DNA from: Candidatus Saccharimonadales bacterium
Lineage (GTDB): Bacteria; Patescibacteriota; Saccharimonadia; Saccharimonadales; EFPC-124
Assembly: GCA_035710125.1 (NCBI GenBank)
Contig: DASTDY010000063.1
Span: forward strand, 22,446 to 86,445
DNA: 64,000 nt
Direction: 5' to 3'
Below the pieces are notes generated by a model that worked only from the letters and a program-made list of their open reading frames with translations, was not told where the DNA came from and did not search any database. A program made the position numbers and the translations under genes. Numbering within the stretch: position 1 is the first letter of the stretch; the number at the start of each line of letters is the position of its first letter. Positions 1-64,000 of this stretch are shown one piece after another.

Positions 1-311
1 TCGTAGCGAAGCTTTTCGCGTTGGATACGGCGTTTTACATTTTGGGTGAATTCATCGGTGACCTGCAAAAAATCATCGCGTGGCATGTAGCTTTTAGGGC
101 CGGCCTTTACCCTAATGACGCGAAGGCCGGGTTGGGCAGTTACAACCTCTTGTTTTGTCGCGCGATCCCAGCGGGTGTACACATCGACAATAATTCCTAG
201 GTTGGCAAGCAGACTTGCCATATTCATAACGTACACGTTTTGGCCGCCCGTTTCTTTTGTGCCAATTTTTGCGAGCGGGTCGGCGTGGTCGGAGATCATT
301 AAAATACGCAT
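1..311 (-). CDS. Glycosyltransferase family 4, N-terminal part (gene continues left of the window)
   Basis: Absent from the ORF track because truncated. Reverse translation from ATG (311-309) gives MRILMISDHADPLAKIGTKETGGQNVYV..., a GT4-type N-terminus. AAGGAG lies 8 nt upstream. Confidence 0.7.
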   Translation of the reverse strand, partial: MRILMISDHADPLAKIGTKETGGQNVYVMNMASLLANLGIIVDVYTRWDRATKQEVVTAQPGLRVIRVKAGPKSYMPRDDFLQVTDEFTQNVKRRIQREKLRY

Positions 312-524
312 GGCGTAAGCTCCTTTGTGAGCTGCCCCATGAGCCACCCCTCCATAGTGATGTCGGGAAATCCCATCATGCAACGTCTTCCTAAAGACAT
401 TACGTTTGCCTCATGTAATAATAGCCGATACTTAACTAAATTACAAATTGACGGCTGTCTGTACGGAGGTCTTTTAGCAGGTTTAAGGACGCAGCCGTCT
501 TTTATTTGTTACACTTAGGTTAGA

Positions 525-1874
525 ATGACCGCAAAAGAGCCTACGACCAGCCTAAGCAGCGCGACAGACCTGGCGGAGTACCAGCAGCTTCTGCACAAGC
601 GCCTGAAAACGCTGACACCGATTTTTGCCAAGGCAGCGATTGGTGATTTTTCTGGCCAAGTGCCACTCCCTGTTGAAGAAGACGAGTTGTCTGAATTTTT
701 TGTAGGCGTCCATTTTATTTTAGAGGCAATTCGCGAAAAGGTCGCAGAATTAGAGGAATCCCTTACCGAACTCCATGCGGCAAATAATATTATTGCAAAC
801 GAAAAAGCCCGCGTGCAGGCGATTTTAGATGGCATTGGCGAGGGAATTGTAACGGTAGACGAAACGTGGCGGGTTAACTACGCAAACGAACCAGCAATTA
901 TACTCTTAGGAGAGCAGGCCCGTATTCTAGGCCAAGATGCAGCACAGATCTTAAGGCTAGAAGACAGTAAAGGCAATTATGTGCCAGAATCGAAACATCC
1001 TGTGCTAAAAGCTATCGGAACACGTCGCAGAATTATTTACAACATGGCGAAAGGTATGCCGCTATTTTTACGGCAAGGTGACGAAAGGCGGCGCGTGGCG
1101 CTTACAATTACTCCAATCGTGCAGGGTCCAAAGACGGCTGGTGCGGCAATTGTGCTGCGCGATATAACCGAAGAAAGCAACATAGATTGGGCAAAAAGTG
1201 AGATTATTTCTATTGCCTCACACCAGCTGCGCACGCCGCTAACAGCGATAAAATGGTATATGGCGGCACTTCTGCGCGAAGACGACCTTACCCCAGCGCA
1301 AACCAAAAAATATATGCAGCGGGTAAACGATGCAAACCAGCACATGATAGACCTCGTGGACGCATTGCTTAATGTGTCCCGTATAGACCTTGGCACCCTT
1401 ACATTGCAGCCGCAGGCGCTCGATTTGCGATCGGTATTGGCAGACGTATTAAAAGAACTTTCGGTAGAGATTGCAACCAGAAAACTCACAGTAAATGTCT
1501 CTAGTAATAGCCAAATGCTGCCGGTGTTTATAGACGCAAACAGCGCACATATTATTCTGCAAAACTTGGTTTCTAACGCCGTAAAGTATTCTTCACCAGG
1601 CGGGCAAATAGACATTTTGCTACAGCAGCAAAACCAAAACGCCTTCGTGACTGTAAAAGACCAAGGCTGCGGAATCCCTGCCGACCAACAGCGCAAAATT
1701 TTTACCAAATTGTTCCGCGCCACCAATGCCCCACGGGTCGCGACCGACGGTTCGGGCCTTGGCCTGTACGTTACCAAAGCTTTTGTAGAGCGTGCCGGTG
1801 GCAAAATTTGGTTTGAATCTGTCGAAAACAAGGGCAGTAGTTTTTATGTTATAATTCCATCGAAAACTGCTTAA
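525..1874 (+). CDS. Sensor histidine kinase (PAS + HisKA + HATPase_c), no obvious TM
   Basis: H-box IASHQLRTPLTAIKWY, N-box LVSNAVKYS, G-boxes DQGCGIP and GSGLGLY, PAS-like GIGEGIVTVDETWRVNYAN. Confidence 0.9.
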   Translation: MTAKEPTTSLSSATDLAEYQQLLHKRLKTLTPIFAKAAIGDFSGQVPLPVEEDELSEFFVGVHFILEAIREKVAELEESLTELHAANNIIANEKARVQAILDGIGEGIVTVDETWRVNYANEPAIILLGEQARILGQDAAQILRLEDSKGNYVPESKHPVLKAIGTRRRIIYNMAKGMPLFLRQGDERRRVALTITPIVQGPKTAGAAIVLRDITEESNIDWAKSEIISIASHQLRTPLTAIKWYMAALLREDDLTPAQTKKYMQRVNDANQHMIDLVDALLNVSRIDLGTLTLQPQALDLRSVLADVLKELSVEIATRKLTVNVSSNSQMLPVFIDANSAHIILQNLVSNAVKYSSPGGQIDILLQQQNQNAFVTVKDQGCGIPADQQRKIFTKLFRATNAPRVATDGSGLGLYVTKAFVERAGGKIWFESVENKGSSFYVIIPSKTA

Positions 1875-1893
1875 GTTTATTTACAGAGGATTC

Positions 1894-2274
1894 ATGACCA
1901 AAAAAATTCTGATAGTCGAAGATGAAATTGCACTCTCGCAAGTGCTCAGCGATAAATTCTTGCAAGAAGGGTTCGATGTTAAGACTGCTGGCGACGGCCA
2001 AGAAGGCCTCGAGGCTATTCAATCTTGGAAACCCGATGTCGTATTGCTAGATATTGTCATGCCGCGCATGGACGGCATGACCATGCTGCACAAGCTGCGC
2101 GAAACCCCCGACGGCAAACGCCTGCCGGTAATTTTGCTTACCAACCTTAGCGACACCGAAAACGTGTACGAGGCTATGGCAAACGGCGTGTACGACTTTT
2201 TGGTTAAATCGCACTGGGACATTAACGAACTAGTGCACGAGGTCCAAACAAAACTACTCGACAACAGAAGTTAA
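1894..2274 (+). CDS. Response regulator, receiver domain only
   Basis: 126 aa, ILIVEDE...VLLDIVMPRMDG...LTNL...K pattern of CheY-like receivers, no output domain. Lies 20 nt after the kinase gene. Confidence 0.9.
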   Translation: MTKKILIVEDEIALSQVLSDKFLQEGFDVKTAGDGQEGLEAIQSWKPDVVLLDIVMPRMDGMTMLHKLRETPDGKRLPVILLTNLSDTENVYEAMANGVYDFLVKSHWDINELVHEVQTKLLDNRS

Positions 2275-2625
2275 CCATTGCAAGGCCTTGGTGCGGTCCT
2301 CGAAATATCGCACTGCGTCGCCTTTGCCCATGGCTCTAAGCAGTAAATTAGTGCCTACCCGCATGAGTACACTACCATCGCCAAGCATAGCTGCCCGCCT
2401 GTACGGTAGATTTTTTGCAAGCTCGACTACTGTTTTGCGAGCTGCAATATCGGTGTTTCCTAGTTTGGTGATGTCATCAAGCACGAGCAGTGGCTTGCCG
2501 TCTTTTTTGAGCTCTGCCAGGAGCTTTCGTACTTCGCTCCCCATTGCCAATACCGACTGTTCGGTTTGGTCACCGCTCACCATAATATACACAATGCCGT
2601 TTTTGAGGGTTACTTGGTTTTTCAT
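2254..2625 (-). CDS. STAS/SpoIIAA-like domain protein (hypothetical)
   Basis: 123-aa ORF convergent with the receiver gene, 3' ends overlapping by 21 nt. Alpha/beta pattern (VLVLDDITKLGNTDIAARK) resembles the SpoIIAA-like/STAS_2 family. Confidence 0.5.
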   Translation of the reverse strand: MKNQVTLKNGIVYIMVSGDQTEQSVLAMGSEVRKLLAELKKDGKPLLVLDDITKLGNTDIAARKTVVELAKNLPYRRAAMLGDGSVLMRVGTNLLLRAMGKGDAVRYFEDRTKALQWLTSVVE

Positions 2626-2718
2626 GTTCTTTTAGTATAAACTAAACTCACTAAAGCATAGATATAATTCGTGTTTACCTTATGGTAGAGTGAGAATAAC
2701 TATTAAAAGCGGGGGCAT

Positions 2719-3099
2719 ATGGCTGCAAAACCACATACTGTGCTGGTGATAGATGACGATCCATTTTTACTTGGTAGTGTGATCGAAACACTTACCCGAG
2801 AGGGTTTTAAAGTTTGGCAGGCCCATAATGGTAAAGAGGGGTTCGAGCAAGCTGTAAAACGCAAACCAGACCTTATTTTAACCGACAATGTTATGCCGGT
2901 TATGAGCGGCGTAGAAATGATTGCTGGTATCCGAAACCAGCCGTGGGGCAAACAGTTGCCAGTTATTATTATGACCAACATGTACACGGCAGATATGCTT
3001 AACCAGTCGCTCCAAGCTGGGGCAACAGATTACATCATGAAGTCAGACATCAGCTTAGCTAAAATCGTAGAACTTGTTCGCAGCAAATTAAAGGACTAA
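2719..3099 (+). CDS. Response regulator, receiver domain only
   Basis: 126 aa, VLVIDDD...LILTDNVMPVMSG...MTN...K receiver pattern, no effector domain. Confidence 0.9.
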   Translation: MAAKPHTVLVIDDDPFLLGSVIETLTREGFKVWQAHNGKEGFEQAVKRKPDLILTDNVMPVMSGVEMIAGIRNQPWGKQLPVIIMTNMYTADMLNQSLQAGATDYIMKSDISLAKIVELVRSKLKD

Positions 3100-3102
3100 A
3101 CA

Positions 3103-4419
3103 GTGGAACTGCCGCACCAGACACAACGCAGCTCGAGTACCGCTCTGTTGCTGGTGACCATCATTGTAGTTGGTGTATTCACATTATCTTCTTTAAATGT
3201 GCAAACCGTTCAGGAGCAGACCCGACGTAACGTAGAGGAGCGGGTCGCCACCATTGCAGCAGCACTCGATACAGAGGCGATTGCTAATTCGCAGGGCATG
3301 CCAACAGATGCAGATGCGCCAGCGTACCGCAGCCTAAAATCGCGGTTGATCGCACTTAAGCAGACAAGCGGTGATATAAGGTCGATTGCGCTATTTGTAG
3401 CAAAAGACGATGCCGTGGTGACGTTGGTAGATTCGCAGCAGCCAGGCGGCTCCGGTACGACATATACTGATACTCCGGCATTAAAAAATATATTTTACAG
3501 CGCGCCGATTCCAGTGGTAGAAGGGCCAATATCTAACCAGTCTGACTCGTGGGTAACAGCTTTGGCTCCCATTTTTAACCCAAAAACCGGCCGCGTGTTG
3601 GCAGTGGTTCAAATGCAACTTGATGCTGCGCAATATAACCAAACTGTGGTGAGTGCGCTTTATATTCCGCTGGGCGTAGGCGTGCTATTGCTTGTGGCTG
3701 TTATCGTGTACGAAATTTCTCGACGGCGCGATGCAAGGCTGGCACGAATGCGGTCAGAGCTAGTATCTATTGCATCACACGAGCTGCGCTCACCGCTTAC
3801 CGGCATGCGTTGGGCGGTAGAAGGCCTGCGCAAATCGGTTACAAATAAGGCCGAAGACGTAAAGCTAAAGGCAATGTACGAAAGTATTTTGCACTTACAA
3901 GCAGGCACCGAAGAAATTTTGCAGTTTACGGCGTTGTCTGGTTCTACAAAACCAAACTTTGCTAAAAACGACATTCGCGCGTTAGTACAAGAGGTATGCG
4001 ACACGCAGCATTTGGTCGCCCAACAGAAAAATGTACGTCTTATTTTACGCGATGAGTGGCCAAAGAAAGTTTTGCTCACCTGCGATGCCAACGGCATGAA
4101 GAGGGCGCTACATAACGTCGTGTCTAACGCCATAAAATATACGCGCGATAATTCACAGGTTGAAATTGGGTATCAAAAAACAGCAAAACAACACTGCATT
4201 TTTGTGAGTGACCACGGTATTGGAATCCCTCAAAATGAGCAAAAAAAGGTGTTTGGCGGGTTTTACCGTGCGAGTAACGCTAAAGCGTCTGGGGTGGGCG
4301 GCACAGGGCTAGGCCTCTATTTAACCCAGGCCATAATTGCGCAGCATAAAGGCAAAATTACCGTCGAATCGCAGGAAGGCAAGGGCACTACATTTTCAAT
4401 GTTTTTGCCCGACAAGTGA
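3103..4419 (+). CDS. Membrane sensor histidine kinase with periplasmic-type sensor domain
   Basis: GTG start 3 nt after the receiver gene. Two TM segments flank a ~150-aa ectodomain. H-box IASHELRSPLTGMRW, N-box VVSNAIKYT, G-boxes DHGIGIP and GTGLGLY. Confidence 0.9.
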   Translation: MELPHQTQRSSSTALLLVTIIVVGVFTLSSLNVQTVQEQTRRNVEERVATIAAALDTEAIANSQGMPTDADAPAYRSLKSRLIALKQTSGDIRSIALFVAKDDAVVTLVDSQQPGGSGTTYTDTPALKNIFYSAPIPVVEGPISNQSDSWVTALAPIFNPKTGRVLAVVQMQLDAAQYNQTVVSALYIPLGVGVLLLVAVIVYEISRRRDARLARMRSELVSIASHELRSPLTGMRWAVEGLRKSVTNKAEDVKLKAMYESILHLQAGTEEILQFTALSGSTKPNFAKNDIRALVQEVCDTQHLVAQQKNVRLILRDEWPKKVLLTCDANGMKRALHNVVSNAIKYTRDNSQVEIGYQKTAKQHCIFVSDHGIGIPQNEQKKVFGGFYRASNAKASGVGGTGLGLYLTQAIIAQHKGKITVESQEGKGTTFSMFLPDK

Positions 4420-4421
4420 GC

Positions 4422-4745
4422 TTAAGAGCCGTGTGTTTTTTTGGCGAGCTGTATTAATACATTGGCAAGGGCGAGCGCAAAGCCACCGGCAATTGCAACA
4501 ATGCTTGTGATCGGGGCGGTCTGAAAGCCGAGCACACCAGTTATTAAGAGTGTAACCATGACTACAGCCAAACGTGATGCGAGTGACCATTTGAGCGCAC
4601 GGGTAGCAATCACCCAAAAGGCACCGAGTACAACTACAACAAGTACGGCTACTGCTGCGTCTGCGGGGACAACAAAGCTGGGTGCGTTATCTGTTACGGC
4701 CGGTTCGGTATGTGGAACAGGTGAATCGTGGGCAAAAAAATCCAT
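4422..4745 (-). CDS. Small integral membrane protein (hypothetical)
   Basis: 107-aa ORF with three hydrophobic helices, abutting the upstream Mur ligase stop codon. No recognisable family. Confidence 0.45.
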   Translation of the reverse strand: MDFFAHDSPVPHTEPAVTDNAPSFVVPADAAVAVLVVVVLGAFWVIATRALKWSLASRLAVVMVTLLITGVLGFQTAPITSIVAIAGGFALALANVLIQLAKKTHGS

Positions 4746-6043
4746 TAATTTAAGGCTCCATCTTTAACTTTTTGGCGCAGCCAAGCATCGAGCGATCCAT
4801 TGCCGCTAGCCCCCATTGCAACGACCATATGGCCGTTTTTAAGGTGGTGTGCGATTGCCGTAGCAAGTTGGTCGTTAAGCTCGGCCGGCTCGGCAATGTG
4901 GGCGTTGGTAAGGTTTGGGATAAGCTGCTCTGGTGTGAGTATCGGTTGGTTGGGGTCTTCCCGTGCTAAAAATGTAGGCACCCAATATATTTTGTGTGCC
5001 TCGGCAAACACATTTTTGTATAGGTTTTTTATAAAGTATTGGCGGCGGTTGGTAAGCGGCTCGTAAATAACCACAATGGGTTGGTTTTTTTGGGCAAGTT
5101 CTGTGGCGGTAATCATGCCGCCGCGGAGTTTTTCTGGGGTGTGGGCATAGTTTGTATATAGGTTTGGTGCAAGCTGTTCCATGCGCTGTTTTAGGCCAGG
5201 GAACTCGTTTATGTGCGCAACCAAAGTGCTGGTAGATTCGCCAGTGAGCCTTTGCACTGCCTGCACGGCTAGCCATGCATCGTGCCGGTTATATTCACCA
5301 GGCAGGGTAATAGCATCGATTGCTGGGTTGTTTTTTGCGACAATAGAGCAATGCTGCGGTTTTGCGCCAAGCCAGTCGGCGTCTGAATCCCACATAAACG
5401 AGTGCTGGCTTTGGCCAAGGAAGTCGTTAAATGCTTGCTTAAGCGAGTCTTCGGTAGGAAATATCTCATGATGGTCCCAGCCCAAACCAGTTATTACCGA
5501 TAAAACAGGGTGGAATGCCAGAAAGTTGCGGTCGAATTCGTCGCACTCATACACAAAATATGTGCTACCAGGCGCAAGCTGGCCTGCTGGACCAAACGGA
5601 ATCTTCGCCCCTACTGAGTAGCCAATAGGGATCCTAAGCTTGCGGAACAGCCATATAACCATGGCTGTAGTAGTACTTTTGCCGTGCGTACCGGCAATGC
5701 CTATGAGTTGGAGGTTTTGGCTGGCAATTATGTGGTTTAAAAGTTCGTCACGTTTGCTGAGTTTAATGTTATGGGCGCGCGCGAACAAGAGCTCTGGGTG
5801 GTTAGGGTTTTCGCGCTCCACGGAAGAAGAATACACTAACCAGTCGATTGGTTTTTTGGCGTGCAGCCGTGCTATTGCGTGCTCGGTTTGGCCAATATGC
5901 AGCCCAATATCGTGGTGCTGTAACTGGTCGGTATACGCAGAACGTTGTTTATCTGAACCGGACACCTCAAAACCAGCCTGTTTGGCAATTAATGCCAAGG
6001 GCCCAATGCCTGAGCCGCCAATGCCACTAAAAAAGATATGCAT
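4745..6043 (-). CDS. Mur ligase family protein, MurC/Mpl-like (UDP-N-acetylmuramate--amino acid/peptide ligase)
   Basis: N-terminal Rossmann FFSGIGGSGIGPLALIAKQAGFEVSGSD and P-loop GIAGTHGKSTTTAMV. 432 aa is short for canonical MurC. Confidence 0.8.
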   Translation of the reverse strand: MHIFFSGIGGSGIGPLALIAKQAGFEVSGSDKQRSAYTDQLQHHDIGLHIGQTEHAIARLHAKKPIDWLVYSSSVERENPNHPELLFARAHNIKLSKRDELLNHIIASQNLQLIGIAGTHGKSTTTAMVIWLFRKLRIPIGYSVGAKIPFGPAGQLAPGSTYFVYECDEFDRNFLAFHPVLSVITGLGWDHHEIFPTEDSLKQAFNDFLGQSQHSFMWDSDADWLGAKPQHCSIVAKNNPAIDAITLPGEYNRHDAWLAVQAVQRLTGESTSTLVAHINEFPGLKQRMEQLAPNLYTNYAHTPEKLRGGMITATELAQKNQPIVVIYEPLTNRRQYFIKNLYKNVFAEAHKIYWVPTFLAREDPNQPILTPEQLIPNLTNAHIAEPAELNDQLATAIAHHLKNGHMVVAMGASGNGSLDAWLRQKVKDGALN

Positions 6044-6074
6044 ACCTATAGCATACTACAGATGTGGCCTTGCG

Positions 6075-6806
6075 CTAACGTTCTTCTAGTAGCATTGCTA
6101 GCCGGTCGGTATGGATCACGTATTTTTGGCGACGGTACTGCAAAATGCCTTCGCGCTCCAGCGCCTTAAGCTGGGTGCCGGTAGTCTCGCGGGTTAATCC
6201 TAAAAAGTTTGCCAAATCTTGTTGGGTGAGCGGTAGTGTCATGTGGGCGCGGCTTTTTGCGACCTGTTTTCCGAACCGCTTTACTAGCATATTTAGTGCA
6301 CAAAGTAGTTTATCTATAGATTTTGCCTGCTCTAAGCTAGAAATATGTTCGTGGTAATCAAGTGTCCGACCGATTAAGTAATGAAACAAGCGGGTAAAAA
6401 TGCGTGGGTGGTCTTTCATGAACTGTACGTATTCTTCGCGCGGAATCTGGTAAATATCGCAGTCTGTGTATGCCTCGTAAAAATATTTTGCCTTTTCGGA
6501 ATGACCAAAAATGGTGTCTACCGGAAAGATATCGTTGCGACTTTCAAAACTAAGAGGTTTTTCATTTCCTTCTGCTGTAATAAGGTATGTCTTTACAAAA
6601 CCCTTTTTAATAAAGTAACAGCTCGCCGGTGCCGTGTCTTGGCACACAATGAGTTTGCCTTTACCGTATTGTTTGCATGGGTAATTTGCAAGGAACTTTC
6701 GCCATTCTTCCATAAAAACCATTATACCGTGTGTCCTAGATGAGTGTGTGAGAAATTTCATTGTAAATAAGTTGACACTTACCCGATTACTAGAGGTACA
6801 CGTCAT
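6075..6806 (-). CDS. Crp/Fnr family transcriptional regulator
   Basis: cNMP-binding beta-barrel followed by the HTH QQDLANFLGLTRETTGTQLKALEREGIL. The true start is probably an internal ATG at 6722 or 6713. Confidence 0.8.
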   Translation of the reverse strand: MTCTSSNRVSVNLFTMKFLTHSSRTHGIMVFMEEWRKFLANYPCKQYGKGKLIVCQDTAPASCYFIKKGFVKTYLITAEGNEKPLSFESRNDIFPVDTIFGHSEKAKYFYEAYTDCDIYQIPREEYVQFMKDHPRIFTRLFHYLIGRTLDYHEHISSLEQAKSIDKLLCALNMLVKRFGKQVAKSRAHMTLPLTQQDLANFLGLTRETTGTQLKALEREGILQYRRQKYVIHTDRLAMLLEER

Positions 6807-6927
6807 ATGGATTTGTTAAATAACATACCAATTATGGCGGGCTAAGTAGACCGGCGCGGACTACACAATAAACGAGTGGTCAAGAAACCACTCGTTTAGG
6901 TACAGGCCGGCATGGCGTTTACTACGC

Positions 6928-8547
6928 CTAGCCTTCGGGCGAAAACGACGCAGGTGCGTGCCGCTTAAGAGGAACTTCCTTTAAGAAAAAGCTTATTACA
7001 AAGGCCACAACCATAACTACTGCCGATACTAAGAATACTTGCGTGATCGAGCTCGCAAGCGCGACCTGCAACGTGTGCACAAAAGATTGGAATGTATCTA
7101 CTGCAGGCGCAGGGAGTTTGCTTGCAATTGCCTGCTGTGCCTCGGGCGATAGCACACCTTGCAATGAGTTGACGTCAAGCTTGCTAAACTGGTCGCCCTG
7201 GCCATTTGCGGCTGCTGCTTGTACGAATGGGTCGTTTTTAACATCGCCAAGCTTACTGGTAAGCAGGTTGTTAAGAATACCGCCCATAATGGCAAGGCCA
7301 ACAGTGCTGCCTATGCTTTGGAATAGTTGGGTTGAGCTACTGGCTGCGCCGAGGTCTTTTTGTGGCAAGGCGTTTTGTACGGCCAGCCTAAACACTGGCA
7401 TAGCCAAGCCCAGGCCAATGCCGGCGACTGCCATGCGCCAGGCAAGGTCGAGATAGGTGCTTTGGGTGTGCAATCCGGTAAGTGTAAAAATACCAATGGC
7501 TGCAACGAGTAAGCCTGTGCTGATAAACACCTTATATTTACCGGTTTTGTTAATGACCTGGCCAACCACAATGCTGCCAGCGGTAAGGCCAACAATCATA
7601 GGAAGCAACAGAATGCCTGAGTTAGTGGCGCTGAAGTTTAACACTTGTTGGGCAAAAATCGGAATGTATATAATCGCGCCAAAAAACGACATACCAAACA
7701 GCAAGAACATTATGCTCACTAAGTTGAAAACTTGGTTCTTAAAGAAGTGCAGCGGAATAATCGGGTCTTTTGCCTTGCTTTCGGCAAACACAAAGGCGGC
7801 GGTTCCTAGGAGCGATGTTGCAAACAAGCCAAAAATTTGCGGCGAATCCCACGCCCAGCCTTCGGTGCCGCCTAAAGTTGTCGCAAGCACAAGGCTGGCA
7901 AGCACAGCGGTTAAAAGTGCAGCGCCTAAGTAATCAATAACCGCCTGCGCGCGGCTTTTTATGAGCGGCATGTACTTACTGATTAATGCAAACGACACAA
8001 TCCCAACCGGAATATTAATTAAGAACGTCCAGCGCCAGTCGGTTGTAAGGCCAAAGAAGTTGCCGCCATCGGTTAAGTAGCCGCCCAGCAATGGGCCAAC
8101 AACAGATGACAAACCAAAAACGGCGCCAAAAATTCCCTGCCATTTGCCTTGTTCGCGGGCGTCGAACAAATCGCCAATAATTGCAAAAGCATTGGCAAAC
8201 AGAATGCCGCCCCCGATACCTTGCAGGGCACGGAACGCAATAAGCTGTTCAATATTCTGGGCTACGCCACAAAGCAGCGAAGAAATTACAAACACCACGA
8301 TTCCTACAAGCAGTAGGCGTCGTCGTCCGTAAAGGTCAGACAACTTACCGGCAATCGGCACAGTAATGGTAGAAGTCAGTAAGTAGGCGGTGACTACCCA
8401 TGTAAGCTCTTTGAGTGCGTTGAATTCATTTAAAATTCTAGGTAATGCCGTGCTTACAATTGTTTGGTCGAGCGCCGCTAAAAACAGACCCGACATAACA
8501 GCGAGCATCACAATAACCTTTTGTCGCTTGGACAGATGGTGGAGCAT
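6928..8547 (-). CDS. MFS transporter, DHA2 (EmrB/QacA-type, ~14 TM) drug/H+ antiporter
   Basis: 539 aa, about 14 hydrophobic helices, MFS motif A GKLSDLYGRRR. Confidence 0.9.
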   Translation of the reverse strand: MLHHLSKRQKVIVMLAVMSGLFLAALDQTIVSTALPRILNEFNALKELTWVVTAYLLTSTITVPIAGKLSDLYGRRRLLLVGIVVFVISSLLCGVAQNIEQLIAFRALQGIGGGILFANAFAIIGDLFDAREQGKWQGIFGAVFGLSSVVGPLLGGYLTDGGNFFGLTTDWRWTFLINIPVGIVSFALISKYMPLIKSRAQAVIDYLGAALLTAVLASLVLATTLGGTEGWAWDSPQIFGLFATSLLGTAAFVFAESKAKDPIIPLHFFKNQVFNLVSIMFLLFGMSFFGAIIYIPIFAQQVLNFSATNSGILLLPMIVGLTAGSIVVGQVINKTGKYKVFISTGLLVAAIGIFTLTGLHTQSTYLDLAWRMAVAGIGLGLAMPVFRLAVQNALPQKDLGAASSSTQLFQSIGSTVGLAIMGGILNNLLTSKLGDVKNDPFVQAAAANGQGDQFSKLDVNSLQGVLSPEAQQAIASKLPAPAVDTFQSFVHTLQVALASSITQVFLVSAVVMVVAFVISFFLKEVPLKRHAPASFSPEG

Positions 8548-8549
8548 GG

Positions 8550-8846
8550 TTAGCCTTTCGTTTTTTTGGATTGATCTTGGTTGATGACCGTTTTGATTTC
8601 TTGCAATTTTTGGGTTATATCGGTAAGCATGGCCTCAACCTGTGAGACAGGGCAAATACCGAGCATATTGCGGTCTTTTATACCTATGATTACAAGCGAA
8701 TCGCCAGTGTCTATGCCCAAAGCCTCGCGGGCCTTAGACGGAATCACAATCTGACCCTTGGTGCCGACTGTGGCAAGGCCGTAGAAAGTGCAGTTCTGGT
8801 GGTTAGCTTTGTTCATAATGTATGAAATGTATGACGAGTCATACAC
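8550..8846 (-). CDS. AbrB/MazE/SpoVT-type DNA-binding protein
   Basis: Looped-hinge-helix motif GQIVIPSKAREALGIDTGDSLVII. Lies 2 nt upstream of and co-oriented with the MFS gene. The start may be the internal ATG at 8816. Confidence 0.7.
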   Translation of the reverse strand: MYDSSYISYIMNKANHQNCTFYGLATVGTKGQIVIPSKAREALGIDTGDSLVIIGIKDRNMLGICPVSQVEAMLTDITQKLQEIKTVINQDQSKKTKG

Positions 8847-8869
8847 TAAATTACGCTACACGGGTTGAG

Positions 8870-8897
8870 TTGTCAACAAAAAACTAACAGGTATACT
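8870..8897 (+). promoter_or_regulatory. Sigma70-type promoter giving a leaderless or near-leaderless mRNA
   Basis: TTGTCA (8870-8875), 16 nt spacer, TATACT (8892-8897). The ATG at 8908 is only 10 nt past the -10 box and has no SD. Confidence 0.4.
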
Positions 8898-8907
8898 AAA
8901 AAGCAAT

Positions 8908-9372
8908 ATGTCACACGAAATTTTTAGACAATTTTCTTCTAGGATTGCTCGGTTCGTAGGCCTGTCATGGACGTTCGTGCTTGCGGTAAGTTTGGTAGGC
9001 GGTTGGGTAACTGGCGGATTGCTGCACGGTTTTTCTGACACATGGCTGTTAGTCATGAATACATTTTGCTCAGTCACTACATTTTTAGTAGTGTTTATTA
9101 TCCAGAACACACAAAACCGACATACGCGTGAAATGCAGCTTAAGTTAGATGAGCTAATAAAATCCCAGCGCGCCGCCAGGAACGATTTGCTTGGCATGGA
9201 AGAATTCACAGATAAAGAGCTCGATGCGCTCCAAAAAGATTTCCAAGAACTAAGCCGCGAATTCGCCGACCGCCGCAAAGAAATAATCGCTGAGCGTTTG
9301 CTTAAAGAAAAATCACAGCCGTTTCTTTCTAGGCTAAAAGAAAGTGTGCTCCCAACCAAAAACGCCCGATAA
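8908..9372 (+). CDS. Low-affinity iron permease family protein (Fet4/PF04120-like)
   Basis: 154 aa with two TM helices, conserved stretch NTFCSVTTFLVVFIIQNTQNRHTREMQLKLDELI and a coiled C-terminus. Confidence 0.65.
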   Translation: MSHEIFRQFSSRIARFVGLSWTFVLAVSLVGGWVTGGLLHGFSDTWLLVMNTFCSVTTFLVVFIIQNTQNRHTREMQLKLDELIKSQRAARNDLLGMEEFTDKELDALQKDFQELSREFADRRKEIIAERLLKEKSQPFLSRLKESVLPTKNAR

Positions 9373-9402
9373 GGGCGCTTTTAGTTTTGTTGGTATTACC
9401 AA

Positions 9403-9726
9403 CTACCAGCTACGTTGGCGAAAATTACCGCCACCGTTGCCACCACGTGGTGCGCCGCCGCCGTCACGTGGACGGTCTTCGCGCGGACGAGCCTCGTTAA
9501 CAACGATAGCGCGGCCACCCATGTCTTTGCCGTTCATGGCTTCGATTGCTGCTTTAGCTGACTCAGGAGAGTCGAGCTCTACAAAACCGAAACCTTTAGA
9601 ACGACCAGTGTCGCGGTCGCTGATGATCGTCGCTGATTCAACTTGACCGAACTCAGCAAAAAGCTGGCGGAGTTCGTCATCGTTGGTAGAATACGGCAAA
9701 TTGCCGACATACAGTTTGACTGCCAT
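9403..9726 (-). CDS. RNA-binding protein with RRM domain and Gly/Arg-rich tail
   Basis: RNP2 LYVGNL and RNP1 KGFGFVEL motifs. The tail is RDGGGAPRGGNGGGNFRQRSW. Confidence 0.9.
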   Translation of the reverse strand: MAVKLYVGNLPYSTNDDELRQLFAEFGQVESATIISDRDTGRSKGFGFVELDSPESAKAAIEAMNGKDMGGRAIVVNEARPREDRPRDGGGAPRGGNGGGNFRQRSW

Positions 9727-9836
9727 ACTAGTTCCTTATATTACCTGCCGCAGAACGACCACTTACCGTTCCAGGTGTAGATGGCAGTCAGCCAAGTCTA
9801 CCAAACCATTTCGTACGGAAGTATCTGCTACTGTTT

Positions 9837-9865
9837 ATTAGAACACAGATGGGTGAGTATTACAA
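9837..9865 (-). promoter_or_regulatory. Candidate promoter of the RRM gene (implies ~100-nt 5' UTR)
   Basis: On the minus strand: TTGTAA (9865-9860), 17 nt spacer, TCTAAT (9842-9837). Confidence 0.3.
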
Positions 9866-9909
9866 CGGGGGTTATGCATGTTCTTCATTGAGTTAACATA
9901 AGAAAAATT

Positions 9910-10026
9910 ATCCCGCCAGCTGCCTTATGAAAAAGATTGCATTACGCGCCAGGCATGTGCCCTGCCAAATAGGCAGGTCAATCTGCTTGGGCTGTGTATC
10001 GCTTTTCATAAGGCAGCTTGCGGGAT
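9910..10026. repeat. 117-bp element bounded by 25-bp inverted repeats (1 mismatch), long hairpin or MITE-like
   Basis: Left arm atcccgccagctgccttatgaaaag (9910-9934) versus the reverse complement of 10002-10026. Inner hairpin cctgcc-aaata-ggcagg at 9961-9977. The element begins 3 nt after the fur stop codon. Confidence 0.55.
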
Positions 10027-10028
10027 CA

Positions 10029-10442
10029 CTACTGGCAATCGCCACAATAACCCGACAATTCAACGGAGTGGTTCAACGTTAAGAATTGGTGTTTTCTTGC
10101 AAGCCCCGCCAGGGCGGATTCTAGCTCTGGGCTCGCGATATCAATTGTTTTGCCGCACTGCTGGCATACTGCGTGGTGGTGGTGTGGCGTAAAGATTTCG
10201 CTGAGCTCAATTTGGTTTTTGAAACCATGCCAAATACGGTTTACTATGCCTAGTTTTTCGTAGAGTTCTACTGTGCGGTATACAGTAGCGCGGTCGACAT
10301 CTTTGCCTAGCTGGTTAGCGAGCGTACCAGTACTACATGGTCCGTGCGCGGCAAGATGGTTAAACACAGCCAGCCGGCTTTTGGTAGCGCTGCTCTTTGC
10401 TTCTTTAAGTGTTTGTTTAACTTTTAATACACCTTTGTCCAT
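10029..10442 (-). CDS. fur: Fur family metalloregulator
   Basis: Winged helix (SRLAVFNHLAAHGPCSTGTLANQL) plus metal sites HHHHAVCQQCGK and CGDCQ. The track ORF is extended upstream in frame; I use the ATG at 10442. Confidence 0.85.
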   Translation of the reverse strand: MDKGVLKVKQTLKEAKSSATKSRLAVFNHLAAHGPCSTGTLANQLGKDVDRATVYRTVELYEKLGIVNRIWHGFKNQIELSEIFTPHHHHAVCQQCGKTIDIASPELESALAGLARKHQFLTLNHSVELSGYCGDCQ

Positions 10443-10522
10443 AAAAAAAGTATAACAGTGTTTGCGACACTTTTGCAAAAAGCCAAACTTGACCACACCA
10501 CGCCGTTTGGTACGATTGCTAT

Positions 10523-10918
10523 ATGATCGAACAAAGAAGGGTGCTATGGCAACCAGGGCCAAAGATAACTATTGCCGTCCTGGCGGTCGGCGCGTTACTA
10601 GTGGTTGCCGGTTTTTTCGCGTGGCAATCGTTTGTAAAGCCCAAAGACCAGATCGCAGAAAACCAGTCTACATTGCAGAGGGTTAAAGCCCAAGCTGGCG
10701 CAATCTTTATGCTGCCCGAGGGTGACCCTGTCTTAATCCAAATACAAGACAAACAAAAACTCAGTGGACAGCCTTTTTACGAAAAGGCAGAGAACGGTGA
10801 CTACGTGTTGGTATACGAAAAGGCAAAATATGCTATTATTTTTCGCGAAAAAACAAGACAAGTAATAAACGCCAATACAATATCTATTGGCGAAGAATCA
10901 GCGCCGCCCCAAAATTAG
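10523..10918 (+). CDS. Hypothetical single-TM-anchored protein
   Basis: 131-aa ORF with an N-terminal TM (ITIAVLAVGALLVVAGFFAW) and a soluble C-terminal domain. Divergent from fur. Confidence 0.5.
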   Translation: MIEQRRVLWQPGPKITIAVLAVGALLVVAGFFAWQSFVKPKDQIAENQSTLQRVKAQAGAIFMLPEGDPVLIQIQDKQKLSGQPFYEKAENGDYVLVYEKAKYAIIFREKTRQVINANTISIGEESAPPQN

Positions 10919-11131
10919 CGTCTATTTTACAATATCTACACCACATGCAGCGTTGTATACTGAAATTATTAACAAATTAACTTTTAGTTTATGGAATCGC
11001 GTGTAAATCGCGAGCTGTGCCGCAACGGTTAAAGCCCGACACATTGCTAAAAGAATTCCCGAGCAGGAACTCTCGGCCGCGTGCGGCTTTGGTTTAGATA
11101 CTCTCGGGTAAGGTGCACGGGGTATTTTTTT

Positions 11132-12379
11132 ATGGATACGGCAGTAATGCAGCGCAAGGCTATCGAGCGGCGGCGTCAGGCCGAGTTCGAAGCGTACCAG
11201 CATTGGGAATACCAGCGCCGCCAGTACGATGAAATTACCGATGTCGCCGAACGCGTGCGTGCCCCACTTGCCGTTACCCAAGAATTCGATCTCACCCCCA
11301 ATGGCTTAGTGAGCGCCCGCGGCGAACCGCTGTTGCCAATAATTGAAGACGGCATTGCCGACGCCAAACGCATGGCCGCTATGCAGCCCGACTGGCAGGT
11401 AGAATACGAACGCCGCTTGATTGACCGCGACGAATATTACGCGCTAGAAACCCTGGCCACACACCAAGAAGGGCAGGGAGCCATGGTATCGTACTGGCTT
11501 ATCCCCGATGCTGTGCGCAGTGGCAGCAACTTGCCAGGCTACAACCGCGACCGTCTTAAAATGTTTACCCGTGTGGCGGTACCTACGCAGCGGGGGATTG
11601 CCATAAAGTACCACTCGTACGATTTAAGCTACAAGCCAGGGCTCGTGGCTATGGATCAGGCTTTAGGTTCTACGTTTGATACTAGTCGTTCATCGGAGCA
11701 AGTTGCGCGCGAGCGCCGGTATTTGCCTTGGGTAGGTGCAACGGTAGATGGCATAGACGAGATGCTCCGCCACGCCTACGATTCTGCACTCGCACGTGAC
11801 AAAGGCGGCGAATGGAGCGGTGGCCGTCCTCCCCTCGCCACACAAGATGTTATAGGCTTTATCTCTGAGCAAAAAGACCTGCTTGGTAACCATATGGCCG
11901 AATTAACCAAAATATTTTCCCTCACCCTAGATCCCTACGAACGTAACCGTTTAATGGAGCCCCACCGTTACAATTTGGCCGCCGCCATAGACGACCTCTT
12001 GCACGGCAAGAAAGTAACTACCGCTGTAGAGGCTGGCGATAACGCCCGCAGCGAAGGTCGCAACCTAGATCGCGACTGCCCTACGGGTACAGATGACGAG
12101 GCCTCTGCCGCTGAGCAGCTAGGATCGCTCGGATTTAAGGGTAAAAATCGGTACCGCATCTTAGCTATGGGCGAATGCCGCACATGCTTGTACGAAAAGG
12201 CTGTGGTGGTTAACGAATGCAATATGTGCCTCGACTGCGAAAACGTACACAGCAACGAAGGAAACATAGGGTTAGACCGCATAGTGCGCGAAGCCAAAGA
12301 GCGTGTTCGCGCCAAAAACAAGCGTCCGTTTGCGGGGTTTCTAAAAGTGATCAATATGGTGGCATCTAAACCAGACTAG
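11132..12379 (+). CDS. Hypothetical protein with C-terminal Cys cluster (zinc-ribbon-like)
   Basis: Long ORF (track 11081-12379). First ATG is at 11132. C-terminus carries ECRTCLYEKAVVVNECNMCLDCEN (CxxC-x11-CxxCxxC). No family recognised. Confidence 0.6.
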   Translation: MDTAVMQRKAIERRRQAEFEAYQHWEYQRRQYDEITDVAERVRAPLAVTQEFDLTPNGLVSARGEPLLPIIEDGIADAKRMAAMQPDWQVEYERRLIDRDEYYALETLATHQEGQGAMVSYWLIPDAVRSGSNLPGYNRDRLKMFTRVAVPTQRGIAIKYHSYDLSYKPGLVAMDQALGSTFDTSRSSEQVARERRYLPWVGATVDGIDEMLRHAYDSALARDKGGEWSGGRPPLATQDVIGFISEQKDLLGNHMAELTKIFSLTLDPYERNRLMEPHRYNLAAAIDDLLHGKKVTTAVEAGDNARSEGRNLDRDCPTGTDDEASAAEQLGSLGFKGKNRYRILAMGECRTCLYEKAVVVNECNMCLDCENVHSNEGNIGLDRIVREAKERVRAKNKRPFAGFLKVINMVASKPD

Positions 12380-12397
12380 TTTTATACTAGCGGCAAG

Positions 12398-13327
12398 ATG
12401 ATTACATATTATTACAAAAACCTTCGCGCTAAGCAGGTAAGCCAGCCCGATGCCTACAAACCAGGGTCTTGGGTGTATGTTGAGGCGCCAACGCCAGAAG
12501 AAATAGATTCGCTTGTAAAACGCTTTAAACTAGAGAAGGGCCACGTAGAAGACGCCCTCGACCCAGACGAAATGCCTCGCCTAGAAAAAGAAGGTGAACT
12601 AACGTACCTGTTTATCCGGTATGCCCACACCGACGCTAAGGGTGAGCTTACTACTTCGCCGCTGTTATTTATTGTTGGCGGCGACTTGCTTATTACAGTT
12701 GCGCAACGTGGCTTGCCACAATTGCAGCGGTTTATCGATGGTAAGGTAGATTTTACAACAACACAGCGAACACGGTTGATGTTGACCATCCTAGACCAAA
12801 TAGTAGACCGCTACGAAGTATTAATTAATCGTGTTGGCCGCCAAATAAATGCGATCCGGTCGCGATTAAAAGGCCATCAAATTAACAACCAAGATTTTGT
12901 AGATTTTGTGGTGATCGAAGACGAGCTAAATGAGTTCTTAAGCGCCTTAGAACCAACAACTGCAATCTTGCGGCGTATGCTGATGGGTAAACATATCCAG
13001 CTGTTCGAGGAAGACCAAGATTTAGTAGAAGACCTGCTGCTTAATAACGTACAGTCCATTGAGGCGTGTCACGCCCACGTTAAGTCTATTACGAGCATCC
13101 GCGAGGCGTATTCTACCATAGCCTCAAACAACCTAAACCACACAATGAAGCTGCTCACCGCTGCAACTGTTCTTATAACGCTGCCGAACGTTATTTTTGG
13201 CATGTACGGCATGAATGTTGATTTGCCGTTTCAGAACGAACCCTGGACATACGCCGCAATAGTAGCAACGAGCATTACGCTTTGCCTGGTCGTACTTACT
13301 ATTGGCAGGCGCCGTAATTTGTTCTGA
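12398..13327 (+). CDS. corA: CorA family magnesium/cobalt transporter
   Basis: 309 aa, two C-terminal TM helices, signature YGMNV (GMN motif). Confidence 0.9.
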   Translation: MITYYYKNLRAKQVSQPDAYKPGSWVYVEAPTPEEIDSLVKRFKLEKGHVEDALDPDEMPRLEKEGELTYLFIRYAHTDAKGELTTSPLLFIVGGDLLITVAQRGLPQLQRFIDGKVDFTTTQRTRLMLTILDQIVDRYEVLINRVGRQINAIRSRLKGHQINNQDFVDFVVIEDELNEFLSALEPTTAILRRMLMGKHIQLFEEDQDLVEDLLLNNVQSIEACHAHVKSITSIREAYSTIASNNLNHTMKLLTAATVLITLPNVIFGMYGMNVDLPFQNEPWTYAAIVATSITLCLVVLTIGRRRNLF

Positions 13328-13533
13328 CATTTTAAGGTGGGGCAGCTCTTTTAACACGGCGATTTGTACACAGTTTTTGCACACGTACAGAGGTGCTTAT
13401 GCTTGATTACCAAGCCAGCCTTTGCTAAGTTTATGTTTGTGTCTTGTTGTTCGTATGCGCGATGAGTAATTGCGCTTGAACTGTTGCGGCCAAAAACTGC
13501 TGCAAGGTCCGACACGCATAAAAGGAGTATCAT

Positions 13534-13626
13534 ATGCCAATTGACATCCGCATGGTCCCTACTAGGGCCCGCAAGATTGCGGTGGAAATTGTCCCAGCCG
13601 AGTGGCAAGATTACCTCATGCACTAG
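13534..13626 (+). CDS. Candidate 30-aa small protein (MPIDIRMVPTRARKIAVEIVPAEWQDYLMH)
   Basis: Below the track size cut-off. AAAGGAG lies 6 nt upstream of the ATG and an intrinsic terminator starts 6 nt after the TAG. Confidence 0.35.
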   Translation: MPIDIRMVPTRARKIAVEIVPAEWQDYLMH

Positions 13627-13631
13627 GCAAT

Positions 13632-13662
13632 AAAAAGTCCCCCGAGTACCGGGGGACTTTTT
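13632..13662. terminator. Bidirectional intrinsic terminator
   Basis: aaaaagtccccc-gagtacc-gggggacttttt: 7-bp GC stem flanked by A5/T5 runs, between the sORF (+) and the dsbA-like gene (-). Confidence 0.75.
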
Positions 13663-13677
13663 ATGTATGTGGTGATC

Positions 13678-14388
13678 TTATTGTTTTGGTTGTTCGGCCG
13701 TAGGCGGATAGGCGGCAGACACAGCAGCATCTAGCTTTTCTGCTAATGCTTGGGCGCTCACAGCATCCTGCCCTTTTATAACGACACCGTTAAGTACAAA
13801 GGTAGGCGTACTGTCTGCACCAAATTTTTTAGCGGTGGCGCGGTCACGGGCGATTTTTTCTGTTATGCGCTTGTCTGATAGGTCTGTTTTAAATTGGTCG
13901 GCATTTAGGCCAATCTGTTTTGCGTAATCGGCAAAGACGGCTTCGCGCTGTGTAAGTGGCGCGTTAATCCAGGCATCTTGGTTTTGGTATAGCAAGTTGT
14001 GCATTTCCCAAAACTTACCTTGTAAGCCGGCCGCTTCGGCTGCGGTTGCGGCAGCGAGCGCATTAGGGTGGATATTAGTGAGTGGTAGGTTTCGGAACAC
14101 AAAAGTGACCTTATCTTTGTATTTTTCGGTCAACATTTTTACAGGTTCGTGCATGCTGCCGCAGCCAGGGCATTGGAAGTCGCCGTATTCTATGAGCACC
14201 ACTTTTTGCTCGGCAGGTCCCGTTGCGTGGTCGGCAATTTGCCCTTCTTGGATTACTCTGGTCGCATCACCGTTAAATGTGTTGTTTTGGTCGTTGTTTT
14301 TACTGAGCCAGATAATCCCCCCAAAAAAGGCGACAACAATAAGGCTGAAAATAATCCACTTAGTCTTGTTCATGGCTCTATAATACAA
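13678..14388 (-). CDS. DsbA/BdbD-like thiol:disulfide oxidoreductase, membrane anchored
   Basis: N-terminal TM (WIIFSLIVVAFFGGIIWL) and a thioredoxin fold with active site FQCPGCG. Confidence 0.85.
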   Translation of the reverse strand: MYYRAMNKTKWIIFSLIVVAFFGGIIWLSKNNDQNNTFNGDATRVIQEGQIADHATGPAEQKVVLIEYGDFQCPGCGSMHEPVKMLTEKYKDKVTFVFRNLPLTNIHPNALAAATAAEAAGLQGKFWEMHNLLYQNQDAWINAPLTQREAVFADYAKQIGLNADQFKTDLSDKRITEKIARDRATAKKFGADSTPTFVLNGVVIKGQDAVSAQALAEKLDAAVSAAYPPTAEQPKQ

Positions 14389-14396
14389 TAGATACT

Positions 14397-15353
14397 ATGG
14401 AATGGCTTGTTCTGATTTGCGCGATTCTGTTAACCGGCTTGTTGTCGGTTGTTAAGTCGTTCCAGTATGCGCCAAGCCAAGAAAGCCAGTTTGAACTTGA
14501 CCGCCGCGCAGCGCAAGGTGACGGCGTGGCAGCTTATGAAATTGTAAGACGGCCACTGCTACCAACATTTATTGGGCTTAGAGTGCTCAAGATCGTGGTA
14601 ATAACCAGTGTGATGGCGACGTTGTTGCTCGCGTGGTTCGGTGTGTGGGGGCTGTGCCTGCTTGTGCTGCTTTGGTTGCTAAGTGAATTATGTGTGGCAA
14701 AAGGTTGGGTGCAGCCAGTGGCCATAGCGGCGCAGCGTATGGTAGAGCCGCGGATTATCCACATGGTGCCACACACCCGCCCTGTTTTTAAACATTTTGC
14801 ACCAGTGCGGAGTGTAGAATCGGACAGCCAGGTCAGCTCGCGCGAGGAGTTGCTGCACATTCTAAACCACGACACGCAACTGCTAGAGGCGGCAGAAAAA
14901 GCCCGTGTGCAAGGTGCGCTTTCGTACGGCAGCCTCACCATTGCAGACGTTATGGTGCCGCGCGATGCCATTGCTACAGTAAGAACCTCTGAAACAGTGG
15001 GTCCTGTACTACTGACACGGCTTCATAAGGAAGGCCACGCCATTTTTGTGGCTGTTGAAAAAGATTTGTCACACGTTGAGGGCTTGTTATATATGGCCGA
15101 TGCTACCTCTGGCCACCCGGGTATTAAAACGGTTGCCGATGCCATACGCCCTACGGTGCACTACCTGGCGCAAGATGAACCGCTCGATTCTGTACTGGCC
15201 GCCAGTTTGCAATCTGGCCGACAACTGTTTATAGTAGTTGACAATCAAGGTAATATATCGGGGCTTATTACGCTTGCCGATGCCCTGGCAAAGCTACTGG
15301 GTGCAGCCCCGCCCGTCCAAACCCGATTATCAACTGATCCAACAAAGGTATAG
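14397..15353 (+). CDS. DUF21/CNNM-type membrane protein with CBS pair (CorC/HlyC-related, putative Mg2+/Co2+ efflux)
   Basis: Three to four N-terminal TM helices, then tandem CBS-like repeats (IADVMVPRDAI..., ...LFIVVDNQGNISGLITLADAL). Confidence 0.7.
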   Translation: MEWLVLICAILLTGLLSVVKSFQYAPSQESQFELDRRAAQGDGVAAYEIVRRPLLPTFIGLRVLKIVVITSVMATLLLAWFGVWGLCLLVLLWLLSELCVAKGWVQPVAIAAQRMVEPRIIHMVPHTRPVFKHFAPVRSVESDSQVSSREELLHILNHDTQLLEAAEKARVQGALSYGSLTIADVMVPRDAIATVRTSETVGPVLLTRLHKEGHAIFVAVEKDLSHVEGLLYMADATSGHPGIKTVADAIRPTVHYLAQDEPLDSVLAASLQSGRQLFIVVDNQGNISGLITLADALAKLLGAAPPVQTRLSTDPTKV

Positions 15354-15361
15354 AATATTTT

Positions 15362-16672
15362 ATGAGAATTTTAACCCGTCAGCTCACCCAACACGTGGGC
15401 CAAAAAGTAAGCGTATCTGGCTGGCTGCATAAAAAGCGGCTAATGGGCGGCCTGACCTTTATTGTTATCCGCGACCGCAGCGGTGTGGCGCAGGCCCTTA
15501 TTAAAGACAAAGCCGAGGTAGAAAAGCTGCGTGGATTACAGGTAGGCACAGTGCTGCAAATCGAGGGCGTTGTGGCAGAAGACAGCCGTGCGCCTGGCGG
15601 CGTAGAAATACACGAAGTCGGCCTAAAAATTGAAGTTCCAGTAGAAATGGAACCGCCAATCGAAATCGACAAACCCCTAAGCCACGAATCCGACAACCTA
15701 GACACATTATTTGAATACCGTGTGGTTGGCCTTCGCAGCCCGCGCGAACAGGCCGTGTTTAAGGTGCAGGCCGAAATTGGCGAAGCCGTGCGCCAGTATT
15801 TCCGCAGAAGCGACTTTACCGAAATCCGCACGCCAAAATTACTAGCTGCCGCAACAGAAGGCGGCGCCGAAGTGTTTAAAATCGACTACTTTGGCAAAGA
15901 AGCAACTCTAGCCCAAAGCCCACAGTTTTACAAACAAATGATGGTTGGTATCTTTGAGCGCGTGTTCGAAATCGCCCCCGTATACCGCGCCGAACCCAGC
16001 GCCACCACCCGCCACATGACCGAATACATTAGTGCAGACGGCGAAATGGGCTTTATAAATATCGAAGACCTTAAAAAATTCCTAAGCGGGCTGCTCAATG
16101 CCGTTGCAGACGACCTATGGGAATACTGCCCCGGCCAATTAAACGAATGGGGTGCCACCAAACCCGTGCTACCTAAAGAGATCCCTAGCCTTAGCATGGC
16201 CGAAATCCACCAAAAATATACCGAAGCCACCGGCGAGAACACAGTGGGCGAAAAAGACCTACGGCCAGAAGAAGAACGTTTTATTTGCGAATACGCCGCC
16301 AAAAACCTAGGCTCGGAAGCCGTGTTTGTGACCGACTGGCCAGCCGATGAAATGAAGTTTTACCACAAAGCGCAAGACGGCCGTACCGAATTTGCCGACC
16401 GCATCGACCTACTGTTCCGCGGGGTAGAAATCGCTACAGGCAGCATGCGCGAACACCGCTACGACGTAGTTATGAAGCAGCTGCAAAGCATGGTTGGCGC
16501 CGACCCAGAAGACCCAGGCTTTAAGTACTTCCTGCTTGCTATGCAAGCCGGTATGCCGCCACACGGTGGGTTTGGCATGGGTCTAGAGCGCCTCACGCAA
16601 AAAATGCTTGGCCTAAGTAACGTTAAAGAAGCGTCGCTATTCCCACGCGACATTAACCGTTTAGCACCGTAA
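15362..16672 (+). CDS. aspS: Aspartate--tRNA ligase, archaeal/type-2 size class
   Basis: Class IIb synthetase. OB-fold N-terminus, motif 2 YRAEPSATTRHMTEY, C-terminus GGFGMGLERL...FPRDINRLAP. 436 aa. Confidence 0.8.
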   Translation: MRILTRQLTQHVGQKVSVSGWLHKKRLMGGLTFIVIRDRSGVAQALIKDKAEVEKLRGLQVGTVLQIEGVVAEDSRAPGGVEIHEVGLKIEVPVEMEPPIEIDKPLSHESDNLDTLFEYRVVGLRSPREQAVFKVQAEIGEAVRQYFRRSDFTEIRTPKLLAAATEGGAEVFKIDYFGKEATLAQSPQFYKQMMVGIFERVFEIAPVYRAEPSATTRHMTEYISADGEMGFINIEDLKKFLSGLLNAVADDLWEYCPGQLNEWGATKPVLPKEIPSLSMAEIHQKYTEATGENTVGEKDLRPEEERFICEYAAKNLGSEAVFVTDWPADEMKFYHKAQDGRTEFADRIDLLFRGVEIATGSMREHRYDVVMKQLQSMVGADPEDPGFKYFLLAMQAGMPPHGGFGMGLERLTQKMLGLSNVKEASLFPRDINRLAP

Positions 16673-16715
16673 AAAACGGGGGTGCATTCAGGCGCTAGCC
16701 TAGGGTGGTCTTGGT

Positions 16716-17000
16716 TCATGTTCTTTTGCTTTGGTAAGCGGTTTGCGCTTGCCTGGCAAGGGTTATGCACTCGTTCGGGTCATACCCTAAATCGTCGCAC
16801 CACCGGATTGCAGAAAAAATAAGGTTACCGAGTTCTTTTTTAACCTCGGCGTCGTTTGCGGGGCTATTTTCTATGTGGGACCGTGCTTGGCGGCACAGGT
16901 CTCCTGCTATGACCTCGGCGGCGATGGCCACATGGGGGAGCTGCATAAGGTCATCGCCCCAAATGTTGCGCGCGTCTTTTAAAAGCTCGTCGATAGTCAT
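16716..17000 (-). CDS. MazG-like nucleotide pyrophosphohydrolase family protein
   Basis: Helical ~94-aa protein (ELGNLIFSAIRWCDDLGYDP). GAGGAGG SD lies upstream of the ATG at 17000. The track ORF is extended upstream in frame. Confidence 0.55.
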   Translation of the reverse strand: MTIDELLKDARNIWGDDLMQLPHVAIAAEVIAGDLCRQARSHIENSPANDAEVKKELGNLIFSAIRWCDDLGYDPNECITLARQAQTAYQSKRT

Positions 17001-17047
17001 AAAATATTTACCTCCTCGCTTATTGTATACTAAGCATAAGGATTGTA

Positions 17048-18922
17048 ATGGCTGACCAAACACCACAAAAACAACCGCAAGCTTCGCCTGACCTTACGCA
17101 AGAGCTAGATAAAAATGCGCTCTCGCCACAGGTTGTTTCGGTGGAGTCTGGCCCTGAAGCCTTGCAGCCGCCTACAGTAGACGACATTAGCGAGGGTGAC
17201 ATACAAGAGGCGCTCGCTGCTGCCGACCAAACCGAAGAGCCGCAGCTCCACGCCGCGCCCCAAAATTTGCAAGTAGAGCCCACGACCAACCCGTTTTTGG
17301 AGCGGCCCCGTTTTTGGAAGCGAAAAAAGTTTTGGATCAGCACAATCTTTTTGCTTATTTTACTGCTAGCATTGGCGTGGCTGATCAGACCGAGCCGCTT
17401 GTTTATGGTTAATTTGCTTGGTTTACGTGGTAGCTTAAATATTGCAACCGCTACCTTAGCGGCCGAAGGCCAGCAAAGCGCAGTATTAAAAAAAGTAAAA
17501 ATAGAGCTTAACGGCACGCAGTGGGAAACAGACGACAACGGCAGGCTCAACGCCCAGTTACTCTACGGAACTTACAATATTGTAGCCAAAAAGGCCGGCT
17601 ATCAAGATGCAACACATAGTGTGATGGTCGATTTTGACCCATTCTTTTATTTACTAGGCGGCCGCCAGGCAGACGAGCAGGCCCGAAATGTGCAACTGCA
17701 GCTAAAGCCTACAGGCATAGCCTTATCTTTTAAAGTGGTAGATTGGCTTACCGGTAGTCCGCTCACAGCAGGGGCGTTTAGCGCAGCCGAAATTGTAGCC
17801 AAACCGAATGACCAAGGTGTAGTTAATATAACCTTGCCGGCAACCGAAGAAAAAACAGTAAAAATAAAAGCCGTGTTCGGTGGTAAGTTTACAGATAAAG
17901 AATTTGATCTGCCCTTAGATGGTTCGCAGGCAACGGTGAGCTTTGTGCCCGAAGGAAAAACATATTACCTGACCAATAAAAACGGCCTCGCGGTGTTAGG
18001 CAGTAATCTAGATGGCAGTAGCGTTGCCGAAATCGTGCCGCCAAGTGCCAACGAGACCGCGGCTGTTAATATTGCTATTAGTCCGAGTGGTAAGTTTGGC
18101 GTACTCGCATCTACGCGCGATGCGAGACGTGATACCCAAGGCACGTTGCTGCAGCAGCTGTACATTGTTGACTTATCGAATAAAAAGCTTACCGCGGTCG
18201 ACCAAGGGCTATGGTTTAGCTTTGCGGATTGGTCGGCCGATACGCTGGTGTACACAGTGGGTGAGCGCAAAACCGGTGCGAGCCAGGTAACCCAGCGCCT
18301 CGTAAGCCTAGACGCGACCAACGGCAAGCGCACAGATATTAGCGCTGCGCGCACGTTCGACGCTGTGCGAGTAGCCGTAGGGTCGGTTGTATACCAGGCG
18401 AATCTGGCTATCAGCGATCCGGCGTCGGTTAACAACCCTGAGCTCAGAGTCACTCCCATAAAAGGGGGCACCGAAAAAAAGCTAGGCGCAAAAGTGCAAA
18501 GTATTAGCCAAGCAGATACCGACCGTTTTGTGTTTCAGCTTGGAGACGGGACGTGGCAAGAATACAACCTGAACACCTCGCAAGCCAAAACGGCCTCTGC
18601 GCCAACAAGCACAGCCCGTGCAATGTTAGCCACGGCATCGGCCGATGGCCAGAACCGGTTAATCATTGACCGTATAGACGGCAAGCCATCACTCATTGTT
18701 AAAAATGCAGGTACAGGCCAAGAAAAGCAAATATTCTCTGCCGCAGGCATTCGCGGCCCGTTAAGAATAATAGATGATACAATCGTGTTTAGAATGGGCG
18801 AGGGCGCACAGGTAGCCGATTATGTGGTGTCTATTCGCGGCGGTACCCCAAAAAAAATTGCCGATGTCACGCTTTCGGCTGCACCATTTACCCCACCAGC
18901 CAATTATTTTTCGTTTTTCTAA
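17048..18922 (+). CDS. Hypothetical ectoprotein: acidic/Pro-rich N-tail, one TM, CarboxypepD_reg-like and beta-propeller-like regions
   Basis: 624-aa ORF. TM ISTIFLLILLLALAWLI. The segment GTYNIVAKKAGYQDATHSVMV resembles a carboxypeptidase-regulatory fold. The C-terminal half is beta-rich. Confidence 0.7.
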   Translation: MADQTPQKQPQASPDLTQELDKNALSPQVVSVESGPEALQPPTVDDISEGDIQEALAAADQTEEPQLHAAPQNLQVEPTTNPFLERPRFWKRKKFWISTIFLLILLLALAWLIRPSRLFMVNLLGLRGSLNIATATLAAEGQQSAVLKKVKIELNGTQWETDDNGRLNAQLLYGTYNIVAKKAGYQDATHSVMVDFDPFFYLLGGRQADEQARNVQLQLKPTGIALSFKVVDWLTGSPLTAGAFSAAEIVAKPNDQGVVNITLPATEEKTVKIKAVFGGKFTDKEFDLPLDGSQATVSFVPEGKTYYLTNKNGLAVLGSNLDGSSVAEIVPPSANETAAVNIAISPSGKFGVLASTRDARRDTQGTLLQQLYIVDLSNKKLTAVDQGLWFSFADWSADTLVYTVGERKTGASQVTQRLVSLDATNGKRTDISAARTFDAVRVAVGSVVYQANLAISDPASVNNPELRVTPIKGGTEKKLGAKVQSISQADTDRFVFQLGDGTWQEYNLNTSQAKTASAPTSTARAMLATASADGQNRLIIDRIDGKPSLIVKNAGTGQEKQIFSAAGIRGPLRIIDDTIVFRMGEGAQVADYVVSIRGGTPKKIADVTLSAAPFTPPANYFSFF

Positions 18923-18929
18923 TAAATAT

Positions 18930-19739
18930 ATGCAGAACCACGTTGCTGAATTTACACAAACCGTGTGGGATTATTACCGCCGGCATAGCCGAAGTATGCC
19001 ATGGCGTGATTCGCCGACCCCGTATCTTGTACTTGTGTCTGAGATAATGCTGCAGCAAACGCAGGTAACTCGCGTGGTGCCAAAATTTAACAGGTTTATT
19101 AGCAAGTTCCCAACTATTAAGAGTTTGGCAGATGCACCGCTTTCAGATGTTTTGGCGCAGTGGAGTGGGCTGGGCTATAACCGGCGGGCAAAATATTTAT
19201 GGCAGGCTGCAACACAAATACAACTGCGGCACGGTGGCCAGGTTCCGTCTACCCTGCCGGAGCTTGTGGCCCTACCTGGTATTGGCGTAAATACCGCAGG
19301 AGCTATTTTAGCGTACGCCTTTGGGCAGAGCTCGGTATTTATAGAAACCAATATCCGTACAGTCATGATCCACCATTTTTTTATTGGTTCCAAAAATGCT
19401 GTGTCAGATTCGCAATTGCGACAATGTGTCAAAAATACTTTGCCCGATTCAAATATACGCGAGTGGTATTGGGCGCTCATGGACTACGGCACATACCTCA
19501 AAGCTACACAAAGTGGTAAGCTCGCCAAAGTTAAGGGGTATCGGAAACAGCCAGTTTTTAATGGATCCCTTCGTCAGGTCAGGGGCAAGGTCATAAAAGT
19601 ACTCATTGAATCACCTAAGAATGCGACATTGTTGCAAAGCATAATCGATGATCCACGACTCTCAGATGTGCTCCAGTCTTTACTAAAAGAAGGCTTTATT
19701 GTCCAAAAACAAGGCCAGTGGCATTTGACAGACCACTGA
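18930..19739 (+). CDS. HhH-GPD DNA glycosylase, MutY/Nth-like, apparently without Fe-S cluster
   Basis: LQQTQV motif, helix-hairpin-helix LPGIGVNTAGAILAYAF, WYWALMDYG. No Cx6Cx2Cx5C motif follows. I use the ATG at 18930. Confidence 0.75.
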   Translation: MQNHVAEFTQTVWDYYRRHSRSMPWRDSPTPYLVLVSEIMLQQTQVTRVVPKFNRFISKFPTIKSLADAPLSDVLAQWSGLGYNRRAKYLWQAATQIQLRHGGQVPSTLPELVALPGIGVNTAGAILAYAFGQSSVFIETNIRTVMIHHFFIGSKNAVSDSQLRQCVKNTLPDSNIREWYWALMDYGTYLKATQSGKLAKVKGYRKQPVFNGSLRQVRGKVIKVLIESPKNATLLQSIIDDPRLSDVLQSLLKEGFIVQKQGQWHLTDH

Positions 19740-19767
19740 GCGTAGCCTAGCCTAAAGTAAGACAATA

Positions 19768-20292
19768 ATGAAGAAAAAATTTGCATTCACAGTTTTAGTG
19801 CTAGTTGCGGCGCTGTTGCCGCTTTCGCTGCATGCCCAAAACAGCCTGGATCCGGCCAGGCTGCAAGCGATTCGTCAGAACTGCGCGAGTATACAGACAA
19901 TCCTAAGCCAGCAACAGAAGCGCGACCTAGTTACCCGCACTAACCGAGGCCGTGCCTACGAAGCCCAAAATAAGCAAATAGACGCCTTGCAACGCCGGTT
20001 GATCGCTAATAATATTGCATCACCCGTGCTAGATCCGCTTGTTCGCGAGTATAAAGACAGGGTAGATGCGTTCCGCCAAGCATACGTACGCTACGACGAC
20101 CACATGACAGTGATCCGCCAGGTTGACTGCCGCGAAAAACCCGACACCTTCGCAACGTTACTCGCCGAACTGAAAGTTATGCGCCAAGAAGTTGGCGTTG
20201 AGGTGGTAAAAGGCGATGAAGTACTCGCCCGCCTGCGCCAATCTTTGGTGGACCTTAAGGCAATATTGCCCGATCCGAGGAGTGAAAACTAA
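19768..20292 (+). CDS. Hypothetical secreted helical protein
   Basis: Signal peptide MKKKFAFTVLVLVAALLPLSLHA. 174 aa. The stop overlaps the next start (TAATG). Confidence 0.6.
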   Translation: MKKKFAFTVLVLVAALLPLSLHAQNSLDPARLQAIRQNCASIQTILSQQQKRDLVTRTNRGRAYEAQNKQIDALQRRLIANNIASPVLDPLVREYKDRVDAFRQAYVRYDDHMTVIRQVDCREKPDTFATLLAELKVMRQEVGVEVVKGDEVLARLRQSLVDLKAILPDPRSEN

Positions 20293-20666
20293 TGGGTATT
20301 GTGAACAGGATCCGGCAATCTGCTGTTATGCGCAAGCTGGAGCAAGCGGCGAATAAACACAAGTTATCGGCTGCTTTGGTTGTTGCCATTAGTGCCACGC
20401 TCGTTTTAACAGTAGTGAGTGTCAGCCTGTATTATGGCGGCGGGTTTTATAGGTACGACCTAAGCCGCCCAGGGTACGAAAAGGAACGCACCGAAATCTC
20501 CCGCCCTTCGCCCCAGAAAGACTACGATACAACTAGCCAGGTCACTAAAGCCACGATCGACGAATTTTTGCAGGAATTTGACGCCCGCCAAAAAGACCTA
20601 AAAGCCTATGGTGATTTTCGCGATGCCAGCCTCACAGACGAAGACTTGCAGCTCACGCAAGATTGA
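20292..20666 (+). CDS. Hypothetical single-TM protein
   Basis: 124 aa. TM LSAALVVAISATLVLTVVSVSLYY. Translationally coupled to the upstream ORF. Confidence 0.55.
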   Translation: MGIVNRIRQSAVMRKLEQAANKHKLSAALVVAISATLVLTVVSVSLYYGGGFYRYDLSRPGYEKERTEISRPSPQKDYDTTSQVTKATIDEFLQEFDARQKDLKAYGDFRDASLTDEDLQLTQD

Positions 20667-20667
20667 A

Positions 20668-21549
20668 CTATTTCTTTTTTGGTTCAGCCTTGGGTTTTTC
20701 TGGTTTTTCTTTAGCCTTGCTCTCTTTGGTAGGCTCTGCTGCTTTAAGGGAATCCCCTTTTTTGTTAAGCGCGTTTAATAGGCGGCGGCGGACTTCGCCA
20801 GTTACATTCCACTGGGCAGAGGGCTGTGTTTTGCCGGCAATCTTAACCTCGAGCGTGGTGGGCGTGAAGTTGCTAATACTCTGAAAATGCGGAGCCTCAA
20901 TAATTTTACCGCGCCATTTTTCTTCGTCTGCTATTTTAGCGCCGATTTCGTTTATGAGCTCGGCTAACTTGTCTACGTCTGTGTCGGGCGCGACCTGGAT
21001 TGCTAGGTTAAGCCGTGCAAATCCCATGGTGCGGTTAATGCTGTGGGCAATGGTGCCGTTGGGAATGTAGTGTACGCTGCCGTCGTTGTCGCGTACCACT
21101 GTTGATCGAATGGTGATTTGCTCTACGCGGCCATCTGAACCGTCTAGATTTACCACATCGCCCACGCGGTATTGGTTTTCTAAAATAATAAACAGGCCAG
21201 ACAAAAAATCTTTAATAATCGATTGCGCGCCAAAACCAAGCGCCACGCCCAGAACGCTCGCGCCAGCAAGCAGTGGTGTAAGGTCTATGCCAAAGCGTCG
21301 CAAAATAGTAAAACCAGCAACAAGCCACACTAAAACAACTAATACCGTCGAAAGCATGCTAATAAGGGTATCTTGGCGTTTTTTGACGTCTTCTTCGTTT
21401 ACGTCACCATGCGCACGGTAGCGTACGGCGCGGCGGATAATTTTGCCTACAACCATAGTGCCAAAACGCCGCGTTAAAATTGCAACCGCAATAACAATAG
21501 CGATTGGCACCCAGTTTTCATTAATCCAAGATTGTATCGATGGCCACAT
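20668..21549 (-). CDS. Small-conductance mechanosensitive channel (MscS family)
   Basis: Three N-terminal TM helices, pore helix GASVLGVALGFGAQSIIKDFLSG, a beta-domain and a Lys-rich tail. Confidence 0.85.
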   Translation of the reverse strand: MWPSIQSWINENWVPIAIVIAVAILTRRFGTMVVGKIIRRAVRYRAHGDVNEEDVKKRQDTLISMLSTVLVVLVWLVAGFTILRRFGIDLTPLLAGASVLGVALGFGAQSIIKDFLSGLFIILENQYRVGDVVNLDGSDGRVEQITIRSTVVRDNDGSVHYIPNGTIAHSINRTMGFARLNLAIQVAPDTDVDKLAELINEIGAKIADEEKWRGKIIEAPHFQSISNFTPTTLEVKIAGKTQPSAQWNVTGEVRRRLLNALNKKGDSLKAAEPTKESKAKEKPEKPKAEPKKK

Positions 21550-21569
21550 ATATCTGCTAGTATACCATT

Positions 21570-22151
21570 GTGAGACTATTTACGTCATTGGTAGATCCAG
21601 ATCTGATCCGTTGCCTAAACCAAGGGGGCGTGGTTGTGTTGCCTACAGACACGGTATATGGCGTTGTCGCCCGTGCCTCGGACCAGCGGGCGGTGGAGCG
21701 TGTATACCGTCTAAGGGGGCGCTCACCCAACAAACCGTGCATTATTTTGGTGGCTGGTCTGTGGCAAATTAAGGATACGGCTTTTTTTGACCCCCAAAGT
21801 AAGGCGCTCGCCCAAAAATATTGGCCTGGCCCACTCAGCCTAGTCATAAAGACGACAGATAAAACCCCTGAGTACTTGCATCGCGGTACCCATACTTTGG
21901 CTTACCGCACGCCAGATAATCCTGAGCTTTGCAAATTACTGGCTGCCACTGGCCCACTTATAGCGCCGAGTGCTAACATCGAGGGCATGCCAACAGCAAT
22001 AACTTTAGACCACGCTGAACATTATTTTGCCAATAAGGTAGATGGCTACGTGGATGGCGGCGAACTTGCCGACAGGGCACCGTCTACAGTGGCCACGGTG
22101 CAAGACGGCAAGCCTAGAATCCTGCGCCAAGGCGCCCTGCGGATTTTGTAA
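21570..22151 (+). CDS. tsaC: L-threonylcarbamoyladenylate synthase (TsaC/YrdC type, single domain)
   Basis: GTG start. YrdC motifs VLPTDTVYGVVARA and SANIEGMP. 193 aa. Confidence 0.85.
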   Translation: MRLFTSLVDPDLIRCLNQGGVVVLPTDTVYGVVARASDQRAVERVYRLRGRSPNKPCIILVAGLWQIKDTAFFDPQSKALAQKYWPGPLSLVIKTTDKTPEYLHRGTHTLAYRTPDNPELCKLLAATGPLIAPSANIEGMPTAITLDHAEHYFANKVDGYVDGGELADRAPSTVATVQDGKPRILRQGALRIL

Positions 22152-22177
22152 ACAGCTTGCTATACTAGTAAAAAGGA

Positions 22178-22807
22178 TTGTTGGTGGTGAACAAACGGCG
22201 CTTGCATCATTGGTTTGTGGTTCTGCGGCAGGTAAAACTGTGGCAGCTTTTGCTGGTACTAGTGTTGGCGCTCGGTGCATCGGCATTTTTTTTGCGGCAG
22301 AACAATCTTCAGATGATTGAGCTTCGCAATTTGGTAAAGAAGGCCGACGAAGAAAACAAAGACATAGACAAGTCACTGCTAGCCCTGCAGAACTTTGTGA
22401 CCTCGCACATGAACACCGACCTAGGCGATGGCATTGCCCTGCAAAACAGCTACGAACGTGCTTACACGGCGGCAGTGGAGGCCGCAGCAAACTCTACTAA
22501 CCCAAATGCCGCGCTGTATTCGCAGGCAGAGCTAGAATGCCGCCCCGTGTACCAGCGCACCCGTTCATTTCCTGCGTATACCCAGTGTGCCCATGACCGG
22601 TTGAGCCAACTTTCGCCCGGAAGCGACCCGCTTGCGGCGCTTAAAACTCCGCCGCCAGAAGCATTTAAATATAATTTTGTGTCGCCACTTTGGAGCGCTG
22701 ATCTCGCTGGTATCGCCGTTGCGCTTACTGGGGTGGTGGCGTTCTTGACCATAAGCAAAATAATAACTTACTTAATTTTACGGGCGATTTTGCGCTCGCA
22801 CAGATAA
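22178..22807 (+). CDS. Hypothetical membrane protein (N- and C-terminal TM)
   Basis: 209-aa ORF with TM helices near both ends. No family recognised. Confidence 0.5.
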   Translation: MLVVNKRRLHHWFVVLRQVKLWQLLLVLVLALGASAFFLRQNNLQMIELRNLVKKADEENKDIDKSLLALQNFVTSHMNTDLGDGIALQNSYERAYTAAVEAAANSTNPNAALYSQAELECRPVYQRTRSFPAYTQCAHDRLSQLSPGSDPLAALKTPPPEAFKYNFVSPLWSADLAGIAVALTGVVAFLTISKIITYLILRAILRSHR

Positions 22808-22827
22808 CAATCCATTATTGTTCCCTG

Positions 22828-22857
22828 TTGACAAAGGCTCACCGCAAAGCGTATGGT
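22828..22857 (+). promoter_or_regulatory. Candidate sigma70-type promoter
   Basis: TTGACA (22828-22833), 18 nt spacer, TATGGT (22852-22857), upstream of the 71-aa ORF. Confidence 0.3.
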
Positions 22858-22896
22858 GGAATCACGAAAGCCAAGTAAAAGGAGGAATTTTCTACC

Positions 22897-23112
22897 ATGG
22901 CAGCTTATTCTTACACCAACTCAAAAGGGGTACAGTACTACCTACACTCTAAAGTCGTTACCCTTCGTGGCGGCAAGCAGCAACGCATTTACTTCTTCGC
23001 TAAAGAAGAACGCCCAGAAGACGCAGCAGAGCAGCTTCCAGAGGGTTACGAAGTTGTTGAAAACCCACGCAACGCATTCTTGACTCTTAAAAAGGTGCAA
23101 AAACAAGCATAA
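22897..23112 (+). CDS. Small conserved-looking hypothetical protein (71 aa)
   Basis: AAAGGAGGA SD upstream of the ATG, terminator downstream. Sequence MAAYSYTNSKGVQYYLHSK...LPEGYEVVENPRN. Confidence 0.6.
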   Translation: MAAYSYTNSKGVQYYLHSKVVTLRGGKQQRIYFFAKEERPEDAAEQLPEGYEVVENPRNAFLTLKKVQKQA

Positions 23113-23167
23113 GCATCTTGCGCAGACACTTCCCTGAATGCTAAGCTTAAGCAAACAAACAGGGATA

Positions 23168-23206
23168 AAAAAGACCCGGCTATGTTTTACAGGCCGGGTC
23201 TTTTTG
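23168..23206 (+). terminator. Intrinsic terminator
   Basis: aagacccggc-tatgttttacag-gccgggtctt followed by a T-run. Confidence 0.7.
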
Positions 23207-23239
23207 TGCCTGTAAAACTGATGTGGTAGGATAGTCATA

Positions 23240-24004
23240 ATGGCAAAACCGCAAGACATTCTTACAGTAAAAGACCTTCGCAAAACCTACGACGGCAAAG
23301 ATGTGGTAAAAGGCATATCTTTTAGTGTTAAAAAAGGCGAGATTTTTGGTATTTTAGGGCCAAACGGCGCCGGTAAGACCACCACGCTAGAAATGATCGA
23401 AACATTGCGGCCAATCGACGGAGGCACTGCTGTGCTGTACGGCCTTGACGTGGCAGAAGAACCCCTGGCGATTAAGCGAATTATTGGCGTCCAGCCACAA
23501 ACCGCAGCGTTCCAAGATAAGACTAAGCTAAAAGAACTTATAGAAATGTTTGCCGCGGCCTACGGCGAATCGGTAAACGCTAATGAATTTTTAGCAGACG
23601 TAGACCTAACCGACAAAGCAGATAGCTATGTAGAGCACTTATCTGGCGGCCAGCGCCAACGCTTTAGCATTGCTGCTGCATTGGTACACAAGCCAAAAGT
23701 ATTTTTTATGGACGAGCCAACCACTGGTCTCGATCCGCAAGCGCGCCGTAATCTATGGGATTTAGTAAAAGACATCCGTAAAAAGGGTATCACCGTAATC
23801 CTTACCACACACTACCTAGAAGAAGCCGAAATTCTCTGCGACAGAGTCGCAATTATGGACGACGGCCGCATTATCGCCATGGATACACCCAAAAACCTAG
23901 TGAAACAACTACTAAAACGTGGCTTCAAGAAGAAACAACACGTAGAGCAAGCCAACCTAGAAGACGTGTTCATAGACCTCACCGGAAAGGAACTGCGGGA
24001 CTAA
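23240..24004 (+). CDS. ABC transporter ATP-binding protein (ABC-2/DrrA-like exporter)
   Basis: Walker A GPNGAGKTT, signature LSGGQRQR, Walker B FFMDEPTTGLD. Confidence 0.9.
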   Translation: MAKPQDILTVKDLRKTYDGKDVVKGISFSVKKGEIFGILGPNGAGKTTTLEMIETLRPIDGGTAVLYGLDVAEEPLAIKRIIGVQPQTAAFQDKTKLKELIEMFAAAYGESVNANEFLADVDLTDKADSYVEHLSGGQRQRFSIAAALVHKPKVFFMDEPTTGLDPQARRNLWDLVKDIRKKGITVILTTHYLEEAEILCDRVAIMDDGRIIAMDTPKNLVKQLLKRGFKKKQHVEQANLEDVFIDLTGKELRD

Positions 24005-24005
24005 C

Positions 24006-25112
24006 ATGCCAAAATCACTTCGTACTGTCTTAGTTTTTTCTAAAGTAAGCACGCTTAGGTTTTTCCGTGATCCGCTCGCGCTATTCTTTACTGTTGCGTT
24101 CCCGCTTATATTTTTGTTTGTGTTTGGTGGTATTTTTGGCGGCAACGGCGATGTATCGTTTAAGGTTGCTATGATCAACGAATCGAAGGCCGAATTCGCC
24201 CAAAAGTTTGTAGACGAATCCAAAACTAATAAGCTATTTAAAGTTACAGATGTCCCAACACTCGGCGACGCTAAAGAGCGTATGAACAGGGGTGAGCTAG
24301 ACGCTGCGATAATTTTGCCGCCAGATTTTGGCGAGGTAAAAGACGGCCGCAGTTACCCATCTGGCCAGGCAAAAGTAGTGTACACGCAGAACAACCAGCA
24401 GGCAGGGCAGGCGCTGGGCTCGGTTCTAGAATCAGTGTTTAAAGGCTTGAACGGCCAGTTTGTAAAGGCCGACACACCATTTACGGTAACTTCCGAACAG
24501 TCTAACGACCGCGCTTTGTCGTCCCTTGACTATACATTTACAGGGTTGCTCGGTTTTGCCGTGCTAGGCCTGGGGGTGTTTGGCCCCATGAACGTGTTTC
24601 CGGAACTCAAAAAACAAGGCGTGCTCCGCCGATTTAGCACTACGCCGCTTCGCGTATGGCAGTTCTTTTTATCTAACGTAATAACCCAGGCCATTGTGGG
24701 CATGTTTACTATGGCTGTGCTCTTTGCAGTTGCCATTGCAGCCTTTAAATTAAATGTGGTTGGGAATTATGCAGAGCTTGGGCTGTTCCTCACATTCAGT
24801 ATTATTTTGATTTTGGGGATTGGTTTGGCACTTGGAGGCTGGGCCCGCAACGAACGACAGGTTGCGCCGCTGGGTAACTTGGTGACGTTCCCAATGATGT
24901 TCCTCTCTGGCACGTTCTTCCCCCGTTTCTTAATGCCAGAGTGGTTGCAAACGGTATCGTCGCTTTTGCCGCTTACTCCAGTTATTGATGGCGTGCGCCT
25001 AATGGTCACCGAGGGCAAACACCTTATAGACCTTGGCCCACAATTAGGCATCATGGCTATCTGGCTTATTGTGATTTATGTGATTGCCTTCCGCGTTTTC
25101 CGCTGGGAGTAG
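24006..25112 (+). CDS. ABC-2 type transporter permease
   Basis: 368 aa. One N-terminal TM, a large loop and five C-terminal TMs. Starts 2 nt after the ATPase gene. Confidence 0.85.
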   Translation: MPKSLRTVLVFSKVSTLRFFRDPLALFFTVAFPLIFLFVFGGIFGGNGDVSFKVAMINESKAEFAQKFVDESKTNKLFKVTDVPTLGDAKERMNRGELDAAIILPPDFGEVKDGRSYPSGQAKVVYTQNNQQAGQALGSVLESVFKGLNGQFVKADTPFTVTSEQSNDRALSSLDYTFTGLLGFAVLGLGVFGPMNVFPELKKQGVLRRFSTTPLRVWQFFLSNVITQAIVGMFTMAVLFAVAIAAFKLNVVGNYAELGLFLTFSIILILGIGLALGGWARNERQVAPLGNLVTFPMMFLSGTFFPRFLMPEWLQTVSSLLPLTPVIDGVRLMVTEGKHLIDLGPQLGIMAIWLIVIYVIAFRVFRWE

Positions 25113-25148
25113 TACAATTAAGATGCAACACAATTACGGGGAGCATCT

Positions 25149-25730
25149 ATGACATCGATATTTAAAACTTGGGTCCTGCACAGCTTAGTCGTAACTGTTG
25201 CGCTTGGGGCGGTGTATTTTGTAAGCCATTATACGCTGAGACAATCGGCAAATGATCCGCAAATACAGTTAGCCAATGATTGGGCAGACCAAATTAACAC
25301 TGGTGCTGCGCCAACAAGTATAAACATGGGCACTTTTATTGACCCAACACATTCGCTAGCCTTATTTGGTATTGTATACGACAAAGACGGTAACATTGCC
25401 AGCAGTTCGGTGACCGCGCCAACTACCATGCTGCAACCAGATGGCGTGTTGCCCGCAGTAGAAACCGCCCCAAATAACGAGTTGCGTTTTACCTGGAAGC
25501 CAGCATCAGGGGTGCGCTTTGCAACTGTTATTAAAAAGACGTCATTCGCCGATAAGACGTACTACGTGCTCGCTGCACGAAATTTGCAAGAGGTAGACCG
25601 ACGCATTAGCTTTGTAGGTTTTATGGTGTTCTGTGTGTGGGTGGTTGGCCTGGGTTTGGTGGCTGCTGTACAGCATAGCCACAAAGCAAGCGGAGCCTTG
25701 CGCCGCGTGGTCGGCAAGCGTAAAAAGTAG
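25149..25730 (+). CDS. Hypothetical membrane-anchored protein
   Basis: 193 aa with N- and C-terminal TM helices around an ectodomain. Confidence 0.5.
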   Translation: MTSIFKTWVLHSLVVTVALGAVYFVSHYTLRQSANDPQIQLANDWADQINTGAAPTSINMGTFIDPTHSLALFGIVYDKDGNIASSSVTAPTTMLQPDGVLPAVETAPNNELRFTWKPASGVRFATVIKKTSFADKTYYVLAARNLQEVDRRISFVGFMVFCVWVVGLGLVAAVQHSHKASGALRRVVGKRKK

Positions 25731-25738
25731 TTTGCGTT

Positions 25739-27022
25739 ATGGAACATATTGTCGACCTGCATATACATTCGCGTTTTTCGCGCGCCACAAGCAAAAATAG
25801 TACGCTCGAAGGCCTGTATTTTTGGGCGAAGCTAAAAGGAATCCATATATTAGGCACAGGTGATTTTACCCACCCTGCATGGTTCCAAGAAATACGGGCT
25901 AAACTTGTGCCTGCCGAACAAGGCTTGTTCCGATTACAGCCAGACATTGCGGCAGAAATAGACAAAACGTTGCCGCCAATAGTGCGCGACCAGCCCGTTC
26001 GTTTTGTGCCCAGTGTAGAGATCGCCACAATTTATAAAAAAGGCGAACGTGTCCGTAAACTGCACCAGTTAGTCATATTGCCCAGTTTTGAATCGGTGAG
26101 TGCGCTCAATGCCCGTCTCGAACGGATTGGTAACCTCAAGGCCGATGGCCGGCCGATTTTAGGGCTAGACAGTAAAGAACTACTCCGCCATATGTTACAA
26201 GTCGACCCAGAGGGTTTATATATTCCGGCTCATATTTGGACGCCTTGGTTTGGAATGTTTGGCAGTAAATCAGGGTTCGACTCTATACAAGAGGCATTCG
26301 ATGACCTGGCGCCACATATCCGCGCCATAGAAACCGGCTTAAGCTCGGACCCCGCCATGAATAGCAAGGTTGGTAATTTAGACGGCATTGCAATGACCAG
26401 CCATTCCGATGCCCATTCGCCGCAAAAATTGGGGCGCGAGGCAACGGTGGTGCGCGCAGGCCTCGCATACAGCGATATTATTGGTGCCATTAAAACTAAT
26501 GATGACCGTTTGGTTGGGACTATTGAATTTTTCCCCGAAGAAGGCAAATACCACCTAGACGGCCACCGCGCCTGCAATGTGCGGCTGACTCCGAGCCAGA
26601 CCAAAGAAACTCAAGGGCTCTGCACTGCATGCGCTAAGCCAGTGACGGTTGGCGTAGAGCACAGGCTTGGCGAACTCGCCACCCGCAGCCAACCACAGGC
26701 CACTAAGCAGGTAGAGTATATTATCCCGCTTGCAGAGGTAATCGCCGAGCTAAAAGGTGCCAAAAGTATCACTACAAAAGCAGTCACAACTAAATACAAT
26801 GAGGTGCTTGCTCGGTTGGGGAGTGAATTTGAGGTGCTTAGAAACGTGCCAATTAATGCGATCAACGATGCTGGGTTTGCCACGCTCGCAATGGCAATAG
26901 AACGCATGCGCCGTGGCGATGTGCTGCGTGACCCAGGTTTTGACGGCATGTTTGGCACCATAAAAGTATTTAAATCTGCCAGCGAACTGCATGAGCTGCA
27001 TAACCAGCCGAGCTTGTTTTAA
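25739..27022 (+). CDS. Endonuclease Q-like PHP-domain nuclease
   Basis: N-terminus VDLHIHSRFSRATSK...KGIHILGTGDFTHPAWF matches the EndoQ PHP pattern. A Cys-containing zinc-finger-like segment HRACNV...CTACAKP is present. Confidence 0.75.
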   Translation: MEHIVDLHIHSRFSRATSKNSTLEGLYFWAKLKGIHILGTGDFTHPAWFQEIRAKLVPAEQGLFRLQPDIAAEIDKTLPPIVRDQPVRFVPSVEIATIYKKGERVRKLHQLVILPSFESVSALNARLERIGNLKADGRPILGLDSKELLRHMLQVDPEGLYIPAHIWTPWFGMFGSKSGFDSIQEAFDDLAPHIRAIETGLSSDPAMNSKVGNLDGIAMTSHSDAHSPQKLGREATVVRAGLAYSDIIGAIKTNDDRLVGTIEFFPEEGKYHLDGHRACNVRLTPSQTKETQGLCTACAKPVTVGVEHRLGELATRSQPQATKQVEYIIPLAEVIAELKGAKSITTKAVTTKYNEVLARLGSEFEVLRNVPINAINDAGFATLAMAIERMRRGDVLRDPGFDGMFGTIKVFKSASELHELHNQPSLF

Positions 27023-28680
27023 TGGCCTTATTAAACCTCCAGCAACAATTGGCGGTTGAGGCAACAGAAGGCCCTGTGGCGATCATCGCCGGCCCAGGCA
27101 CTGGTAAAACTAAGACTCTGGCGGCGCGTATCACCCACCTTGTGCAGTCGGGCAAAGCCCAGCCAAATCAAATTTTAGCCCTTACTTTTACAAAAAAAGC
27201 CGCCCAAGAAATGGCCGAGCGGATCAACCAAACCGGCGTGGTTGTGAGCACGTTCCACGCACTGTGCAGCACGTTGTTGGACAAAAATTTTACGTTCGCA
27301 ACCGAACAAGAACGCCAGCGTATCATAAAAGAACTGCCGAAACCACAGCCCTACGCGGGTAAAACAGTGCGCGAGCTGGCGCTTTTGGTGTCGCTAATAA
27401 AAAACCAGGCTGCGCAAGACGAACATGGTTTTGCCAAAGCCTACAACCATGCAATGCACGCACAAGGTTTAGTGGATTTTGACGACCTGCTAGTTATGGC
27501 CCGTGACCTTTTACTACAGGATCCAACCAAGCGGCCTGCGTTTAGCTACGTATTGGTAGACGAGTTCCAAGACACAAACGCCCTACAATACCAACTACTC
27601 AAGCTACTGCTTAGTAATGATAATATTTTTGTAATCGGCGACCCTAACCAGTCGATTTACGGTTTTAGGGGCGCGCATGGGTCGATTTTTGAATCGTTTA
27701 AAAACGATTTTGCCGCCTGCAAAGAAATAACTCTGGGCATAAACTACAGGTCTGCGCCGCAAATTGTAGCGCTGGCTAATTCAATTTTTGCAGATAGCCC
27801 GCAGCTTTCGGCATTTCGCCAAGACAGTGGCAGTGTGCGTGCAATCCAACTGTTAAACGAATATAGCGAGGCGCAGTGGGTGCTTGATTATATCCAACAG
27901 ACAATCGGTGGCGGAGATTTGCTGACCGCCAGCCACCATGAACAGCCACGCAGCTTAAAAGACATAGCTATTGTGTACCGAACGCGTCATGCAGGCAGGG
28001 TAGTGCAAAAATATATTGCCGATTCGGGCTTGCCGTTTCAGGTAGTCGGCGAGGGCTCGCCGTATGCAAAGCCAGAAGCGCAAACATTGATTGCCTTATT
28101 GCGCGCCTGTGACGGCCAAGCAGTGGCGGCGGGAGGGTGCTCACAGCACCAGGTGCAAGAACTTTTAAAGAAAGTGGATACCACCTTGGCGCCGGCAGAT
28201 CTTGCAGCAGCACTCATGGCTACATTCGGGCTAGAAAAATCCCATGACTTACTTTCTATTGTGGGCACGCTGGTTCGCTTTGCCACCCTAAAAGACGCAT
28301 TGGCGCACCTAGATTCAATCGCGGTGCAAGATTTTTACGACAGCCAAGCCGAGGCAATAACGCTACTCACAATCCATGCATCTAAGGGGTTAGAGTTTCC
28401 GGTGGTGTGCTTGGTTGGTGTAGAGGATGGCGTGTTGCCAGCTACCGGAGCCGATATGTTAGAAGAAAAACGGTTGTTTTATGTTGCCGTAACCCGTGCT
28501 AAAGACGACTTAGCAATAACATATTCGGCACACCGTACTGGCAAATCCATGCACGCATCACCCTTTATTACCGAAATTCCAACGGCTGTTTTACCTAAAC
28601 TACGCGATGCAAACTTTAAGGCAGACGCCGTACGATTGCAAAAACGCCAAGCCAAACGGGCGCAAACAAGCTTATTTTAG
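27022..28680 (+). CDS. UvrD/Rep/PcrA-family ATP-dependent DNA helicase (short, 552 aa)
   Basis: Motif I AGPGTGKT, motif II VLVDEFQDTN, YRS, TIHASKGLEFP, YVAVTRAK. The start overlaps the EndoQ-like stop (TAATG). Confidence 0.9.
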   Translation: MALLNLQQQLAVEATEGPVAIIAGPGTGKTKTLAARITHLVQSGKAQPNQILALTFTKKAAQEMAERINQTGVVVSTFHALCSTLLDKNFTFATEQERQRIIKELPKPQPYAGKTVRELALLVSLIKNQAAQDEHGFAKAYNHAMHAQGLVDFDDLLVMARDLLLQDPTKRPAFSYVLVDEFQDTNALQYQLLKLLLSNDNIFVIGDPNQSIYGFRGAHGSIFESFKNDFAACKEITLGINYRSAPQIVALANSIFADSPQLSAFRQDSGSVRAIQLLNEYSEAQWVLDYIQQTIGGGDLLTASHHEQPRSLKDIAIVYRTRHAGRVVQKYIADSGLPFQVVGEGSPYAKPEAQTLIALLRACDGQAVAAGGCSQHQVQELLKKVDTTLAPADLAAALMATFGLEKSHDLLSIVGTLVRFATLKDALAHLDSIAVQDFYDSQAEAITLLTIHASKGLEFPVVCLVGVEDGVLPATGADMLEEKRLFYVAVTRAKDDLAITYSAHRTGKSMHASPFITEIPTAVLPKLRDANFKADAVRLQKRQAKRAQTSLF

Positions 28681-29079
28681 TGTGCTCGTTGGTGTAGTTG
28701 GCGTTGGGGCGCTCGAATTAATCCCAAAACCAGCCCCGAGCAGTCCTAACGCTAAAATGGTGTGCAGCCAGTTGTCGGCAGGGTTTACTGCAAACAAGCC
28801 AAGCACTGAGTCGCCCTGCACAAAGCCAATTAGCGCTACAAGTGCATAGACTAGCCCAAAAATTTGTAGGTACCATTTTGCATAACGTTCTGAACTTGCC
28901 GCAAGCAACGCCGCTACACCGCTGGCTATATGTATGGCGTTATGAGTGCCGTCTACCATAAATAACCCGAGCAGCAATTGCATGCCGTCAGCAGTAGTGG
29001 TGGTTGCGCCTGGTATAAGCCCAAGAATGCCAATCAAAAGGAATATCACACCGAACATAAAAGCAATCTTTTTTATCAT
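28672..29079 (-). CDS. DUF4383-like membrane protein
   Basis: 135 aa, four TM helices, N-terminus MIKKIAFMFGVIFLLIGILGLIPG. Its 3' end overlaps the helicase 3' end by 9 nt (convergent). Confidence 0.55.
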   Translation of the reverse strand: MIKKIAFMFGVIFLLIGILGLIPGATTTTADGMQLLLGLFMVDGTHNAIHIASGVAALLAASSERYAKWYLQIFGLVYALVALIGFVQGDSVLGLFAVNPADNWLHTILALGLLGAGFGINSSAPTPTTPTSTLK

Positions 29080-29288
29080 ATAGGTCCCCTTTTATTACAT
29101 TTTTACTATACGCCCTGATGATTGCACTAATCAATGCTTGACTGAATAAAGTTAATTTTGTAATAATGCTTATGTTAAGTTTATTTTTATTAAGCAATAG
29201 AGTATTCCTGCAAAAATATTTGCAGTTTTTCCCTGCGGCTTAATGCCGTGGGTAAAACGAACCGACTAGATACCCCAGGAGGGGTTGC

Positions 29289-29978
29289 ATGAGGCTCGGA
29301 AAGCGTTCACTCCAGCTCGCGCTTGCGGCGCTGGCAGTTACGACGATGTTCGGAGCAAGCGCAGCCAGCGCTGCCGACACCGAAGACAACGCGCAGAGCA
29401 AGCCCAGCGGTGTTGCCGCTGCGGCGGTCGCGCCCAACCAGTGCCTGCGCGATGGGCAGGTGGGTGCTGGTGACTCCCGTGTGAGCCTCACCAGCAACGT
29501 GCCTTACCTGCTGCCCAACGCGGCCGGCTGGCAGACGCTGAAGTGCACTACCACGTTCTTCACGGTGCCCAGAGGGCAGCGTGCCGGCGTGGATCTGGGT
29601 CTGTCTGGCGAGTTCGACGCCAGCGGACCGGCCTCCAACACGGGCTGGGTGCAGGGCAGGGTCGTGGTCACGCCGGCTTCCGCGGCCAGCGCGGTGGCGG
29701 CAGTGCTCCCCGACAACGATGGCCGTGGGGACTCGTTCGCGCTCGACGCGTCCAAAAGCGGACTCAACGACTGGTCGGCGCACGTCCTGCGCCAGAGCAC
29801 GGTGGTCACCTGCAGTCAGAGCAGCACCACCAACGCGCCGTGCGTGTTCAGGGTGTACGCCCAGGCCCAGCTGACGGCGGGTGCGAACTACCTGTGGTAC
29901 GACGACACCACGCTCACCGTCAACGCCTACAACAGCACCCAGCACGGCGCTCCCACGCGGGTTGCGGTCGCGCCGTAG
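29289..29978 (+). CDS. GC-rich secreted hypothetical protein (229 aa), foreign-looking
   Basis: AGGAGG (29277-29282) lies 6 nt before the ATG. Signal peptide MRLGKRSLQLALAALAVTTMFGASAASA. GC3-biased codons. Four other ORFs overlap it in the track. Confidence 0.7.
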   Translation: MRLGKRSLQLALAALAVTTMFGASAASAADTEDNAQSKPSGVAAAAVAPNQCLRDGQVGAGDSRVSLTSNVPYLLPNAAGWQTLKCTTTFFTVPRGQRAGVDLGLSGEFDASGPASNTGWVQGRVVVTPASAASAVAAVLPDNDGRGDSFALDASKSGLNDWSAHVLRQSTVVTCSQSSTTNAPCVFRVYAQAQLTAGANYLWYDDTTLTVNAYNSTQHGAPTRVAVAP

Positions 29979-30019
29979 TGCTAGGCTGACCTCGAGTATC
30001 GGTCTCTAGGCGGCGTAAA

Positions 30020-30061
30020 GTGCTTCGCGGTGTTTGCTTTTTTGCAGACACCGCGAAGCAC
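30020..30061. terminator. 14-bp perfect stem-loop between convergent genes
   Basis: gtgcttcgcggtgt-(14 nt loop containing T6)-acaccgcgaagcac. No U-tail after the stem. Confidence 0.6.
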
Positions 30062-30075
30062 CGCAGTATCTAAAA

Positions 30076-30612
30076 TTATTTATACGAGGGTAAGAGCAAA
30101 TTTACCTGTACTAATGTATGCTGGTCGTCGACAGTGACTGACTGGCCACAGACATTTTTTGGTGCGTGCTCGGTGTCGTTATATAAAGCAAAAGAGAGTT
30201 TTGCCTTGCCTGGTGTAAGGTCTGTATATGAGCTGTCTTTATCTGCAAAGTACCAGTACTGTATGTAGGCGTCATCTACCTCTACAAGACCACGCTTAGC
30301 AGTGCTGGCCTGTGTAAGGGTAAACTGGCTTTGTTGCGAAGCCTTACGCACTAAAACTTCGGTTTCGTTTTGTGGTTTCTGGACAGTGTAATACGCGCCA
30401 TACCAAGGCTCCTTGTTGTCAGGGCCTTTACCTGAGCTGCCCGATTCGCAAAGTTTTTTGGCGCCTTCCGCTAGCAGGGTAGCCTCTATGGGTTGGATTG
30501 TCTCTTTGGCATAATCACGACCCAGGTATGTGGCGGCAGAGGCTAAAGCGGCAATGAGTAAACAAGCTATAAAAAATAGAGCAGTTTTTTTAGTGGTAAA
30601 ATCTTTTTTCAT
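30076..30612 (-). CDS. Membrane-anchored ectoprotein, paralog 1 of a tandem family
   Basis: 178 aa, N-terminal TM. Shares DYAKE...P-E..L...A.K.C...PWY...GK..L...C...LP.YK with the two upstream ORFs. Confidence 0.65.
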   Translation of the reverse strand: MKKDFTTKKTALFFIACLLIAALASAATYLGRDYAKETIQPIEATLLAEGAKKLCESGSSGKGPDNKEPWYGAYYTVQKPQNETEVLVRKASQQSQFTLTQASTAKRGLVEVDDAYIQYWYFADKDSSYTDLTPGKAKLSFALYNDTEHAPKNVCGQSVTVDDQHTLVQVNLLLPSYK

Positions 30613-30682
30613 ACATTCCTAAATTAGCTGGGTCCAGTATACAATTGCATGCCCAAAGGCTGTAGATAGGTTTTGTAATAAT

Positions 30683-31248
30683 CTACTTGTATTCTGGAAG
30701 GTTTAGGTTAATCCAAATCGTGGTTTTATTAGCCGGAGGGTTTGGATCAGTAATAACAGTGCACGGATTAACGCCTTTACCGTTATAAGTTTTGCCTTCA
30801 GGGACATTAATAAGTAATATGATTTTGCCTGCTTCTAGGTCGGGGTAAGGACTATCTTTAGTTTTGTCTACAAGGAGTAGGTCTGGGTTATTTCTATTTG
30901 AGGTATCAATCTGCAGAGAGAAACCGCTTTCTTGGGCCGTACTCTTTACCAAGTCTACCGCTTGTTCTTTATTGCCAGGTATATCAAAAATGGCTGAATA
31001 ACTTGGTATTCTACTATCGCCAGGAGTACGCCCCGAATGGTTTCGTGCACACTGTTTAATAGCCGCCTTAGCTACCAAAGCTTTCTCAAAAGGGGCAGCT
31101 GTTTCCTCGGCGTAGTTTCTTAAAAAGCAAGCCAGAATACAGACCACACTAAGAGTATTACTAGTAAGAGGGCGAGTATGCTGCCGAAAATGTTTCTTGC
31201 GCGTCCATTGTGGGATGGCAAAGTGATCCCTTTGAATATGCCCTGCAT
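30683..31248 (-). pseudogene. Paralog 2 of the tandem family, split by a frame change at a T5 run
   Basis: ATG at 31248 opens a 42-aa ORF encoding the missing TM anchor (MQGIFKGITLPSHNGRARNIFGSILALLLVILLVWSVFWLAF), which stops at TAA 31122-31120. The remainder (LRNYAEE...) continues in the -1 frame. One extra T would fuse the two parts. Confidence 0.65.
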
Positions 31249-31252
31249 TCAA

Positions 31253-31777
31253 CTATCGCCCCCTTGTGGGCAGGCTAATACTCAAAGATAGTGCTGTTTT
31301 TGTACTGTCACCTTGTAATTTTGTGCCATCAAAACAGTCGAGGGGTTTATCCTGTGTATCATTATAGGTATTAATATTTAGTCTAATTTTACCTCCTTCA
31401 AGGTCCTGATAGGGATTTGGCTTACTTTCTTGATCGGTAAACCATTCGATAGACTCATACGGCGAATCGCTATGTGTAAGCCTAAAACCATTGTTTTCTG
31501 CCACCTTATTTATTAGGGCGACAGCCTCACCTTTGTTTATGCTGAGTTGAAAGCGCGCCTCATACCAAGGCTCTGAGCTGTCAGGGCTCCTACCTGCATC
31601 TCCGCGTGCGCATTTTTTGATAGCACCGTTTGCAATAAGGGTTTTTTCTAAAGGTAGAGCAAGCTCCTCGGCATAGTTGCGATTAAAATGTAGCCAAAGT
31701 AGCGCAGAAGTGGCTAACGAGATGGTTACCGCGAGAAGAATAGTAAGCTTTGTTTTGAGGGAAGGCTGCATTTTCAT
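31253..31777 (-). CDS. Membrane-anchored ectoprotein, paralog 3 of the tandem family
   Basis: 174 aa, N-terminal TM LTILLAVTISLATSALLWL, then RNYAEELALPLEKTLIANGAIKKCARG...EPWY. Confidence 0.65.
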   Translation of the reverse strand: MKMQPSLKTKLTILLAVTISLATSALLWLHFNRNYAEELALPLEKTLIANGAIKKCARGDAGRSPDSSEPWYEARFQLSINKGEAVALINKVAENNGFRLTHSDSPYESIEWFTDQESKPNPYQDLEGGKIRLNINTYNDTQDKPLDCFDGTKLQGDSTKTALSLSISLPTRGR

Positions 31778-31865
31778 AGGTTTTCTCTTTAATAGATTTA
31801 GTATAAGACATGTTCCCTCAATTAGTTGACTTTATCCTAGACTAATACCTATAAATGCTACACAC

Positions 31866-31898
31866 AAAAACAGACGCTAAAAACTGGCGTCTGTTTTT
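31866..31898. terminator. Stem-loop with flanking A5/T5 runs at the left edge of a GC-rich fragment
   Basis: aaaaacagacgc-taaaaactg-gcgtctgttttt. Confidence 0.4.
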
Positions 31899-31908
31899 GT
31901 AATAACCT

Positions 31909-32205
31909 TTGGTGGAGCTTGCCCGCCGCTACTCGAACCGTCCCGAACTCCTGAACCCACTGGTCAAGGTTATGGCGATGATCGCCGCCGAACCATCTGA
32001 CCCGCCCGAACCTGACCGTCTGTCGGTCCAAGGCCGTGAAGTCGCTCCGTGGAAGATCACCGATCGTTTCCCGTCGAACGACCTTGACGCCCTGGTTGCG
32101 GCCTATCAGTCAGGCGCTACATCTGCCGCACTGGCCGAGCAGTATGGCATGGGTGTGACGAGTGTGAAGCGTCTGCTGCGTAAGCGAGGGGTGCGCAAGC
32201 GCTAG
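31909..32205 (+). pseudogene. GC-rich gene fragment encoding a C-terminal HTH (resolvase/sigma70-region-4-like)
   Basis: The ORF opens with TTG exactly where GC content jumps. C-terminus LVAAYQSGATSAALAEQYGMGVTSVKRLLRKRGVRKR is a typical HTH. No SD or N-terminal catalytic domain. Confidence 0.45.
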
Positions 32206-32420
32206 AGGAATCCTTCATTGGTCTGATCCTTAAAGTCATAGCCGAAAGAAACTTTAATGCGGAGTTAAATAATAAGAAAGAACAAAAGTTCTTAAAGCTT
32301 ATGTTAATCTCTGAATAATCATCACTAGTAATGTTGTAGTTTTTTGCTAACTCTGGCAATCTTAGAACTTATTGCCTATAATTAGGCTATTCAGAATACT
32401 CGACATCACAAGGAGGTGAA

Positions 32421-33245
32421 ATGGACAAAATCGCTAAAGACAAGCAGGTAACCAAAGAGAGGGGAGCTAGTTTCCCTCATCTCTCGCTACCTGAGGCAGT
32501 AAAGATAATCAGAGATGCGGGCAGCTACGGCAAACGGCATTCGCTTTCTGCGCTGGCTACCTATGCAGGTCACAGCAGTTATACCAGCGGCCCCTTCAAA
32601 CAGAAGTTGGCAGCATTGCGCGAGTGGGGTTTTATTACAACAAATAACGGCAATGCCCAACTTACCGACGCAGCTATGACGCTCGTCTATCCAACAGATG
32701 CACAGAAACCAAAAGATGCGCTCAGGGCAGCTTTTCAGAGCTGTGGTCTCTTCTGGAAGATATATGAGGACTCGGCTAAGGGCATTCCCCTTAAACCAGA
32801 ACTGCTGGCAAACAGTGCCGTCAGCACACACAGGATTGGCGTGTCCGCCAAAACACGTTTCCTAAAATCGTTTGTAGAGAGCGCCGAAGCTGTGGAGCTA
32901 GCACAGCGCCTACCAAGCGGTGAGGTCAAATTTATTGAACTATCAAACAGTCCTGTCGAGCTAGACGGTCCTATTGAAGTCGAAGAAGACAAAAACGACG
33001 AACTACATGTAGTCGTCACCGGTGTCAAGCAGGATCAGCTCCGACCCGTTGTAAATCAAATTTGGACCGACGGAAATAGTGAAATCTCTTTGGTTATAAA
33101 ATCCAGCCGACCTCTTGAAGCCGGATCTTTTGAGAGTATTGGTAGTATCGTAACTCAAATCGAAATGCTTTGGACGAAGCTAGGACAGGATGTCCAGCCG
33201 CCTGACAGAAACCACGAATCTGAAATTAGCAGCGGTACAGCTTAG
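32421..33245 (+). CDS. Hypothetical protein (274 aa)
   Basis: AAGGAGGTG SD 3 nt before the ATG. Helical N-terminal half, acidic C-terminal half. No family recognised. Confidence 0.6.
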   Translation: MDKIAKDKQVTKERGASFPHLSLPEAVKIIRDAGSYGKRHSLSALATYAGHSSYTSGPFKQKLAALREWGFITTNNGNAQLTDAAMTLVYPTDAQKPKDALRAAFQSCGLFWKIYEDSAKGIPLKPELLANSAVSTHRIGVSAKTRFLKSFVESAEAVELAQRLPSGEVKFIELSNSPVELDGPIEVEEDKNDELHVVVTGVKQDQLRPVVNQIWTDGNSEISLVIKSSRPLEAGSFESIGSIVTQIEMLWTKLGQDVQPPDRNHESEISSGTA

Positions 33246-33270
33246 GATAAGGAGTGGTGGAGTACATGCC

Positions 33271-33474
33271 ATGTTCAGTTTAGCGGGAGCTGGTGAAATT
33301 CTGTTCTGCGTGACTATTGTGCTAGCCATTACTTACCTAGCGGGCGTAAGTGTTGCATTATTTCATCCAGACCCGAAGCGGCGATCGAGTGCTATAGCTA
33401 CTCTTAAAATGCATCGGTTTACCCGAAAGGCCGCACAACGTCGCTGGTTGGATAATTGGCGACCCAAGCATTAA
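33271..33474 (+). CDS. Candidate small single-TM protein (67 aa)
   Basis: ATG at 33271 inside track ORF 33190-33474. TM EILFCVTIVLAITYLAGVSVALF. AAGGAG lies ~20 nt upstream. Confidence 0.35.
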   Translation: MFSLAGAGEILFCVTIVLAITYLAGVSVALFHPDPKRRSSAIATLKMHRFTRKAAQRRWLDNWRPKH

Positions 33475-33482
33475 GCTGTCTT

Positions 33483-33686
33483 CTATTCGCTCTCTTTGCT
33501 CATAAGGCCAATCTCCCGTGCGAGCATTACGACCACCTCAGCCATGCCTCGCGCATCAAGTTCCGCCCGCTGCTCCCCACTAACCTTCACTTCGGCGAGC
33601 TGCTTTTTTCCATTCACATAGCGCAGCCTGGTGGCTGGCAATTCAGATTGCGTACCGCTTGTGGGCGTTTTTTGGGTGTCGGGCAT
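33483..33686 (-). CDS. Candidate small hypothetical protein (67 aa)
   Basis: Track ORF convergent with the previous gene. No family recognised. Confidence 0.3.
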   Translation of the reverse strand: MPDTQKTPTSGTQSELPATRLRYVNGKKQLAEVKVSGEQRAELDARGMAEVVVMLAREIGLMSKESE

Positions 33687-33814
33687 AGATGACTATATTT
33701 TACCCCCCCCGAGATTTTGCAATGCCTGCGCCTGCCAGGTGGTTCGAGTAAAAACTACAAGGTAGCCACTCTGGTCACTACTCGAAATACGGTGGTGGCA
33801 ATTGCCCCGAAACT

Positions 33815-33853
33815 AAAGAACGGTTCGAGCCATACGACATCGAACCGTTCTTT
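33815..33853. other. 14-bp perfect stem-loop adjacent to the tRNA 3' end
   Basis: aaagaacggttcga-(11 nt)-tcgaaccgttcttt, 32 nt from the tRNA 3' end. Confidence 0.5.
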
Positions 33854-33884
33854 ACAGATGTGAAAATGAAAATCATTATAATTT

Positions 33885-33960
33885 TGGTGGGGCCAGCTGG
33901 ACTTGAACCAGCGACCAATCGGTTATGAGCCGACTGCTCTAACCACTGAGCTATGGCCCC
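33885..33960 (-). tRNA. tRNA with CAU anticodon, probably tRNA-Ile2 (lysidine type); elongator Met is the alternative
   Basis: 76-nt cloverleaf GGGGCCA-TA-GCTC-AGTGGTTA-GAGC-A-GTCGG-CTCATAA-CCGAT-TGGTC-GCTGG-TTCAAGT-CCAGC-TGGCCCC-A-CCA. From memory the arms closely resemble E. coli ileX. Confidence 0.95.
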
Positions 33961-34012
33961 AGCAATTCTGAAAAGAGTATACCAGATAACGCACCAAAAA
34001 AGCGACTAGTAG

Positions 34013-34042
34013 TTGCCGCATAGGTGTCACACGCATTATAAT
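34013..34042 (+). promoter_or_regulatory. Candidate promoter giving a leaderless trehalase mRNA
   Basis: TTGCCG (34013-34018), 18 nt spacer, TATAAT (34037-34042). The ATG at 34051 is 8 nt past the -10 box with no SD. Confidence 0.4.
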
Positions 34043-34050
34043 CTGTACAG

Positions 34051-35607
34051 ATGCAAAATATAAAAAAAGAACTCACTAAAAAGTTGCAGCGGGCGCAGAT
34101 TAACCTGACGCCTGTTAAAGATTCGCCAGACGAAATGCTTGGCGAGCTGCTGCAAGATGTGCAGTTTAGGCGGATTTTCCCAGACGGCATAACATTCGTA
34201 GACATGGTGCCAGCCAAAAATTTGCGTAAGGTGCTGCGGGCGTACCACAAGCACCGCCAGGACCCCACTTTTGATCTGGCAGATTTTGTGCAATCCAATT
34301 TTATGGCGTACATGACCGGCAAGGTTAATTACACTACTAACCCTAACCATACGGTAGAGCAACACATACAAGAATTATGGGATGTGCTCACGCGTGATGT
34401 ACCAAAAAACAAGGGGTCGCTCATTGGCCTTCCATACCCGTATGTTGTGGCGGGCGGCCGGTTTATTGCCCAATTTTATTGGGACAGTTATTTTACCATG
34501 CAGGGTTTGGCGGCGAGTGGCCGCTGGGACATGATAGAGAACATGGTCAAGAATAGCGCGTTTATGATCCGCAAATTTGGCTATATCCCTAATGGCAACC
34601 GCACCTATTTTACCCGTTCACAGCCACCGGTATTTGCACTTATGGTCCGTTTGCTTGCGCAAAAAAAACCTAGGGCGTTAATTAAATACCTGCCGCACTT
34701 AACTGCCGAATACGCATTTTGGATGAAAGGCGCCCGCCAGGTTACCCCCGATAAGCCTGCACACCGTCGTGTAGTTTTAATGCCGAACGGGGCAATTCTA
34801 AACCGCTATTTCGATTCCAAAACTACCCCCCGCCCCGAGAGTTTTAAAGAAGACGTAGACACGGCGCTGGGTGCTCCCAACCGCACCGCCAGCCGCGTGT
34901 ACTTAGATTTACGCGCCGGTGCTGAATCTGGCTGGGACTTTAGCTCGCGTTGGCTTAAAGACCCTATGGACTTATCTACCATCCACACCACAGATATTAT
35001 CCCTGTCGACCTTAACTGCCTGCTGGCTGAACTAGAAGAAACCATCGCCGATGCCTGCCTTGCGCTCAAACAGCATCGCGTGGCTGGGTCGTACCGTCGT
35101 TTGGCCGAGCAGCGCAGGCAGGCAATCAGCACCTACTGTTGGGACGATGCCCAAGGTTTTTTTGTAGATTACGACTTTGTTGCCCAAAAGCAAACCGGCC
35201 ACATTACAGGCGCCGCAGCATTCGCACTTTTTACAGGAGTAGCCACCCAAGACCAGGCCGACCGAATGGCCGTGGTAATAAAAGACAAACTGCTCCAACC
35301 AGGTGGTTTAGTGGCAAGTCTACAACAAACCGGCCAGCAGTGGGACTGGCCAAACGGCTGGGCTCCGCTGCAGTGGGTAGCAATTAAAGGGCTGCGTGCA
35401 TACGGCCATGCAGATTTAGCAGACACTATAAAACAACGCTGGATTGATTGTAACCTTAAAACCTACACTGCCGAAGGCAAGCTAGTAGAAAAATATAATG
35501 TGGTTAACCCTGGCGATCCTGCAGGCGGCGGTGAATATTTATTGCAAGATGGCTTTGGGTGGACCAACGGCGTACTCTTGGCGCTACTAAAAGAAAATGA
35601 CCATTAA
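34051..35607 (+). CDS. Alpha,alpha-trehalase (GH37)
   Basis: GH37 signatures VAGGRFIAQFYWDSYF, QPPVFALMV, DLRAGAESGWDFSSRW. No signal peptide, so a cytoplasmic type. Confidence 0.9.
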   Translation: MQNIKKELTKKLQRAQINLTPVKDSPDEMLGELLQDVQFRRIFPDGITFVDMVPAKNLRKVLRAYHKHRQDPTFDLADFVQSNFMAYMTGKVNYTTNPNHTVEQHIQELWDVLTRDVPKNKGSLIGLPYPYVVAGGRFIAQFYWDSYFTMQGLAASGRWDMIENMVKNSAFMIRKFGYIPNGNRTYFTRSQPPVFALMVRLLAQKKPRALIKYLPHLTAEYAFWMKGARQVTPDKPAHRRVVLMPNGAILNRYFDSKTTPRPESFKEDVDTALGAPNRTASRVYLDLRAGAESGWDFSSRWLKDPMDLSTIHTTDIIPVDLNCLLAELEETIADACLALKQHRVAGSYRRLAEQRRQAISTYCWDDAQGFFVDYDFVAQKQTGHITGAAAFALFTGVATQDQADRMAVVIKDKLLQPGGLVASLQQTGQQWDWPNGWAPLQWVAIKGLRAYGHADLADTIKQRWIDCNLKTYTAEGKLVEKYNVVNPGDPAGGGEYLLQDGFGWTNGVLLALLKENDH

Positions 35608-36010
35608 AGACCTGCTGACTTTATTACGACGCCACGCCACTTTGAATAATGGTGTGTTAGCCGTGGCATTATTGATTGGCCTTAGTTTGGCCTGGAACAC
35701 AGCCGAGGCGATCCAACGGAATTTTAGGTACCAACAGCAGGCCGATGCGCTCAGCCAATATATTGCTGTCCAAGAGCTAGAAAACAAAAGCTTGGCTTTG
35801 CAAAATAAGTATTACCAGAGTCCGGAGTATATGGAGCTAAGCGCCCGTGAGCGGCTTGGCAAGGCTGCGCCTGGCGAAAGCGTAATAAACTTACCCCCAA
35901 ACACAGTAAAACCGGCGCCAGAAACCGAGCTACAAACCCAAGAAACGCCAATTACCGCCCGTAGCAATTTTGCGCAGTGGATGTTCTTTTTGTTTGGTAA
36001 AAAAGACTAG
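35597..36010 (+). CDS. Septum formation initiator (FtsB/DivIC-like)
   Basis: N-terminal TM, coiled coil, conserved tail SPEYMELSARERLGKAAPGE. Overlaps the trehalase 3' end by 11 nt. Confidence 0.7.
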   Translation: MTIKDLLTLLRRHATLNNGVLAVALLIGLSLAWNTAEAIQRNFRYQQQADALSQYIAVQELENKSLALQNKYYQSPEYMELSARERLGKAAPGESVINLPPNTVKPAPETELQTQETPITARSNFAQWMFFLFGKKD

Positions 36011-36029
36011 TGATTATTGGTAGTATAAG

Positions 36030-36057
36030 TTGACTTTTTGTATAAAAGTGCTATAAT
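36030..36057 (+). promoter_or_regulatory. Near-consensus sigma70 promoter in AT-rich DNA driving a GC-rich foreign-looking ORF
   Basis: TTGACT (36030-36035), 16 nt spacer, TATAAT (36052-36057). Confidence 0.55.
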
Positions 36058-36097
36058 ATAGGTATAAACTCTGCCGTACTAGAGAGAGTGATAGCAC

Positions 36098-36622
36098 ATG
36101 TTGGCTGTAACGGGTGGTCTTTCTGCCAAAGAAGAGACCCAGTTGCTCAACTTGTTGAGCAAGGTCTGCCAGCCCTTCAGCGCGTCGTTTTTCGAGGCGC
36201 TGACCGATCTGCTGCCGGTGATTCCCTTTGAGGCCGTGATTCTGCGCGAGCACATGGGTCGGCGCCAGATCTGCTTGGTGTGGCGCGGTCACGAGGACGG
36301 CAATGCCGAGAAGTGGCCCGACTGTTGGACCATTCCCGGCACCGTTCTGCGTGTCACCGACGAGTCGCTCAACGCGGCTATGGTGCGCTTGGCCAACAAG
36401 GAGCTTGGAGTCCAGGCGTTCGCCAGCTGGCGTACCGTCGGCATGCGGCTGCTGCACGGCAAGCACGAGCACGGGCGTGCGCAGACACTCCAGATGGTCA
36501 ACCTCGCGACCCTGTCCGACGGACAGTCCACCAAGGGGGAGTGGTTCTACCTCGACGAGCTGCCCCCGGAGTTCCTGGTGGCCCAACAATCCCTGATCGA
36601 CTTCGCCTTAGCCAACGAGTAG
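36098..36622 (+). CDS. GC-rich Nudix-fold-like protein with degenerate Nudix box
   Basis: 174 aa. The segment E-SLNAAMV-RLANKELGV fits E-x7-R-E-U-x-E-E-x-G-U only partly (REUxEE becomes RLANKE). A + strand terminator follows. Six other ORFs overlap it in the track. Confidence 0.5.
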   Translation: MLAVTGGLSAKEETQLLNLLSKVCQPFSASFFEALTDLLPVIPFEAVILREHMGRRQICLVWRGHEDGNAEKWPDCWTIPGTVLRVTDESLNAAMVRLANKELGVQAFASWRTVGMRLLHGKHEHGRAQTLQMVNLATLSDGQSTKGEWFYLDELPPEFLVAQQSLIDFALANE

Positions 36623-36639
36623 TCACCTGTTTTCGGCAG

Positions 36640-36676
36640 ATGCCGGCCCTGTCATGGGGCCGGCATTTCGCTTTTT
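36640..36676 (+). terminator. Intrinsic terminator
   Basis: atgccggccc-tgtcatg-gggccggcat, then ttcgcttttt. Confidence 0.7.
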
Positions 36677-36694
36677 GGCCGATCGTTTGAAATA

Positions 36695-36723
36695 TTGACA
36701 TATTCAAAATACCTTGTTACAGT
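36695..36723 (+). promoter_or_regulatory. Candidate promoter for the initiator tRNA
   Basis: TTGACA (36695-36700), 17 nt spacer, TACAGT (36718-36723). The tRNA starts at 36736. Confidence 0.45.
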
Positions 36724-36735
36724 ATTATGGCACAC

Positions 36736-36810
36736 CGCGGGGTGGAGCAGAGGCAGCTCGCTTGGCTCATAACCAAGAGGTCGGGGGTTCAAGTCCCTCC
36801 CCCGCTACCA
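36736..36810 (+). tRNA. Initiator tRNA-fMet (CAU)
   Basis: 75 nt, starts CGCGGGG as in bacterial initiators. C1 is unpaired with U72, A11:U24 is present, anticodon loop CTCATAA, CCA encoded. Confidence 0.95.
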
Positions 36811-36812
36811 TG

Positions 36813-36844
36813 AAAAGACGATCACTTTATGTGGTCGTTTTTTC
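36813..36844. terminator. Terminator hairpin shared by the tRNA (+) and the beta-helix gene (-)
   Basis: acgatcac-tttat-gtggtcgt (one G-U pair) followed by T5, preceded by A4. Confidence 0.55.
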
Positions 36845-36851
36845 GTAGTAG

Positions 36852-39566
36852 CTACCAGGTGATTGGTGTTGCATTGCCTGATCCAAACAAGAACTGTCCG
36901 TTTGAATCACCGCTGCTATTGTTGTTACGGATTGACCACACGCCATTTGTGCCAACTTGGCCGATGGTGTCGGTGCCGTTGCCATCCCAGTCGCCAATAA
37001 CCGCTGTGCCACTTGAGTTACCAAAGTTAAAGTTACCAGCGTCTGGTGGGCCTGCGCTATTGCTGTTGCGGAGCAAATATTTGGTGTTGTTTTCTACGAT
37101 TCCTGGCGTGTCGGTGCCGTCGCCGTCCCAGTCACCGGCAATCGGGCGGGCAAAGCCATAAATAAAGCTGTAGTCGGGTGCGCCGGCAGTGTTTACGTTG
37201 CGCATTCGCCAGTGGCCATTCGGTGTGACAAATCCAACCGAATCTGTGCCGTCGCCATCCCAGTCGCCGCACACGGGTTTGCTGTCGGCGGTGCCAAACG
37301 TAAAGCTGTTGTCTGCGGAGCCGGTGGTGTAGCTGGCGCGCATATACCAAGCGCCGCCGCTAAAAATTACAGGCAATTTTACGCCTGGCTGGCCTGGATC
37401 CCATGCGCACATAAGAAGGTGTGAGGGGAATCCGTATCCAAAATTAAGGTCAGGCGAGCCACTGGTTAGGTAGTAGCGGAGTTGCCAGTTGGCGCCGTTA
37501 GTAAGCCCTGGCTTGGCGGCGTTAACCAGTATGCAACGCGAAAACTCCGAGGTATCGCTTAAGTTTGGGCCCACCTTGCGGGTGGCGGTTGCGGTAATAT
37601 ATTTATTGCCAGGAACTTGGCTGCCAGGGGTAAAGCCAAAGGCGGTGTTGCCAAATTGGTCGGTCGAGACATCGGTTGACCCTAAAAAGTTTTGGCCTTC
37701 GCCGTGGTTTAGCGGGGGACCAGCATTGCAGCCGTCGTTCGAGAAAAAGTCTAACCTAAAGTTGGAGTTAGGAGTGCTATTAAACTGCCCGCCAATTTTA
37801 GTGGTGCTGCCAATGTTGCGCGCGCCCTGGATATTAGGGAAGTTTTGCAACCGGTTTGCGCCGCCATCGGGGTCGTTCTGGTCGTTTTGGTCGACAGTTC
37901 CGTTAGAGTTAAGGTCGATCCCTAATTTGCCCTGGCCGTTAAAGGCAATAGAGTTGCCGGTAATCGCGGCATCGATAGCCCCGTTGGTGACTACAATACC
38001 TCGGTCTACATTGCCCAAACTTCCCTGTTGGGTTGACTCGCCAATGAAGTTGCCGCTAATACGCGTGGCTACAGAATTTATCCCTACCACCTGTACGCCG
38101 TTCCCGCCGTTGCTAGCGATTACGTTGCGGCCAGCTGCGGTGCCATCGCCAATTTCGGTATTTGGCACTTCTAGAATGCCAATGCCATCTAGGCCGTTGC
38201 CAATCCCGCCAGTGCCCGCGGCGTTTGTGCCAATGAAGTTGCCTACAAAGTGGTTATTAAAACTTTGGGCGTCAATAACCAGCACACCGTTTTGCAAGTT
38301 GCCAGATATAAGGTTGCAAGATCCGGTACAGGCTCCGCCCGGGACGGTACCCGTTGTGCCCCCAATCGTGTTGTTGCGGGCTCCAACTGCGCCTGGCGAG
38401 GGGCCAATGCCTATGCCCATTTTGCGGTTCGGCACGGCGGCGGTGCCGGCTGAGTTTGTACCAATGTAATTGCCCTCAATGCGGCTACCGGCAGTGGCTG
38501 CGCCGGTGAGTAAAATGCCAGCGCCATGGTTGCCCGACAATATATTCCGCGCCGCCGGTGACGTACCACCAATGGTGTTGTTTGGGGCCTCGTTTAGCTC
38601 TACGCCTATGTCGCCGTTAGCGATAGATCCAGTACCTGAGGCATCCGTGCCAATAAAGTTACCAATAATAGAGTTATTTTGTGCGTCGCTGTGCCATACT
38701 CCCACGCCGTTTGCTCCATTGCCCGAAATTAGGTTGCATGCGCCAGTGCATGCGCCGCCTGGAGTTGTACCCGACGTACCGCCAATGGTATTGTTGGTAA
38801 GATTGCCCACCCCTTGTGAGTCATTAAATAGTACGCCGTCGCCAGCGTTGCCAATCCCGCCAGTGCCCGCGGCGTTTGTGCCAATGTAATTACCTAAAAT
38901 GACATTGCCTGTGGTGGTGCCGCCGTCTTGCGCGTTAATGACCACGCCGCTGCGGTTGCCCGAAATAACATTGCGCTGCGATGCGTTAGTGCCGCCAATG
39001 GTGTTGTTATTAGACGACGTGCCAGGGATAGACGAAAAAACCGCCACGCCTTCGGTGCCGTTGCCAGCGCCACCCATGCCGTCGGCTGTGGTGCCAATGT
39101 AGTTGTTTTGGATTATATTATCTGAGGAATCCAAAAAAATGCCGTTGGCGCTAAATCGGTTAATGATCAAACCTTTTATGGTGCTGCCGCTGCCTCCGCC
39201 GCTACCCCCGGTTATGCGCACGCCCACTGCTCCCGCTCCTGCACCCTGGCCACTTAGCTCGATCAGTGGCGCTCCGGCGTAGCCAGGTTGGGTGGTTGCG
39301 TCTACGATAACGGGATGGATAATAGGCGGAATCGGGGACGTTGGGATTATTTGCTTGTAGCCGCTGCCAATACTAAACGTAATAGTGTCGATGCCAGAGG
39401 TTGCGTTGGCGTCGTTTAAGGCTTGGCGCAGTGAGCCTGCGCCACTGTCGGCCACATTAGTGACGGTAAAAGTTGCAGCATTGGCGGGTGCTGCCCACAC
39501 AAGTGCCGCAAAAAAACCGAATGCAAGCGTAAATATAAAGCGGTAAAGACGGGGTTGGGCAAACAT
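36852..39566 (-). CDS. Secreted right-handed parallel beta-helix repeat protein with C-terminal FG-GAP/VCBS-like repeats
   Basis: Signal peptide ...ALVWAAPANA. More than 10 repeats of the type GN.IGT.A.GT...GN...GV......NTIGG. Three GDWDG(D/N)GTD motifs near the C-terminus. Confidence 0.85.
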   Translation of the reverse strand: MFAQPRLYRFIFTLAFGFFAALVWAAPANAATFTVTNVADSGAGSLRQALNDANATSGIDTITFSIGSGYKQIIPTSPIPPIIHPVIVDATTQPGYAGAPLIELSGQGAGAGAVGVRITGGSGGGSGSTIKGLIINRFSANGIFLDSSDNIIQNNYIGTTADGMGGAGNGTEGVAVFSSIPGTSSNNNTIGGTNASQRNVISGNRSGVVINAQDGGTTTGNVILGNYIGTNAAGTGGIGNAGDGVLFNDSQGVGNLTNNTIGGTSGTTPGGACTGACNLISGNGANGVGVWHSDAQNNSIIGNFIGTDASGTGSIANGDIGVELNEAPNNTIGGTSPAARNILSGNHGAGILLTGAATAGSRIEGNYIGTNSAGTAAVPNRKMGIGIGPSPGAVGARNNTIGGTTGTVPGGACTGSCNLISGNLQNGVLVIDAQSFNNHFVGNFIGTNAAGTGGIGNGLDGIGILEVPNTEIGDGTAAGRNVIASNGGNGVQVVGINSVATRISGNFIGESTQQGSLGNVDRGIVVTNGAIDAAITGNSIAFNGQGKLGIDLNSNGTVDQNDQNDPDGGANRLQNFPNIQGARNIGSTTKIGGQFNSTPNSNFRLDFFSNDGCNAGPPLNHGEGQNFLGSTDVSTDQFGNTAFGFTPGSQVPGNKYITATATRKVGPNLSDTSEFSRCILVNAAKPGLTNGANWQLRYYLTSGSPDLNFGYGFPSHLLMCAWDPGQPGVKLPVIFSGGAWYMRASYTTGSADNSFTFGTADSKPVCGDWDGDGTDSVGFVTPNGHWRMRNVNTAGAPDYSFIYGFARPIAGDWDGDGTDTPGIVENNTKYLLRNSNSAGPPDAGNFNFGNSSGTAVIGDWDGNGTDTIGQVGTNGVWSIRNNNSSGDSNGQFLFGSGNATPITW
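38196..38235. repeat. 40-bp perfect intragenic repeat, copy 1
   Basis: gttgccaatcccgccagtgcccgcggcgtttgtgccaatg, identical to 38847-38886. The offset is 651 bp, which is in frame. Confidence 0.9.
38847..38886. repeat. 40-bp perfect intragenic repeat, copy 2
   Basis: Identical to 38196-38235. Both encode ...TNAAGTGGIGN... on the minus strand. Confidence 0.9.
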
Positions 39567-39629
39567 AAAAATTCCTTAGTGGTTATGCTTTTAGTATAAG
39601 CCTGCACCTATCTTTGTTATAGTGGTTTC

Positions 39630-40109
39630 ATGGAAAATATTACACCACCGTTTGCAACCGACGGCCGCTGTATTGGCCTAATGAACCTACATGTGCCTAA
39701 CTTGCCAGAAACAATAGAGGTACAAGGGCATACTTTGCTAAGGAAAGAAGAATTCCACATTACACTCATGTGCCCTAAAAACATTGCGCCGGTTTTGCAC
39801 AAAGACAAGTCAGAGTTGGTCAGGTTTTTTGTTGAATATGCAAAGTCGCACGACCTAACCCGTTACACTTTGCTGCCAGAATACAGGCTGGTAAAAAAAG
39901 AAGACCGTATTACTGTGGTGGTTATGGTAGATATGCCAGCGCTTAACGATTTATTTGCGGCAATGAATGCAAAGTACGGTGCAAATATTCCAACTCAACC
40001 AGCCCACATTACAATATTTGGCTTGCAAACAAATTGGGGTATCGGTATAAATTCGCCCGAAGAGCTACAGCAGATCTCTACCCCAGTCGAGGTGCCTTTT
40101 ACGTTATAG
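39630..40109 (+). CDS. Putative 2H phosphoesterase superfamily protein (LigT-like)
   Basis: 159 aa with two H-x-T-x motifs (FHITLM and AHITIF) about 85 residues apart. Confidence 0.45.
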   Translation: MENITPPFATDGRCIGLMNLHVPNLPETIEVQGHTLLRKEEFHITLMCPKNIAPVLHKDKSELVRFFVEYAKSHDLTRYTLLPEYRLVKKEDRITVVVMVDMPALNDLFAAMNAKYGANIPTQPAHITIFGLQTNWGIGINSPEELQQISTPVEVPFTL

Positions 40110-40110
40110 G

Positions 40111-41484
40111 CTACCTAATTTTGGCGCAGGCAATGCGCACTGCCTCGCTCCAGGTAGGGAAAGCATGGATTGTGTTCGCAACCTCTTGTGCAGTTAAGCC
40201 ATGTTGGATTGCCAGTGTGAGCTCGTGGATCATTTCGCCGGCGCGCGGACTTACAATACTTGCGCCCAGTAAGGTGCCGTCTGGTTCTGCGACAACTTTT
40301 ACAAACCCGTCATCGGTATTTGTAGTGTTGGCGCGGCCAATAATGCTAATCGGAGCGAGCGCTTTTTTGTATTTCATGTCGCGGCGGATGCATTCGTCTT
40401 CGTTCATGCCAACAGATGCGACTTCGGGAGAAAGGAACACACAGCGTGGCACAGCGCGGTAATCGGCGACAACTTTTTGTTTGTGCCACATGTTGTGGGC
40501 TGCAATGCGGCTTTGGTAAATCGCGGTGTGCGTAAATTGGTAAGGGCCAACGCAATCGCCAGCGCCGTAAATGTGCTTGGCAGAGGTTTGCAGGTGTTCG
40601 TTAACGGTAATTGCTTTAGGGGTGTAATCTACGCCGGCGTTTTCTAGGCCTAAATCTACATTGGCAAGTTTGCCAGTTGCAATCATGATTTCGTCTACTT
40701 TTACCGATTTCATCTCGCGCCCCTGCTGGTAAAATACGCGTTTAGCCATGCCTTCTTTAGCGACCTTCATGACTTTGGTGTTCATGAGTACGGTTGCGCC
40801 ACGTTTTTCTTCTAAAATAGTGCCAACGAGTTCGCCGACCTCTTGGTCTTCTTTCATTAGAATGCGGGGCGTAATGTCGGCTAGGTAGATTTTGGTGCCG
40901 AATACACTAAATAGTTCGGCAAACTCAACGCCAATTGCGCCGGCTCCCGCAATAAAGAGCGATTTTGGCGGGCGCGATAGTTCAATGGCTTCGCGGGCAG
41001 TGATGTAACCGGCCTGCTCTAACCCTTCGATTGGCGGAATAAATGTATGCGAGCCAGTCGCCAATAAAAAGTGCTCAGCACTAAAATGACGGCGGTTCAC
41101 AGTAATTTCGTGCGCCGAAATAAAGTGGGCAGTGCCGGTAATAACTGTAATACCTTCGGCTTCGAATATACGTTTTCCTTGGTAGGTGCCAGTGCGATGT
41201 ACGGCGGTGTCTTTCCAGGCTTTTATGGTCGGGTAGTTATAGCCAAGGGTGCTGCCGCGTATGCCAAACTGCTGGCCATGACGTGCGGCGTCGTAAATGC
41301 CGGCGGCATGCAGCAGGGCTTTGGTGGGCACGCAGCCCCAGTTGGGGCATTCGCCACCGAGTACATGCTCGGCTTCTACTACTGCAACCCGTTTGCCTAG
41401 GTCGTTGCTAATATGCGCCGCCACGCTGCCACCGCCACCGCTGCCAATTACTATTAGGTCGTAGTCGTATTTTTGTTTTGCCAT
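40111..41484 (-). CDS. Class I pyridine nucleotide-disulfide oxidoreductase (dihydrolipoyl dehydrogenase-like flavoprotein)
   Basis: FAD site VIGSGGGGSVAA, redox-active disulfide GGECPNWGCVPTK, NAD(P) site IAGAGAIGVEFA, dimerisation domain ending HAFPTWSEA. Confidence 0.85.
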   Translation of the reverse strand: MAKQKYDYDLIVIGSGGGGSVAAHISNDLGKRVAVVEAEHVLGGECPNWGCVPTKALLHAAGIYDAARHGQQFGIRGSTLGYNYPTIKAWKDTAVHRTGTYQGKRIFEAEGITVITGTAHFISAHEITVNRRHFSAEHFLLATGSHTFIPPIEGLEQAGYITAREAIELSRPPKSLFIAGAGAIGVEFAELFSVFGTKIYLADITPRILMKEDQEVGELVGTILEEKRGATVLMNTKVMKVAKEGMAKRVFYQQGREMKSVKVDEIMIATGKLANVDLGLENAGVDYTPKAITVNEHLQTSAKHIYGAGDCVGPYQFTHTAIYQSRIAAHNMWHKQKVVADYRAVPRCVFLSPEVASVGMNEDECIRRDMKYKKALAPISIIGRANTTNTDDGFVKVVAEPDGTLLGASIVSPRAGEMIHELTLAIQHGLTAQEVANTIHAFPTWSEAVRIACAKIR

Positions 41485-41495
41485 TAGTTGATCCT

Positions 41496-41801
41496 TTATG
41501 CCGTTAAACGGTGGTGCACGTACATGTACGCAGCGTCTGGGTTATAAATTTTGAAATGTTCATATGCGTGGGTGCGAATGTCGAGCGAGGTGATTTCTTG
41601 TTTCTTCCTGAGCCATGGGGCGAGGTCTTGACAAACTTTGGCGGCAGTAAGTTCTGCCTCGCCAGACGGTGTCCGGACCGAAAGGCACGAGGCATATATG
41701 CTGGCGTATAGTTTGCGTTCATCGTAGGGTTCTTCATGGCCAGGTGATCGTTTAACAATATTAGTGAGTGGCTTATCCAAAGTTGATGACTCCGTTGGCA
41801 A
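41496..41801 (-). CDS. ATP-cone domain protein (stand-alone)
   Basis: IVKRSPGHEEPYDERKLYASIYASC fits the ATP-cone consensus V.KRdG..E.fd..Ki. The start is TTG at 41801 or TTG at 41780 (8-nt overlap with ccdA). Confidence 0.6.
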   Translation of the reverse strand: MPTESSTLDKPLTNIVKRSPGHEEPYDERKLYASIYASCLSVRTPSGEAELTAAKVCQDLAPWLRKKQEITSLDIRTHAYEHFKIYNPDAAYMYVHHRLTA

Positions 41802-42477
41802 TTAAGATCAAGATCCAACCGAGTGCAATTAACAATAGTCCCATGCCAAGGCGCATTGCACCTTTGCTTTCTTCTTTCCATTTTTGTACCGAGCTAATCT
41901 TGGCGCCACCCGCAACCAGCGCCAAAATAATTAACAGAGGTGCAACAAAGATAAAGTTGTACAAAACCATAAGGCCAAAGGCGGTCATATCAAAGTTAAT
42001 ACGCAGTACGGTAATAATGGCCAAATACGGTGCACCGGTGCAAGGTAGCTCTACCGCGGCAACAAACGCCCCCAGCAGCATAACGCCAAACACAGTGGTC
42101 TTGCTGGTAGACATTTGCTGAATTTTCATGGCAAAGTAATGTGGAATCTGCAAACTAAAGCCTTTGCCGTACCAAAAGTAATCTTTAATTTCGAGCAGTC
42201 CCGCTAAAATGACTAATAGCCCAACTGCAATAGACAGGTATTCTGCAATTAAAATCGGGATTTCAGACAAAAAGTATACCAAACCAAGGCCGGCAACCAA
42301 GTAAGTTGTAAAAATAGCAAAAATGTAAGCGCCGCCCAAAAGCAGCAGGCGTTTTACAGATTTGCCGGTGCCAAGCACAACCGATACCATTAAAATCAAT
42401 ACACCAATGGCACATGGGTTAATAGAGTCAATCGCTGCCGAGGCAACCACCAGCCCTAGAGTAGGCAGATCGAGCAT
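41773..42477 (-). CDS. ccdA: CcdA/DsbD-family transmembrane thiol-disulfide electron transporter
   Basis: Six TM helices with the two conserved Cys (SINPCAIGV and ELPCTGAPY). The ATG at 42477 overlaps the upstream stop (TAATG). Confidence 0.85.
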   Translation of the reverse strand: MLDLPTLGLVVASAAIDSINPCAIGVLILMVSVVLGTGKSVKRLLLLGGAYIFAIFTTYLVAGLGLVYFLSEIPILIAEYLSIAVGLLVILAGLLEIKDYFWYGKGFSLQIPHYFAMKIQQMSTSKTTVFGVMLLGAFVAAVELPCTGAPYLAIITVLRINFDMTAFGLMVLYNFIFVAPLLIILALVAGGAKISSVQKWKEESKGAMRLGMGLLLIALGWILILIANGVINFG

Positions 42478-43373
42478 TACCGAACCTCCGTATCTTCGCA
42501 AATTGAGCGTTTTGTTGCTTCTACGCCAAAGCGTTCGCATTTATCTTTGTCGCGTATACCGTATTGACGGCACAGTTTTTCGGTGCGGTCTTTGCGTGGT
42601 GCGAACTCCATAATAACGCAGTCGCCAGGGGGCACATCGCTGTAGTGCGATATGGTGTAGCTTGCTGGGTCGGTGAGTTTGGTTTGTTTGTAGGTTTTTG
42701 TGTTTTTGTCGAAGTTATACACAAACACCTGCACTTCGGCCTTGTCAGAGCCACAATTTTGGCCGCTTACAAACTTTGCTACTTTACCGTCAGCCTCGGT
42801 ACGTATAAAGGGCGCTAGGTCTTCTGGAGCTTGGGCGCCTGAGCCGTCGCCGTCTTCTTCGCCGTGGGCGTTTTCAAGAAGTTTATTGTCGTTTAAAGGA
42901 AATACCAGAGTGTCTTTAGATATCTGGCCGCCAACGACAGTCATAAATTTGCCGAGGCTTGCATCTTTTGGTGTGACAGGTACACCTTCTAGGTGGATTC
43001 GTTTGTCGTTGTGTTCGTGTAATGTAGCGGTACCAATTTTGTTGCTTAAAAAGCCCTGAGGTTCGCGCAGCTCAAGTTCGTTACCACAGGCCCATACTTC
43101 AAAATCGGCGTGCCAGTGTACGGGTCCGCCGGCAAAAGAGTTCACATTTAAATACACCGTGCCGGCACTAATTATAGTAGTGGTAGACAGCACAGTAACA
43201 AGAATCCCTAAAAATAGGGGGAGCTTAATTTTGGGCTTGCGCTTGCTGTAAGCCAAGGCGAGTCCAACTAAAATAAGCAAAACAACCGCGCCAATTGTTA
43301 CTGCATTAATAGAAAGCGCATTAATGCTTGCTTCTAGGTCGTCGGTTGCGACGTACGAGAGTACTGTGCCCAC
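42477..43373 (-). CDS. Hypothetical 2-TM ectoprotein with His-rich motifs, first gene of the ccdA operon
   Basis: GTG start. The ectodomain carries VHWHADFEVWACG...ATLHEHNDKRIHLEG and a second Cys pair. Confidence 0.6.
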   Translation of the reverse strand: MGTVLSYVATDDLEASINALSINAVTIGAVVLLILVGLALAYSKRKPKIKLPLFLGILVTVLSTTTIISAGTVYLNVNSFAGGPVHWHADFEVWACGNELELREPQGFLSNKIGTATLHEHNDKRIHLEGVPVTPKDASLGKFMTVVGGQISKDTLVFPLNDNKLLENAHGEEDGDGSGAQAPEDLAPFIRTEADGKVAKFVSGQNCGSDKAEVQVFVYNFDKNTKTYKQTKLTDPASYTISHYSDVPPGDCVIMEFAPRKDRTEKLCRQYGIRDKDKCERFGVEATKRSICEDTEVR

Positions 43374-43448
43374 GCTGTAGATTCCTGATTGATTTGTGTT
43401 TTTTAATCGCTTACGCTTACTATAGGGTATACCAGATTTAGGTCACAA

Positions 43449-46163
43449 ATGTCAAAAGTAAACACATATTATAACCAAACTGTGCAATCGGTGGCTGCCG
43501 GTTTGCGTGTTGACGTTAAAAAAGGCATTAAAAAAACAGATGTAGCAACAAGGCAGTCGCAATATGGGCTTAACCAGCTGCCCAGTGGGCCTAAAAAATC
43601 GGCCATAGGCATATTTTTAGCGCAATTTAAAGATGTGCTCATTTTTGTGTTAATTATTGCAGCCACGGTATCACTTGGCCTTAGCTTTTTAGAAGAAGAC
43701 GGTACCCCAACTGAAGCGCTTTTAATTTACGGCATAGTTATTGCTATTGCCCTTGTTGGGTTCTTCAACGAATTTAAGGCAGAAAAAACTGTAGAGGCAC
43801 TCCGCAGGCTTATGTCGCAAAACTGTAGGGTACGACGCGACGGTGTAGTTATAGAGATCCCAACTAATCAGCTTGTGCCTGGCGATATTGTGTTGCTCGA
43901 TGAGGGCAAGAAGATCCCGGCAGATATCCGCATTGTTATGGCGAACCGCCTAAAGGTGAACGAAGCAAGCCTTACTGGCGAATCGCTGCCCGTAAGCAAA
44001 GAGTCGTTGGTAATAAAGGGCGAGCGCGTGCTGGCCGACCAAACAAATATGTTGTTCTCTGGCACGCTTGTTGCAACAGGCACAGCAGAAGGCATAGTGG
44101 TGGCAACCGGAGCCTCAACCGAGATTGGCCGCATTGCCAAACTAGTCGGTTCAGTTGTAGAAGAACAAACCCCAATGCAGCGCAAGTTAGATGACCTTGG
44201 TAAAAAACTCGGCCTGATTATTTTAGTTATCTGTGTGGCGGTATTTTTTATTATCTTGTTCATGGACCAAGAGGTAGAAAAGGTCGACTTACTACAAAAA
44301 GTATTGCTTGCATTTACTGCCGCGGTGGCGCTGGCTGTGGCAGCTATTCCAGAAGGCCTGGCTTTTGTAGTGCGCATTAGCCTAGCGCTAGGTGCGCGGC
44401 GCATGGCGGCTAAAAATGCCTTGGTCCGGCGGCTAGCTGCTGTTGAATCACTCGGTTCGACAGACGTGATTTGCTCTGATAAGACAGGCACGCTCACCAA
44501 GGGCGAAATGACAGTAAGGGTGTTAGTGACCGCCAAAGGCATGTTTGGGCTTACCGGCTCGGGCTACGAAACCACCGGAAGCATACAGGCAGACGGCAAA
44601 GAGGTAGCTGCTCCTACCGACGTACAGCGTTTAACGCATATTGGTTTGCTTTGTAACAACGCAAGCCTGCAAGACAATACCGTGCTTGGTGACCCTACCG
44701 AAGGTTGTCTGCTGGTGTCGGCAATAAAAGCTGGCCATGACAGGGCTAAAGTTGACGCGGCGTTCCCTCGTATAGATGAAATCCCGTTTAGCTCTAACCG
44801 CAAAATGATGAGCACGTTACACAAAAACAGCACTGGTTATTTTGTGGCAGTAAAAGGTGCGCCAGATGTATTGCTAGAGCGCTGCAGCCATATTCTGGTT
44901 AACGGAAAAGTCGTTGCCCTTACCGCTGCCCAAAAATCGGACATGCTTGCAAAAAACGCCGAACTCGCAAGCCAAGCGCTGCGCGTGTTGGCATTTGCGT
45001 ATCGTGAAGATTCTGTGCAGCCAAACGACGAGCGCATGGAGCATGACCTTATTTTTGTAGGCCTTCAAGGTATGATGGACCCTCCACGCACGGAGGTAAA
45101 AGAGGTAATTGCTAGAGTCCAAACAAACGCCGGCATGCGGGTAATTATGATTACGGGCGATAGCCCAGAAACCGCAAAAGCAGTGGCGAGCGAGATTGGC
45201 ATTGTTGGCCAGGCAATCACCGGCCTCGAGCTAGATAAAATGAGCGAGGCACAATTTATAGCGCGCGTAGAAAAAATTAATATCTATGCCCGCGTAAACC
45301 CAGAGCACAAAATTAGGATTGTGCAGGCGCTCAAGCACCACGGCCACCAGGTAGCCATGACGGGCGACGGCGTAAACGACGCCCCAGCAATTAAAGCAGC
45401 CGACATTGGCATAGCCATGGGAATAACAGGTACCGACGCAGCCAAAGAGGCGGCAGATATGATTTTGCTCGACGACCAGTTCTTAACCATCATAAAAGCT
45501 GTAGAAGAAGGGCGTGGTATATTCGACAACGTTCGTAAATTTGTAAACTTTTTGCTCTCCTGCAACATTGGCGAGGTAATTACGGTACTGTTTGGCATAT
45601 TGATACACGGCAACTTGGTGTTAACTGCAGCCCAGTTACTGTTTATAAACATAGTCACCGACGGGCTGCCAGCAGTTGCCCTAGGCTCCGATCCAGTAAG
45701 TAAAGGTGTTATGAACTTTAAGCCGGCGCATTTTCAGCAGGCAATTATAAACAAACGCGTGTGGGCTGAAATTTTTATTTATGGCACAATCATGAGCATT
45801 GTGTTACTCGCGCAGTACACGTATGTATTGAGCACCGAGGGTGCAGTTATGGCGTCGTCTGTAGTGTTTATTGGCATGGTGATCCACGAATTTATGAGGC
45901 TGTTCGATATAAGAAGCGACTACCGTATGAAATTTTTCAGCAATAAGCTGCTCATGGCAAGCCTTGTAGTGTCGCTGGGGCTACAAGTCGCTATTTTGTA
46001 CATTCCATTTACGGCCAGCATTTTTAACGTAACCCCGATTAGTGCAGGTAATTGGCTTATAATTATTGGCTTATCGCTTGCAATGTTTGCTATTATGAAA
46101 TTGTTAAACCCTGTGCTCGACCGCATTGGCCCAGAATATGCCGGTGCACCGGAGCGCACGTAA
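43449..46163 (+). CDS. P-type ATPase, P2 (Ca2+/cation-transporting) type
   Basis: 904 aa. TGES, DKTGTLT, MITGD and GDGVNDAPA motifs. About 10 TM helices. Confidence 0.9.
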   Translation: MSKVNTYYNQTVQSVAAGLRVDVKKGIKKTDVATRQSQYGLNQLPSGPKKSAIGIFLAQFKDVLIFVLIIAATVSLGLSFLEEDGTPTEALLIYGIVIAIALVGFFNEFKAEKTVEALRRLMSQNCRVRRDGVVIEIPTNQLVPGDIVLLDEGKKIPADIRIVMANRLKVNEASLTGESLPVSKESLVIKGERVLADQTNMLFSGTLVATGTAEGIVVATGASTEIGRIAKLVGSVVEEQTPMQRKLDDLGKKLGLIILVICVAVFFIILFMDQEVEKVDLLQKVLLAFTAAVALAVAAIPEGLAFVVRISLALGARRMAAKNALVRRLAAVESLGSTDVICSDKTGTLTKGEMTVRVLVTAKGMFGLTGSGYETTGSIQADGKEVAAPTDVQRLTHIGLLCNNASLQDNTVLGDPTEGCLLVSAIKAGHDRAKVDAAFPRIDEIPFSSNRKMMSTLHKNSTGYFVAVKGAPDVLLERCSHILVNGKVVALTAAQKSDMLAKNAELASQALRVLAFAYREDSVQPNDERMEHDLIFVGLQGMMDPPRTEVKEVIARVQTNAGMRVIMITGDSPETAKAVASEIGIVGQAITGLELDKMSEAQFIARVEKINIYARVNPEHKIRIVQALKHHGHQVAMTGDGVNDAPAIKAADIGIAMGITGTDAAKEAADMILLDDQFLTIIKAVEEGRGIFDNVRKFVNFLLSCNIGEVITVLFGILIHGNLVLTAAQLLFINIVTDGLPAVALGSDPVSKGVMNFKPAHFQQAIINKRVWAEIFIYGTIMSIVLLAQYTYVLSTEGAVMASSVVFIGMVIHEFMRLFDIRSDYRMKFFSNKLLMASLVVSLGLQVAILYIPFTASIFNVTPISAGNWLIIIGLSLAMFAIMKLLNPVLDRIGPEYAGAPERT

Positions 46164-46185
46164 CACCAAAAGAAAGGAATGCTCT

Positions 46186-46293
46186 ATGGCAGCCCCAAAA
46201 AAGACTGCGCCAAAAACAGATGACGCAGCTGACGTGCTTAAACGCATGAAACAAAAGCAAGCAGAAAACCCAGACAGTTGTCCGTTCTGTTAA
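46186..46293 (+). CDS. Candidate 35-aa small protein (MAAPKKTAPKTDDAADVLKRMKQKQAENPDSCPFC)
   Basis: Below the track cut-off. GAAAGGAA lies upstream of the ATG and a terminator lies 16 nt downstream. Confidence 0.3.
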   Translation: MAAPKKTAPKTDDAADVLKRMKQKQAENPDSCPFC

Positions 46294-46308
46294 ACGGACC
46301 GAGAAGCC

Positions 46309-46345
46309 AAAAAATAACCACCCTAAAATGCGGGTGGTTATTTTG
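46309..46345. terminator. Bidirectional intrinsic terminator
   Basis: aataaccaccc-taaaatgc-gggtggttatt flanked by A and T runs, between convergent genes. Confidence 0.7.
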
Positions 46346-46358
46346 AAGCCAAGACTAC

Positions 46359-46871
46359 TTATTTTTTGTTGTCGCGGATTGCTGTTACAACTTTGCCGTC
46401 GTCTTTAAGGTTTTCAAAGAATAAGACTTGGTCGCGGTTTACCATCATGGCGTCTTCTGGTGCGTGAAGCTCGCTGCCTAGTTTGGCAAGGCTTACCTGA
46501 GGCTGTTCGGCGGTTTGTTTTTTGTCGGCAGGTTGTACAGACTGCTGGACCTGTAGGTAGTAAATATCTGTTAACTTAACATAATGGTCGTTAACGTTGC
46601 TTAGTTTGCCAAAATACACCTGGCCGTTTGTTAAAAAGAGTGCTTGGTACTGGTTGCTATTAATCGAGGCGCCGCCACTGCTCATTTTTTGCCATGCAAA
46701 CCAGCCAATACCGCCAATCACAATTATAGCCACTGCGGCAATAATACCTAGAAGAAGCGGTTTATTAGAATTTTCTTTATGCACATTGCCCCCGTTCGCC
46801 GCAAAATTCGCCGAGCTTGGCTGTGGTTTGCTTACCGGCGTGTTGTTAGATTGACCCCCTCGAAACTCCAT
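46359..46871 (-). CDS. Hypothetical single-TM-anchored protein
   Basis: 170 aa. Disordered N-tail, TM LLLGIIAAVAIIVIGGIGWFAW, beta-rich ectodomain. Confidence 0.6.
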   Translation of the reverse strand: MEFRGGQSNNTPVSKPQPSSANFAANGGNVHKENSNKPLLLGIIAAVAIIVIGGIGWFAWQKMSSGGASINSNQYQALFLTNGQVYFGKLSNVNDHYVKLTDIYYLQVQQSVQPADKKQTAEQPQVSLAKLGSELHAPEDAMMVNRDQVLFFENLKDDGKVVTAIRDNKK

Positions 46872-47014
46872 AAAGCTAGAACTCCATCTATGATACTTAT
46901 GCTATTTACAAGTCTAACGAAATTAAGGATAAGGCACAACCCTGAGCACAATAACAACGATACAGCTGCCCTGTTCACACGGGCAAATATCTGTTACAAT
47001 AACTAACCGAACAT

Positions 47015-47091
47015 GGCAGCGTAGCTCAGTCGGTTAGAGCGTAGGACTCATAAGCCTAAGGTCACTGGTTCAATTCCAGTCGCTGCTACCA
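47015..47091 (+). tRNA. Elongator tRNA-Met (CAU)
   Basis: 77-nt cloverleaf GGCAGCG-TA-GCTC-AGTCGGTTA-GAGC-G-TAGGA-CTCATAA-GCCTA-AGGTC-ACTGG-TTCAATT-CCAGT-CGCTGCT-A-CCA. Resembles E. coli metT from memory. TACAAT -10 box at 46995-47000. Confidence 0.95.
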
Positions 47092-47165
47092 TGAAATTAT
47101 TAATTTGATCCGATCAACTAAATTTGCCCTTGGCGGCAGTAGTTGACGGTAACGGCGTTTAACAT

Positions 47166-47194
47166 GACAGCCGCGCTGATTATGCGCGGTTGTC
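47166..47194 (+). terminator. Stem-loop downstream of tRNA-Met
   Basis: gacagccgcgc-tgattat-gcgcggttgtc (one G-U pair), followed by T-rich sequence. Confidence 0.4.
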
Positions 47195-47222
47195 TGTTTG
47201 ACTGTTTTAAAAAGTTTTGCCC

Positions 47223-47702
47223 TTAACTACTTTTGGTTCGCAATGACTGCTTAAGTCCTACGATAAACCCAATGTTGAGCACGAGGGTCAGCGGAACGAA
47301 CAGGACGTAAGATAACCCAAACTGAACAGCGAACATCCAGTTCTTCGTGCAGGCTTGTGGTCTGTCAAAACCGTGGCAGTTTGCGCCCAGTGCGTCCTGC
47401 AAGACCCCAAAAAGCAGGGCGAGGATTGATAGCGCGGCTATGCCAACAAGAAATCGTAGTGTACCTATAAGAATCTTTGAAGCTTGACCTCGAAGTGCGG
47501 TTAGTGTTGCCACAAAGGCAAGAATAAATGTTGTCACTGCACCAAGGCGGAAAATTATTCCATACGGTTCCGCGAAGTGTGGATCGACAACCACAAAGGG
47601 TAAGGTTACGTAGCCAAGTGCTATGAGGGTAAGCAGGTAGGCCGTTGCCCCGACTAAGCCAATGCCTGTTGCGCTTTTCTGATTTTGGTTGTGCTTTTTC
47701 AT
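47223..47702 (-). CDS. Hypothetical integral membrane protein (4 TM)
   Basis: 159-aa ORF with four hydrophobic helices. No family recognised. Confidence 0.55.
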   Translation of the reverse strand: MKKHNQNQKSATGIGLVGATAYLLTLIALGYVTLPFVVVDPHFAEPYGIIFRLGAVTTFILAFVATLTALRGQASKILIGTLRFLVGIAALSILALLFGVLQDALGANCHGFDRPQACTKNWMFAVQFGLSYVLFVPLTLVLNIGFIVGLKQSLRTKSS

Positions 47703-47819
47703 TACCCTAATTATGCCTTACTAAAAATTGATTGCAAGAATGGAAGTCCCCGCACCGACTCGTCTCCAGAAGAAACGTTGTCGATGCGGGTTGCTCTCCA
47801 GCTTAGAGGAACTTTTTCG

Positions 47820-49985
47820 TTAGCTCAGGTGGGCCTGGATCACCTGCCGGTACGCCTGTTGGCCTTCGCGGTTGGGGTGGAACGAGATACCCGAATTCGG
47901 TGGCAAATTTGCGCCATTGAAGTAGTTGCCTGGGTTGCAAATCTCGTGACCCTTGAATGGCGACATCAGATAGTTCGGGTCGACGTACTCGAAGTTGTCG
48001 ACCAGACTGGCTGCCTCACGCAGTTCTTGGTTCAACAGCAGGATGACATCACGCGCTGCCGTTTTGTCTACTGCGTCTAGGTATCCGCAGTACGGCCATG
48101 TCACAGGAACGTCAGGAGAGGGGATGATCAATGGATATCCCACTACCAACACCCGGGTTTGTGACGACACACGGCTCTTGATCCGGCCGAACAGGTCATT
48201 CAGTTTAGGTGGCAGTACGTGGACAATGTCGTTGACCTTGTCTGCGTATACCTGGCCATCGCACGATGGTCCTGGCACCACACAGGTCTGGGCAAAGGCC
48301 ACAAACCCAATGTTGTTCCCGCCGATAGTGAGCATGACCATATCGGGGTTAACCGTGGTCAGCGCATCAAGCTGCGATGGTTCGCCGCTTTTACCGTTGA
48401 TGACATCCTGGGTGGTCGCTCCGCTACATGCCACAAAGGACGCCAGGTTCAGCCTGGTTCTTGGTGAGCCACCGAGCAGGTTCGCGTAGGCGTTTGGCGA
48501 GCGGGAGCAGCCGTTAGCCTCTTCCGAACCCGCGCCCAATCCTGCGGAGAACGAATCGCCCAATACAACAAGGCTCCGCCATGGTTCGTTGTACTTCAGA
48601 ACCGCGCCACGCTGAAATTCTAGATCTACACCCCTAAAGTCGATGGCGTAGAGCTTTTTCTCTGAGCCGCAGCTGTCCCAGTTGCATCGGGCCAAGACAA
48701 CGTACGCACGCCCGTTGGTCGTGGCGGCTGCGATGTTGCCATGCAAGATGTAGCCCTGGGTTTCTCCTGTGAACCCCTTGCGCGCAATAATCTGGCCCGT
48801 TGCACCGCTGATGAGCACGATGTTTACTCGCCGCGAGTTGATCGAACTATCACCCGAGGCGTAGTATGTTTGCTGCAGCAGGACGTCGCCACGGATGGTG
48901 ACGCTGAAGTTGTGGTTGATGTTGTGCGTGGTCATGGAACTAATTTCCAGAGCCACTTCCCACAACTTGCTACCAGTGCCATCCAGAGCCACCAGCTTGC
49001 GTTCAGCTGGACCGAAGCCGTCGTTGGTGTACTCGTACACCTCGGCGACAACCCCGCCGTTCAACGACGCCTTTATACGGACTACCTGAGTGCAGTTAGG
49101 TAGCAGGTGAACCCAGCCTGGTCCGTCGGGAGCCATCGCCTGGATGTGCTTCATCGTGCCTACACCCATCGTACCGCAGAGGGTCTGCTGGCCGTTGGAC
49201 GTAGCCACCGGGTAGAAAGTCCACCCGTTTGCATCTGTTGCGATTGCGCGGTCGGCCGTCAGCCTGAAGTCAGGGATTACCACCGGGCCGCTCGTCGATC
49301 CCTCGTACGAGAAGTACTGCACGCCGTTGGCGAGCTGTACAACCAGGCCGTTACCGAACGCGGCAAGACTGTCGTTGGTCTGGCCGCCAAACTGGCCGGT
49401 AATTGCCGCATCCAGCAGAATGTTTGGCTCGGATGAACCTGGCGCAACTTCTGGCGTGTACCCAACGAGCCGGTACGACCCGTTGCAGTGCACAACCCCG
49501 TACACATTGCCGTTGACGCCCATCGCCATGGAGTAGACGTCGTCGCAACCAGTCGGGAACGCCTTGCTCCACTTCAGCTGGCCGTCCTTCAGCGCGAGCA
49601 ACCTGGATTGGTTGCCCACGACACCAGCCGAGTACAGCGTGCCGTCCTTGCCGAGCGTTGATTGCCCGGTGCAGGCGTACAGCCGCAGGCCGGTGTTGTT
49701 CGCGACATCCTGGGCCGAGCCGGCAGCGTTGGTGAGTGTGTACGTTCTTGCCTGTGAAGCGTCACCGCTTGGTGCGCCGCAGGCTGCGGCGGTCACCTTG
49801 CCATCCATGTGGCCGAACATTCGCGCGGGAGTTACGCCGTTGTCGAGGCTGGTTTCCCAGGCGACCGTCGGCTCGGTGACTAGCGGATCGGCGACAGCTG
49901 ACACTGGTGATGAGACCAGTGAAGCGCCGCACAAAATTGCAATCGTTGTTAGTGCGTTTACAATTCTGGTTCTTCTTTGACGCAC
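47820..49985 (-). CDS. GC-rich secreted protein: N-terminal beta-propeller-like region + C-terminal SGNH/GDSL hydrolase (lipase/esterase)
   Basis: GTG start, signal peptide ...LVSSPVSAVA. SGNH blocks VVLGDSFSAGLG, ACSGATT, LTIGGNNIGF, ISFHPN. Many overlapping ORFs in the track. Confidence 0.8.
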   Translation of the reverse strand: MRQRRTRIVNALTTIAILCGASLVSSPVSAVADPLVTEPTVAWETSLDNGVTPARMFGHMDGKVTAAACGAPSGDASQARTYTLTNAAGSAQDVANNTGLRLYACTGQSTLGKDGTLYSAGVVGNQSRLLALKDGQLKWSKAFPTGCDDVYSMAMGVNGNVYGVVHCNGSYRLVGYTPEVAPGSSEPNILLDAAITGQFGGQTNDSLAAFGNGLVVQLANGVQYFSYEGSTSGPVVIPDFRLTADRAIATDANGWTFYPVATSNGQQTLCGTMGVGTMKHIQAMAPDGPGWVHLLPNCTQVVRIKASLNGGVVAEVYEYTNDGFGPAERKLVALDGTGSKLWEVALEISSMTTHNINHNFSVTIRGDVLLQQTYYASGDSSINSRRVNIVLISGATGQIIARKGFTGETQGYILHGNIAAATTNGRAYVVLARCNWDSCGSEKKLYAIDFRGVDLEFQRGAVLKYNEPWRSLVVLGDSFSAGLGAGSEEANGCSRSPNAYANLLGGSPRTRLNLASFVACSGATTQDVINGKSGEPSQLDALTTVNPDMVMLTIGGNNIGFVAFAQTCVVPGPSCDGQVYADKVNDIVHVLPPKLNDLFGRIKSRVSSQTRVLVVGYPLIIPSPDVPVTWPYCGYLDAVDKTAARDVILLLNQELREAASLVDNFEYVDPNYLMSPFKGHEICNPGNYFNGANLPPNSGISFHPNREGQQAYRQVIQAHLS

Positions 49986-50119
49986 AGCTACCGATACCTT
50001 TCGTGAAAAGAACGAGCGAAACTAGCCCGCCCTATGAGGTGGGTTCGCTAAATGCCGGAAGAGCGCCATTATTAATTGCACAAGATGCCTCGAAGTACAA
50101 GCTTTTTTATTGGAGCTAG

Positions 50120-50146
50120 CTGGTTCGATCCCCATCGTTACTACCA
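50120..50146 (+). repeat. tRNA 3'-end-like fragment (T-loop, T-stem 3' strand, acceptor 3' strand, ACCA)
   Basis: ctggTTCGATCCCCATCGTTACTACCA aligns with tRNA-Met 47065-47091 (about 25 of 32 positions including 5 nt of flank). It has no 5' half. Confidence 0.45.
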
Positions 50147-50174
50147 TAAAACCGAACTAAGCTATTATGTATCT

Positions 50175-51179
50175 ATGAAGATCACACTTACCGAACTCAA
50201 CAGTAAAGTTATGGCTGGCGTAAAGAAGCTTGGATACAAGGGCGAGGATGCCCAAATTATATGTGACACTCTGCTGTACGCACAGCTTCGGGGCAATAAC
50301 CAAGGCATTGCCAAGTTGGCAACGAATGGAGTGCCAAAGGCCAGCGAAATCGAACCGTTTGCACTTGTTAGGGAACATAAAAGCGGCGCGTTATTTTCTG
50401 GTGGCCATGCAATGGTTGCAAGCATGAAGGCGGCGCAAAAGGCGGTAGAGCTCGCAAAGGAGCATGGCGTTGGCGTTGCTGCGTTAAACCATACGCACAC
50501 TTCATCTGGTGCGATTGGGTATTTTGCCCGCCATATCGCCAAAGAAGGTTTTATTGCACTTGTTTGCGTGGGCAATGGCGACTGGGCGGCGGTTGCGCCA
50601 ACTGGTTCGGCCGAACCAAAACTAGGCACCAACCCTTTGGCATACGCTTTCCCTTATGATGGCGGCGAGGTTGTGTTCGACACCGCCACGGCCGCAATTG
50701 CCTATTATGGTGTGGTGCAGGCCATGCTCACCGGCGAACCACTGCCAAAAGGTGTCGCCTTAAATAGCAAGGGCGAACCAACCACAGATGCCAATCAAGT
50801 TTTAGGCAAGGGCGGCGGCGAAGATGTTGGCGGTGCAATCACCACATTTGCAGACCATAAAGGTTTTGGCTTGTCACTATTTGTGCAGCTGATGGGCAGC
50901 GCCTTTTCTTTAGCGGGCATGCCAGGCGCACACGGCGATGATGGCGGCGGTACGTTCGTTTTGGCAATTGACCCTGGTTTGTTAGCCGGAACCGACGAAT
51001 ACATGAAACGCAGCCGTGAATTAGTAGAGAGTATTAGGTCGGCAAAACCGATTGCCGGCCAGCGCGTGTATCTGCCAGGTGAGCGGGGCGATATGCTAGC
51101 AAAGCAAGCGGCTACAACAGGCGAGATCGAAATTGCAGATGGCATTTGGCGACAGCTTTGCACTTTTGTTGATTCGTAA
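50175..51179 (+). CDS. Ldh_2 family (malate/L-lactate/sulfolactate-type) dehydrogenase
   Basis: MKITLTELNSKV...LLYAQLRGNNQGIAKL...NHTHTSSGAIGYF pattern of PF02615-type oxidoreductases. I use the ATG at 50175. Confidence 0.8.
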   Translation: MKITLTELNSKVMAGVKKLGYKGEDAQIICDTLLYAQLRGNNQGIAKLATNGVPKASEIEPFALVREHKSGALFSGGHAMVASMKAAQKAVELAKEHGVGVAALNHTHTSSGAIGYFARHIAKEGFIALVCVGNGDWAAVAPTGSAEPKLGTNPLAYAFPYDGGEVVFDTATAAIAYYGVVQAMLTGEPLPKGVALNSKGEPTTDANQVLGKGGGEDVGGAITTFADHKGFGLSLFVQLMGSAFSLAGMPGAHGDDGGGTFVLAIDPGLLAGTDEYMKRSRELVESIRSAKPIAGQRVYLPGERGDMLAKQAATTGEIEIADGIWRQLCTFVDS

Positions 51180-51221
51180 CGCACCCTTTATTTACAGCCT
51201 TATCCGCCGTAGACTTATGGT

Positions 51222-51737
51222 ATGGAAATGAATTTTTGCCGCAGGTGCAGCGCCAAGCTTACTCAGACACAAGAATATGCGTTCCAATGCGCCAGTGGCC
51301 ACTTAATTTTTGCCAACTCGCCAGCCGCGACCGGCATGATGTTTATAAATGATAAAAAACAGGTACTGGTAATTCGCAGGGCGATCGACCCAGGCAAAGG
51401 CAAAATAGATATGGGCGGTGGATTTTGCGATGGTGGTGAAACCGCCGAAGCCTGCCTTTTGCGGGAAGTCCAAGAAGAACTTGGCCTGTCGCCAGCCGAT
51501 TACGACCCACCCAAATTTTTGTTGAGCTGTATAGACAGCTATGAGTTTAAGGGCGAGGTCGTGCCAGTGCTTTCCCTTATTTTTTGGACACACATAAAAC
51601 CAAACGCCCACATTACCGTGGCAGACGATGTGGCCGCTGCTGAATTTGCAAGTTTTGAAGCCATCGATTCACGCGACATTCAGTTTGAGTCGTTCGCCAA
51701 ATCTTTAGAAGTCTTACGGGACAGAGGCGTTATTTAG
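51222..51737 (+). CDS. Nudix hydrolase with N-terminal zinc ribbon
   Basis: CRRC...CASGH ribbon and canonical Nudix box GGGFCDGGETAEACLLREVQEELGL. Confidence 0.85.
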   Translation: MEMNFCRRCSAKLTQTQEYAFQCASGHLIFANSPAATGMMFINDKKQVLVIRRAIDPGKGKIDMGGGFCDGGETAEACLLREVQEELGLSPADYDPPKFLLSCIDSYEFKGEVVPVLSLIFWTHIKPNAHITVADDVAAAEFASFEAIDSRDIQFESFAKSLEVLRDRGVI

Positions 51738-51816
51738 CAAGCTACTACCTTGTGGATATTTATTAAAAAATATGTCAAGATACCAGAGAAAAGGCACCAA
51801 TTAAGGTAGGTAGAGC

Positions 51817-52332
51817 GTGCAGAACAGCCAGCCAAGGCGTGTGACCCTTGTGGTCGATGTGCCAGCCGGTTCGGAAGTCAACGCAGAGATAGACAGATTT
51901 TTGGAGCTATTGAAGGAGCACGGTAGCCAGGTGCACGTACGGCATTTGAGCTCGGCGCGTCCGATTGAGGATGTCCGGGTGAGCGAAATGATCGCTTTTA
52001 TGCGAGATAAAATAACACCCAACAAGCCGAACAATGCAGGCGGAATGGCGCACCACTTGTTCCGGTCGCTGTTGCGGCGTTTCGCCATGACTGGGCTCTT
52101 GGTGGCACGATGTCGGGAATGCTGTCAGATCATGGGAGTGTGCCGTTGTACCACAAGAGGCACTCTTGCGTGTGACGGTAAAACCTGGGTGTACCAGCTT
52201 ACGCCTAACCACTGGGATCTGGACAGGGCCGGTTTGCTTTCGTTGCGCCGGTCACAGCTGGCCATGCTTGGCCCGCGTACAAGCGAACGTGCTGCGTTGT
52301 TCCAGGACTTCTTGCGCGCCACTGGTGAATAA
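51817..52332 (+). CDS. GC-rich hypothetical protein with Cys cluster
   Basis: GTG start after AAGGTAGG. 171 aa. Cys cluster CRECCQIMGVCRC...C. Overlapping ORFs on both strands. Confidence 0.5.
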   Translation: MQNSQPRRVTLVVDVPAGSEVNAEIDRFLELLKEHGSQVHVRHLSSARPIEDVRVSEMIAFMRDKITPNKPNNAGGMAHHLFRSLLRRFAMTGLLVARCRECCQIMGVCRCTTRGTLACDGKTWVYQLTPNHWDLDRAGLLSLRRSQLAMLGPRTSERAALFQDFLRATGE

Positions 52333-52345
52333 CCTTGGTCGCCTT

Positions 52346-52377
52346 GCACGGACCTCCTATCGCTAGGAGGTCCGTGC
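52346..52377. terminator. 13-bp perfect GC-rich stem-loop without U-tail between convergent GC-rich genes
   Basis: gcacggacctcct-atcgct-aggaggtccgtgc. Confidence 0.6.
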
Positions 52378-52385
52378 TTAGTCCG

Positions 52386-52823
52386 TCAGTCGCCCGATTT
52401 TTTGGGTTTGGGAATGAGTCCCCGGTCGGTCATGCCACTGATGATCGATTCGGCGGTCAAGAAGGGGAACTGCGCCGTGATGCGTGCGGCGAGGCCATCT
52501 GTTGGGAGCTCGGCCTGCAATGAGGGGTCGATCTTCTCGAGCAGCACCAGATGCACCAACTTAGCCTTGACCGTTTCGCCCATGGCCAAGATTTCGTGCT
52601 GGTTGGGCAGGCCGCCTGCAAGTTCGATCCGCAGGATGCCCTTTGGTCCCCGGCTCAGCACCACAAGTTTCATGTTCTCGAGGTGCTCAAGAGCCTTCAA
52701 GACAGTTTGCGGTGACAAGCCATCGTCGATGTGAGCGCCAACCTTGGTCACAGGACTGGTCGCGGTCCGCTCGAATGGCCCGTTATCGCGAATTGCCCGG
52801 TACACTTTGAGTACAGCGTTCAT
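52386..52823 (-). CDS. GC-rich hypothetical protein, possible winged-helix regulator
   Basis: 145 aa. The segment LSPQTVLKALEHLENMKLVVLSRGPKG looks like wHTH. Its upstream region holds the palindrome ATCTAGAT. Confidence 0.45.
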   Translation of the reverse strand: MNAVLKVYRAIRDNGPFERTATSPVTKVGAHIDDGLSPQTVLKALEHLENMKLVVLSRGPKGILRIELAGGLPNQHEILAMGETVKAKLVHLVLLEKIDPSLQAELPTDGLAARITAQFPFLTAESIISGMTDRGLIPKPKKSGD

Positions 52824-52898
52824 ACCACTCCTCGGGGGTTGGTCGGACGTATCAATTATCTAGATGATAGGGGTTAAGGTCAAGCACAGATTACTGAT

Positions 52899-55800
52899 TT
52901 AGCGGCTTGCTGGGTATTGGGTTTGTATTTCCATGTAGTCTACGTCCATGGTGCGTGATGTGGTGCCAGCTGATTTTACAAGGTTAATGTTTAGGCTACT
53001 CTCTTCGCCGGCGCCGCTTGGGATACCAGACGCGACAGTACAGCTTGTTGTGCCATTAACCGTAAAGACGGCTGCTGTAGCGGCGGCATTTACGTTAACC
53101 GTTAGCCTGTACCATGATCCAGCAGCTACGGCGACGGTTGTGTTACAGGTAGTGGTTACGCCCGCTTTAACGCAAACGCCTTGCCAGTTGCCACTTTGCA
53201 CGCTGTGGGTGTAGCGGAAGAAACAGCCGTCTGTGCCATCGGTGGTAACTGAGTCGGCAAAACCGATACGCGATGTAAAGGTTTCTGTGCCATCGGAGAG
53301 GTTATTGATACGAACTACTGTCTCAAGTTGGATATTTTCACTTCCAAAGTAATAGGCTTGGCCAGGATCGTTAGTACCGACGTTTGACCATCCTGTAGTG
53401 GTTGTGCCGGTAGCGAGCCGTATAATACCTTGGTGGCCAGCTATTGAGGCAATGTTGGTATGGCTTGCGCCTGCGCCGCTGTCTTGGATACTTATAACGC
53501 TGTCCCCGGCAGTAGTTATAAAATCGTTGTCATAGCGGTAGCTGGTGCGGGTGGTTGATATACAATCGTTCCACGCGCTGTTTTCGTAACAACGCATTTT
53601 ACCTAGGCTTGAGTTATAGTACATGCCACCATTTACGCCTGTTGGGTCGCCTGCACTGGTTTTTGTGTCAAGCACAAGCAATGCGCCAGTAGTGTCGCCG
53701 GTTGGGTTGCCTATGTACATACGCGAGTTGCTTGCATCTACCACAAACTGAGGTACGCTCGCGCTGTTAAGGACACGGAAGGCGGTGGTAGAGTTACTAT
53801 AGTTCTGGAATGTCGATGCGCCCCCGTTATTAACTGATACCACCCTGCCAACTCCGGTAACATCTAATTGCAGCACATCGGCAGTCTGGCCTGAAACACC
53901 AGTGACTTTTAGGCCGACTTGGCTGGTTGAAGCCGTGGTCACATCGACGGCCGCATCCACAGGGGTCATATTTACGCCAATGCCTGCGTTTGTAACGACT
54001 AGCCGGTTTGTGCCCCCTATGTTTGAGGCTATTTTACCTGCTGCTTCGGAATTTTTGATAAAGAAATCCGTATTCGAGCCGTCCCATGAAAATCCGCCGA
54101 TTTGGTTTTCGTTGGGGCTTAAAACTGCGAGCGTTGGTTGGTGTGCGCCAGCTCGTGCGTCTAATAAGGTAATAGCGCGCGAGGTGGAATTAGCAGTCGA
54201 AGGCAACCCCATTGCAATAAGTTGCCCTGACCCGCCTGGGTCGTAGTTTAATATATTTATCATTGTATCGACAGTATTGCCCAGAGGTGTTGTGTAAAGG
54301 TCGCTAATTGAGTCTGCACTGCCGCTTAGTCGGAGGGCGCCCCTTATTTCTAGCCCTTCATTGGCAAGTGTCGGTAAGTTACTGGCGCTTAATCCAATAC
54401 CTACGCGGCCATTAGTGGTATCTATGGTGAATATGTTGTTGCCGAGCGAAGTTTTGACGTTGAGCGCTGAGGTAGAATCGAGGGCCGGTTGCATGGCAAA
54501 CGCACCTTGCAAAGTGAGTGTTTTACCGCTGGCAAAAGTAGTATCTTGCTGCATAGCTATGCTGGTTGCGTTGGTGGTACCTATGGCAAGTGCGCCGGCG
54601 GTCGCGCGGTCGAACAATGGGGCTTGCAGGGCGGTGTCGGCACGGCCAGTACCAGAAATCCAGAAGTTTGCGCTTGTTTGCTGCGCGGCGTTTTGGTTTT
54701 GAATGGCCGAAGCAGCCGAAGCTGTGCATCCGCTCGACGTACAAATTGTAACGCCGCCAATTCGGTAGGCACCGCTGGTGTTTGTGTCGCCTGTTACATC
54801 GAGTGTGTAAACGGGCGCTGAGCTGTTTCCAACGCGCACCTTGCCGCCACCTGCTGCCAAGTAGTTGTTATTTGTGGTGAATGGGCTTAAGAACAAGGAA
54901 CTGCCGCTAGCGCCATCTAAGGTTAAGTTGCCGTTAGAGCCACGGTTAGTGCTGGCAGTTATGCCGTTTGCGCCTGCCTCTTGGCTTTGCAGGATTAGGT
55001 CGCCAAAACGGCCCTGCACTATTTGGCCGATAGCAAGGCCGGTGGGGCCAACATCGAAGTCAGCAGCCGGTGCACTGTTATTTATGCCTACGCGGTTATT
55101 GCTGGTATCCACATTAAATACGCTGCCTGCCGAAGAATTTTGTATCTGGAACCCAGTTACGGCATTAGTGCTGTTTTTAAATAGTACGTTGCCGCCATTA
55201 GGAGACACGGCAAACACATCGGTACCGCTATTTTGTACGGCAAACCGGCCGTTGGTGCTACAAGTTGTGGTGCATTGTAGGTTGACTAAGAAGTTGCTGT
55301 CGGTTGCGGTGTCGGCTAGGTTAAAGGTTATATTACGGTTGTCGGTGGTGGTTATAGAGTTACCATTGTTGTAAGCAGTTTGCAGCGTTGCAGTGCTGGC
55401 ACAGTTGCCAGAGTCCAAACATACCGTACCACTTACATTTGGCAAAGTAATAGTGCGGTTGGCAGAAAGCGTAGTGGTGCCCAAGGTAACGCTAAAGTTA
55501 CTGTTTGTGCCGTCCGCAAATTTAAGGCTACCTGCCTGCGTTGTGCCGCTGGCGGCAATACGGCCGAGGGTAAGCTGGCCACTGGCATTAAATAAACTTA
55601 ATACATCGCCGCTAGAATTTTGGATTTGCAGTAGGTCGGTCGATTGCAAGGTGCCGCCCTTTAATGCAACTGTGCCGTTGGCAGCGTAGGTCAGCGAACG
55701 GCTGCCTGGCCCTAAAAGCTGCATAATATCGCCGGTTTGGCCACTGTTGATGCCGCTCACTTGCAAACCAATTTGGCTGTCTGCTTGGGTCACTACCTTT

Positions 55801-58577
55801 ACGGCTATACCAGTGTCGGCGGCTGCGCCAAAGGCAGCGGCGCCTGCTACGTCTATTTTGTGGGCGTAATGGGCGTTGCCAAAAGTATCTAGGTTGTACA
55901 CGGCAACATCGTTTGTGTCATCTACCCGAATAAAGTCGGCAGTTTGCGTGGGCCGTTGCTTAATATGCACGGTTATATCGGCGTCGTTGGCGCTGCGAAT
56001 TGCAATGTTGGCGGTCTGCGGAGTAGTCGTGTTATGGATATAGTTGCCGCTGCCGCTGCCAGGGGCATAGCCGGTACAAACTGATCCTGTAGTACACACA
56101 GTGCCAGATTCGTTAGGCAGCACAATCGACCGGCTAGCCGACGGCGTAGCGGCAGTTAGCGTTGTGGTGTTGGTATTGCTAGAATTTGCAAACACCAATG
56201 TGCCATTTAGCGAACTGCTTTGTCCTAAGACAATCTGCGCACCGCTGGTATCTACTGTAAACGCCCGTACTCCGGCAGCATTTTGCACACTAAAGGCCGT
56301 TGCCGAATTTATGCCATTTTGGAAGACGAGCGTATTACCCGTGAACGTTTGGGACGCATCTAGCTTGGCAAGGTTGGCGTCGTTAGAAAGGTTAGCCGAC
56401 GAGATTTGGGTGCCGTTGATCCTAAACTGGTTACCTGTTGTAAGGTTTAAGTTGCCGTTAACCGTGACTACCGAGCCAGACTCCGAAAGCAGGGAGTCGC
56501 CAATAACCTGGCCGGCTGTGAACTTGGCTAGCGTGCCGATCGTGCCGCCTGGTGTTGTAACGCCTCCGCCCACGCCTGCACAGTTACCAGATGTGCTACA
56601 GACGTCATATGTACCGGCTGTAACCGTAGGGAACCGGTATGAAACATTGGCAGTTGGCGTTTGGAATGTCAAAGATGTGGTGCTTGCACCGTTGGTGGCA
56701 GTAATACTCGACGACGCGTTGCCCTGTAGTAAAAAGCTCTGCCCCGTAGCTCCAATAGTGAGCGACCCTGTAGGTGTAATGGTATTTGCGTTTAATGTTC
56801 CAATCACACTCGCGCCGCCATTTAAGCTGGCAGAACCGGCGACTGCCAACGTGCCAGTAAAGCTAGCTGCGCTACTTATGGTCTGGCCATTTATGGTGCT
56901 AGCAACAGTTACAGCGCCCGCGGGGCTCACTGCAAACCGGCTGCTGCCGTTTAATTGCACGTCTAATAAGTTGCCCGTTGCACCGACGTTGGTGTTATTT
57001 ACAAGAAGCATGGCGCTGCTGGCCTCGCTACTTGTAAGTGAAAGGCGGGCAAAGGTAGGCGCAGCAGTAGTGTTGATGTCTTGAATTGTATTAATAGTGC
57101 CACTAGACGCCGAGAAGTTGGTGCCATTAAACTGCGCAATACCTTTTTGGCTGGTAGATGCGTCGTTTATAGTGATTGTCGAACCCGCTGCACTAGCGTT
57201 TGCTACAGTGAGTGCACCCGTAAGGCCATTTAAAGATGTAACGCCGCTACCACCAGGGCAAGCCGAGAACGCTGGTGCGCCTGCGGTAGACATTAAACAT
57301 AGGCCCGAACCGCCTGCTGTTACTGCAGTCAGCGCGCCCGCACCTTGGCCAATCAATACGCCATTATTAGCCAGTGAAGTCGCGCCTGTGCCGCCGTTAC
57401 CCACAGTCAGTGCCGTACCTAAAGTAAGTGATCCGCCTACGGCGGCATTGCTAGTGGTGCTGAGGCTGCCATTTACAGTGACAGTCGCGCCAGACTCAGA
57501 CAACAATGAGTCTTCGATTGTTTGCACACCGGTAAATTTGGCTATCCGTCCTGCGGTACCCCCAGGGCTTTGCACGGTTCCTGACCCCGCGCCGCTGTTA
57601 CTGATTGTTATGTTGCCAGCGCCGTCATTAGTTACGGTTATGCCACTACCTGCTGTGGCGCTTACAACGCCTGCATTTTGTAATTGCTTGTCGGGAGTGA
57701 TTGTGAGGCCAGTGCCAACTGTAATGTCGCCCGTTGTGCCGCCAAGGGAAGTAACACCGGTGTTACTGAGTGTCGTGCCATTAACAGCAATTCCTGCGCC
57801 GCCAATAAGCGTAACATTGCCAGTTTGCCCTTGAAGGCTCAATACGCCGGAGTTGCTAATTTGTCCGTTCGCGCCGTTCAAACCTTGCCCTAGTGTTACC
57901 TGGCCACTGAATCCGCTTATGCTGCGTACAATATTAGTGGTGCCAGCTACGGGCACAAATTGAGCGCCATTAAAGTAGGCAAGCTCGTTGTTGTTGGCGT
58001 CAAAATAAATCTGCCCTCGCTGTGCGTTGCTGGGCTGGGTAGATGGCGAGATTGTAAAGCCATCGTTTGCAAGTAAGGGTCCATTAACTATTAAACTGCG
58101 GGTGCCAAGCAGGGTTAGGCCATCTTGGTTAATAAAATCTTCGAGCGGAATCTGAACCGAATCAAACCGGCTTGCTACCTGGCCAGCCTCTTTTTTATTA
58201 GAGGTAAACGCATTGTAGGCGAGCCATAACCCACCAAGTACAAGCAGGCCTAGCGCAACGAAGGCGGTGTATTTTAAGATTTTTTTCCATGGGAGGGGTG
58301 TGCGCGGTCTTGGGGCGGGTGGCGGAGTAGGTGGGGTTGTTGGGGTAATTGCAGGTTCGACACTAGGTTGTGGCGGAGGTGAAACAGGTGGGATAGGCGG
58401 CGCCGGCGCAGCGGCTGGTTGTACAGGCGGGGTAGCAGGCAGTACAGGGGCAGCAGGAATCACTTGGCCGTAGCCAAAAGAAGCAGATTGCTGCGTGGCG
58501 TCATTACCCTGAACTCCCGTTGCACGAACGTCCTGAAATTTATTATCCACCGTTTTTATTTTTCTCGAGGCTCTCAT
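52899..58577 (-). CDS. Giant surface protein (~1,892 aa): Pro-rich cytoplasmic tail, one TM, long beta-rich repeat stalk, C-terminal ConA/LamG-like domain
   Basis: ATG at 58577 preceded by GAGGAG. TM YTAFVALGLLVLGGLWLAY. Module PGGT.G..AKFT..Q.I.DSLLSESG..VTVNG.L occurs twice about 335 aa apart. The C-terminal ~200 aa are jelly-roll-like. Confidence 0.85.
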   Translation of the reverse strand: MRASRKIKTVDNKFQDVRATGVQGNDATQQSASFGYGQVIPAAPVLPATPPVQPAAAPAPPIPPVSPPPQPSVEPAITPTTPPTPPPAPRPRTPLPWKKILKYTAFVALGLLVLGGLWLAYNAFTSNKKEAGQVASRFDSVQIPLEDFINQDGLTLLGTRSLIVNGPLLANDGFTISPSTQPSNAQRGQIYFDANNNELAYFNGAQFVPVAGTTNIVRSISGFSGQVTLGQGLNGANGQISNSGVLSLQGQTGNVTLIGGAGIAVNGTTLSNTGVTSLGGTTGDITVGTGLTITPDKQLQNAGVVSATAGSGITVTNDGAGNITISNSGAGSGTVQSPGGTAGRIAKFTGVQTIEDSLLSESGATVTVNGSLSTTSNAAVGGSLTLGTALTVGNGGTGATSLANNGVLIGQGAGALTAVTAGGSGLCLMSTAGAPAFSACPGGSGVTSLNGLTGALTVANASAAGSTITINDASTSQKGIAQFNGTNFSASSGTINTIQDINTTAAPTFARLSLTSSEASSAMLLVNNTNVGATGNLLDVQLNGSSRFAVSPAGAVTVASTINGQTISSAASFTGTLAVAGSASLNGGASVIGTLNANTITPTGSLTIGATGQSFLLQGNASSSITATNGASTTSLTFQTPTANVSYRFPTVTAGTYDVCSTSGNCAGVGGGVTTPGGTIGTLAKFTAGQVIGDSLLSESGSVVTVNGNLNLTTGNQFRINGTQISSANLSNDANLAKLDASQTFTGNTLVFQNGINSATAFSVQNAAGVRAFTVDTSGAQIVLGQSSSLNGTLVFANSSNTNTTTLTAATPSASRSIVLPNESGTVCTTGSVCTGYAPGSGSGNYIHNTTTPQTANIAIRSANDADITVHIKQRPTQTADFIRVDDTNDVAVYNLDTFGNAHYAHKIDVAGAAAFGAAADTGIAVKVVTQADSQIGLQVSGINSGQTGDIMQLLGPGSRSLTYAANGTVALKGGTLQSTDLLQIQNSSGDVLSLFNASGQLTLGRIAASGTTQAGSLKFADGTNSNFSVTLGTTTLSANRTITLPNVSGTVCLDSGNCASTATLQTAYNNGNSITTTDNRNITFNLADTATDSNFLVNLQCTTTCSTNGRFAVQNSGTDVFAVSPNGGNVLFKNSTNAVTGFQIQNSSAGSVFNVDTSNNRVGINNSAPAADFDVGPTGLAIGQIVQGRFGDLILQSQEAGANGITASTNRGSNGNLTLDGASGSSLFLSPFTTNNNYLAAGGGKVRVGNSSAPVYTLDVTGDTNTSGAYRIGGVTICTSSGCTASAASAIQNQNAAQQTSANFWISGTGRADTALQAPLFDRATAGALAIGTTNATSIAMQQDTTFASGKTLTLQGAFAMQPALDSTSALNVKTSLGNNIFTIDTTNGRVGIGLSASNLPTLANEGLEIRGALRLSGSADSISDLYTTPLGNTVDTMINILNYDPGGSGQLIAMGLPSTANSTSRAITLLDARAGAHQPTLAVLSPNENQIGGFSWDGSNTDFFIKNSEAAGKIASNIGGTNRLVVTNAGIGVNMTPVDAAVDVTTASTSQVGLKVTGVSGQTADVLQLDVTGVGRVVSVNNGGASTFQNYSNSTTAFRVLNSASVPQFVVDASNSRMYIGNPTGDTTGALLVLDTKTSAGDPTGVNGGMYYNSSLGKMRCYENSAWNDCISTTRTSYRYDNDFITTAGDSVISIQDSGAGASHTNIASIAGHQGIIRLATGTTTTGWSNVGTNDPGQAYYFGSENIQLETVVRINNLSDGTETFTSRIGFADSVTTDGTDGCFFRYTHSVQSGNWQGVCVKAGVTTTCNTTVAVAAGSWYRLTVNVNAAATAAVFTVNGTTSCTVASGIPSGAGEESSLNINLVKSAGTTSRTMDVDYMEIQTQYPASR

Positions 58578-58620
58578 CTGCCCGAGATAACTCCTCTCTA
58601 ATCGTATAACGCTTATGTTG

Positions 58621-58642
58621 TTTTGGCAAGCCCTTGCCAAAA
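58621..58642. other. Perfect palindromic hairpin between atpC and the giant gene
   Basis: ttttggcaag-cc-cttgccaaaa. The track's TTG start at 58640 lies inside it. Confidence 0.45.
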
Positions 58643-58660
58643 TATAGTTTTGTAACTAAC

Positions 58661-58933
58661 CTAAATTTCGTCTGGTAAATAAATAAACAACGTTACATTG
58701 TTGTCGGCGGCTTTAACAATGCCGTGCGTTACAGGGAACTTCATGGTTTGGTGGCCCGTGTTTACCGATATGTCACCATGCGTAAGCAGCGAAAAAAAGT
58801 TAGCATGGTCCGCCAAAATATCAAAAGGCCCAACCTTATTAACCGCCGACACAGACACTGCCGGCCCATCATAATATGTTTGTGCGGGCGAAATAATTTT
58901 GGCGTGTAGCTTTGCTTCGAGCGGGGCTTTCAT
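58661..58933 (-). CDS. atpC: F1 ATP synthase subunit epsilon, beta-sandwich domain only (90 aa)
   Basis: Position after atpD. N-terminal domain pattern ...SPAQTYYDGPAVSVSAVNKVGPFDILADHANFFSLL. No C-terminal helical hairpin. Confidence 0.8.
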   Translation of the reverse strand: MKAPLEAKLHAKIISPAQTYYDGPAVSVSAVNKVGPFDILADHANFFSLLTHGDISVNTGHQTMKFPVTHGIVKAADNNVTLFIYLPDEI

Positions 58934-58934
58934 A

Positions 58935-61083
<2,149 letters not shown>

Positions 61084-61087
<4 letters not shown>

Positions 61088-62508
61088 GTGCGGGCCTCTA
61101 TGCTGGTTTGGGTTAATAACTGGGTGATTGCGGTATCTATTTGGTCTTCTGATGCAATAGTTGGCGCGAGCTCACGTACCTTGAGTTTAAGCAGCCCAAC
61201 GTTTATCTTATGCTCGCCGGCTGTGGCTAAGATTGTTTCCATGAGCAGCTCTTGCTCGGCGATGCTTATGAGTTCGGTGGGGGATTGCCGCATGGCCTCT
61301 ATGAGCGATTCGCCAAGCTGAATCGCGCGCTTAGATTCAGCGGCGAGGTCAGAGCCAAAGTGGGCAAATTCTGAGGCTTGGCGATACTCGGCCAAACGTT
61401 TAAAAAGTACGGCCGAAATCTTTTTTTGGCGTGGAGTTTGGGCACGGCCGCCCACGCGCGACACAGATAGGCCTGCGTTTACCGCGGGACGGATGTTGCG
61501 CCTAAAACTTTCTAGGTCAAACACAATTTGGCCATCGGTAATAGACATTATGCTTGTTGGTAAAAACGCAGTGATATCGTCGCCAGGGGTAATTACTACC
61601 GGCAGCGCGGTGAGTGTTTTGCCGTTTGTTGCCAGGCGGCCGGCGCGTTCGAGCAGGCTTGAGTGGGCAAAAAACATGTCGCCAGGGTAAGAATCGCGGC
61701 CCGGGTTGCCGCCGCTTAGTAGCGATACTTCGCGGTACACTTTGGCGTGTGCCGATAGGTCGTCGTACACAATAATCACGTCGCGCCCTTTTTGCCATAG
61801 GTACTCGGCCATTGCACAGCCAATATACGGCGCAAGGTACGATTGCGCCAAAGAATCAAAAATATCCGCAACAATAACAATACTGTTTTTAATTGCGCCG
61901 GTGTTGGTGAGCGTATTTATGAGTTGGTCAATCTCTACACGGCGCTTGCCAATGAGTACGTATACCACAATACGGTCGGTCGTGGCCTGGTTGGTGCCCA
62001 GTTGCAATAAAAAGCTGGTTTTGCCAGATTTAGTATCGCCAAGCACGGCAATGCGCTGGCCCAGGACCACCGGAAACAGTTGGTCTACCAGCGTGACGCC
62101 GGTTGGTAGCCGGTCTGATAATAGTTGGCGTTCCATCATACCAGGAGCCTGGCGGTACACTGGCCAGGTTTCGGAATGTGCAACAGATGCGCGGCCATCG
62201 AGCGGTTTGCCCAGCGGCGTAATGACGCGGCCAATGAATCCTTCGCCGACTGGAGTGGAGCACACGTTGTCTTGCAGCACCACAAGGCTGCCTAGCGGCG
62301 TAGATTCTGACTCTAGGTTAAGTACGGTTACAACCTCTTCGCCAACCTCGCTTACTAAACCGCGCTCTCCGGATTCAAATAACACCATTGCATTAATGGC
62401 CACACCATCTAAGCCTTTTACGCTCACTAAAAAACGGTCACTGCCTATAACTTCGCCAGTTGAATTGCCTTTTGTGGCAAGGTTTTGGAACAGGCGGTTA
62501 TCAAACAT
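61084..62508 (-). CDS. atpA: F1 ATP synthase subunit alpha
   Basis: P-loop GDTKSGKTS, DDLSAHAKVYREVSLL. The ATG at 62508 overlaps the atpH stop by 8 nt. The track ORF is extended upstream in frame. Confidence 0.95.
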
Positions 62509-62980
62509 CCGATACCTCTGTAAGCCGCGATTTGTTTGCAAGCAGCCGATCTTTAAAAGAGTAGTCGTACAAGTGTGATCCAGCCTGCAAAATAATGCCG
62601 CCACCAATGTCGCCTCTGGTTGCAAACGTGAGCAGGCAGAGCGGGTGGATCTGGGTGCGGAACCACACGGTCAACTGGCGTTTGAGCGTGCGGCCTGCGG
62701 TTGCGGCCAGTGTGATGTGCATAACGGGTGCAGTTTTGAGCGCGGTGTTGAGATCGTGTTGCAGTGATTCTAGTTGGCTATCGCTGTCGGCTGCAATGTT
62801 GTTGCTATGCAAGATGCCGGTTAATGTCTCACTCAGCTCGGGTAATTCAGCCCGTTTTTGTTTTTGCACTTTTGCGCGGATTGTAAGGTCGCGCAGCTCA
62901 TTGCGGTACGTTTGCAGTTGGGCCACTGCGGTGCTAAGTTGGCTGGGGGTGTGGATATCTACCGGCACGTGCAGGCTCAC
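62501..62980 (-). CDS. atpH: F1 ATP synthase subunit delta (OSCP)
   Basis: C-terminal OSCP pattern GDIGGGIILQAGSHLYDYSFKDRL. Operon position. Confidence 0.8.
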   Translation of the reverse strand: MSLHVPVDIHTPSQLSTAVAQLQTYRNELRDLTIRAKVQKQKRAELPELSETLTGILHSNNIAADSDSQLESLQHDLNTALKTAPVMHITLAATAGRTLKRQLTVWFRTQIHPLCLLTFATRGDIGGGIILQAGSHLYDYSFKDRLLANKSRLTEVSDV

Positions 62981-63588
62981 GACAAGATATCCTTTTTAAT
63001 CTGGTCTTTGTTTGCTTCGAGTGTTTGCAGAATATAGTCGGTTTGCGCACCTAAGTCTACTTGCGATCCTAAGCTTTCGGCAATGTACGAAGATACTACG
63101 TCGTTAATGCGGTCGTTAAAGTGAGCCAGGCGCTTTTCTTGTTCGGCGGCAACTTGGCGGTCGACGTGTTCTATGAGCTCTAGGCGACGGTGATCTAGCT
63201 CTTGCTGGATTTTGCTGAATTGGTCGATTGTTTGGTCGCGCAAGGCAGAGAGGCTTACTTGGTATTTTTCGAATTCGGCTATAAGGTTAGTGCTTAGCCG
63301 GTCGTTAATGTCGGCGGCGATTTGGTCTACGCTATTGTTGAGTGATTTTTGCAAACGTTGGGCAGCGTCCTGGGCGGCTGTTTGGAGCTGGCTGCTGGCG
63401 GCTTTTTGGATTTCTGCCAGGTCTACATCAGAAAAGACTTTGGTGCCCTCTAAGTGGATCTCGTACACCTTTGGTGCTGGCCTGTGCCTTGCTTTACGGT
63501 CTTGAAAAGATGCCCAAACCAGGGTAAAGATATTCACCAGCACGAGTAGTGCAATCAGGCCAAATTGTCCGGTATCCACAAGAAACAT
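62977..63588 (-). CDS. atpF: Fo ATP synthase subunit b
   Basis: One N-terminal TM followed by a ~170-aa charged helix. Operon position directly upstream of atpH. Confidence 0.75.
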   Translation of the reverse strand: MFLVDTGQFGLIALLVLVNIFTLVWASFQDRKARHRPAPKVYEIHLEGTKVFSDVDLAEIQKAASSQLQTAAQDAAQRLQKSLNNSVDQIAADINDRLSTNLIAEFEKYQVSLSALRDQTIDQFSKIQQELDHRRLELIEHVDRQVAAEQEKRLAHFNDRINDVVSSYIAESLGSQVDLGAQTDYILQTLEANKDQIKKDILS

Positions 63589-63594
63589 CCCACC

Positions 63595-63936
63595 TTACGT
63601 TGATAAGATCAAATATATAGTAATAAGCGCAAGCAGTAAAATAGACAGCACAATAATACCAATTTGCAGCAGGCTTTTGCGTACAGAAACTTCAGACAAT
63701 GGGTTGCGTCCAATAGAGATGATGCTCGATTTAACAGATGCGTACATAAGCACTGCAATGCTCATAAATGCAAGGAGCATAATAATCGCAGCAATAATAA
63801 CACGCACTGGCGAAACCTCCTTGCCAGCGAGTCCGTTGGCAAAATCTTGTAAGAACTTGGGCAAAAATGCCGAGGCGTCCTCTGGAGCTGCGTAAAATGT
63901 TACGTTAATTTGCATGGGTATCACACCAACATTCAC
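63595..63936 (-). CDS. c-subunit-like two-helix hairpin protein in the atpE position (start uncertain; reading frame stays open to the window edge)
   Basis: Two TM helices joined by the loop SIGRNPLS (compare c-subunit I-A/G-R-Q/N-P-E). No Glu or Asp in helix 2 and no GxGxGxG in helix 1. Confidence 0.45.
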   Translation of the reverse strand: MNVGVIPMQINVTFYAAPEDASAFLPKFLQDFANGLAGKEVSPVRVIIAAIIMLLAFMSIAVLMYASVKSSIISIGRNPLSEVSVRKSLLQIGIIVLSILLLALITIYLILST

Positions 63937-64000
63937 GGTATGCGATTGCCCTTTTGTGTCGGTTATTTGGCGGGCCGAGGTTTTAACGCTAGATAAATCT

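Follow-up and report, generated by a model that had tools for sequence, protein, structure and literature searches.

This locus raises the question of whether an elongator tRNA-Met gene and a worn copy of its 3' end, located 3055 nt further downstream, mark the borders of an integrative element that has since decayed. The analysed window is a stretch of 64 kb from a member of the Saccharimonadales. An earlier note on this DNA had read the region between the two repeats as a decayed island that lost its integrase and kept a hydrolase as cargo.

The tRNA-Met gene and the copy of its 3' end

The window carries an intact, elongator-type tRNA-Met gene (CAT) on the plus strand at 47015-47091, on which ARAGORN and the Rfam tRNA model (70 bits) agree and which the earlier note had recognised. 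Its last 45 nt (47047-47091, plus strand) constitute the att core on the attL side when compared with the attP core of reference locus L075, which matches the resident gene at 42 of these 45 positions. The 3' end of the gene is the same in the relatives L015, L017, L018 and L124. A degenerate copy of the tRNA-Met 3' end, comprising the T-arm, the 3' strand of the acceptor and ACCA without a 5' half, is found at 50120-50146 in the same orientation and is a probable remnant of an attR core.

The stretch gCTGGTTCGATCCCCATCGTTACTACCAtaaaa (50119-50151) aligns without gaps to the tRNA-Met 3' end and its flank with 25/33 matches, while a repeat finder returned 25/32 (78%) on the same strand, as the earlier note had estimated. 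This direct repeat is the longest within 46.9-53.0 kb and lies far above background, the maximum of which is 20/33 in the 64-kb window. On both strands of the window, values of at least 21/33 to the tRNA-Met end were obtained only for three real tRNA genes and the fragment. The binomial expectation of at least 25/33 matches is about 2e-4 per window, which places the resemblance above chance for tRNA-like T-loops. The similarity of the 5-nt flanks (tgaaa and taaaa), which had been counted as part of the repeat, is a chance match and carries no meaning, since the flanks differ in relatives.

The 28-nt tRNA part of the fragment has 21/28 matches to the resident tRNA-Met, compared to 17/28 for each of the two other CAT tRNAs. 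In about 340 kb of related loci, which contain about 20 assorted tRNAs, at least 20/28 matches were reached only by the 3' ends of orthologous elongator tRNA-Met genes. Seven of the eight differences between the fragment and tRNA-Met are transitions (P = 0.003 if differences were random). The match to the L075 attP core is closer (23/28) than that to the resident gene (21/28). For the first 14 nt of the fragment, on the T-arm side, the values are 13/14 to the element core and 11/14 to the resident tRNA-Met. The T-loop of the resident gene is of the host type (TTCAATT) and that of the fragment of the element type (TTCGATC), the combination expected as the product of a crossover located 3' of the T-loop. 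A copy of the tRNA 3' end is thus present, as claimed, although with a T-loop of the element-core type it is probably not the displaced end of the resident tRNA itself.

Host and element do not differ over the 3' half of the fragment, in which four changes were nevertheless counted in 14 nt, so that appreciable decay has to be assumed. The acceptor strand CGTTACT is unable to pair with the 5' strand GGCAGCG of the tRNA and the T-stem is broken; to judge from its sequence, the fragment is a decayed copy that provides no usable tRNA 3' half. Neither the exact source of the fragment nor an intact tRNA with its 3' end was found in viral contigs (three patterns) or in metagenome contigs. The fragment was also considered as the end of a tRNA-mimicking unit of about 200 nt that occurs in relatives, which was rejected given that the sequence upstream of it is the leader of an SGNH hydrolase gene.

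Remnant of an attP arm next to the tRNA gene

One attP architecture is common to L013, L023 (same sequence as L091), L075 and L143 (Amycolatopsis japonica). A tRNA 3' core is located between paired TTGACGGYAAC repeats that are 190-191 nt apart, and the site adjoins genes for a tyrosine integrase, an HTH_17 protein, Replic_Relax and a TrwB/FtsK-like protein. The core is Lys-like in L013 and of the Met type in L023/L091, L075 and L143. The architecture is the attP layout known from AICEs. The element attP core was found to be identical (45/45) to tRNA-Met of other Saccharimonadales-like contigs.

The 64 nt directly behind the CCA (47093-47156, plus strand) represent a remnant of the P' (integrase-proximal) arm of such an AICE-type attP and align with the P' arms of L023 and L013. 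Two arm-type direct repeats are located within it, TTGGCGGCA at 47130-47138 and TTGACGGTAAC at 47143-47153, both on the plus strand. The exact motif TTGACGGYAAC occurs a single time in the 64 kb, at 47143-47153, and paired repeats of this type about 40-60 nt past the tRNA CCA, as in the att family, are present in the window. An nhmmer profile was built from four P' arms, from which the tRNA sequence was left out. Its match at 47093-47156 covers model positions 1-64, in register with attP, with E-values of 3.6e-6 in 1.18 Mb and 2e-7 in the window, where the next match has an E-value of 0.33. In a global alignment the arm scored 21, compared to 4 or less for the sequences that lie downstream of tRNA-Met at 116 other loci, none of which has this P' arm. 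Blastn of the attP region against plasmids yielded no match. When viral contigs were scanned for the paired arm motif, a single match was obtained, which lies in a phage tail gene and was dismissed as chance.

The arm is followed by a 10-bp hairpin with a T-rich tail (47167-47209, hairpin 47167-47193, plus strand), and L013 has a hairpin at the corresponding position behind its own P' arm. The hairpin of the window was not called by a simple scan for terminators.

Named homologues of the integrase (52-61% identity) nearly all belong to Actinobacteria (Amycolatopsis, Streptomyces, Micromonospora and Pseudonocardiaceae), the single non-actinobacterial one being from a MAG labelled Sphingomicrobium. 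The tyrosine integrase of this att family would be predicted to act at tRNA-Met. It counts against the reading of the locus as a decayed element that this attP is found intact within the chromosome in both L091 and L143, beside a large serine recombinase.

In attR, a P arm with paired repeats would be expected to precede the second core copy by about 105 nt, but the P-arm profile had no match in the whole window, and the expected place upstream of the fragment is occupied by the leader of the SGNH gene. Given this lack of a P arm, the fragment is likely, although not proven, to be the attR of the same event that left the P' arm.

Genes between the repeats and beyond

The hairpin, a 4-TM gene and an SGNH/beta-propeller hydrolase gene, which the earlier note had placed between the repeats, were all found there. 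The hydrolase gene (47820-49985, minus strand) codes for a secreted protein of 721 aa with a signal peptide, a beta-propeller-like N-terminal domain and a C-terminal SGNH/GDSL lipase-type domain. Residues 474-711 match Pfam Lipase_GDSL_2 (PF13472) with 9.8e-20 and 72 bits, which is above the cut-off of 32.9. The GDS(L) serine, Gly, Asn and C-terminal His blocks are all present, and the blocks G476-D477-S478, G555-G556-N557 and H703 are invariant across seven homologues. PDB matches of the C-terminal domain are a Streptomyces phospholipase A1 (4HYQ) and a Streptomyces lipase (5MAL), with an E-value of 1e-22 and TM-scores of the predicted fold of 0.78-0.80, normalised to the target. In the AlphaFold model, residues 40-450 are all-beta with a pLDDT of 70-87. 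Foldseek matches of this N-terminal domain are beta-propellers (CylK, acylaminoacyl peptidase, NirF) with TM-scores of only 0.2-0.5, and it has no Pfam match. The SGNH assignment of the earlier note is confirmed by Pfam and fold, and the all-beta region may be a propeller. Compared to the Streptomyces enzymes, which the C-terminal domain resembles in sequence, predicted fold and SGNH residues, the protein has an additional beta-propeller-like N-terminal domain of about 430 residues. The same architecture was found in only seven other proteins (eight matches including that of the window) in a search of 5.8 billion proteins.

The nearest homologue, P0002 in L013, shares 55% amino acid identity and is encoded 7.7 kb from attP; in L013 and in the window alike, the gene is on the strand opposite to the core. 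Over its 5' third, the gene of the window has 70-85% identity with this homologue. The leader and promoter region (49986-50094, minus strand), delimited by pairwise alignment with the leader of the L013 homologue, is about 88% identical at the nucleotide level (53/60 at 50010-50069), and the homology stops at 50094. The leader contains a terminator-like hairpin on the minus strand (50032-50014) and has no Rfam match. The GC3 value of the SGNH gene is 0.70, compared to about 0.50 for its neighbours. Homologues with 36-40% identity occur in ordinary chromosomal contexts in other Saccharimonadales, so that the gene family is not foreign to the phylum. Since some of these are also GC3-rich, composition alone is weak evidence, and the GC-richness mentioned in the earlier note was downgraded as proof of foreign origin.

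The second gene between the repeats is an ORF for a multi-pass (4-TM) membrane protein of 159 aa (47223-47702, minus strand). It has the position of the integrase gene in intact elements, and its GC3 value of 0.49 is host-like. No Pfam or PHROG match was obtained, and tblastn found no match in any related locus compared. A kinship with the small genes located behind SGNH homologues at other loci was considered and rejected, as these are not homologous. No integrase, other mobility gene or remnant thereof was detected between the repeats by Pfam, PHROG or tblastn, in agreement with the earlier note, nor were remnants of Xis, Rep, Tra or integrase found in 47.0-52.9 kb. When all ORFs of L013, L091 and L075 were compared to the window by tblastn, only the SGNH gene was matched. 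The window is not a functional AICE.

The gene order from 27 kb to tRNA-Met is common to the Saccharimonadales contigs L015/L016, L017 and L018. It breaks exactly at the 3' end of tRNA-Met and returns at a giant gene (52899-58640), so that the variable region extends 2.75 kb past the fragment, to 52.9 kb. Pfam and the ORF list place four genes in the rest of the non-syntenic stretch (50147-52898): Ldh_2 (50175-51179, plus strand), Nudix (51222-51737, plus strand) and a convergent pair of GC-rich ORFs (51817-52332, plus strand; 52386-52823, minus strand), the latter with no plasmid match and no Pfam family. All four are absent from the corresponding place in L015, L017 and L018, and this rest is not shown to belong to the element.

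An empty site, with tRNA-Met directly followed by Ldh_2, had been suggested as a check. It was not found in the relatives compared, the nearest of which have an ATPase identity of at most 77%. In the nearest relatives, other genes replace the whole of 47.1-52.9 kb; the block is missing at the syntenic site in L015, L017 and L018, which are distant relatives. A search of GTDB genomes for Ldh_2 yielded 11 relatives, none of which shares any neighbour with the window, which renders this particular test uninformative. In several of these, Ldh_2 is closely preceded by another tRNA (Gly or Gln), and none matches the fragment.

Origin of the locus

Taken together, we consider it likely that an AICE-type element integrated at the 3' end of tRNA-Met and then decayed to a scar with cargo. 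The decayed island of the earlier note thus gains backing from the synteny break, the P' arm and the relative of the cargo gene on a contig with the same att family. An element with a tyrosine integrase, Xis, Replic_Relax and a TraB/FtsK-like translocase would have entered the 3' end of elongator tRNA-Met, where the integrase would have catalysed recombination between the chromosomal gene and an attP core that mimics its final 45 nt. The left product, attL, would consist of the whole tRNA gene and, behind it, the P' arm carrying the two arm-type repeats; in the right product, attR, the tRNA 3' end would be a copy contributed by the element. The integrase, excisionase, replication and transfer genes as well as the P arm would later have been deleted, leaving a remnant no longer able to excise. 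What is left would be the P' arm (47093-47156), the SGNH gene together with the conserved leader, and the degraded copy of the core (50120-50146). The SGNH gene would have arrived on the AICE-type element, and we infer an actinobacterial donor lineage. Several observations count against the decayed-element reading: neither a P arm nor a remnant of integrase, Xis, Rep or Tra was detected, the variable region extends past the fragment, SGNH homologues also have chromosomal positions in other Saccharimonadales, and an empty site was not seen in the distant relatives compared. In addition, the core of the fragment has decayed while the GC3 of the SGNH gene is still deviant, and the 4-TM gene, located in the place of the integrase, has a host-like composition and no relatives in elements.

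It is unlikely that the locus results from several separate events at a tRNA-Met hot spot, in which an AICE left only the P' arm, the fragment is an older scar or tandem accretion and the SGNH and 4-TM genes came independently. The missing P arm beside the fragment and its much stronger decay compared to the P' arm would fit such a history, as would the diverse secondary tRNA-Met 3' copies in relatives, the extension of the variable stretch to 52.9 kb with a second GC-rich patch and the chromosomal SGNH homologues in other Saccharimonadales. However, the nearest relative of the SGNH gene, with a near-identical leader, is found on a contig with the same att family, the T-arm of the fragment is of the type present in these attP cores, and gene and core are oriented as they are in L013. 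An origin of the fragment as a pseudogene, by local partial duplication or from a truncated second tRNA-Met and without site-specific recombination, is improbable. Its 5' half is traceless, homology to the L013 leader extends to within 25 nt of it, its T-loop differs from that of the resident gene toward the element core, and the P' arm independently indicates an integrase-type event at tRNA-Met. The prevalence of transitions, as in a decaying paralogue, and the extra full tRNA-Met copies in some related contigs (e.g. L061 and L115) speak for a pseudogene.

We give hardly any credence to a chance T-loop-like string combined with an assembly artefact, in which the P' arm is a chimeric join of MAG and actinobacterial DNA at a shared tRNA. 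The source is indeed a metagenome-assembled genome, and element core and tRNA share 42/45 nt, but the matches of both the fragment and the P' arm are far past chance. Moreover, only 64 nt of element are followed by Saccharimonadales genes and by synteny from 52.9 kb, so that a chimera would need two precise misjoins.

AICEs with tyrosine integrases integrate at tRNA 3' ends, have the typical structure att-tra-rep-int-att, and closely related integrases among them use tRNA-Lys or tRNA-Met (Ghinet et al. 2011, PMC3218068). Common to these AICEs and the reference loci L013, L023/L091, L075 and L143 are the int-xis-rep-tra gene set and an att site that spans the 3' portion of a tRNA (anticodon loop through CCA), lies between arm-type direct repeats and adjoins a tyrosine integrase gene; the P' arm of the window belongs to this att family. 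The window differs in that int, xis, rep and TraB are absent and only one arm is present, which makes it a scar rather than an element, and in its host, a member of the Saccharimonadales (CPR/Patescibacteria) instead of an actinomycete. The feature as such is of a known kind, and it is the host that is unusual.

CIMEs, such as those related to ICESt1 and ICESt3 of Streptococcus thermophilus, are att-flanked ICE/IME remnants without recombination and transfer genes, which keep both att sites functional and are mobilisable in trans. The window resembles them in that cargo is enclosed by attL- and attR-like repeats, the target gene is conserved and an integrase of its own is lacking. However, its attR has no P arm and a core that is 18-25% diverged, which makes mobilisation appear unlikely. 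Tycheposon-shaped islands of Prochlorococcus are tRNA-anchored variable islands in a streamlined genome (bioRxiv 10.1101/2020.12.28.424599). Partial tRNAs and degenerated remnants from successive integrations, with cargo genes that outlast integrases, are features in common with the window, whereas integrase and att family, element architecture and host are all different.

Saccharibacteria (TM7) have very small genomes and live as obligate epibionts on Actinobacteria. To our knowledge, gene acquisition by these bacteria is poorly documented. It is possible, although we put this forward tentatively, that an actinobacterial AICE crossed phyla into a Saccharimonadales epibiont and brought with it a secreted lipase-type enzyme, which was retained as the element itself decayed. 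The attP core, with 42/45 matches to the tRNA-Met of the epibiont, would permit integration after TraB-type conjugation of double-stranded DNA or after uptake of DNA from the host. If this is true, host-to-epibiont transfer of whole integrative elements would be a route of gene gain in CPR bacteria, with elongator tRNA-Met as a landing pad at which many other 3'-end copies are found in related contigs. The locus suggests gene traffic between epibionts and their actinobacterial hosts; an att scar together with a relative of the cargo gene that is linked to the same att family is checkable evidence that elements operate, or operated, across this boundary. The cargo, predicted to be a secreted lipase or phospholipase A1-like enzyme with a propeller domain, is plausible as a tool for attacking or feeding on the host envelope. 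For experiments, the site at 47093-47156 and the integrase family provide a defined pair.

In none of the Saccharimonadales loci examined did we see an intact element. An integrase family is absent among the 25 Pfam families matched by most ORFs (134 ORFs up to 7 kb past tRNA-Met in about 120 loci), and a phmmer search with the L013 integrase against ORFs downstream of tRNA-Met yielded nothing significant. Partial copies of the tRNA-Met 3' end with at least 15/18 matches were found in related contigs 13 times downstream on the same strand, once upstream and once on the opposite strand, which indicates that tRNA-Met is a frequent integration target and nominates the elongator gene as an integration hot spot in Saccharimonadales. 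The secondary 3' copies in L109, L043 and L040 are varied and include tandem copies and single-gene inserts.

The tRNA-Met gene and its displaced 3' copy

Three tRNA(CAT) genes were found in the window by ARAGORN, one of which lies at 47015-47091 (+) and scores 70 bits with the Rfam tRNA model. The three genes (33885-33960 (-), 36736-36810 (+) and 47015-47091 (+)) cluster within 13 kb, an arrangement conserved in the related loci L015 and L017, and judged by sequence they appear to be Ile2-like, initiator-like and elongator-type, respectively.

Aligned without gaps to the last 28 nt of the tRNA and the next 5 nt of flank, the sequence gCTGGTTCGATCCCCATCGTTACTACCAtaaaa at 50119-50151 agrees at 25 of 33 positions, and it is the longest direct repeat within 46.9-53.0 kb. 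Elsewhere in the window, only real tRNA genes reach at least 21/33, the background maximum on both strands is 20, and about 2e-4 matches of at least 25/33 are expected by chance per window (binomial). The repeat is therefore real, and the claim of the earlier note that an intact tRNA-Met is accompanied by a displaced 3' copy is borne out. The resemblance noted in the adjoining 5 nt of flank is not conserved in relatives and is treated as chance.

Over the 28-nt tRNA part, the fragment (50120-50146 (+)) agrees with the resident tRNA-Met at 21 positions, compared to 17 for each of the other two CAT tRNAs. In about 340 kb of related loci, which contain about 20 assorted tRNAs, at least 20/28 is reached by orthologous elongator tRNA-Met ends alone. 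Seven of the eight differences from the tRNA are transitions (P = 0.003), a bias that favours descent from a tRNA-Met sequence over convergence. No 5' half is present in the fragment, the T-stem is disrupted, and the acceptor strand is unable to pair with the 5' strand of the tRNA.

The arm behind the tRNA gene and the attP family

Metagenome contigs were scanned for tRNA-Met-type 3' ends to learn what lies downstream of them elsewhere. The high-GC contigs L023, L091 (same sequence as L023) and L075 contain only the 3' 45 nt of a tRNA-Met (anticodon loop to CCA), and this core adjoins genes for a tyrosine integrase, an HTH_17 excisionase-like protein, a Replic_Relax protein and a 739-aa TrwB/FtsK-like protein. 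The same arrangement was observed in L143, from the genome of an Amycolatopsis japonica isolate, and, with a tRNA-Lys-like core, in L013 (from a 26.7-kb contig, Logan SRR25232104_45367), which was fetched independently as the holder of the closest SGNH homologue. At all of these loci the core lies between paired direct TTGACGGYAAC repeats 190-191 nt apart. In actinomycete integrating conjugative elements (AICEs) such as pSAM2, attP has arm-type integrase-binding sites; by analogy, the paired repeats around the core represent an attP layout with putative sites of this type. The named homologues of the integrase (52-61% identity) nearly all belong to Actinobacteria, the sole exception being a MAG labelled Sphingomicrobium. 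According to Ghinet et al. 2011 (PMC3218068), AICEs with a tyrosine integrase insert at tRNA 3' ends and are typically organised as att-tra-rep-int-att, and either tRNA-Lys or tRNA-Met may be the target even among closely related integrases.

In the window, the CCA end of the tRNA-Met is immediately followed by the integrase-side (P') arm of this family (...ATCAAC...TTGGCGGCAgtagTTGACGGTAACGG). The exact TTGACGGYAAC motif occurs once in 64 kb, at 47143-47153. A profile of four P' arms, from which tRNA sequence was excluded, matches 47093-47156 at model positions 1-64 (E = 2e-7 in the window, 3.6e-6 in 1.18 Mb), with the next-best match in the window at E = 0.33. Compared with the reference arms one by one, it shows 61-69% identity, a level that those arms do not exceed among themselves. 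Its alignment score is 21, compared to at most 4 for the flanks of 116 other tRNA-Met loci, and a hairpin follows it in the same position as in L013. Judged from the sequence, an attL after integration should have exactly this form, with a P' arm behind a complete tRNA.

Two of the reference sites, L143 11100-13460 (GCA_040653795.1) and L091 7575-9960, are in chromosomal contexts with the attP of the tyrosine integrase intact, including both arms. A large serine recombinase of 629-641 aa is encoded just past the P arm, the arm opposite the integrase side, and in L143 its 3' end overlaps a tRNA-Ala(CGC). Therefore, the element seems to have inserted via the serine recombinase and to have kept its tRNA-Met-type attP unused. 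The high-GC contig L110 (1-400) carries a tRNA-Met with an actinobacterial-looking 5' part and the 3' end ...GTCGCTGCTACCA, which creates a G6-G67 acceptor mismatch, followed by an AT-rich stretch with the direct repeat ACATGGGTAACACTT (twice). The arrangement resembles an attL left at this tRNA by another family of integrative elements.

The distal copy and the variable region

If the crossover lay 3' of the T-loop, the host T-loop should remain in the tRNA, and the distal copy should receive that of the element. The T-loop of the window tRNA-Met is TTCAATT, as in relatives, and that of the fragment is TTCGATC, as in the L075 and L143 cores. The first 14 nt of the fragment agree with these cores at 13 positions, compared to 11 for the resident tRNA, and all 28 nt yield 23/28 for the L075 core, 22/28 for the L143 core and 21/28 for the tRNA. 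Since the difference is small and TTCGATC is also found in some Saccharimonadales tRNAs, the pattern is consistent with an attR, but not decisive. Three observations count against a simple attR: a P-arm profile search of the window yielded no P arm beside the fragment, 4 of the 14 nt in the fragment's 3' half are changed, and homology of the SGNH leader to L013 reaches within 25 nt of it. At least two deletions must therefore be assumed. Taking both sides together, we regard the fragment as probably, though by no means surely, the attR.

Two neighbouring products of the window, the SGNH protein and a P-type ATPase, have 100% identical counterparts at NCBI, on a 229-kb contig of a Candidatus Saccharimonadales MAG. 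The nearest available relatives (L015/L016, L017 and L018; 73-77% identity of the P-type ATPase) share gene order with the window from about position 27 kb through a 170-aa gene to the same tRNA-Met, the 3' end of which is identical in all of them. The shared order ends at the last base of the tRNA and returns only at a giant surface-protein gene (52899-58640). The 5.8 kb between them in the window hold a 4-TM ORF, the SGNH gene, the fragment, Ldh_2, a Nudix gene and two GC-rich ORFs; the same interval contains 7.4 kb of unrelated genes in L015 and L017 and yet another gene in L018. The tRNA 3' end is therefore the sharp boundary of a variable region. Of the island of about 3 kb proposed earlier, the boundary at the tRNA stands, but the region is larger, with synteny back only at 52899. 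The predicted empty site, tRNA-Met directly followed by Ldh_2, was not seen in L015, L017 or L018.

Searches of the variable region by Pfam, PHROG and tblastn with element proteins turned up neither genes nor remnants for integrase, Xis, Rep or Tra, which confirms the lack of an integrase stated in the earlier note. The place of the integrase is occupied by the 4-TM ORF (47223-47702 (-)), which is host-like in composition and has no relatives in any fetched locus. GC3 of Ldh_2 and Nudix is also host-like, and Ldh_2 homologues in eleven other genomes have no neighbours in common with the window. The variable region has a second patch of foreign composition at 51817-52823, formed by two convergent ORFs of 171 aa ((+), GC3 0.64) and 145 aa ((-), GC3 0.72). 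They share a hairpin at about 52336-52378, and searches of Pfam, PHROG and plasmids gave no match for either.

In other Saccharibacteria, the gene directly upstream of Ldh_2 is a tRNA of varying identity, Gly-TCC, Gln-CTG or Gln-TTG (L001 9837-9911, L003 5085-5300, L010 8507-8578); in L003 the tRNA-Gln 3' end recurs about 130 nt downstream, just ahead of Ldh_2. On the Saccharimonadales-like contig L041, a Nudix gene (+1093 to +1563 after tRNA-Met, two genes downstream) is 35% identical over 118 aa to that of the window (51222-51737), a weak hint that the ancestral neighbour on the right could have been Nudix. Nudix (Pif) genes are often carried by AICEs (PMC3218068).

Cargo, origin and parallels

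The SGNH gene (47820-49985 (-)) encodes a 721-aa protein with a signal peptide, an all-beta N-terminal region, which in the predicted model (pLDDT 70-87) resembles beta-propellers, and a C-terminal SGNH domain. This domain is nearest to Streptomyces phospholipase A1 and lipase (PDB 4HYQ, E 1e-22; 5MAL, E 6.5e-20), with TM-scores on target of 0.78-0.80 for the model. A search of 5.8 billion proteins yielded only eight of this architecture, including that of the window. The homologue nearest to the window protein (55% identity) is located in L013, 7.7 kb from the attP and beside Replic_Relax, TraB-like and Lsr2 genes, and in both L013 and the window the gene is on the strand opposite to the core.

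The 109-nt leader (49986-50094, minus-strand sense) is about 88% identical in nucleotides to that of L013, compared to 55% for the proteins. Identity is 70-85% in the 5' third of the coding region and drops to about 50% in the SGNH part (window 47820-49985, L013 10001-12244). This drop indicates either a much more recent shared history of the 5' part with L013 or strong constraint on it, and the mosaic is suggestive of intragenic recombination. About 25 nt ahead of the start codon, the leader contains a terminator-like hairpin with a U-run (50032-50014); it has no Rfam match and may be an unrecognised attenuator or riboswitch-like leader. More distant homologues (36-40%), some of them GC3-rich, are in ordinary chromosomal contexts in other Saccharimonadales. 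Therefore, the family is not alien to the phylum, and transfer could have occurred in either direction. Three tandem paralogous ORFs of 174-189 aa at 30076-31777 are 35-41% identical to L014 9262-9825, the gene immediately upstream of the L014 SGNH homologue.

We propose that a circular AICE-type element with a tRNA-Met-mimicking attP core entered the cell, presumably by conjugation or DNA uptake. Its tyrosine integrase, acting on the arm repeats, would have recombined attP with the tRNA gene, as the scar suggests, yielding the attL seen behind the tRNA and, probably, the attR. Later deletions would have taken the mobility genes and fixed the remnant, while the secreted lipase-type gene was kept, presumably under selection. 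The feature belongs to a well-known class, which takes in decayed islands linked to tRNA genes, CIME-like remnants, and islands that are anchored at a tRNA and hold partial tRNAs, among them the tycheposon islands of Prochlorococcus. Unusual here are the host, a CPR epibiont of Actinobacteria, and an att family recognisable as of actinomycete AICE type, a combination for which no report was found in the literature searched, itself of incomplete coverage. That an actinobacterial AICE passed into the Saccharimonadales epibiont is a tentative reading, which we hold to be somewhat short of probable.

In many Saccharimonadales-like contigs, one to three units of 175-220 nt lie downstream of the elongator tRNA-Met (L022 396-613, L085 312-496, L092 1707-1884, L093 3709-3894, L060 908-1097, L109 2036-2253 and 2254-2434 and, on the minus strand, L043 2912-3099, L126 4079-4276 and L025 9357-9529). 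Each comprises a terminator hairpin including ACCA, an inverted imperfect copy of the tRNA 3' third, a variable hairpin, a direct GTCACAGG plus about 80 nt, and a direct repeat of the tRNA's final 17-27 nt. The tRNA-Met 3' copies are strongly enriched downstream on the same strand, with thirteen there, compared to one upstream and one on the opposite strand. The unit matches no Rfam family, shows weak consensus folding in a crude alignment, and may represent a MITE-like element, or a miniature integrative one, whose ends mimic the tRNA; none is present in the window.

Two other loci parallel the window. In L040 (2020-4950), tRNA-Met and its terminator precede one GC-rich gene of 839 aa, encoded on the other strand, whose N-terminus looks GH38-like by eye, and at a distance of 2846 nt downstream there is a degenerate copy of the tRNA 3' end. 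L124 has the same tRNA sequence as the window, and behind it comes an oppositely oriented ORF of 620 aa (GC 0.59-0.65).
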